Origin: Paraspadella gotoi
Lineage: Eukaryota > Animalia > Chaetognatha
Reading direction: 5' to 3'
Length of the DNA: 38,404 bases
Assembly: GCA_051294375.1 (NCBI GenBank)
Contig: JBJCIZ010000026.1
Span: forward strand, 54,966-93,369
Shown one piece after another: positions 1 to 38,404 of the stretch. How positions within the stretch are numbered: position 1 is the first letter of the stretch; the number at the start of each line of letters is the position of its first letter. The notes beneath the pieces were generated by a model. That model worked only from the letters and a program-made list of their open reading frames with translations, was not told where the DNA came from and searched no databases. The position numbers and the translations under genes were made by a program.

Positions 1-492
1 TCTCTCTTATAAAAAACTATATAACTATAATTAACTAAACTAAATGAACATTTTATATTCTTTTCCCCGTCATCATATTTATCTTCTTTACTGTTGTGGA
101 TTTACAAAAGGTAAGTCCTATTTTGTGAATTCGTACAATAAACTTTTTAATTAATTTATGTGTTGTTTCCCCGCCATTCGTTTAAGCAAAAATAATGATA
201 TTAAGCGAAATTCTTGCAAGATTCATTTTACCTTAAAGCAGAAACAGTCTTTCGAGGTTTTTCAAAATCGTGCGTCTGAATTAGTGGCGCGATCGTCGCT
301 GTCGTCGTCGTCGTCGTCGTCGTCGTTTCTATCATCGTCGCCCTTTTCGTCGCACCCATGTGAGTTGCTTATCGCATGGTACAATGTAGCATGTAGCAAG
401 TATTAGAAAGTATTAGTAAATATGACAAAGTATTAGCAAGTGTTATCGAAAATAATGTAATGGAAACCCGACAGATATTCAGTCATACACAT

Positions 493-582
493 ATACACCG
501 ACGGACCGAAAGATGTGTTATAGAGTTTCTGCCCCCCAAAAAAAACAAGAAGAAGAAGTAGTACTCGCGGCGCAACTAAAAA
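493..582 (-). mobile_element. DINE-1/HINE-like non-autonomous element end
   Basis: GACGGACCGAAAG..TATAGAGTT..AGTACTCGCGGCGCAACTAAAA is shared with 20515-20632. Confidence 0.5.
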
Positions 583-667
583 CCCGAGAGTGAGTAAAAA
601 GTATTGGTCGTTAGTAGTCAGCTCATGAAGCGGCCTTCCCTTTGATGTTTCAACGCGAATAACATAT

Positions 668-1027
668 CTTTTTTTTTAGCTTTTTAGAGTTTTTTTTTCC
701 TCTTTTTTTTTAACTTAAACTCATACCTAAAAAAAGAAAAAGGATAACCTAATGCTTCCGTTTGTCCACCAGTCTGTGCATCAGTATGTCTGTCGCTTTA
801 AACGACCTTTTGTTCATTGAAGTTAATTATTTAATTAATTAATTAGCGCGTTTTTGTTTGTTATTGGTCACTCCTTTTCTCACTCTTTTTTTCTTTTCCC
901 TTTTAGATTTAATTCTGCTTCCATTTTCGTCCCTTTTTTATTCTTTCCCTTTTAGATTTCCTTCCTTGACTCTCAGACTTTTATCGCACAATTCTCCTCA
1001 CCTATTCTCACTCGAGTTCCATTCGAT

Positions 1028-1065
<38 letters not shown>

Positions 1066-1436
1066 GGCCGAAAATGCGTTAGATATGGCTCGTAGTACAG
1101 TTACGCTGCGCTGAAATTAAAATAGTCGAGAAGATGGAAAGCGTGGAAACAAGATGAGAGAGAGAAGGGGAGAGAGAGAGAGAGAGAAGAGAGAGAAGAG
1201 AGAAAGAGAGAGAGAGAAAGAGATGAGGTGGTGCTAGAGGCAAGTATTATGATGAAACGGAGAAAAATGTAAAAAAGATGTTAAAGGGGAAAAGAGACGA
1301 CGGAGAAATAAATGAAAAAATCGGATAAAAAAAATATATGAAAAATGGAGGGGAAAAAGATGGATACGATAAATCTTTGTTTTATCTTTAGCCGCCTCGC
1401 TAGGAGAAATGGCGTTAGTTAATCTCTCTATCTCTC

Positions 1437-1474
<38 letters not shown>

Positions 1475-2549
1475 CTCTCTCTTCTCTCTCTCTCTTCTTC
1501 TTCTCTCTCTCGTTCTTTCTCTGAAAAGGGTTAAATATTTAAATTTCAAGAGCGGACAAATTTGGGCAGAATTCAAAAAAATCTGCACAGAGAAATAGGC
1601 GGTGTACCATACCGCCATTTTCAACGAGTTTTGCAGAAATCGTGAATCAATGACCAGTGGAGGATTGTTTTTGTTTTGTCGCCTTCAAAAAATTAAGAGA
1701 AGATGTTTTCGACGTTGTTCGAGGATTTTACGTCTTTTGTCTGAAGGAATGACTATAGAAGAAGCAAGAGAGAAGAAGAAAGAGAGAGAGAGAGGAGGAG
1801 AGAGAGCAAGAGGAGAGAAGGGAGAGTAGTTAGGGACCACGGAGTGTCGAGAATGAGAGGAGAGATCGAGTTAAGGAGATGTACGAGGTAGATGTAGAAA
1901 GAAGTAGTTGGAAGAGTAGAGAGCACCGAACACTTCATTTGGTTTTCCGAACCTGCGATGGAACTGCAACGTCAGATTGTCAAGAGAGAAGAGGAGGCAC
2001 AGGTTATGAAAGTCAAGAGAGCAAGAGCGAAGTAGAGGAAAGGGAGAAGAGAGTGAGAAGGTAGGAGGGTAGAGGGTGCAGCGACGGATATGGTACGGTA
2101 CATTGAGAGAGCGAAGTCGGAATCGGTATGCGTGACGATCGTACTGATGAGAATGACTGAAGGGGAGAGATTGTGCCGATAGAAAAGGATCGTGAAGAGG
2201 AAAGGAAGAAATGTCTAAAGGGAAAAGAATAAAAAAGGGACGAAAATGGAAGCAGAATTAAATTAAAAGGAAAATATGCTGATATAATACAAGAAGTGTG
2301 AAGTGAAAACAGGAAGTGACCAGATACAAACAAAAAACGGCGCTAATAATATTATGTAAATAAATTAGACGATCAATGAACAAAAGGTCGTTTTAAAGCG
2401 ACGAGACATGAACCTGATGCGCGGCTATGACTGGTGGACAAACGAACGCAATTAGGATCATCCTTTTGTCTCTTTTATTATAGGTATGAGGCTTAACAAG
2501 TTAAAAAAAAGAGGAAAAAAAAAACTGCTAAAAGCTCAAATAAAAGAAA
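668..2549. repeat. Inverted repeat pair (~668-1030 and ~2100-2549)
   Basis: For example TTTAATTCTGCTTCCATTTTCGTCCCTTTTTTATTC (~908-943) is reverse-complemented at ~2228-2263. Confidence 0.8.
1064..1985 (+). repeat. Direct duplicate (empty-site copy) of 3090-4700
   Basis: Colinear from TAAGGCCGAAAATGCG to ..CATTTGGTTT(T)CCG..GGAACT. It lacks the 3640-4407 insert. Confidence 0.85.
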
Positions 2550-3172
2550 NNNNNNNNNNNNNNNNNNNNNNNNNGTGATGGGTGAAATTTCATATATTTT
2601 CTTCTCCCCAAAGACGAACAAAGAAAGAAAATTGCATAATTTTGGAGGCAGAGACAAAAAGAGTAGAAGAGATGAGAGGAGGAGAGAGGGAGAGGAGAGG
2701 GAGAGAGCATGAATTTAAATAATGAAGGATAATAAACTGGAAAAAATGTATAAGAAAAGATAGAAAAGAAAGATGGAGATTGTAAGAAGATAATAAACGA
2801 GATGAGAGATTCTTTATCAAAAAGCTTGTACAGAAGAATGGAGGCCTTATTGTATAATAAAGCCTGTCCAAAGTCGGATAGCTTATTTATTTAATTGAAT
2901 TGATAATTATTGTACTTGTTGTTACCGATTTGATGGAGAGGAAGGACATAAAGTGGCTTGAGGCTTGAGGTCACAAATAACAGAAAGTTTTAAAGTACAT
3001 TGTACAATATTGTAAATTCTTTAGACAGGATAAGAAAAAGAGAAGGAAAAAGAGAGGGGAAAGAAAAGAAAAAAGATAGGGATAAGCTTTAAGGGCGAAA
3101 ATGCGTGATGGCTCGTATGTCAGTACGTGCGCTGAAATTAAAATAGTCGAGAGATGGAAAAGCGTGGAAACA

Positions 3173-3204
<32 letters not shown>

Positions 3205-3209
3205 GAGAG

Positions 3210-3251
<42 letters not shown>

Positions 3252-3688
3252 AGAGAGAGGATAAGAGATGAGGGCCCAAGTAGTTATGATGAAACGGAGA
3301 AAAATGAAAAAAGATGTTAAAGGGGAAAAGAGACGACGGAGAAATAAATGAAAAAATCGGATAAAAAAAATATATGAAAATGGATTGGGAAAAAGATGGA
3401 TACGATAAACATTTGTTTTATCTTTAGCGCCTGCGCTAGGAGAAATGCGCGTTAGTTAATCTCTCTATCTCTCTCTCTCTCTCCTCCTTCTCTCTCTCTC
3501 TCTCTCTCTCTTCTCTCCTCTCTCTTCTCTCTCTCTCTCTTCTTTCTCTGAAAAGGAGTTTGGTTAATAATTAAATTTCAAAGAGCGGACAATATTTGGG
3601 CAGAATTCAAAAAATCTGCACTATGGAAATAGGCGGTGTCTTGGTGTCCTATTCACCACAGATAAATTTAAAAGCTGTTGCTTTCGCA

Positions 3689-3758
3689 GCGCCTCGGTGG
3701 CTCAGTGGACTAATGCCACCATCCCAATGTGCGTCCCTGGTCTCCGGAGCCCTGAGGT
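3689..3758 (+). promoter_or_regulatory. tRNA-derived (Gly-CCC-like) Pol III internal promoter in LTR1
   Basis: A box TGGCTCAGTGG at 3698-3708. TCCCAA anticodon-like loop. The B box is indel-damaged (GGTCTCCGGAGCCC). GCCTC/GAGGT can form an acceptor-like pairing. Confidence 0.7.
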
Positions 3759-3762
3759 TTTG

Positions 3763-3844
3763 TCATGTAGAAAGTGGGGTGAGACCGGGTAAACCGCCTT
3801 AGGCATGGGCCTACTGCCATGATCCAAGCTCTGGACTACAATGA
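3763..3844 (+). ncRNA. Putative P5-type twister ribozyme (LTR1 copy, noisy)
   Basis: P5 TGTAG/CTACA; TAA..CCGCC; P3 TAGGC-ATGG-GCCTA; P4 with loop TCC(A)AAGC closed by TCTGG. Predicted cut T3790/A3791. Confidence 0.6.
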
Positions 3845-3914
3845 ACATGCTGTCATCGCTGTCGCCACGAGGTGACACGCTGCGGGTGTGGCGCCTGTAA
3901 ACCAGCCTCTTCAA

Positions 3915-3950
3915 TGGTGAGGCCCGAGCGTGATCCGAACACGCAAAACC
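3915..3950 (+). promoter_or_regulatory. Primer-binding site complementary to tRNA-Trp 3' end (extended)
   Basis: TGGTGAGGCCCGAGCGTGATCCGAACACGCAAAACC aligns by eye to the reverse complement of the eukaryotic tRNA-Trp 3' end (TGGTGACCCCGACGTGATTTGAACACGCAACC, recalled from memory). Confidence 0.8.
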
Positions 3951-4100
3951 CGCGCATTGATAATACTCATTCTGCCCTTGATAAGGGTTTTTGAGCTACA
4001 CCAGCTGCCAAACTCCAAAGCAAGGCCACCAGAATTGGAAGAGAGCGTTTCAGCGGAGAGACATGCGCCTTCATCCCCCTGCTTCGGTACTCTCATATGC

Positions 4101-4118
4101 GAAGAGTCCTGGGGGCGG
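4101..4118 (+). promoter_or_regulatory. Polypurine tract-like sequence
   Basis: GAAGAGTCCTGGGGGCGG lies immediately upstream of LTR2. A CTGGGGG-type tract is typical of Gypsy PPTs. Confidence 0.65.
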
Positions 4119-4174
4119 CTGGTTCTGGTGGTCCTATCACCACAGATTAAATTAAAAGCTGGTGTGCTTTCGCA

Positions 4175-4243
4175 GCGCCTCGGTGGCTCAGTGGACTAAT
4201 GCACCATCCCAATGTGGCGTCCCTGGTTCGAGCCCTTGAGGTT
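4175..4243 (+). promoter_or_regulatory. tRNA-derived (Gly-CCC-like) Pol III internal promoter in LTR2
   Basis: A box TGGCTCAGTGG at 4184-4194 and canonical B box GGTTCGAGCCC at 4225-4235, with tRNA-like spacing. Not a complete cloverleaf. Confidence 0.8.
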
Positions 4244-4244
4244 G

Positions 4245-4328
4245 TCATGTAGAAAGTGGGATGGACCGGGTAACCGCCTGTAGGGCATGGGCCTTACTAG
4301 CCGAAGATCAAAGCTCTGGACTACATGA
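4245..4328 (+). ncRNA. Putative P5-type twister ribozyme (LTR2 copy)
   Basis: P5 TCATGTAG/CTACATGA (8 bp); GTGG-GA-TGG; ACCGGG-TAA-CC-GCC; P3 GTAGGGC/GCCTTAC; the L4 AAGC is followed by TCTGG. Predicted cut T4271/A4272. Confidence 0.65.
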
Positions 4329-5220
4329 ACATTGCCTGTTCTCGCTGTTCGCCCGAACGGTGACACCGCTGCGGGTGTATGGCGCCCTTGTAAAACCAGC
4401 CTCTTCAGGTGTACCAATTACCGCCATTTTGCAACGATTTTGCAGAAAGAATAGAAATCGGTGAATCAATGCACGCAGCGAGATTTTTTTTCCTTGCAAA
4501 AACTAACGAAAATGTTTTTCACTTTCAGATTTTAGTTCTTTGTCTCGATAGGATATGACCCTAAGGAGAGAGAGAAGAGAGACGAGTAAGGAGATGAGAG
4601 AGAGGAGAGATGAGAGAAGAGTTGCGAAGTTAGAGAGACCGAACCTCATTTGGTTTCCGTAACCTCGATGGAAACTCAAGTCAATGTCAGATGAGAGATG
4701 AGAGATGCTTATCCCTATCTTTTTTCTTTTCTTTCCCCTCTCTTTTCCTTCTCTTTTTTCTTATCCTGTCTAAGAATTACAATATTGTACAATGTACTTT
4801 AAACTTTCTGTTATTTGTGACCTCAAGCCTCAAGCCACTTTATGTCCTTCCTCTCCATCAAATCGGTACAACAAGTACAATAATTATCAATTCAATTAAT
4901 AAATAAGCTATCCGACTTTGGACAGGCTTTATTATACTAAGGCCTCCATTCTTCTTACAAGCTTTTTGATAAAGAATCTCTCATTCTCGTTTATTATCTT
5001 CTTACAATCTACATCTTTCTTTTCTATCTTTTCTTATACATTTTTCCCAGTTTATCCTTCATTATTTAAATTCATGCTCTCTCTCTCTCTCTCTCTCCTT
5101 CTCTCTTCACTCTTTTGTCTCTCGCCTCCAAAAATGCATTTTTCTTTCGTCTTTGGGGAGAAAATATATGAAAATTCACTCAAAATTACTTAGCATATGC
5201 CTGAAAAGAAAGAGAGAGAC

Positions 5221-5260
<40 letters not shown>

Positions 5261-5541
5261 CCAGAAAGAGAAAGTAAAAGAGATATAGACAAAGAGAGAG
5301 AAAAAGTTAGAGAGAAAGAGATATAGATAGAGAGAGAGACAGCATAGAGATATAGATAGAGAGAGAGACAGCAAAGCGGAGACACACAGAGAGAGAGAGA
5401 GAGAGAGAGCAAGACACAGAAAGAGAGAGCCAGAAAGAGAAAGTGAAAGAGATATAGAAAAAGAGAGAGAGAAAGTTACAGAGATAGAGATAGATAGATA
5501 TAGATAGAGAGAGAGAGACAGCAAAGCAGAGACACACACAC

Positions 5542-5581
<40 letters not shown>

Positions 5582-5990
5582 CTACACAAAAGAGAGTGTA
5601 CTAAAATTAGGGAAAATTAAATTTTCTGTTCACCATAAATTTTGTCCAGGGAAAAACGAAGGGAGAATACGAAATTTAAAGTCTTTTTCTTTTTTTAAAA
5701 ATAAAAAAAACATGAGGGGGAAATATAAATATAAAAAAGAATAAGAAAGAGAATAAGAAAGAGAATAAGAAAGAGAAGACGTTGTTCAAAAAATAATAAG
5801 AAACGATGAAGAAATGAAAAATCTTCCTCCGCGTTTTTCATTTTCAAAATTTTTCCTTCTAATTCATCTTTTCACTTCGCTTCTCGATCACTTCACTTTA
5901 CGATACTTTACTTTACTTTACATTACTTTATTTACTTTATTTTACTTTACATTATTTTACTTTATTATACTTGGGTTATACTTGGGTCTA

Positions 5991-6270
5991 AGACCCAATA
6001 GACCCAATAACTTATGACCCGATAACCGAGGGTCCAAGACCCAATAGACCCAATAACTTATGACCCGTAACCGATTGTCCGAGACCCAATGGACCGAATA
6101 ACTTATGACCCAATAACCAAGGGTCAAAGACCCAATAGACCCAATAACTTATGACTCGATAACCGAGGGTCATAGACCCAATAGACCCAATAACTGATTG
6201 CCCAAAAAGAAATAAATCATGATCAAACAAATTGAATGGTCAAGACCAATGACCCAAAAACAAATTACCC
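5991..6270 (+). repeat. ~46-bp minisatellite built from GACCCAATA subunits
   Basis: Unit GACCCAATAGACCCAATAACTTATGACCCGATAACCGAGGGTCCAA, about 4-5 copies, decaying toward the 3' end. Confidence 0.85.
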
Positions 6271-6272
6271 AA

Positions 6273-6410
6273 GGCCCAAAATCAAACAACTGAAGGGCCA
6301 AACCTCATTAATTAATGGCCCAAGATCAAACAACTGAAGGGCCAAACCTCATTAATTAATGGCCCAAGATCAAACAACTGAAGGGCCAAACCTCATTAAT
6401 TAATGGCCCA
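6273..6410 (+). repeat. 44-bp tandem repeat, about 3 copies
   Basis: GGCCCAAGATCAAACAACTGAAGGGCCAAACCTCATTAATTAAT starts at ~6273, 6317 and 6361. Confidence 0.9.
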
Positions 6411-6989
6411 ATAGTGATTTCAATGTTGGCTTCGGTCACGTGACAGTCACATGACCCCAATAACAGAAATGTTATGACATAATTGAAGCCCCAAAACACA
6501 ATAATGAGAGAGAGAGATAGAGAGAGGGTTAAGTAAATTAAATNNNNNNNNNNNNNNNNNNNNNNNNNTAAAGTTGTTTTTTTTGGAAATTCTTCTACTC
6601 GTTTTCACAACGTCCGTCGCTTTTTTGGTCCGATTTTTCTAACAGCTGCTTTGTACGAATACATTCTCTCCTTTCCCTTCTCGTCTCTCTCTCTCCTCTC
6701 GCTGCTCTCTTCCTCTCTCCTTCTCTGTCCCTGCCGCTCCGTAAATTGGTTTTCAAATTTAATTTGGATCAATAGCGGCCAACCAAGTCCGTCCTCACGC
6801 TCCAGAAATGACTCTTCAGGCCATTTCCCAATGCCATCATTTCAGCTCTCTCCTCTCTTCTCTCTCTCTCTCATCTCTCTCTCTCTCTCTCCTCTCTCTC
6901 CTCTCTCTCCTCTCTCTTCCTCCTCTCCTCCCTCCTAATCATCTCATTCTTCGCACCCATAAACTCCACTCCCTCGAACGCGGCAATGG

Positions 6990-8687
6990 ACGCAACTACG
7001 ACGACGACAAAACGACGATGACGACGACGACGACGAACAGAGAGAACGACGACAATCGTCGCGTTAATGATTAACTCGTTCCGGGTTTCGTTTTTCGTTC
7101 CGTGCCGCAACCGTAACGTCGTCGTCTCTCGTCGTCGTCCGTCGTCGCAGTTACTTAAAAATAGCTCCGTATTTCCTGTCCCGTCGTAATTAATTTGGCG
7201 TATGTTGTTTTTTTGGTCTCTTTGTTTATTATATATAATTCTTTTGTTTTGAGTAATCCCATTTATCATATTTTCAAAAATAAAAAAAAGCTCGAAAAAT
7301 AGAGAGAAAAAAAGAAAGAAGATAAAAAGAAAGACAACGATGTCAAGAGACAGAAAGAACGACAGACAGGACAGAGCAAACATTAACTTCAATTCGGGCT
7401 GTGGGAACTCTCACTTCTTCCCATTTCCAAAAAGCTTCCTTCAATCTTCCGGGAAAAAAATCAAATGTATCCTTTTTTTTTCATAAAAGTTTAAAGCGTC
7501 ATAAAATTTTGAGATTCTCGTTTTTAATGTCGATTCTTTTTCAGTTTTGAAAGTTTAAAAGCAAAAAGGGATTTCGCGTTTTTGGGACATTTCGAATCTG
7601 GTTGAGGGAGTTATCTGGAAAATGTTTCTTTTTTTTTTCTTTTTTTCTTCTTTTCTTTAATTTCTTTTTTGCTTTCTTCTCTCTCTTTCTTTTTTTTGTT
7701 TTTTTTCTTTCTTCTTTCTTTTCTTTCTTCTTTCTTTCTTTCTCTCTTCTTCTCTCTATTCTTTTCTTTCGTTCTTTTCACTTTCTTCTTTCTCTTTTTT
7801 CCTCTTTCTCAAACCAGAAAATGAAAAACATAAAAAACACAAACAAAAAAAGCTCATTTACAACAAAACTTTTTTTTTCGTTTTCCTTAAATATTATTTT
7901 CTGTAACCTTACCCCCGGAAAATAATTCTTCCGCCAAATTATCCCGGGAACGGATCGTTCCCTTCAGTTCGAGTTGATGAATTTTACCACCAAAGAATCT
8001 TCAAGCTTACTCACCTAAAATATCACCTCATCCTGGATCAGTATCTCTGGATGATATCAAATAGCACTTTAAGTAGCGCCAAAAATTTGAACTAAACATT
8101 TGAATAAAGTAACACGCAAGAGAAGTATCATTTAAAGGAAAAACTCATGGTATAATCTTTTTTTAAAATTCTTTCATTAAATTGTAACCACCAATTTCGA
8201 ATGTTTGATTATTTAAACGTATCCCAATTTTTAATTTTTCCAGATAAAATCAAAGTGTTAGTGTTATAATTAAGATTAAGGGATTTAGGTTAGGTTTTGT
8301 AGTTAGGAATTACATTAAATGATTAGAGGTAGGGATTATGGTTAGAGACTAAGAGTTAGTTATTAAGGGTTCCCTGTGGTTAAAGATTATGTTATGATTT
8401 TTTGATTTCGTGTGGGGATAAGGTTATACGATTTCTGTATGGATTTTGTTAGATATTCCGGTTATGACTAAGTTCAGGCGATTAGGGGCGGAACAAAAAT
8501 GGGGCTCTTTTTGGAAAAGAGAGCTCCAAAGCTAAAAACTACCCCACCACGTGCGAAAATATCAACCTAAGGAATTTGTGATTTTATTTTTTTGGGAAGA
8601 GAGAAAGAATAAATGAATGACTCGGCGAATCTGAATCAGACACGTGGGAGGTGAGAGAAGAGAGAGAGAGAGAGAGAGAAGGAGGAG

Positions 8688-8730
<43 letters not shown>

Positions 8731-9127
8731 TAGGTGCTTACTCTGTAAAACTGATGAAGCTCACTATGAATAGAGTGAGAGAGCGTGAGAAAGTAGAGAC
8801 AAGAGAGAGGAAGGGAAAACTATTGAAAAATAAACTTTCTCTGCCATTTTAAGGATGAATAGCCTGTTATTTCAAATGTCAAAGTTGAGGGTGAGAAGAG
8901 AGAGAGTAGAGAGAGAGAGAGAGGAGAGAGGAAGAGAGAAGAGAAGAGAGGAGAGAGAGGAGAGAGAGGGGCAGAGAGAGAGTATGTGAGAGAGAGAGAA
9001 TGAAAAGTAGAAAGTGAGAAGAGAGGAGAGAAAGAATGAAAGTCAGAAATGAAAACGAGAGAGTATGAAAGAGAGAAAAGACGAATAGCAGTACAGAGAA
9101 GAGACGAGGAGAGAGAGAGCGAGGAGA

Positions 9128-9165
<38 letters not shown>

Positions 9166-12100
9166 ATAACCTCACGCGATCCGACCGCGTTTTGGACGAC
9201 CCAAAGTTCTCGAGTCACGTGATTTCGCATTATCGCGTGAAAAGCGCCGACGGAATCACGAGTGAAAGAAGGGGGACGGGGGCGCAGGGGTCGTGAGGCT
9301 TGAATGTGAATTCGACAGTGGAAAGTTTCGGAGGCCGAGATGTAACGCCGGTATGAAAGGACGGCCGTGAGTGTGGATGGATGAATCCTGTGACATGGCC
9401 ACGTTTGAGGTACGCAGGAGGTAAATGCAAGTACGTTGGCAATGTGAACGACATATATTATCATCTATCTATTCATCATTGTTCTTTATCTCTCTTCTCC
9501 GTCATCATCATCTCCTCATCATAATCATGCTATAATCATCTTTAATTCAATTATCATCGTCGTCGTCATAACACAAATACTTAACTTCTATCCATCACAT
9601 CATAGTGCTAAACCTCTGGTTCGACGTAGTCCGCTAATCATCATATCATTCAATCAATAAAAAACAACGACGACAACAAACAACAACACAACAACAACCA
9701 TCGTTAATGGCAAAAATCGCGTTTCGAGTTCGGGATTAAGATCGATGGAATCAGTTTTGGTTCCGCGGTGGGGGTGATATTTTGGGCAGGCAGCGGTGAG
9801 TGAGCTTTCGGGGTCAGACCGCGCCATTTGAGACGGCGAAGCCTAATAAAAAAATTTTTCCCTTTTTAGACCAAGATGCTGTGGGTCAAAGCGAATATCG
9901 GTGGCTGAAACGAATAAAAAAATGGAGGGAATTCTGGAGTCAGACGCGAGATCTTTGGCCCAGCTATTTTACCAAGCGCCCGTTATCTGATTAAATTCGC
10001 GATAGACATGAGGTTGGAGATTCCCCTCCAGTTAGGTTATTAGGTTAGAGTTACGGATTTAGGGTAAGGGCAATCTTGGTATAAAATTAAGGTTATTAAT
10101 GAAATGTTTATTATATAGAAATAAGTTTAAATATTCTGTAAAATAATTTATCTCACAGATTTAAAACAAAAATGGGCCCCGTTCCGCAAATAGATCCAAA
10201 CTTTTATTTTTAGAGGAGAAATCGGGACAGAGTTTCTCCGAAAGTGGCCGTGGCCCTTATGGTGTCGACTGGGGTCCGAGGGGCCCGCTCGACCGCGAGC
10301 GTCACTAGCGACCCCACCCTTGGTTCAAACAGTTGGAAAGACATGGAGGGGAACGGGGGGAGGTGGGAGATAGGGCTGGGGGATTCCTGTGAAACAATTG
10401 ACCACTCCAAATTGTGTGTATGTCCGTTTTACCGTTTATAAATATTGCATTTTTTCTTTAAAAATAATATTCTGTATGACTGAGCCCAGAAGACATGTCT
10501 GGGCTACATTAGTCCAAAGAAATCCGTGTCAAACCAAAACCCTGTTTTCTCTCTAAAAATAAATATTGTATATCATTTTATTTCTAATTTTGTTAGAATT
10601 TACCGTCCGCGGGCATTATTATAATATTGGGCTAGTGCTGACTCATGTAAAATGTGTGAAATTTTTAAATCATTTGTTGTCAGATTTTCTGTTTTTTTTT
10701 TTTTTTAGATTTTGATGTGTCATGAGTTTTTTGCATTTAGAAAAATTATAAAACTAATATTCTTAAACTTGAAATTAAATTTTTTTGACATAATTAGCCA
10801 GACATGTTTCGGCTCAGTCATACAGAATATTTATTTTAAAGAAAAAAATGCAATATTTATAAACGTAACGAATACACAATTTGAGTGTCATATTGTTCAC
10901 GAATCCCCCAGCCTCTCCTCCCACCTCCCCCCTTCCCCTCCATTCTTTTCCAACTGTTTAAAGTGGATCGCTAGTGACGCTCGCGTCGACGGCCCCTCGA
11001 CCCCATCGACCCATAGGGCCACGCCCACTTCGAGAAACTCTGTCCCGATTTCTCCTCTAAAAATAAAATTTGGATCTATTTGCGGAAACCGCCCCATTTT
11101 TGTTTAAAATCTGTGAGATAAATTTTTTACCAGAATATTTAACCTTAATTTTATATTAATAAACATTTCTTAATAACCTTAATTTTATACCAAATTGCCC
11201 TTACCCTAATCCGTAACTCTAACCTAATACCTAACTGGAATCTCCAACCTCATGTCTATTGCGAATTTAATCAGAAACGGGGCGCTTTGGTAAAATATGG
11301 CCAAAGATCTCGCGTCTGACTCCAGATTCCCTCCATTTTTTTTTTATTCGTTCAGCCACCGAATTCGCTTTTGACCCAAACTCTTTGGGTCTAAAAAGGG
11401 AAAATTTTTTTTTAGGCTTCGCCGTCTCAAATGCGCGTCTGACCCCCGAAACTCACCCACCGCTGCCACCAAATATCACCCACCACCGGAACCCAAAACG
11501 ATGCCATCGATCTTAATCCGACTCGAAACGCGATTTGCCATTACGATGGTTGTTGTTGTTGTTGTTGTTGTCGTCGTTGTTTTTATTGATGATGATGATG
11601 ATGATTACGACTACGTCAACGAGGTTGACTATGATGATGTCAAAGATATTTGTGATGATGACGACGACGATGATAATGAATTAAAGATGATTATGATGAT
11701 TATGATGATGAGGATGATGATGACGAAGAAGAAGATAAAGACAATGATGATAGATAATGATAATATAGTCGTTCACATTGCAACGTACTGCATTACCTCC
11801 TCGTCTCACTGGCATTCACAGGCATTCACCATCCACCTCACGGCCGTCCTTTCATACCGGCGTTCACATCTCGGCCTCCGAAACCATTTCACTGTCGAAT
11901 TCACATCAAGCCTCACGCACCCCTGCCCCCCGTCCCCCTTTTTCACTCGTGATTCCGTCGGCGCTTTTCACCGATAATGCGAAATCACGTGACCTCGAGA
12001 ACTTTGGGTCTCCAAAACGCGGCACGTCGCGTGAGGGTTATCGACTCTCTCCTCTCTCCTCCTCATCTCTCTCTCTCTCTCTCTCTCTCCTCTCTCTCTG

Positions 12101-12471
12101 CTCTCTCTCTCTCTGTCTCTATCTCTCTTTTCTCTCTTTCATACTCTCTCTTTTCATTTCTGACTTTCATTCTTTCTCTCTCTCTCTCACTTTCTCTTTC
12201 ATTCTCTCTCTCTCACATACTCTCTCTCTCCTCCCCTCTCTCTCTCTCTCTCCTCTCTTCTCTCTCTCTCTCTCTCTTCTCTCTCCTCTCTCTCTACTCT
12301 CTCTCTCTCTCCCCTCAACTTTGACATTTGAAAAACAGGCTATTCATCCTAAAATGGCAAGAAAGTTTATTTTTCAAAAGTTTTTCCCTTCCCTCTCTCT
12401 GTCTCTACTTCTCACGCTCTCTCACTCTATTCCATAGTGAGCTTCATCGTTTTACAGAGTAAGCACCCTAA

Positions 12472-12547
<76 letters not shown>

Positions 12548-13426
12548 ACCTCCCCGTGTCTGAATTCAGATTCGCCGAGTCATCATTATTCCTTTTCTCT
12601 CTTCCCAAAAAAATAAAATCACCAAATTCCGTTAGGTGATATTTTCGGACGTGGTGGGTAGTTTTTAGCTTTGGGCTCTCTTTTCCAAAAGAGCCCCATT
12701 TTTGTTCCCCCTAATCCCTGAACTTAGTCATAACCGGAATATCTAACAAAAATCCATTACAAAATCTATAACCTTATCCCCACAACGAAATCAAAAAATC
12801 ATAACATAATCTTTAACCCAAACCCTTATAACTAAACTCTAGTCTCTAACCATAATCCCTACCTCTAATCATTAATGTAATTCCTAACCTACAAACCTAA
12901 CCTAATCCCTTATCTAATTTATAACACTAACCTTGATTTTATCTGAAAATTAAAAATTGATACGTTAAATAATCAAACATTCGAAATTGTTTTACCAATT
13001 TAATGAAAGAATTTTTAAAAAAAGATTATACCATGAGTTTTTCCTTAAATGATACTTTCTTCGGTTTACTTTTTCAAATTGTTAGTTCAAATTTTTGGCC
13101 TACTATAAAGTGCTATTTGATATCATCCAGAGATACTGATCCAGTGATGAGGTGAATATTTTAGGTGAGTAAAGCTGAAGATTCTTTGGTGTAAAGTTCA
13201 TCAACTCGAACTGAAGGGAACGATCCGTTCCGGATAATTTGGCGGGAAATTATTTTCCGGGGGTAAGGTTACAGAAAATAATATTTGAAGGAAAAACGAA
13301 AAAAAAAGTTTTGTTGTAATGAGTTTTTTGTTTGTGTTTTTTATGTTTTTCATTTTGGTTTGAGAAAGAGAAAAAGAGAAAGAGAAAGTGAAAAAGAACG
13401 AAAGAAAGAATAGAAGAAGAAAAGAG

Positions 13427-13461
<35 letters not shown>

Positions 13462-14005
13462 AAAAAAGCAAAAAAGAAAGAGAGAAAGAAAGCAAAAAAA
13501 GAAATTAAGAAAAGAAGAAAAAAAGAAAAAAAAAAGAAACATTTTCCAGCTAACTCCCTCAACCAGATTCGAATTCCCAAAACTGCGAATCCCTTTTTTG
13601 CTTTTTAAAACTTCAACTGAAAAGAATCGACATAAAAAAACGAGAATCTCAAAATTTTATGACGCTTTAAACTTTTATGAAAAAAAAAAAGGGTACATTT
13701 TGGATTTTTTTCCGGAAGATTGAAGAAGCTTTGGAAATATGGAGAAGTGAGAGTTCCCGCCCGAATTGGAAGTTAATGTTTGTCTGTCTGTCTGTCGTTC
13801 TTTCTGTCTCTCTGACATCTGTGTCTTTCTTTTTATCTTTCTTTCTTTTTTTCTCTCTATTTTTCGAGTTTTTTTTATTTTGAAAATAATGATAAATGGA
13901 TTACATCAAAACAAAAGAATTATATATTAATAAACAAAAGACAAAAAAACAACATACGCCAAAATTAATTACGACCGAAGGAATACGGAGCTATTTTTAG
14001 TAACT

Positions 14006-14041
<36 letters not shown>

Positions 14042-14133
14042 TTACGGTTGCGACGACCGAAAAACGAAACCCGGAAACCGATTAATCATTAACGCGACGA
14101 TGTCGTCGTTCTCTTCGTCGTCGTCGTCGTCGT
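6990..14133. repeat. Giant inverted duplication, arms ~6990-10530 and ~10780-14133
   Basis: Continuous reverse-complement colinearity over ~3.4 kb; for example ORFs 7602(+) and 13250(-) both end NIIFCNLTPGK. Differences are mostly indels. Confidence 0.92.
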
Positions 14134-16137
14134 NNNNNNNNNNNNNNNNNNNNNNNNNNNNNNNNNNNNNNNNNNNNNNNNNNNNNNNNNNNNNNNNNNN
14201 NNNNNNNNNNNNNNNNNNNNNNNNNNNNNNNNNNNNNNNNNNNNNNNNNNNNNNNNNNNNNNNNNNNNNNNNNNNNNNNNNNNNNNNNNNNNNNNNNNNN
14301 NNNNNNNNNNNNNNNNNNNNNNNNNNNNNNNNNNNNNNNNNNNNNNNNNNNNNNNNNNNNNNNNNNNNNNNNNNNNNNNNNNNNNNNNNNNNNNNNNNNN
14401 NNNNNNNNNNNNNNNNNNNNNNNNNNNNNNNNNNNNNNNNNNNNNNNNNNNNNNNNNNNNNNNNNNNNNNNNNNNNNNNNNNNNNNNNNNNNNNNNNNNN
14501 NNNNNNNNNNGTTAACGGCGGAAAAAGCAGGATACGAACTTTGTGGCTGAAATGAAGTTTTTTTGAAAATCAAATTGGACCAATAAAAAAAATTCGTTGG
14601 GGAAATTAAGAAGTCAAAAAATGAAGAAAAAAATTACATTAAATTCTTTTCTTTTCTTTCATTTCTTTTTAATTTTCTTCTGTTTCTTTATCTTTTGTAT
14701 CATTAGGTTCAATTAAATCTTTTTTAAAAAAATTTAATTTAATTTTTCTCTCTTTTTGTTCTTTTTTTCCTTATAGTTTTATATCTTTTCATTTTTTTAA
14801 ATATTACTTCCTCTTTTTTCTATTTTTCTATTAATTCTAATTTCTTTTCTTTTATATTTCATTTTTATTTTATCTTCTTTTTATATTTTCTTCTTGTTTT
14901 GTCCCTTATATTTTTTTATTATTTCTAATTTATCTTCTTTATCTAGTGTTTCTTCTCTTAGTTTTTCTTCTTTCAATATTATCTCATTTCATTCCTTTTT
15001 TATCATCGTTCCTCCATCTTGCCTCTTTTTTATCTTTTTAAATTCTTTTTTGTTTTTTGTTTTTTGATTCTTTATTCCTGTCTTTTCCCTTTAAAATTGA
15101 CTGTTATAAATTGAGTTTTTTCTTGGTTAGCTTTTCAAGTTGCTGAGAGAAACGAAGGAAGAGGAGCGGAAAGGATATATAAAGATACCGACAATCCATT
15201 CTGATTGATGGTTTTGGTTAAGAATATAAAAATATGTAGATATACAAAAAAATATACTAGCGTATATAATGATGTATATGTTTGCTTAAAAGAATAAAAA
15301 TAATAGAACAAAAATTTTTCCTATAAAACTCAGGTTTTTTTTAACAAAATTATTTTGTTACCAATTAATATAATATATCATACATAAAATCTCTAAAAAT
15401 CAAAACTTGGACGAACTCTATCTGCGTTGGATTTAAGGCGCCGTCCTTGTTGTTCTGTTTATTTCTTTTTTTTTATCCATTCCATCGCTCGGTTGGGACC
15501 GGAAATAAAAATCTATTCCTTTTTTCAAAGCGACGCGAAAAACAAACAAACAAACGAAAGGATTTAAAAAACAAAACCGTGGTCCCCTTAAACCAGCCGC
15601 CGTTCATTTCCTCTCTTTTCCTTCTCGGCCCGTCTGAATATTCATCGTGGGAAAAACAGAAAAGGGGTGGACCCAAATAAGTCTTGAGTCTTGTGAGAAT
15701 CGATGCCTTAGTCTCAATAGTGGTTTAGTAAGTTCAGGCAACAATTACTATCTTGCTAAACATAAGGCCTCTTTAATCTATTATTATCTATTATCATTTT
15801 ATTCATCTGTGATGATATTTTGATTTTGATTATTTTTTTACATTAATTGAAAGTAAAGCCCTTCTCAGCTCATGCCTGACCCGTTTTATTCTCAATTAAT
15901 TTCTACCAAAAGCTTAATAGTTTACGCAATATTTCCCACCCCGCCTCTCTCCTATCTTTCTTCCCCGACTGATCCCACCCACCGCGCATCCCCTCCGATT
16001 AAAGGGACCCGATGTTTTGAATTCAAAACACAAACAAAGTTTTGAAAGAGAGAAAATTCTCTCGCCATTCCGAGAGTCTTAACGAACGTCGACGTCCCTA
16101 GAATGAGATTTCGATGCTGGGATTCAATTGTGTCGTT

Positions 16138-18976
<2,839 letters not shown>

Positions 18977-19177
18977 TTGGTTGTTTACGTCATAACCGTA
19001 ATCGTAACAATTCCATCCTTTCAGTCTCCCTGGAATTCTTTCTTTTTCTTTCTTTTTCTTTCTTTTTTTCTCTTCCTTTGTATTTTCTTCATTTTTTTCA
19101 TATTTACTTCCCTCTCTTCATTTTTTGCTCCCTCTAATTTCCAAAAGCATCTCATTTCACTCCTTAAACGTGATTTT

Positions 19178-19332
19178 AACCCTAATATTTAACCCTAATG
19201 ATTTATCAAATACGCGATCCCAAACTCTAATCCCTAAGCCTAATGTTTAATCAAATCATTAACCAAACTCTAATCCATAAGCCTAATGTTTAATCAAATC
19301 ATTAACCTAACTCTAATCCCTAACCCTAATCA
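19178..19332 (+). repeat. Degenerate telomere-like (CCCTAA) array with a ~43-bp duplication
   Basis: AACTCTAATCCNTAAGCCTAATGTTTAATCAAATCATTAACC occurs twice, with partial extra copies. Confidence 0.6.
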
Positions 19333-20031
19333 TTATTTAACTCCCATCTTAACTATTTTAATTATTTAATTACTTAACACTTTAATATTGTGAATCGGGG
19401 CAATTTTAGAAAATATGGCCCTTTCTTATCTTTCTCATCCTTTTCCTCTTCCTCCTCCTCCTCCTCCTCTTCCTCCGTCCCTTTCATAAAGCCTATGGAC
19501 CTCTCCCACGGGGTCACCTCCTCCTCCTCACTTCCCCCGTTTATTCATTCTCCTCCTCCTCCTCCTCCTCCTCCTCCTCTTCCTCCACCTCATCCTCCGC
19601 ATTAATTCAATTTTAAAAAAACATATTCTTATAATTTGTACATTACATTTTGATTTTAAGTAAGATTGATAATTGCATGTATGTATGTATAAATATCTTT
19701 AATCATCTTGTAGTCGGACCCGTTCCATGGCTGCTAGAGGGGGTTATAGAAGTTACGGACAGTCATCTTCAGCCCACGTAGCGCCTTATCCACAATCTCA
19801 ATTAGCATGTTCTTTCCTTCTTTCTTTCTTTCCTTCTTTCCTTCTTTCCTTATTTCTTTCTTTTTTTCTTTCCCTAATAATACGAGTTCCTGTCAAAACG
19901 AAAACGAATCTGACCCTGTCCTCATTTCTGGTCATTGGTTCAGAGGTCAAAAGTCACGCTGGGTCACGTTCGGGTCACGGGTCACCACCGATTCATAAGG
20001 TCATGAACAAGCTGCTTCGTGAGCTTTGTCG

Positions 20032-20063
<32 letters not shown>

Positions 20064-20514
20064 GTCTTATTTTTTCCAGGGCGTTATTGCATAATTGATT
20101 CATATTAATCTGCGTTATTTCCTTTTTCATTAATTTCTTTCCTCCTCTTCGTTGGTTCCAGAAACATACTTTTCTGTTGCTCATTTAATTACCGTTGCAA
20201 CCGCCTTGCCAATGTTTTATTTGCCAGTATATATATTATAGATTTCCAGAAGACAACACTAACACAGCATCGGAATTTCGTCTTTTAATCTTTATACGAT
20301 TTCTTTAAAAACGAAAGATGTCGCTAGAATCGAGGTTCTTTCAAATTCTGGAAAAAAAAAACAAAAGGACAAATAAATTCAAGTCGAATTCATTTTTGAT
20401 CTTGTGATCACGTGACTTCACAAGTATGATATAGATGCACGTTGAAAGGCTTATGTACTGTACTTTCATACTAAATATTAACTAAACTAATGAAGTAATA
20501 ATTGAGTTATGAGC

Positions 20515-20539
20515 ATTTTTAACACAAGTGGCGCACATC

Positions 20540-20578
<39 letters not shown>

Positions 20579-20632
20579 CGAAAGTGACTTTTTGAGTTGC
20601 TCCGCGAGTACTCGCGGCGCAACTATATAAAA
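20515..20632 (-). mobile_element. DINE-1/HINE-like element end with (GACA)n and terminal palindrome
   Basis: (CAGA)n tract followed by hairpin GTTGCTCCGCGAGTACTCGCGGCGCAAC and an A-rich flank. This is the Helentron-associated non-autonomous layout. Confidence 0.6.
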
Positions 20633-21390
20633 ACGTATCGGTAAATATTAAAATTACTTCAATTGCTATTAAAACGTTTAATGTTTGAAAGTAAAAAACA
20701 ATTATATACTTACAGTTAAAGGATATATATTTTTTGGCTCCGCATGAAATTCAGAATATTATTGAGTCGGCGGAGAAGTGGGCGTCGACCAGGGGAGAGA
20801 TTGGATCNNNNNNNNNNNNNNNNNNNNNNNNNNNNNNNNNNNNNNNNNNNNNNNNNNNNNNNNNNNNNNNNNNNNNNNNNNNNNNNNNNNNNNNNNNNNN
20901 NNNNNNNNNNNNNNNNNNNNNNNNNNNNNNNNNNNNNNNNNNNNNNNNNNNNNNNNNNNNNNNNNNNNNNNNNNNNNNNNNNNNNNNNNNNNNNNNNNNN
21001 NNNNNNNNNNNNNNNNNNNNNNNNNNNNNNNNNNNAGAAAGAAAGAAAGAAAGAAAGAAAAAAAAATAAACAAAACAAAGTAAGAGACATATACATATAC
21101 GAATTATACATATATACATTAATTCAAAGATAAAGATAGAAAGAAAAAAATAACGGAGAAAGAGAGAAAGAGTGAGAGAGAGACCTAGATTTTTCGAACA
21201 GCGCTTCGCAAATAACTCCCTCTCTCTCGCGCGCAATTCAAACCGACCATTCTGAGTGCAAAGGGTCACGCGCATGCGCAGAAACGAACGACGTAACTGA
21301 GGAAGGGAGGGACGTCACGCTGCATTAGCGGGCGAATCTCGACATCTGGACAACGTTCCTTTCTTTGAAGGAAAAGGGAGATTAAGGAAG

Positions 21391-21430
<40 letters not shown>

Positions 21431-21574
21431 GCTCTCTCTCTCTCTCTCCTCTCTTTATCTCTCTTATTCGTAAATTAATCATCATTTAAAAGCAGAGACG
21501 CTTTTTTTGTGAAAACATCAAAATTGAATTGAATCACAGGGTGAAAAAAATCCTACTGAGCCAGCAAAAAAATC

Positions 21575-21790
21575 TTTGTCCGTATAAGATAAGTTTTAAT
21601 TCTTTTTTTTTTCGTGAATCTGCCGTAATATAGTGAACAATCTCGTTAATCTATTCATTATATTCATTCTGTGAATCTCGTATGCGTGCGAGAGGGAGTC
21701 GCGCGTGCGAATGCACCTCAAGTACAAAATCGCTAGTGAGGACCGCGTGCGCGTTTATCAATCGTTCGCATTAAAGTGGCATTAGGGAAC

Positions 21791-21837
<47 letters not shown>

Positions 21838-22199
21838 CTCTCTCCTCTCTCTCTCTCTCGTCCTCTCTCTCCTCCTCTCTGCGTCTCCGCATCAAATTTT
21901 CACCGAGAATTCCACCGACGGAAAAAATGTCCTTTCGGAAGACCAAGTTCTCGACGCNNNNNNNNNNNNNNNNNNNNNNNNNCTTTGTCCGTATAAGATA
22001 AGTTTTAATTCTTTTTTTTTCGTGAATCTGCCGTAATATAGTGAACAATCTCGTTAATCTATTCATTATATTCATTCTGTGAATCTCGTATGCGTGCGAG
22101 AGGGAGTCGCGCGTGCGAATGCACCTCAAGTCACAAAATCGCTAGTGAGGACCGCGTGCGCGTTTATCAATCGTTCGGCATTAAGTGGCATTAGGGAAA

Positions 22200-22277
<78 letters not shown>

Positions 22278-22341
22278 CGCCCATCAAATTTTCACCGAGA
22301 TTCCACCGACGGAAAAATGTCCATTTTCGGAAGACCAAGTT

Positions 22342-22347
<6 letters not shown>
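21575..22347 (+). repeat. Direct duplication across a 25-N gap (21575-21957 and 21983-22347)
   Basis: The sequence after the gap restarts at CTTTGTCCGTATAAGATAAG and is near-identical to the pre-gap copy. Probably an overlap artefact. Confidence 0.9.
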
Positions 22348-24520
<2,173 letters not shown>

Positions 24521-25512
24521 CTCTCGCTCTCTGTTGGGAGATTCGAAGGGAAAATTATAATTTAGAGATAAAATGAATTGATTTTGTTATGTTTATGTTA
24601 TGAAACTGGAACAACCTTCATTCATTTAATAAAGAATTTAGTGGTTAGGACCTTCACAAGAAAAAAAATGCAAGATAAAATTAATATACTTTAACAATAT
24701 AATGAAATATGTTTAAGAGACTTTCACTACTTTTTCACCTTCCCTTTTTAAACAGTACTTTCTTCAAAACTTCACCAACTAACATACGAACAGTCCGACG
24801 ATCAAATAAAAACCCGTTTTAGTTTAATTCGGAAATGCGTCGTCGGGATTCGGATGTAATCCATTTTCATTCTCCACTAATCACGCGAATCAAATTTCGT
24901 TTCCACGAAGATTGAAAAAGAAAGAGAAAAAAAAAGAGAAAAAAAAAGAAAAATGTTGATGTTGCGTAAATCATCAAAACGCAATTAATCTTCGGGACTT
25001 TGAAAGGACACGCGTCTCAAAGATAAAAGAAAAAGAAAACAAGAACCGTCAAGAGCCGTGACTGTCTTTCGTGAACGCATTTTAAGATAATCACAATCAC
25101 TGACTGCACAAGTGTGACTGTATAAACGAGAAGCATCACTTTCTGTTAAGTATCAAATCAAGCATAATAACCAAATGATACCCAAAAAATGCCGTATTTA
25201 CTTTCTGATCACCTGTTCTGTATGATCACGCGTCTACTGTCGTATGAAACATGTACAAGATGCCTTGAATGATACCATACATACTTAAACTGACTCAGCC
25301 TTTTTTTAAATTATGTCGCGTAAATTTTTTGTTCGTGTGATTATCTGACTGCACCTGTAGAAAATGTTTATTATTTTCTACGCCTCGAGGGTCGCGCGTT
25401 CGATTCGTCGGAAGAATGACGTAAATGTTGAATAAATGACGAATAAATCGTGAATAAATCGTGCATAAGTTTATTATTAAAAATAATAAGTCAATGGCAA
25501 AATCAATGTCGT

Positions 25513-25746
25513 TATGGTGGACTAAAATCCACCAACCGTTCATCAGCGGCCATTGGTGCCAGAGGCAAGTCATTGGCCTCCCAACCCAAAGGTCCGGGGT
25601 TCTAGCCCGGTGGTCGTCTGGCAGTTAAGAGGGACGGGGCGCTTAACCCGCCTGTAACATGGTGTTACAGCCTGATCCGAAGCTCAGGGACTGCTTATAT
25701 TGAACGGTTCTGTCATGAACACATATCAATAATTACTGTCTCTTCA
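25513..25746 (+). mobile_element. Solo LTR of a second tRNA/twister TRIM family
   Basis: TCGT on both sides (25509-25512, 25747-25750). Starts with hairpin TGGTGGA-CTAAAA-TCCACCA and ends CTCTTCA like family 1. tRNA-like segment at 25546-25617 with a CTCCCAA loop and B box GGTTCTAGCCC (25598-25608). No PBS follows. Confidence 0.75.
25620..25695 (+). ncRNA. Putative P5-type twister ribozyme (family 2, cleanest copy)
   Basis: P5 GCAGTT/GACTGC; GAGG-GA-CGG; TAA-CCC-GC; P3 CTGTAACA/TGTTACAG; P4 CCTGA/TCAGG with loop TCCGAAGC. T1 pseudoknot CCG:CGG and T2 GC:GC. Predicted cut T25644/A25645. Confidence 0.75.
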
Positions 25747-26445
25747 TCGTATTATAAATTGGTGTAGAAAATCCTTGGATTCCGTAAAAACTACGGTGCC
25801 ATAAAGTCGATCTTTTCCAGAGAAACGATTATGATCGAAAAGACTGGTCAAAAGAGGCCAACGAAATGACCAGGGAAAATGACCGGACCGGAGGTCACAA
25901 AATCTTTCAGCGCCAGTATGAGACATAGTATGCACAAAAAAAGGTCTTAAGGTATCAAATATATTAATTCGAAACGTGAGTGAGGCAGATAGACGGACCG
26001 ACCGACCGAAAAATAACTTATCTCCCCTCCAGTCCCAAGGGTTAGGGAATATGGATAGGAAAAAGGATAGGAAAAAGGATAGGAATAAGGAAGGATAGCG
26101 AAAACAATCGCTAACCAAGCTACTTTGGCGAGCGTAAGCTGCTTGCGACGAAATCTCCCCCTACCATCGATCGGGATGCATCGGAAAAGCCAAGAGAGGC
26201 AAACCATTTGGTCTATCCATTTCCTGCGATGATATATTATATATATATATATAATATATATGTATATATAATATATATATAATATATATATATTATATAT
26301 ATATATATATAAATAATGGCTAATGTTTGACTAGCTGAATTGTTGCGGTCCGCGTGAAGAAAAAAAGGCGTAAGTCAAGATAACGAAAAAAAGAAATTTG
26401 TTTGATCTATTTCTTTTTGTTTTCCTGGATTAAATAATTGAATGG

Positions 26446-26484
<39 letters not shown>

Positions 26485-26489
26485 GTAGA

Positions 26490-27060
26490 GAGAATATCCC
26501 GGAATTCTCAACGACTCCTGTCCTAGTAGAGCACTTTTTTTTGTGTTGACCACCAGGCCGTTTTCGTCGAGGGCCCTAAACACTTTTTCTAAGTCTTGAA
26601 GGTGCTCCTCGGAGAGGAAGATGCCACCAATATGTCATCTAAAATAGACAAAAGTGTGAGGGATATCTACCAGTATCTGGTCCATCAGCCGCTGAAAATC
26701 CTGACCGGCATTTTTACAGCCGAAAGGACAGCGGGGGGAACACATACAGAACCGAAGGTTGTTATAGGCCGTTTTTTTTTCACATTCCTCCGGGTTTACA
26801 GGGATTATGGGTGAATATCCGCCTTAGCAAGTCGATCTTCGAAAAAGATCGTCTTGCCTTCCAACTGGGAGTGAAATCGTTGAGAAGTTTGACCGGGTAA
26901 CGATCGCGATGGTTTGATAGCGTTTAGGCGGCGTAGTCCCGCAACATCGCCATCCTCCGTCGGGTTTGGAGACGAACGTGTAGCGGGGAGGAACCACATC
27001 AGCTTTCCTCACCGCTTGGCAATGCCCAAGGAAACCATCTTTTCCAATTCGGTTGGGCGA
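26490..27060 (-). pseudogene. Gypsy reverse transcriptase domain (frameshifted)
   Basis: Stitched across frameshifts: ELEKMVSLGIAKR, SPLHxVSKPDGGWRCCG-DYRRLNAI, DRYPV, SQLEGKTIFSKIDL, PFGxKNAGQDFQRLMDQIL, FVYLDDILVASS (~26634-26649), EEHLQDLEKVFRALDENGLVVN. Confidence 0.93.
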
Positions 27061-27299
27061 CCGCTAACTTCTCTGGGTCGAGCCGCCGTGCTCGTGATGG
27101 CAGGGTCGACCTTCTGTAGGTATTGAATAGTCACGCATGGCGTGGCTCCTTCAACTCGAATGTTGAGTGGAGTAGAGAGGGGAAAGATTCTAACAGTTTT
27201 AAGTAAGCGCTCTCCCTTTCTATCGACGAAGTGAACGTGGGCGGCGGTTTCCTTGATGTCGACGCCGCCTATCGTCGAGTAGTACTGGAATCTATAAGG

Positions 27300-27570
27300 G
27301 GCCGTCTCGATGGTTTGGAGCCAGAAAATTGTCGGCGCAGGAAGTCCGCGCGAGGATGAAATGTTTACGTCAACCACGACGAAACGGATATCAAATTCTC
27401 TGTTTTCCCAATTTCACACTTTCGATCACATAGTTCCATAGCACTCTATTCGACCGACCGTTGGCGGCCTGGAGCTTCATTTGAAGGGTCCGGGCCGCGG
27501 CGTCGTTGCTCTGGCGAAGGTGGAACGATAGAAAGTATGCCTCTCCGTCTACCTAACCATTTAGTTCTGT
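27300..27570 (-). pseudogene. Retropepsin-like aspartic protease (frameshifted)
   Basis: Stitched motifs WLVDG-A..SIVPP, MKLQAANGRSIECYG, FVVVDV..IL-ADFLR are characteristic of Gypsy proteases. Confidence 0.85.
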
Positions 27571-27699
27571 CCACCTGGCGCTCGAATGAAGATCCCAAAA
27601 AAAAATCCGCTTTTGAAAACCGCCCGTGGGGTGGGGGGGATTTTTAAATTTGAAATCCAGAGGGGACGGCGTTCACACACTGCGACGCCCACCTTTTTG

Positions 27700-28800
27700 G
27701 CCATTCCCTCTTTTCCCTTTTCACTTTGTTGAATCTGGCACAACCAGCTCAACAACTTCCACGCCTCGTCGCGAATTTGACGTGTTTAAAGCCCGCACAA
27801 GCGTCGGTTACTTAGATTTCATTTTTTCCTTGAGCGCTGGATTCGGGCGCTTTTGTTGTTTTGAGGCCTTTCTGACGTTTGTCGACCGGCGTTGACGGCG
27901 TTCTCAACCGTCGGAATCTGATTCGTCGTCGTCTTGTTGCCTGTGACGACGTTGCTAATTAGGGAATCGAAGTCTGTCTTAGCTTAAGCGGTGCCGTCGT
28001 TCCGTAGTAGCGGTCCTGCCATAATTTGGGAGAGTTGAATACGCCGATAAGTCCGTCTTGCTTTACCATCCAAGCTGTCCGGGCGGACGTCTCTCGCAGG
28101 CTCTCTGAGGATTTTTTCTTTTCCTCATGTCGTCAGAGTCAACGTTTTTGTTTCTCTTCGACAGTCTCGCCCAATATTTTCGGGTTTATTTCCGTCGACG
28201 GGTCGAGATGATCGAGAAGCGTCGCTGCTTGTTGGCGCCGGGTCATTCCATATTCTCGTCGGAGATAACTGATGACATCCGGCCCATGTCTCCTCGTTTG
28301 CTTCGCCAAAGAGGACTGGTTAAATTGTCGGATCGACGTTCACGCTGATTTGGCCTCCCAGTATGCGCAATTTAGGCTTAGGCGCCGTGATGCTTGCCCG
28401 TGTGTAAGCGGATTCGATCCGCTGATCCATCACTTAGATCTTATGGCTGAATCAAAAGTCGGGCGAGATCCGGCTTTCGATTTGGAGACGCGGTTCGAGG
28501 CGGGCGAGTTGCAAGCAGCGAGGGCTAGCACGATGTTCTTCGTTTTCAATCCGCGTAAGTCTCTGTTTCGACTCGCCGCCGGTCGCCATGTGCGGCCGTC
28601 CTCAAAGTTTTGTTCGTTCGGAGTTTTGATATATAACGTCGGGGGGCGTTCGGTGAAGATTGGCAGAGGTGGAAAATTCGAGAGCGAGCTCCTCTGCCAA
28701 TCGAACTGGAAACTGGGAGCGTCACTGCTTCATTGCTGGGATCGTCGACGTTTCGTTGTGCTGAGCGAAGGCGGAGATCTAAGGTCGACCCGCTCATATT
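27700..28800 (-). pseudogene. gag-like ORF remnant with CHCC zinc knuckle
   Basis: Stitched segments RIESAYTRASIT.., FGEANEETW..VISYLRREYGMTRRQQAATLLD, and C-FK-H-VKFxDEAWK-C-xxG-C at ~27738-27800 (C-x2-H-x9-C-x3-C, the CsRn1-type motif). Confidence 0.7.
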
Positions 28801-28968
28801 GTTTCTGGGCTTTCCGTCGTGTCGCCGTGGGGAGTGTAAAAAAGGAAAAAGCAAGCGTGAGCGGATTGGGCTAATCAAGCCTTAACTTTTGATTCTCTAC
28901 CCAAATCTTACCCTGGAAAAGGGTAATTAATCCGTTGAACTTCCCCGCGAAAGTTGGCCTTGTTCGTT

Positions 28969-28982
28969 CGCCGGTTTCACCA
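28969..28982 (-). promoter_or_regulatory. Candidate PBS of the Gypsy element (degenerate tRNA-Trp type)
   Basis: The minus strand reads ..CACACA|TGGTGAAACCGGCG, versus the Trp PBS TGGTGACCCCGACG. It lies upstream of gag and follows a CA end. Confidence 0.5.
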
Positions 28983-30052
28983 TGTGTGGCCAATGTGGCC
29001 TGAGAATACCTACAAACGTTAACGAGGTCACATACAACAGCCGGGTTCACATGACTAAGATGTTGACATGAAAGAATATAATTTTCCAGAGTGGCGACAT
29101 TGCGGGAAAATGGGATCCGAGATTCGAATTGTATTTAAATATCAATTGATTGGTTTAATTTTGATTGAGCAGAATAATTCATGAGTTTTTGCACAGAGTT
29201 AATGTATTGGCTACATTATTTATCGAGTAATAAAAACGAAGTTAATATCATGAGTGTTCATGATTAAGCAGGAAAAACGCAGACTGATCAATCTCAGTCA
29301 AACAAATCAATAAAGAACAGTCAGTTGAAATTTGAATAACAAAGGTTTTGGAATAGATGACCATCTTCAGTGGAACAGAGAAACAAAAGAATTGTCAGGT
29401 TTCAGTTTAGATTCAGTGGCCACACGTAATATGCATTTGAATGATACGACCGTATTATACAAGTTTGAATAACTCTCCTCTACTCTGACTCTCTCTCTCT
29501 CTCTATCAACCCAATGACTCACCACTTCTAAGCGCCCCATATGTTGACACATAATAAGGAATTAAAGACAGCCACGACGACGACGACGACGACGACGGAA
29601 CGACTTGAATGATGAGATGATGACGCGAGAAAAAACGTTGCCAATCATAAAGATATTGATGGCAACGACGACGATGACGACGACGACGATGATTGCTGAC
29701 GATGAAAAAGGTCAAATTATCAGTGGTCATTTCTCCAAGGTTGAATCAAGTCACCGTTTACCTCATCCAGCGTCAAAGCACTTGTATGTTCTCGTAATGG
29801 AGAATTGGAAAATTACGTCATGAATCCCTTTGTCCTAGTTGATTCGTTTTGTCTTCCTTTAACTATTAATTCATACGCGCCTGAAGATCATTCCTGATTG
29901 TTATTATTTATCGAATTATTTAATTATTTAATATTATTAAAGAAAATATAGAAAAATTAAAAAATCGTATGCTAAATACCTTTAAAAAATTTCCATTCCA
30001 ATTTTTTTGTCAAGTTTTCCCTTTTTTCCGCTTTTCCCAATTTTTAAATGGC

Positions 30053-30395
30053 GAACAGGGAACAGGGAACAGGGAATAGGGATACGGAACAGGGATCAGG
30101 AACAGGGATCAGGGAAACAGGAATTGGGAAATAGGGAACAGGGATCAGGGAACAGGGAAACAGGAATAGGGAACAGGGAACAGGGAATAGGGACGGGAAC
30201 AGGAACAGGGATTAGGGAACAGGGAACCAGGGATAGGGAACAGGGAACAGGGAATTAGGGAACAGGGAACAGAAAAAGGGAATAGGGAATAAGGGAACAT
30301 TGAACAGGGAATAGGAACAGAGAACAGGGAACAGGGAATAGGGAACAGGAAATAGGGAATAGGGAATAGGAATAGGGAACAGGGAACAGGGATCA
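30053..30395 (+). repeat. (AACAGGG/AATAGGG)n heptamer satellite
   Basis: Direct inspection. The regular GGG runs could form G-quadruplexes. Confidence 0.9.
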
Positions 30396-31941
30396 GAAGT
30401 TGAACGATTCAAGATTTCCCACCCTTGACAAGTAGCATAAATCAATACATCAAACGACAACCAAACAACATTAACAGCATATCCACAACAACAAACGACA
30501 AACCATCTACATCCACGAAAACCACAACAATAAAAACATTATCAAAACATAATTAAGAACAACAACAGCAACACCTACACGAACAACCATAAACTTTAAC
30601 AAATTAAACAGAAACAACATCGACATGAATCCGGAAACGTCCAATAATCGTCAACAACAACAACAACAACAAAAAGAAACAACAAATCGCTCTCCCCATG
30701 TCGAGTCTCTTCGGCGATCGACTCGAAAATCGTTTAGGAACATCTGGTTTCTCCTCTGGGAGGAAAAAGGAAGAAAAGAAAAGAAGCGGAGGAAAGAAAA
30801 GAAATCAAAGAAAGAGATAAAAAGGGAGGAAAGGAAAGACATCAAAGAAAGAGAATAAAAAAGGGAGGAAAGAAAAGAAGGCGAAGAAAGAAAGAAAAAG
30901 AAGGGAAGAAAAGAGATCGAAAGAAAAGAACGTAAATTTTTTGCAAAAGAAAAAGTGACATTGGTTGTAAAAATTTCATAACAGTCAGGTTATTGTATTT
31001 TGATGCTAGTGCGGATTAATATATATATATAAAATTATATATTAATATATATATATTAATTAGAATGGAAAGCTGAATTAAGGCCTTAACCATTCTGATT
31101 AAGCGGGAAAAATGCCCTTATAACTCGCTTATTGTTGGTTGCACAATGCACATTTGTTAAGAAAAGAAAAAAACTTCAAATACAAGTGACTGTAGAACCG
31201 CCTTCAGGAAATTCTAATCCAGAAAGAATAAAAGACGTAATTCCAATGCAGTGCGTGCCAAATAATACAAATACAATATAAACAAGGTTTGTTATAACAT
31301 ACATTTTCTAGTCATAGTAGACACGTGATCACAAGAAAATACATGTGAAAAAGAAAGTCACCTTCGGCTCAAACACATTGGATGACCGATCTTGTTTAAT
31401 TAAAAAAATTACAGGCTTGGTCTAGGGATTAGAAATTTTGGTTTAGAGACTTGCATGAATTAGTTTTCAGGGTCCAGGGTTTGGGGTTAAATATTAGGAT
31501 TAAAAATTAAGTTGAGAAGATTAAGAACATAAAAAGGGCGTTCTCAGAAAAATAGTAGCAAGTAAAACTAGGATAAAAGAGGAAAAAACGGGTAAAAAAA
31601 TGAGGAAAAAGGAAGAAATCTGATAAAGTAAGAAAAAATAAAAAATGGGAAAAAATCGATAAAAGGGGCCCAAGAACTCTCTCTCTCTCTCCTCTCCTCT
31701 CTCTCCCTCTCTCTCCTCCTGTCTCCTAAACTCCCCGGTTGATCATTGTGTCGGAGCCAAAAAGTTTTAACTGGACGGCAAAGAAAAGTAACGCCCTGAA
31801 CCAAACTTTATAGTTAGTTTAGCAGAGGAAGTAACCCTACGAAAACCAATTTCATGGCAAAAGTAAGTTTGACAATGTAAAGCATCCGTTTCGCAATGTT
31901 GTTTGGACAAAGTGAGAGAGAGAGAGAAAGAGAGAGAGAGA

Positions 31942-31992
<51 letters not shown>

Positions 31993-33091
31993 CTCCATCT
32001 TTTTCGGTTGCCGTTTCCCGCCTACTTCTGGCAGGAATGTTAGCATATCGTTAACCTTTTTCCTTGTTTTTGTCGTCGCAAAACGAGAGAGAGAGAAAGA
32101 GAGAGAGAGAGGACGAACAACAAAACCAAAAAGAGAAGAGAAAAAAACACCGGAAAAGAAAAATCGCGGGGAGAAGAAAGAAAAAACGGTTTACCTTCTA
32201 TCGTTGGCTGAGCAGTTCTATGTCAGACTGAAATAGCTGCGGTTTTTCAGGGACAAAAAAGCGCTTAAAAATAAACCTCAGGCAAGGCTGTTTGTTATTA
32301 TTATTTGTTGTTTTCTGTTGCTTGTTTGTTGCTGTTGTTGTTGTGATCGTGTTCAGGGAATGAACAATGAACATCAATATGAAAAGCAATCGAATTCTTC
32401 CAATCTTCATTTGCATCATTCCCAGCATTTTGAGAAATAAACTCGAACATTTTCTCATGTTTCATTTCCACTCAGATTCCCTAATTTATTTCTCTTTTTA
32501 CTTAATGTCATGTTGAGAGAGTTGAGAGAGTGGGACATTTACCTAATTATAAGTTAATACTTAATGCAATTTAATGTATTTTATCTTAGACAGGCAAGCC
32601 TAAGATTTATCCAATTACTAATTATTATGTCGTGATAAGTGAGATGTATACATTAACTGTGGCCAAATTGTCGTGAAAAGTTATAAAATTGGTACATCAT
32701 ATAATTTATCCATGTAATTTAACGAAATAAGCTATCTTTCTCCCCTGACTTTGGATTTAGGACACTTTGCGTTCATATGTTTAGCCATTTTTTTTCTTTT
32801 TCAATAACATTTCTACAGGATATTTTAATTTTAAAAGATTTTTGAATAGCATGTACTTGTAAATTTTGTAGATTTCCAACGATATTCTACGAGATTGTAG
32901 TACAAGTAGCTTAACGTCTCTTTCCACGTTTGTTTGTTTACATAACCTATAATCTGCTTTATTCATCTTCCTACCCCCCCATATCGCATTTTCGGCTTTT
33001 CTTTTCTCTGCATTCTTTCTCATTTTTTTTCTTACCAAATCTCTCTCTCTCTCCTTCTCAAGTCCTCTCATCTCTCTCTCATCTCTCTCTC

Positions 33092-33123
<32 letters not shown>

Positions 33124-33344
33124 TTAATCCGCTCTCAGACGCGTTTGAAAAACAAATGAAGCTCCTCCCACGAAGAGAACGTGCGGTCGGAGCCGTGCGA
33201 TGCGGTCGACCTCACAGGTTGTTTTCGTGTCGTCGTCGTCGTCGTCGTTTTAGTCGTCGCCGACAACATCTTCTTCGTCGTCATCTTTATCAAGCTGTCG
33301 TCATCGGCGAATCGTCATCTTTATTAACAAACCAATATACCGGA

Positions 33345-33442
33345 TTTTTAGTTGCGCCACGAGTATAACTCAATAAGTCCCTTTCGGTCGGTCGGTCGGC
33401 CGTCTGGGTCTGTCGTCGGTCTGTCCCACTTTCGTTAAAAAA
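33345..33442 (+). mobile_element. DINE-1/HINE-like element end
   Basis: TTTTTAGTTGCGCCACGAGTATAACTCAATAAGTCCCTTTCGGTCGGTCGG..CCACTTTCGTTAAAAA is a reverse-complement match to 20515-20632. Confidence 0.55.
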
Positions 33443-33547
33443 AGCATATCATTTGCAGCGCCGTCTTCAGGAAAATCATAAAGCATCAAAAGAAAAAATC
33501 TTAAAAGCATAAGGGATCGAGCCTAACTTTTGATGATAACCAAAATA

Positions 33548-33770
33548 TTGATGCGATGAATAAACCAAATGATGGATGCGATGATAGTCATCATTGATGC
33601 GATATAATCATTCAATATGATCGCGATGATAGTCATTCATTGATCGATGAATAATCAATTCATTGATGCGATGATAGTCATTTCATTGATGCTATGGCTA
33701 GTCATTCATTGACGCGAAACTGAATAGGTCATTCCATTGATGCGATTCTAAGTCATTCATTGACGTGATG
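33548..33770 (+). repeat. ~22-23-bp degenerate minisatellite
   Basis: Unit resembles GATGCGATGATAGTCATTCATT, about 9-10 copies. Confidence 0.8.
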
Positions 33771-33803
33771 AGTTATTAGAGAGAGGAGAAAGAGAGAGAG
33801 AAG

Positions 33804-33841
<38 letters not shown>

Positions 33842-35087
33842 AGAGAGAGAGCTGAAGAGAGCGACATAGAGTTGATTGAGAGAGAAATATAGAGAGAATA
33901 ATAAAATAATAATAAAAGTTTTTAGAAGGAAAAAAATAAAATCCACGAAAATCTCGGAATAAATTTGGGATTTTGTATTAAGAAAAAAGTGGCGTGATAA
34001 AAATAAAATTGTTTTATTATAAAAGAAAGTGTGATAAGCATCATTAACTTTTAGTTTTTTTTTCAAATTGAAATAAGACCTGAAGTCTTTGTTCAATCTA
34101 TGTCAAATGAGGTTGAAACCTATTTTTTTGGGCATATTATTGAAAAATTAATGAGATTGATATTGATTGTATGAAATGAAAACTCGTCGCTATAAAGGCT
34201 AAACTATTTTCAAATAAAATAACGGTCAAAAAAATTATAAATCTCTAATTAACAAAAATATAATAGTTGACAATAATCAGTTAACGACTATGCATATTTT
34301 TGACTTCCAAATATTTTTTTTACTTATTCAATAAATTTCAATTTTCCTCAATCTTAAAAATTTTTTATCTTGAAATGAAATTTAATATATATAATATAAT
34401 AAGGCAGGTAATCGCTACCTGTCACACAAGTCGCTGTCACATGTGACATTGCCTTGCATTATAAGTTAATCTTCCTTTTTTCTAAAAATGAATTCAACGA
34501 AAATCTCGGATGTAAATTTGGGATTTTTGGTATTGAGGAAAAAAAATAAATGGCGATAATAATAGGTAGATAGAAGGAAGAATAAAGATATTTTTAAAAA
34601 ATCGGTGGTGAAAAAAAAAAGTGAATAATTTTTTTTTTGTAAATAAAGAGAGAGAAGGGAGGGAGAACGGGAGGGAAGAGAGAGAGAGAGAAGAGCCTGA
34701 ACTCGTTTTTAAGAACGATTCAGAAAGGGCAGCGCCTGATCACAAATATATATGTTTTTTAGAAAGAAAAAAATAATCCAATTTTCAAAAAGCGAACGAT
34801 CACGCAAGAGATCGTACATGGAAGAGTCAGACGCACACAAAGAGAGACAGAGAGAGATTGATCTCGTTTTTTAAAACGATTCAGAAAAAGGCAGCGCCTG
34901 AAAAATATATAATATAATTAAAAAAATAAATAAATGAAAGGCAAAAAATGTTACCAAATGGTTTACCAATTGGATTTTCCAATTTTTTCCAATCGCAGCT
35001 TGTAAAAGATTTTATATTTATTGTATTAAAATAGAAATAGCCTCATTAAAAAAGTTATTTGGAGTTCCCATTTTTATTATAGATTTA

Positions 35088-35232
35088 GGAAAACAGTTTT
35101 AATGTGGCAACGAATTTTATTGACAAGTAAGTCGGACATGTTCGACTCTTATAGAGTTGAAGTCTTCACAAGAGTCGAAACATTCCGACTTACTTGTCAA
35201 TAAAATTCGTTGCCACAATTAAACTGTTTTCC
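35088..35232. repeat. Near-perfect ~62-bp-arm hairpin, possibly an inverted Penelope-like terminal repeat
   Basis: 35088-35150 is the reverse complement of 35170-35232. Contains GTCGAAAC..AATAAA as in Penelope pLTRs. Confidence 0.55.
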
Positions 35233-35640
35233 AAATGCTAAAAAACAACGAAATCTGAAAGTCCTATACATAATATTATTAGACTTTAAAAAAAATTTTT
35301 TGAATTTCATCTTCAATATTATATACTGCAATATGTAATTAGATTAAGCATTTCTATATACTAATTTGGATATTATAAATGAGTACTATAATCTCATTTG
35401 GCATATTGGCAGTAAATCATAAATGAGTGGATAATTCAAACAAAATACTTAAATCCAAAATGTAATAAGAAATATCAAGCTATTTCAAGATGTGAAGCAT
35501 ATGCAAATTTTTAACTTACTATGAAATCGCACACTTTTCTGTAAAACTTTATAATAATTTATAATAATTTTTATTTAAAAAAAACACCGGGAAGTCCAAG
35601 CCAAACCTATAAAAGCGGTAGAGTTTTTAATATAAAAAAA

Positions 35641-35778
35641 CAGAGTGACGGACGACGACGACCGACGCCGCACGCATACGACGACGACGACGACGGACGA
35701 CTACGTCACAAAGAAGCAAACCTAAAACATTATAGGAGCCTGAAACCCCGGCTTCGCCGGTCATGGCTCGATAAAAAG
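35641..35778. mobile_element. Possible second HINE/Helitron-like end
   Basis: GAC/GACG microsatellite followed by GAGCC(T)GA..CCGGCTTCGCCGG..TCATGGCTC hairpin and an A run. Confidence 0.35.
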
Positions 35779-36145
35779 AAGGAATTCCGTGTCATAAAAC
35801 ACAAGGCTATAGAAAGTTTATGTAGTCATGTAGACACATGTCCATATCGCGTCATGTCATGTTTATGTTACGATAAAATGTCATGTCAATGTCACGAGAA
35901 ATAAACATGAAAATAAGTCACTGGGGCGCCAACACATTGGATGAACCGATCGTTTTTTCGAACGATCGTCCGTCTGTCGTCGTCGTCATTCTCGTCGTCG
36001 CTCGTCGTCCGTCGTCGTCGTCTTTCGAGTCCCTGATCGCTGGAAACAGTTCGCCGCCCGACTTTTGTTCCCTGTTCAATTTCTTCCAATTTCCTTTTAT
36101 TTCCTTTTAATGTCAAAATCTCTCTCTCTCTCTCACTCTCTCATC

Positions 36146-36187
<42 letters not shown>

Positions 36188-36457
36188 GGTTCGATCCTTT
36201 CCGCTCCATTTGTTCTTCTTTCGCTGGCGCCTTTTTTTATTACGCTTTTTCTCCTCTTTTTTTACTCATTATTTTACTTCTCTTTTTTCTTCTTTGCTCT
36301 CTTTTTCTATCATCGTTTCTCCTCTTTTTTCTTTTTATTCCTATATTTTAATGATTTTTCCCTAACTTTTTTCTTTTCTTATTCCTATTTTTCATAATTT
36401 TTCCCGTTTTTTTTTCCTTTCCACTTTGTAGTCAGAATTGAGTGACTGTGGTTGACG

Positions 36458-36504
<47 letters not shown>

Positions 36505-36658
36505 AGAGAAGAGAGAAAGAGGAGACCAAGAAGTTCAAGCAGCAGTGAAGAAAATCAAAGAGGAGCAAAAACCTGAATCCAAGAAATGGGAATCGGGAAA
36601 GGAGAATATTCAATAAGATGCGATGGCCCTGCATTAGAGAGAGAGAGAGAGAGAGAGA

Positions 36659-36693
<35 letters not shown>

Positions 36694-36709
36694 AAGAGGA
36701 GAGGAGAGA

Positions 36710-36740
<31 letters not shown>

Positions 36741-36871
36741 AAGGCAGAGACCGGAAAGAGAGAGAGAGAGAGAGAGAAAGAAAAGCTCAATAAAGAGAAG
36801 GAAAAGGAAAGAAAAGAAGACAAATGACAAAATAGATATGTAAAGATTAAAGGATTGTTGTGAAGAGAGAA

Positions 36872-36931
<60 letters not shown>

Positions 36932-37242
36932 ATAAATAAAGTTACAAAAGACTATAGAGAGGACAAGACAGACAGACAGGACAACGCAGGAGACGACAAC
37001 AAACAAACAGAAAAGCGGTGGGGGGCGCATATCGATTCCACCATTGAGGCAAATGACGCCATTTTTGGAATAAACGAAACCCAATGCAAACACGTTGCGT
37101 TTCAGCTCTATTCCCAATTTCTTTCTTTTTCTGCAGTCCTTCTGTCTCTCTTTCTCTTGTCTCTATCTCTGTATATAAAATATAAAGTAAAAGAATTATT
37201 ATTATTTCCCCAAATCATTTTTAAATAAAAGAAAAAACATTT

Positions 37243-37449
37243 CTATCGTAATTGCGGCCGTTTGTCGCCCGCTTTTGTCGGTTGTAATTCGCATGATGTG
37301 TGCGTGATGTTGGCGACTGCTGTTGTTCGCCAGATGGGGTTCAACTCATAGTTTAATCGCAGGTGGTTCGCCTCAATAATCGGGCGACGTTCGTCGTCGG
37401 TCTCGTGTCGTCCCCAGTGCCACCGACATCTTGCTCTCGTCAACTATTC
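37243..37449 (-). CDS. Possible terminal coding exon of an unknown gene
   Basis: GC-richer non-repetitive block after a TTTGCAG acceptor, reading ..DDERRPIIEANHLRLNYELNPIWRTTAVANITHTSCELQPTKAGDKRPQLR*. The 5' frame needs an indel and no homology was recognised. Confidence 0.2.
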
Positions 37450-38404
37450 CTGCAAATTTGGTGTAAATCACGTGATCTCATTGCTTGATCTCGAAATCAT
37501 ATGATCACATTGTTGAATTCATGTTATCGCTGCTTGTTCCAAATTTTCGCGATGAACGCTAGAATGCGGGGCGACGGGTGCTGGGATGTTTGGATAATCA
37601 GTGCGCACCACCGGATTGCCATCAGGTGATCGGAAATATTTGTAATCAGTCGATTCAAGTATTAAAAGTAATCAGGTCGCGAAATAATGAAGCATATGAT
37701 AATTGGGTATTCAATAATGATACAATAGGAATTTCTATATTTTCATATAAGACAAAACGACATGAGCATAGCAAACAGAAACGAGGGGCTTATGAAAAAA
37801 GTAGAGACATAGAAATCATTCCTTCCTTTCATTTCTCTTTTACCTGCACGTTACTTTTCTCTGCTTGAGGGCAGATAGTGAGAGAGAAGAGAGAAGGAGA
37901 GAGAGAGGAGAGAGGAGAGAGAAAGGAGGAGAGAGAAGAGGAGAGAGAGAGAGAAAGAAAGAGAGAGAGAGAGAGAGAGAAAGAAAGAGAGAGAGANNNN
38001 NNNNNNNNNNNNNNNNNNNNNCATAAGCCCCTCGTTTCTGTTTGCTCATTCGTTTTGTCTTATATGAAAATATAGAAATCCTATTGTATCATTATTGAAA
38101 TACAAATTATCATATGCTCATAATTCGGACCTGATTAACTTTTAATTACTTGATCGCATGATTTACAAATTTTCCGATCACCTGATGGCATCCGGGTGAC
38201 GCCTGATTATCCAACATCCCAGCAACCCGTCGCCCCGCATTCTACGTTTTCATCGCGAATTTGGAACAAGCAAAGCGATAACATGAATTCAACAATGTGA
38301 TCATATGATTTCAATCAAGCAATGAGATCACGTGATTTCACCAAATTTGCAGGAATGACGTTGACGAGAGCAGATGGTCGGTGGCACTGGGGACGACGAC
38401 GACG
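37412..38404. repeat. Inverted duplication across a 25-N gap (~37412-37794 and 38022-38404)
   Basis: CATAAGCCCCTCGTTTCTG at 38022 is the reverse complement of CAGAAACGAGGGGCTTATG at ~37776-37794. Colinear to the end of the window. Confidence 0.9.

What the first reader, a model, noticed from the sequence alone, without database searches (positions are those of the whole stretch)
3640..4407. Candidate new retrozyme class: a mini LTR element whose LTRs fuse a tRNA-type Pol III promoter to a twister ribozyme
Seen: LTR-PBS-PPT-LTR layout with a target duplication and no coding capacity. Each LTR has A and B boxes followed within ~10 nt by a fold with twister hallmarks (GA-NNN, TAA, GC, P3, and a P4 loop T-NNN-AAGC). 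Established: plant LTR retrozymes carry hammerheads in their LTRs and make circular RNAs; Cassandra, Helenus and Ajax TRIMs carry small-RNA-derived Pol III promoters; the transposon-linked twisters I know of are associated with non-LTR elements. I do not know of a described TRIM that combines a tRNA promoter with a twister. Inference: Pol III starts at ~3689, and self-cleavage at 3790/3791 and 4271/4272 releases a ~480-nt unit-length RNA containing PBS and PPT. With 5'-OH and 2',3'-cyclic phosphate ends it could be circularised by RtcB and reverse-transcribed by a Gypsy helper.
Basis: partly seen in the sequence, partly recalled or inferred. Interest (0 to 1): 0.93.

Follow-up and report, generated by a model that had tools for sequence, protein, structure and literature searches.

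The report
Mini LTR retrotransposon with twister ribozyme
This is a small, protein-less, multi-copy jumping gene whose two end-repeats each carry a tRNA look-alike (a likely promoter) directly followed by an unusual twister-type RNA fold, which is predicted to cut itself mainly when two copies pair and would thereby release an RNA that could be closed into a circle; cutting and circles are untested.

Summary
Observation confirmed and extended. 3639-4407 is a non-coding LTR-PBS-PPT-LTR insertion: an empty paralogous site lies at 1601-1604, the duplication is most likely 4 bp, the PBS fits tRNA-Trp, and short-read contigs show it is abundant and that LTR differences are mostly read errors. Each LTR has tRNA A/B boxes, then a P5-permuted twister-like fold. 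A second, divergent solo LTR (25513-25746), found blind by a structural descriptor (0 of 600 shuffled windows hit), has the same layout with compensatory changes in T1 and P4. Both families lack a cis P1 (a palindromic 6-mer instead) and have a 3-bp bulged P2, so Rfam misses them; dimer-dependent cleavage is inferred. It meets the sequence definition of Helenus and probably works like a plant LTR retrozyme, but is not a hammerhead retrozyme. Two published wasp Helenus LTRs carry an unremarked hammerhead at the same place. Ten literature searches found no twister-bearing LTR element. The scan's notes hold no such element; unchecked notes report similar palindrome-armed twisters in Penelope-like elements. 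Cleavage, Pol III use and circles are untested; an unverified internal T5 run argues against simple Pol III read-through.

The parts
3635..3638 (.). left target-site duplication (GGTG)
   Evidence: single copy in the empty site
3639..3913 (+). 5' LTR of family A (first two bases uncertain; ends in CA)
3691..3759 (+). tRNA-like module of 5' LTR: A box 3698-3708, B box garbled by read errors
3761..3847 (+). twister-like fold of 5' LTR (noisy copy); predicted cut between 3790 and 3791
   Evidence: fold inferred from the read majority
3915..3935 (+). primer-binding site, best fit tRNA-Trp
   Evidence: 2 substitutions, 2 insertions against the 19-nt motif; only such match in the window
3988..3992 (+). 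internal T5 run, a possible Pol III terminator; not covered by short-read contigs, so unverified
4111..4119 (+). short G-rich polypurine-tract candidate
4120..4407 (+). 3' LTR of family A
4177..4242 (+). tRNA-like module of 3' LTR: 7-bp acceptor-like stem, A box 4184-4194, B box 4225-4235, T stem mostly lost
   Evidence: stem read by eye
4243..4331 (+). twister-like fold of 3' LTR, P5 permutation; predicted cut between 4271 and 4272
   Evidence: X5 contig of depth 6123 covers 4257-4332 with 0 substitutions, 7 gap letters; for the reference layout
4265..4270 (+). 6-nt linker in place of P1, self-complementary core; predicted to pair between two ribozymes
4408..4411 (.). right target-site duplication (GGTG)
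1601..1604 (.). empty target site in a paralogous copy of the flanks
25513..25746 (+). solo LTR of a second, divergent family (B), flanked by TCGT at 25509-25512 and 25747-25750, same 3' end motif as family A
25546..25617 (+). tRNA-like module of family B: A box from 25554, B box 25598-25608
   Evidence: (Rfam tRNA 14.4 bits, E 3.2, below threshold)
25620..25695 (+). twister-like fold of family B; palindromic linker 25638-25643; predicted cut between 25644 and 25645

Best explanation
This is a non-coding, Helenus-type miniature LTR retrotransposon whose LTRs carry a tRNA-like module followed by a circularly permuted twister variant, and it likely works as a twister-based LTR retrozyme: it is probably transcribed from the tRNA boxes, predicted to be cut at both LTRs when the two ribozymes pair, and would then be copied from a circularised unit RNA by a Gypsy-type helper. 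Shown: the anatomy, the insertion, the abundance, the conserved fold in two families. Inferred: (1) Pol III starts near 3691; (2) because the 6-nt palindrome cannot form P1 within one ribozyme, the two LTR ribozymes of one transcript swap halves and build P1 between them, as dimeric hammerheads do; (3) cuts at 3790/3791 and 4271/4272 free a roughly 470-480-nt RNA with PBS and PPT but no terminal repeat; (4) a host tRNA ligase closes it, and the circle, holding a single P1-less ribozyme, resists re-cutting; (5) tRNA-Trp-primed reverse transcription around the circle rebuilds two LTRs, and a Gypsy integrase makes the 4-bp duplication.
For: Empty site and 4-bp duplication; PBS like tRNA-Trp, the primer listed for a Gypsy element and a Helenus family in PMC10886601 Fig. 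S2. Read-majority family A and window family B both show GA+T1', UAA, GC, P3, 5-bp P4, U-NNN-AAGC loop and a closing P5; T1 changes on both sides (CCA/UGG versus CCG/CGG), P4 has an A-U to U-A swap, P5 differs in sequence yet pairs. Family A's P3 base equals that of S. mansoni twisters (PMC8501958 Table 1). The descriptor recovers 19 of 20 Rfam-confirmed phage twisters, hits 0 of 20,000 shuffled LTRs and 0 of 600 block-shuffled windows, and its single hit in the window lies 3 nt behind a tRNA-like module. Both linkers differ in sequence, have no self-fold, and self-dimerise at about -8 kcal/mol. Precedent: axolotl hammerheads with one base pair capped by a palindromic tetraloop cut much better as dimers and are circularised by RtcB (PMC7229834 passages); plant LTR retrozymes lose the R repeat and use circles (PMC4918200 passages). 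Two wasp Helenus LTRs hold a type III hammerhead at the same position (read by eye).
Against: No Rfam twister hit for either family and my model from 37 phage twisters gave nothing significant (family B ranked 2 of 7 at E 4.2; family A not hit). P2 has 3 nt on the 5' side, against 4 in the Rfam model and 7 of 7 S. mansoni rows, and the pair closing L4 is A-U rather than G-C; activity of such a variant is unknown. The minimum-energy fold of family B pairs the T1'/linker region with P2/T2 instead (z -1.5), and family A has a competing short hairpin over the cut site (by eye). A T5 run at 3988-3992 could stop Pol III before the 3' LTR. Only two families were compared, one through contig majorities. 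The descriptor was written after seeing family A, so only the family B hit is a blind test.
Confidence: 0.58

Rival explanations
1. The ribozyme is active but only trims ends: it replaces the Pol III terminator, forming the 3' end in the 3' LTR, while enough RNA stays uncut at the 5' LTR to keep a terminal repeat, so the element is copied as an ordinary linear TRIM RNA with no circle.
For: No T4+ run follows the tRNA module in family B or in LTR3, whereas many bivalve and wasp Helenus LTRs have one there (seen by eye, not counted; fish ones do not). Missing P1 and short P2 would give slow, partial cleavage; P1 is dispensable but cleavage without it is inefficient (PMC8501958 section 17; PMC6154101 passage).
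Against: Does not explain why two unrelated 6-mers are both palindromic; the same ribozyme in both LTRs should cut both.
Confidence: 0.18
2. The fold is twister-derived but no longer catalytic; it is kept as a structural signal (for example RNA dimerisation or packaging by the helper's Gag), and the element replicates like any Helenus.
For: Both families share the non-canonical P1 and P2; covariance models reject them; competing folds exist; palindromic hexamers serve as dimerisation signals in retroviruses (recalled, not from a call).
Against: The catalytic positions (G of GA, U-A-A, AAGC) and both pseudoknots are kept in two families whose stems have diverged; a pure dimer signal would not need them.
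Confidence: 0.17
3. Same retrozyme cycle, but transcription is by Pol II from the AT-rich U3 or by read-through from host genes, and the tRNA boxes are a relic of a captured SINE.
For: AT-rich TATA-like stretch at about 3661-3672; internal T5 run; Helenus Pol III activity is itself unvalidated (PMC10886601 section 4.1); a plant retrozyme LTR has promoter activity of unstated type in the passages seen.
Against: A and B boxes and a 7-bp acceptor-like stem are kept in both families; an upstream AT-rich element also fits Pol III genes (recalled).
Confidence: 0.05
4. The twister resemblance is chance or a product of noisy long-read sequence.
For: Neither LTR copy as written fits the descriptor or Rfam.
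Against: Short-read contigs from two studies restore the helices; an independent second family fits; 0 of 600 shuffled windows hit.
Confidence: 0.02

Closest known systems
Helenus (TRIMp3), Kojima 2024, PMC10886601
   Same: Short non-coding LTR-PBS-PPT-LTR element, tRNA-like A/B boxes in each LTR, 4-bp duplication as in animal Helenus, solo LTRs, about 770 bp (range given 311-1263), tRNA 3'-end PBS shared with Gypsy.
   Different: No ribozyme is described for Helenus (word found only in a reference). No family among the animal, plant and first fungal sequences I read (supplement parts 1, 5-9) resembles this one; parts 2-4 were only searched by short motifs.
Helenus-2_SyJa and Helenus-2_SyUm (gall wasps; PMC10886601 Data S1)
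   Same: tRNA-like module followed by a self-cleaving motif inside a 277-bp LTR; tRNA-Trp PBS; 4-bp duplication.
   Different: The motif is a type III hammerhead (my reading by eye; the paper does not mention it), not a twister; no sequence likeness seen.
Plant LTR retrozymes (Cervera 2016, PMC4918200)
   Same: Ribozyme in both LTRs, non-coding interior, PBS and PPT, 4-bp duplication, proposed Gypsy helper and circular intermediate.
   Different: Type III hammerhead, tRNA-Met PBS, 1-1.5 kb, no tRNA-type promoter described in the passages seen, plants; circles shown there, not here.
Type-P5 twister ribozyme (Rfam RF02684)
   Same: Order of elements, GA+T1', UAA, GC, P4 with U-NNN-AAGC loop, double pseudoknot.
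   Different: Model has an 8-bp P1 hairpin, a 4-bp P2 and a G-C pair closing L4; here a 6-nt palindrome, a 3-bp bulged P2, an A-U pair, plus P3 and a closed P5.
T-variant twisters of Perere-3 (S. mansoni, PMC8501958)
   Same: Twister with weak or missing P1 on a retroelement; same P3 base sequence as family A.
   Different: P1-type order, at the 5' end of an autonomous non-LTR element; no LTR, PBS or tRNA module.
Sm-alpha SINE-like hammerhead elements and animal non-LTR retrozymes (PMC6765202, PMC7229834)
   Same: Pol III promoter followed by a ribozyme (Sm-alpha); palindrome-capped helix and dimer-enhanced cleavage (axolotl).
   Different: Type I hammerheads, tandem repeats, no LTR, PBS or PPT.

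Membership tests
TRIM / Helenus | Two LTRs, under about 1.3 kb, non-coding | tested here: met
   (769 bp; longest ATG ORF 61 aa)
TRIM / Helenus | PBS complementary to a tRNA 3' end just behind the 5' LTR | tested here: met
   best match to tRNA-Trp motif, 4 edits in noisy sequence, 1 nt after the LTR
TRIM / Helenus | PPT before the 3' LTR | tested here: inconclusive
   short G-rich tract 4111-4119; similar short tracts occur in wasp Helenus (by eye)
TRIM / Helenus | tRNA-like sequence with A and B boxes in the LTR | tested here: met
   Rfam tRNA only sub-threshold for family B; ARAGORN none
TRIM / Helenus | 4-bp target-site duplication (animal Helenus) | tested here: met
   GGTG with empty site; TCGT around the solo LTR; 2- or 5-bp readings of the first site cannot be fully excluded in noisy sequence
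TRIM / Helenus | TG...CA LTR ends | tested here: inconclusive
   3' CA present in all 3 LTRs; 5' end reads TC/TG (family A) or TA (family B); TA starts occur in several wasp Helenus
TRIMp3 | Transcription by RNA polymerase III | not testable with these tools
   needs RNA end mapping or inhibitor tests
LTR retrozyme (as defined in plants) | Hammerhead ribozyme (type III) in both LTRs | tested here: not met
   no hammerhead by Rfam; the motif is twister-like
LTR retrozyme (as defined in plants) | LTR, PBS, PPT, 4-bp duplication, no ORF | tested here: met
LTR retrozyme (as defined in plants) | Self-cleavage and accumulation of unit-length circular RNA | not testable with these tools
   needs bench work or RNA reads
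Twister ribozyme, type P5 | Conserved core: UAA, GA, GC, U-NNN-AAGC in P5 order | tested here: met
Twister ribozyme, type P5 | Pseudoknots T1 (3 bp) and T2 (2 bp), stem P4 | tested here: met
   complementary in both families with changes on both sides in T1 and P4
Twister ribozyme, type P5 | 4-bp P2 | tested here: not met
   3 nt on the 5' side, one bulged base on the 3' side, in both families
Twister ribozyme, type P5 | P1 hairpin in cis | tested here: not met
   6-nt linker, no monomer fold, self-dimerises
Twister ribozyme, type P5 | Rfam RF02684 score above gathering threshold | tested here: not met
   20 of 20 phage controls pass
Twister ribozyme, type P5 | Site-specific self-cleavage at U/A | not testable with these tools
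   bench assay needed

The most novel reading that the evidence does not exclude
Animals harbour an unrecognised group of Pol III-driven LTR retrozymes, hidden among Helenus TRIMs, whose ribozyme slot is interchangeable (a twister here, a type III hammerhead in gall wasps); here the twister is a natural half-swapping dimer that fires only in the two-LTR precursor and is switched off in the single-ribozyme circle.
Probability: 0.4. Interest if true: 0.88.

Novelty: new variant of a known kind. Interest (0 to 1): 0.76.

Why it matters
If it cleaves, it would extend LTR retrozymes from plants to what looks like an animal genome and from hammerheads to twisters, give genomic twisters a second concrete role besides trimming non-LTR elements, and supply a natural counterpart of the engineered twister-plus-tRNA-ligase route to circular RNA. 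The dimer-gated twister variant, invisible to Rfam, would also mean that ribozyme censuses in animal repeats undercount. Each step is testable with a 90-nt transcript and a northern blot.

Tried and rejected
No whole genome is held for this window, so no genome-wide alignment of copies was possible. Rfam: 0 hits at gathering over the window, no twister at E up to 10 on 3500-4600 or 25480-25800. ARAGORN: 0 genes. Own covariance model from 37 of 44 filtered phage twisters (near-duplicates left out): not significant; it is biased by the patterns used to collect its members. Pattern scans for relatives: viral contigs 0 and 6 loci, metagenomes 5 loci, prokaryote genomes 0; all 11 loci look like chance matches without the helices. 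Sequencing-run search: 8 DNA runs of one organism, no RNA holder listed; this says nothing on expression. A GC-rich stretch at 26.5-29 kb was tried as a possible helper: 0 Pfam families for 3 ORFs; three other ORFs there were not scanned. Idea that published Helenus families hide twisters: none seen by eye in supplement parts 1, 5-9, and short loop motifs gave no twister context in the whole file. Searches of the scan's earlier notes by sequence and place found nothing related.

Full report
Setting. The window is repeat-rich, gapped, (GA)n-laden sequence with long-read-type indel noise; that it is an animal genome is my inference. No whole genome is held.

The element. Two direct repeats, 3639-3913 and about 4120-4407, align at 86%, with 3 substitutions and 39 gap columns under gap-cheap scoring. 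The flanks recur uninterrupted at 1062-1826; the junction there carries GGTG once, while the element is bracketed by GGTG on both sides. One contig of run X6 also joins 3620 to 4419. One base after the 5' LTR is a stretch matching the complement of the tRNA-Trp 3' end given in Fig. S2 of PMC10886601, the only match within 4 edits in the window. A short G-rich tract precedes the 3' LTR; there is no ORF above 61 aa. In 4 of 4 runs laid (2 studies) the element is covered far more deeply than its flank: in X6 about 2,000 over 4025-4117 against about 10 on the flank; the tool warns that depth is no copy number, so I take this only as 'abundant, probably hundreds of copies'. A single deep contig over 4016-4147 suggests homogeneous, young copies (inference).

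tRNA module. A box at 3698 and 4184, B box at 4225; a 7-bp acceptor-like stem encloses them (by eye; the read majority has A at 4182, which improves it), the T stem is mostly lost. ARAGORN finds nothing.

The fold. Rfam finds no twister, and the two copies as written do not fit my descriptor. Short-read contigs resolve the noise: an X5 contig of depth 6,123 spans 4257-4332 with 0 substitutions and 7 gap letters, and another spans 4237-4275 with no difference. Read by hand against the twister layout (PMC8501958 section 17; Rfam P5 consensus), the majority version has a 10-bp P5, the GA plus T1' strand, UAA, GC, a P3 whose base equals that of S. mansoni twisters, a 5-bp P4 and the loop U-CCA-AAGC, whose CCA pairs with the UGG behind GA. 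Two departures: only 6 nt lie between T1' and UAA, so no P1 hairpin can form, and P2 has 3 nt on its 5' side.

A blind test. I wrote a descriptor (core motifs, Watson-Crick T1, 4-bp P4, two P2 pairs, no P1 required). It recovers 19 of 20 phage loci that Rfam calls Twister-P5 (20 of 20; the 20 were chosen from 90 pattern hits), hits 0 of 20,000 shuffled LTRs and 0 of 600 block-shuffled windows, and has one hit in the real window, at 25633-25683, which blastn had missed. That hit lies 3 nt behind a second tRNA-like module (A and B boxes; sub-threshold Rfam tRNA, E 3.2) in a 234-bp unit that starts with the same short hairpin, ends in the same CTCTTCA and is flanked by TCGT on both sides: a solo LTR of a second family. 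Against family A it shows changes on both sides of T1 (CCG/CGG) and P4, an 8-bp P3 and a different but pairing P5. It shares both departures: a 3-nt P2 strand facing a 4-nt strand with one unpaired base, and a 6-nt linker. The linkers differ (ACCGGG, GGCGCT) but both have a Watson-Crick palindromic core, no monomer fold, and self-dimer energies near -8 kcal/mol; two such cores by chance would be about 1 in 256 (my estimate, after the fact). So the departures look conserved, not decayed. Against: Rfam still finds no twister there, my covariance model gives it only E 4.2, and its lowest-energy fold contains P5, P3 and P4 but mispairs the T1'/P2 region.

Mechanism. Shown: anatomy, insertion, abundance, conserved fold. 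Inferred: Pol III transcription from the 5' LTR; half-swapping between the two LTR ribozymes to build P1 from the palindromes; release of a unit RNA without terminal repeat; ligation to a circle that holds one P1-less ribozyme; tRNA-Trp-primed copying by a Gypsy helper. Precedents: dimer-enhanced hammerheads with a palindromic tetraloop and RtcB ligation (PMC7229834, passages); the circle model for plant retrozymes (PMC4918200, PMC5680766, PMC7761336, passages); Gypsy dependence argued for animal Helenus (PMC10886601 section 3.6). Open problem: a T5 run at 3988-3992, in a stretch no contig covered, could end a Pol III transcript early.

Known kinds. By sequence it meets the Helenus definition (PMC10886601: main text parts 1-4 of 6 read; supplement parts 1 and 5-11 of 11 read; parts 2-4 only searched). 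That paper mentions no ribozyme outside a reference. Yet Helenus-2_SyJa and -2_SyUm LTRs contain, behind the B box, a complete type III hammerhead with complementary loops (my reading by eye; not run through a tool), and they too use a tRNA-Trp PBS. It fails the plant retrozyme definition on the ribozyme class, and the canonical P5 twister on P1, P2 and Rfam score; it likely works like both. Pol III plus hammerhead is known from Schistosoma SINE-like repeats (PMC6765202, passages).

Prior description. Ten full-text searches (twister with retrozyme, LTR, non-autonomous, SINE, Repbase, palindrome/dimer; Helenus; retrozyme with polymerase III or insect) listed no twister-bearing LTR element; most hits were seen as listings only. 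A 2026 preprint still defines LTR retrozymes by type III hammerheads, mainly in plants (10.64898/2026.07.22.740005, passages); PMC13570524, PMC13565253, PMC9695139 and PMC6154101 were seen as passages and add no such case. The library lacks most subscription papers; Repbase and the original twister survey with its supplements were not seen and may bear on this. The scan's earlier notes hold no such element; unchecked notes on other genomes describe palindrome-armed P5 twisters in Naiad Penelope-like elements, seen after I had noted the palindrome; if right, they hint at a source for this ribozyme, but they are not evidence.

Verdict. Real feature; new variant of a known kind; interest 0.76. 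Approximate odds: anatomy and twister ancestry 0.93, cleavage 0.72, dimer gating 0.55, circular intermediate 0.55.

Noticed in passing
window 25513-25746: Solo LTR of a second tRNA-plus-twister family, outside the given coordinates; became the main supporting evidence.
   Followed up: yes
PMC10886601 Data S1, Helenus-2_SyJa-LTR and Helenus-2_SyUm-LTR: A complete type III hammerhead with 12-nt complementary loops sits behind the tRNA module; the paper does not mention it. These look like animal LTR retrozymes in their own right.
   Followed up: partly
window 2579-3087 and 4707-5182; 667-997 and 2164-2547: The TRIM sits inside a larger element with about 500-bp inverted arms (91% alike); a second, more diverged copy of that element holds the empty site.
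   Followed up: no
window 7021-10523 and 10779-14133: A 3.5-kb inverted duplication at 88% identity, possibly a long-read fold-back artefact or a foldback element.
   Followed up: no
window 26500-29000: GC-rich stretch that looks like a degraded retroelement ORF on the minus strand; 0 Pfam hits for 3 ORFs.
   Followed up: partly
window 3936-3948: The likeness to tRNA-Trp seems to run on past the usual 18 nt into the T arm (comparison from memory, not from a call).
   Followed up: no
L006-L095: 44 distinct P5-order twister candidates in phage contigs by my filter, of 20 loci tested 20 confirmed by Rfam; several also carry P3.
   Followed up: partly
PMC10886601 Data S1, Ajax LTRs: Both Ajax LTRs contain the same 8-letter string as the cut-site region here, but no twister loop or pseudoknot partner was visible; probably chance.
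   Followed up: no

What the first reader, a model, noticed from the sequence alone, without database searches (positions are those of the whole stretch)
25620..25695. Covariation between two diverged families supports a real twister fold
Family 1 (consensus by eye of the two noisy LTRs) versus family 2: P5 TGTAG/CTACA versus GCAGT/ACTGC; P3 GTAGGC/GCCTAC versus TGTAAC/GTTACA; P4 CCAGA/TCTGG versus CCTGA/TCAGG; pseudoknot T1 CCA:TGG versus CCG:CGG. The unpaired core (GA, TAA, GC, AAGC) is retained, apart from GG in place of GA in LTR1. The layout matches the rice twister as I recall it (UAA..GC..CCGG-UCCC-AAGC-CCGG..GAGGG), circularly permuted to open at P5. Stems that change while pairing is kept imply selection on RNA structure.
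Basis: partly seen in the sequence, partly recalled or inferred. Interest (0 to 1): 0.88.

Follow-up and report, generated by a model that had tools for sequence, protein, structure and literature searches.

The report
Twister ribozyme inside tRNA-headed retrotransposon LTRs
A short, repeated jumping-DNA element carries in each end repeat, right behind a tRNA-like head, a sequence with the full layout of a twister self-cutting RNA, so it likely cuts its own transcript to unit length as plant retrozymes do with a different ribozyme, a combination I did not find in print.

Summary
The fold is real; the covariation argument is weaker than claimed. 25620-25695 holds every element of a type-P5 twister in order. 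A structural descriptor finds only this site in the window, 0 in 205 Mb of shuffles, and 7 of 9 Rfam-positive phage P5 twisters. Rfam itself misses it. Two departures from rice twister are pair swaps known to keep activity (RA 0.83-0.86). Of the family-1 stem arms, P5, P4-3' and P1 are literal in both noisy copies; P3-5', P4-5' and L4 are in neither. Two families cannot give statistics. The context is the real find: the motif sits 2 nt behind a tRNA-like head in a 234-bp solo LTR with a 4-bp target duplication; family 1 is LTR-PBS-PPT-LTR. That is a Helenus-type TRIM built like an LTR retrozyme, with twister instead of hammerhead. P1 is shrunk to one weak pair plus a palindromic tetraloop that is swapped between families (GCGC/CCGG), suggesting a 'double twister'. 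Cleavage, transcription and circles are untested.

The parts
25513..25746 (+). Family-2 solo LTR (TA...CA, 234 bp), repeated element
   Evidence: Contigs of runs X1, X4, X9 break off at 25512/13 and 25746/47; 16,603 contigs of X1 laid on 25400-25900; PBS-like letters follow 25747 in X1, X9, X10
25509..25512 (.). Left 4-bp target-site duplication
   Evidence: Sequence; contigs that skip the LTR rejoin at 25747 with one copy of the 4-mer (tables 5, 5c)
25747..25750 (.). Right 4-bp target-site duplication
   Evidence: Sequence
25546..25617 (+). tRNA-like head (7-bp acceptor stem, anticodon and T arms; B-box-like 25598-25608; poor A box), likely pol III promoter
   Evidence: Fold; Rfam tRNA only 14.4 bits, E=5; ARAGORN 0 genes; common variants at 25614 and 25617 keep acceptor pairing
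25620..25695 (+). Type-P5 twister-like ribozyme: P5 25620-25/25690-95; P2 25629-32/25647-49; GA 25633-34; T1 25635-37/25677-79; T2 25650-51/25682-83; P3 25652-70; P4 25671-75/25684-88; L4 25676-83
   Evidence: element order as in PMC8501958 Table 1 and the Rfam P5 consensus
25638..25643 (+). Minimal P1: one G.U pair capped by a palindromic tetraloop
   Evidence: Sequence; self-duplex -8.3 versus hairpin +5.6 kcal/mol
25644..25645 (+). Predicted cleavage site U/A
   Evidence: Position matches rice U6/A7 (numbering); not tested
3639..3913 (+). Family-1 5' LTR (noisy); tRNA-like head 3691-3758, twister-like 3766-3840, predicted cut 3790/3791
3915..3932 (+). Primer-binding site (tRNA-Trp-like; label recalled)
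   Evidence: Sequence; same opening letters follow family-2 LTRs in contigs
3914..4122 (+). Family-1 internal region, about 208 bp, with purine-rich tract 4111-4119
   Evidence: no ORF of 100 aa or more here
4123..4407 (+). Family-1 3' LTR (noisy); tRNA-like head 4177-4242 with A box 4184 and B box 4225, twister-like 4248-4325, predicted cut 4271/4272
   Evidence: 86.7% to LTR1, almost all differences indels
3635..3638 (.). Candidate left 4-bp TSD of family 1 (matches 4408-4411)
   Evidence: Sequence; LTR start uncertain by 1-2 nt

Best explanation
This is a type-P5 twister fold built into the LTRs of a non-coding, tRNA-headed LTR retroelement, and it likely cuts the element's RNA at U25644/A25645 in both LTRs, releasing a unit-length RNA that would be circularised and copied by a Gypsy helper, as proposed for plant LTR retrozymes. 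Shown: the fold's elements, their order and rarity; the LTR, TSD and PBS anatomy; the head directly upstream. Inferred: pol III transcription from the head (about 0.6), cleavage (about 0.75), cutting in both LTRs so that no R repeat is left (481-nt unit in family 1), ligation of the 5'-OH and cyclic-phosphate ends by a host ligase, and reverse transcription from the tRNA primer by an autonomous Ty3/Gypsy element.
For: Descriptor: 1 hit in window, 0 in 204.8 Mb of shuffles; it recovers 7 of 9 Rfam-positive phage P5 twisters, 8 of 9 with a longer linker, and 0 of the 7 other loci. All four positions intolerant of any change in rice twister (G13, G30, A46, G48) are kept. Published relative activities for the swaps seen here: G23A/C32U 0.85, C27G/G47C 0.86 (family 2), C27A/G47U 0.83 (family-1 reading), against 0.13 for C27G alone. 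3-nt P2 strands occur in Rfam-positive L014 and L016. P1 is reported dispensable. Between 25647 and 25670, variants above 3% lie only in the P3 loop (X1: 12%, 54%, 4%); stem variants are 2.3% or less in all three runs. Same motif in the same slot in two diverged families. No T4 run in the family-2 LTR. Retrozyme anatomy and model: PMC4918200, PMC7761336. Two published Helenus LTRs carry, by eye, a hammerhead in the same slot.
Against: No Rfam twister match at E up to 10, while phage P5 twisters score 40-56 bits. P1 is 6 nt against 20-30 nt there. The third P2 pair needs a bulge or an A.C mismatch, and changes in P2 length were suggested to disturb the active site; family-1 P2 is unresolved. 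The MFE pairs the T1/P1 region with the cut-site strand instead. Swaps were tested singly in rice, not together. A T1-breaking variant at 25679 is at 13%, 1.5% and 4% in X1, X4, X9 with no partner change listed (26 rows hidden; rice analogue RA 0.36), and the essential G25636 varies at 2.7%, 8.5% and 0.3%. The predicted family-1 circle is not unusually paired (z -0.5, 65% paired, noisy letters). Family 1 has T4 and T5 runs at 3758 and 3988 that could stop pol III (homopolymers unreliable). The family-2 head is a weak tRNA match.
Confidence: 0.55

Rival explanations
1. The twister is active but serves mainly as a 3'-end maker: RNA starts at the tRNA-like head in the 5' LTR, the 5' ribozyme is often left uncut, and the cut in the 3' LTR leaves a linear RNA with an R repeat of about 100 nt, copied by ordinary LTR strand transfer with no circle.
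For: No T4 terminator in the family-2 LTR, whereas many published Helenus LTRs have a T run just behind the tRNA part and the two hammerhead-bearing ones do not (by eye; fish families also lack it). Weak P1 and a competing MFE could slow cleavage. The predicted circle is not highly paired.
Against: Both LTRs hold the same complete motif, and nothing found would spare the 5' copy. In a plant retrozyme the primary transcript was fully cut (PMC9695139).
Confidence: 0.22
2. The motif descends from a twister but no longer cuts; it is kept as a structural signal for RNA dimerisation, packaging or stability.
For: Three departures next to the active site (P1, P2, L4 closing pair); Rfam miss; uncompensated T1 variant in up to 13% of depth; palindromic P1 could be a plain dimer signal.
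Against: Catalytic-core letters are kept in both families while stems change, and the changes chosen are ones that keep activity in rice.
Confidence: 0.18
3. Chance resemblance, or a product of assembly noise and by-eye consensus.
For: The window is error-rich; the descriptor was written after seeing the candidate; folding z-score is not significant.
Against: 0 hits in 204.8 Mb of shuffles; family-2 letters agree with thousands of independent contigs.
Confidence: 0.03

Closest known systems
Type-P5 twister ribozyme (Rfam RF02684)
   Same: Element order, GA, UAA, GC, U-NNN-AAGC, both pseudoknots, P4; 3-nt P2 strand as in L014 and L016
   Different: P1 is 6 nt, not an 8-10 bp hairpin; A-U closes L4; outer T1 pair G-C or A-U; a closed P5 helix; sits in a eukaryotic retroelement; below Rfam detection
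Schistosoma mansoni P1-type twisters and T-variants at the 5' end of Perere-3 (RTE non-LTR; PMC8501958)
   Same: GC-CUGUA start of P3, G+UAA(A) linker before P2, C-rich P2; suggests descent from a metazoan P1-type twister by permutation (inference)
   Different: Those are type P1, cut at the 5' end of an autonomous LINE; this is type P5 in the middle of an LTR
Plant LTR retrozymes (PMC4918200)
   Same: Non-coding; ribozyme in both LTRs; PBS, PPT, 4-bp TSD; solo LTRs; Gypsy helper
   Different: Twister instead of type III hammerhead; tRNA-like head; Trp-like (recalled) instead of Met PBS; probably animal; circles not shown
Helenus / TRIMp3 (Kojima 2024, PMC10886601)
   Same: Under 1 kb; tRNA-like A/B boxes in LTR; PBS; PPT; 4-bp TSD; some start TA
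   Different: No ribozyme is described for Helenus; a motif search of its 108,717-character supplement found no twister L4 in an LTR (1 hit, in an internal region; line breaks can hide hits)
Dimer-dependent type I hammerheads of amphibians (HHR_Amex1, PMC7229834)
   Same: One weak pair capped by a palindromic tetraloop in the helix next to the cut site
   Different: Hammerhead helix III in tandem non-LTR repeats, not twister P1 in LTRs

Membership tests
Twister ribozyme (type P5) | P2, P4, T1, T2 and conserved L1/L4 nucleotides in P5-permuted order | tested here: met
   G13, G30, A46, G48 equivalents kept
Twister ribozyme (type P5) | Match to Rfam RF02684 at gathering score | tested here: not met
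   No twister match at E up to 10; control loci matched 9 of 12
Twister ribozyme (type P5) | P1 stem of at least 2 bp | tested here: inconclusive
   6 nt only; hairpin +5.6 kcal/mol, self-duplex -8.3; P1 reported dispensable or giving inefficient cleavage when absent
Twister ribozyme (type P5) | 4-bp P2 | tested here: not met
   3-nt 5' strand, no insertion in contigs; natural 3-bp P2 exists
Twister ribozyme (type P5) | Significant covariation in a deep alignment | not testable with these tools
   Only two families; family 1 only from two noisy copies; no genome held; no relatives in metagenome or viral scans
Twister ribozyme (type P5) | Self-cleavage at U/A | not testable with these tools
   Needs a bench assay
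Helenus (TRIMp3) | Two LTRs, PBS, PPT, under about 1.3 kb, non-coding | tested here: met
   Family 1, 3639-4407; PBS-like letters behind family-2 LTRs
Helenus (TRIMp3) | tRNA-derived A and B boxes in the LTR | tested here: met
   Family 1 A box 3698/4184, B box 4225; weaker in family 2
Helenus (TRIMp3) | 4-bp TSD (animal type) | tested here: met
   Family 2, with empty-site contigs; candidate in family 1
Helenus (TRIMp3) | Pol III transcription | not testable with these tools
   Not validated for Helenus either
LTR retrozyme | Hammerhead (type III) in both LTRs | tested here: not met
   The ribozyme-like motif is a twister; no hammerhead core in these LTRs
LTR retrozyme | PBS, PPT, 4-bp TSD, non-coding centre | tested here: met
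LTR retrozyme | Unit-length circular RNA, highly self-paired | tested here: inconclusive
   Predicted 481-nt circle z -0.5 on noisy letters; no raw RNA reads examined

The most novel reading that the evidence does not exclude
An animal LTR retrozyme that runs on a 'double twister': P1 is reduced to a palindrome, so two copies (the two LTRs of one transcript, or two packaged RNAs) swap P1 strands and cut efficiently only as a dimer, timing cleavage to full-length RNA. With the hammerhead seen by eye in wasp Helenus-2, this would define pol III-driven LTR retrozymes with interchangeable ribozymes.
Probability: 0.3. Interest if true: 0.88.

Novelty: new variant of a known kind. Interest (0 to 1): 0.72.

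Why it matters
Twister ribozymes have few assigned roles; the one I found for retroelements is 5'-end trimming of non-LTR elements. LTR retrozymes are described with hammerheads and mainly in plants. A twister in the LTR of a tRNA-headed TRIM would join two separately described classes, show that the ribozyme slot is interchangeable, and give a short RNA for testing how pol III-driven LTR elements make their ends. It also shows a repeated twister variant that Rfam misses, so genome surveys may undercount them. A dimer-dependent twister would be a new mode for this class.

Tried and rejected
Rfam on window and two sub-regions: no twister. ARAGORN: 0 genes. No whole genome held. Pattern scans for relatives: 3 viral loci, no Rfam match, judged chance; 1 metagenome locus inside a protein-coding gene that reads like purE (label recalled), chance. 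Genome contigs not scanned. No RNA holder listed for the LTR; run X9 is only guessed to be RNA, so nothing is drawn on expression. No place where many molecules begin or end (contigs cannot show this). Folding z-scores uninformative: -0.87 motif, -0.74 LTR, -0.5 family-1 circle. No further copies in the window by blastn or profile. MAFFT misaligns the motif between families and in L014-L016, so no covariance model or pair count was made. A PBS-like match at 19987(-) lies in a short degenerate repeat, rejected. Penelope pseudo-LTR and plain SINE readings rejected because of PBS, PPT and 4-bp TSD. Earlier findings of the scan: none in 3 look-ups.

Full report
OBSERVATION. The window is eukaryotic, microsatellite-rich and error-prone; probably an invertebrate animal (inference from the 4-bp TSDs and Gypsy-type PBS; not determined). 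Read against the S. mansoni twister table and the rice numbering: G45/A46 = 25633/34, T1 = 25635-37 with 25677-79, U6/A7/A8 = 25644-46, G13/C14 = 25650/51, L4 = 25676-83, with P3, P4 and a closing P5. This is the type-P5 order.

CHANCE AND CONTROL. A descriptor (GA, T1 complementarity, NAA, 3-4 nt P2 with at least three pairs and an optional bulge, GC, P4 of 4 or more Watson-Crick pairs, T-NNN-AAGC) gave 1 hit in the window, 0 in 2,718 dinucleotide shuffles made in 500-nt blocks (204.8 Mb) and 0 of 80,429 shuffles of the LTR. It was written after I had seen the candidate. As a control I fetched 12 phage loci with a P5 pattern; 9 of 12 matched Rfam Twister-P5 at 40-56 bits. The descriptor found 7 of these 9 (8 with a longer linker) and none of 7 other loci, 6 Rfam-negative and one not scanned. 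Several control loci are near-identical and were found by a related pattern, so sensitivity is flattered. Rfam does not detect the window's motif, most likely because the model expects an 8-bp P1 and a 4-bp P2 (inference from the consensus).

COVARIATION CLAIM. Family 1 is two LTR copies that differ by 4 mismatches and 39 gap columns in 300. Of 10 motifs audited, 4 are exact in both copies, 3 in one, 3 in neither. P5 is solid but peripheral and register-dependent; P3 has one double change; P4 and T1 have one literal side each. These letters were not checked against independent reads. With two families no statistic is possible. Within family 2, contigs of three runs show variation above 3% between 25647 and 25670 only in the P3 loop (positions near the ends of the stretch were not listed). 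The wider call lists changes at 25614, 25617 and 25620 that keep pairing, but also 25679 (13%, 1.5%, 4%) with no listed partner and 25636 (2.7%, 8.5%, 0.3%), both at CpG; 26 rows were hidden.

COULD IT CUT? The four rice positions that tolerate no change are kept. The A-U pair closing L4 and both families' outer T1 pairs score RA 0.85, 0.86 and 0.83 in the rice double-mutant matrix; the uncompensated 25679 variant corresponds to 0.36. RA is a 2-h end point and hides rate losses. P2 has a 3-nt strand, as in Rfam-positive L014 and L016, but its third pair is a bulge or mismatch, and a review warns against P2 length changes. P1 is 6 nt; it is reported dispensable or inefficient when absent. I put cleavage at about 0.75.

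CONTEXT. A tRNA-like fold (25546-25617) ends 2 nt before P5; it is statistically weak, but family 1 has clear A and B boxes in the same slot. Contigs define a 234-bp unit, 25513-25746, with a 4-bp duplication, empty-site contigs, PBS-like letters behind it in three of four runs and purine-rich letters before it in one; 16,603 contigs of X1 were laid, with summed depth of 2-5 million inside against at most 116,000 in the flanks (depth is not a copy number). Family 1 is LTR-PBS-208 bp-PPT-LTR. This meets the published description of animal Helenus, whose paper names no ribozyme. By eye, two of its supplementary LTRs (Helenus-2 of two Synergus wasps) hold a complete type III hammerhead just behind the tRNA part; I did not run these through a tool.

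MECHANISM. Best reading: transcription from the head, cuts in both LTRs, a unit without an R repeat (481 nt in family 1), circularisation, then tRNA-primed copying by a Gypsy helper, as modelled for plant retrozymes. A Gypsy-like remnant with weak RT matches (E 0.0016 and 0.0041, below cut-off; 2 of 7 pieces) and a similar PBS lies at about 26400-29000 on the minus strand; it is a candidate helper type only. Against the circle: the predicted unit is not unusually paired and family 1 has T runs. The main rival is 3'-end formation with a linear, R-bearing RNA.

DOUBLE TWISTER. P1 reads GGCGCU in family 2 and ACCGGG in both family-1 copies: the flanking pair is swapped and the centre stays palindromic. 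16 of 256 4-mers are palindromes, and the shared CG may be inherited, so this is one swap, not proof. The amphibian hammerhead HHR_Amex1 has the same design and cuts better as a dimer. Probability 0.3.

NOVELTY. Type-P5 twisters, Helenus and LTR retrozymes are each known. Nine literature searches and three look-ups of this scan showed no twister in an LTR or TRIM, no ribozyme in Helenus and no dimeric-P1 twister. The library lacks most subscription papers; Roth 2014 and its alignments, Repbase and Dfam were not seen, so these motifs may already be listed there without context. A 2020 review mentions insects with type III hammerhead elements as in preparation. Supplements of bioRxiv preprints were not available.

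PAPERS SEEN. PMC10886601: main text parts 1-4 of 6, passages, supplement parts 1 and 5-9 of 11, one motif search. PMC5113685: whole text, supplement passages and part 6. PMC8501958: abstract, Introduction, section 17. PMC5408937: parts 1-2 of 7, passages. PMC4918200: passages, Discussion. Passages only: PMC6765202, PMC7761336, PMC9695139, PMC11721086, PMC5786205, PMC7229834, PMC10085705, 10.1101/2022.07.19.500677, 10.64898/2026.07.22.740005. Recalled, from no call: the tRNA-Trp label of the PBS, the purE label, T4 as pol III terminator, hammerhead core motifs.

VERDICT. Real twister fold (about 0.9), active (about 0.75), retrozyme-like route (0.55). New variant of a known kind; interest 0.72.

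Noticed in passing
PMC10886601 supplement DataS1, Helenus-2_SyJa-LTR and Helenus-2_SyUm-LTR: By eye, a complete type III hammerhead (both core motifs, three helices, complementary loops) directly behind the tRNA-like part; the paper's text does not mention it.
   Followed up: partly
window about 26400-29000, minus strand: Frameshifted Gypsy-like element: weak RT matches below cut-off and a PBS-like site at 28982 resembling the TRIM's PBS; candidate helper type.
   Followed up: partly
window 25545/25546: Recurrent breakpoint at the first base of the tRNA-like head: single X1 contigs skip from 25545 to 25641 or 25648 (near the predicted cut; one has 2-nt microhomology), and X4 and X9 contigs leave the LTR at 25545 into letters resembling an inverted copy of the LTR start. 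Weak, unexplained.
   Followed up: no
window 25414-25508 and 25751-25845: The solo LTR is inserted into another repeat; contigs join the two flanks without it.
   Followed up: partly
L005-L009, L012, L014-L016: Nine phage-contig loci with Rfam-positive type-P5 twisters; L014 and L016 have a 3-bp P2.
   Followed up: partly
window 35091-35229: Long near-perfect hairpin (scores 54 bits on a plant miRNA model, below gathering); probably a miniature inverted-repeat element.
   Followed up: no
window 10076-11193, 7591-13573, 2721-5066: Inverted repeat pairs of 82-135 nt, 84-94% complementary, possibly DNA-transposon ends or oppositely oriented repeat copies.
   Followed up: no
window 25516-25535: The family-2 LTR opens with a 6-bp hairpin whose arms are also present at the start of family-1 LTRs.
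   Followed up: no
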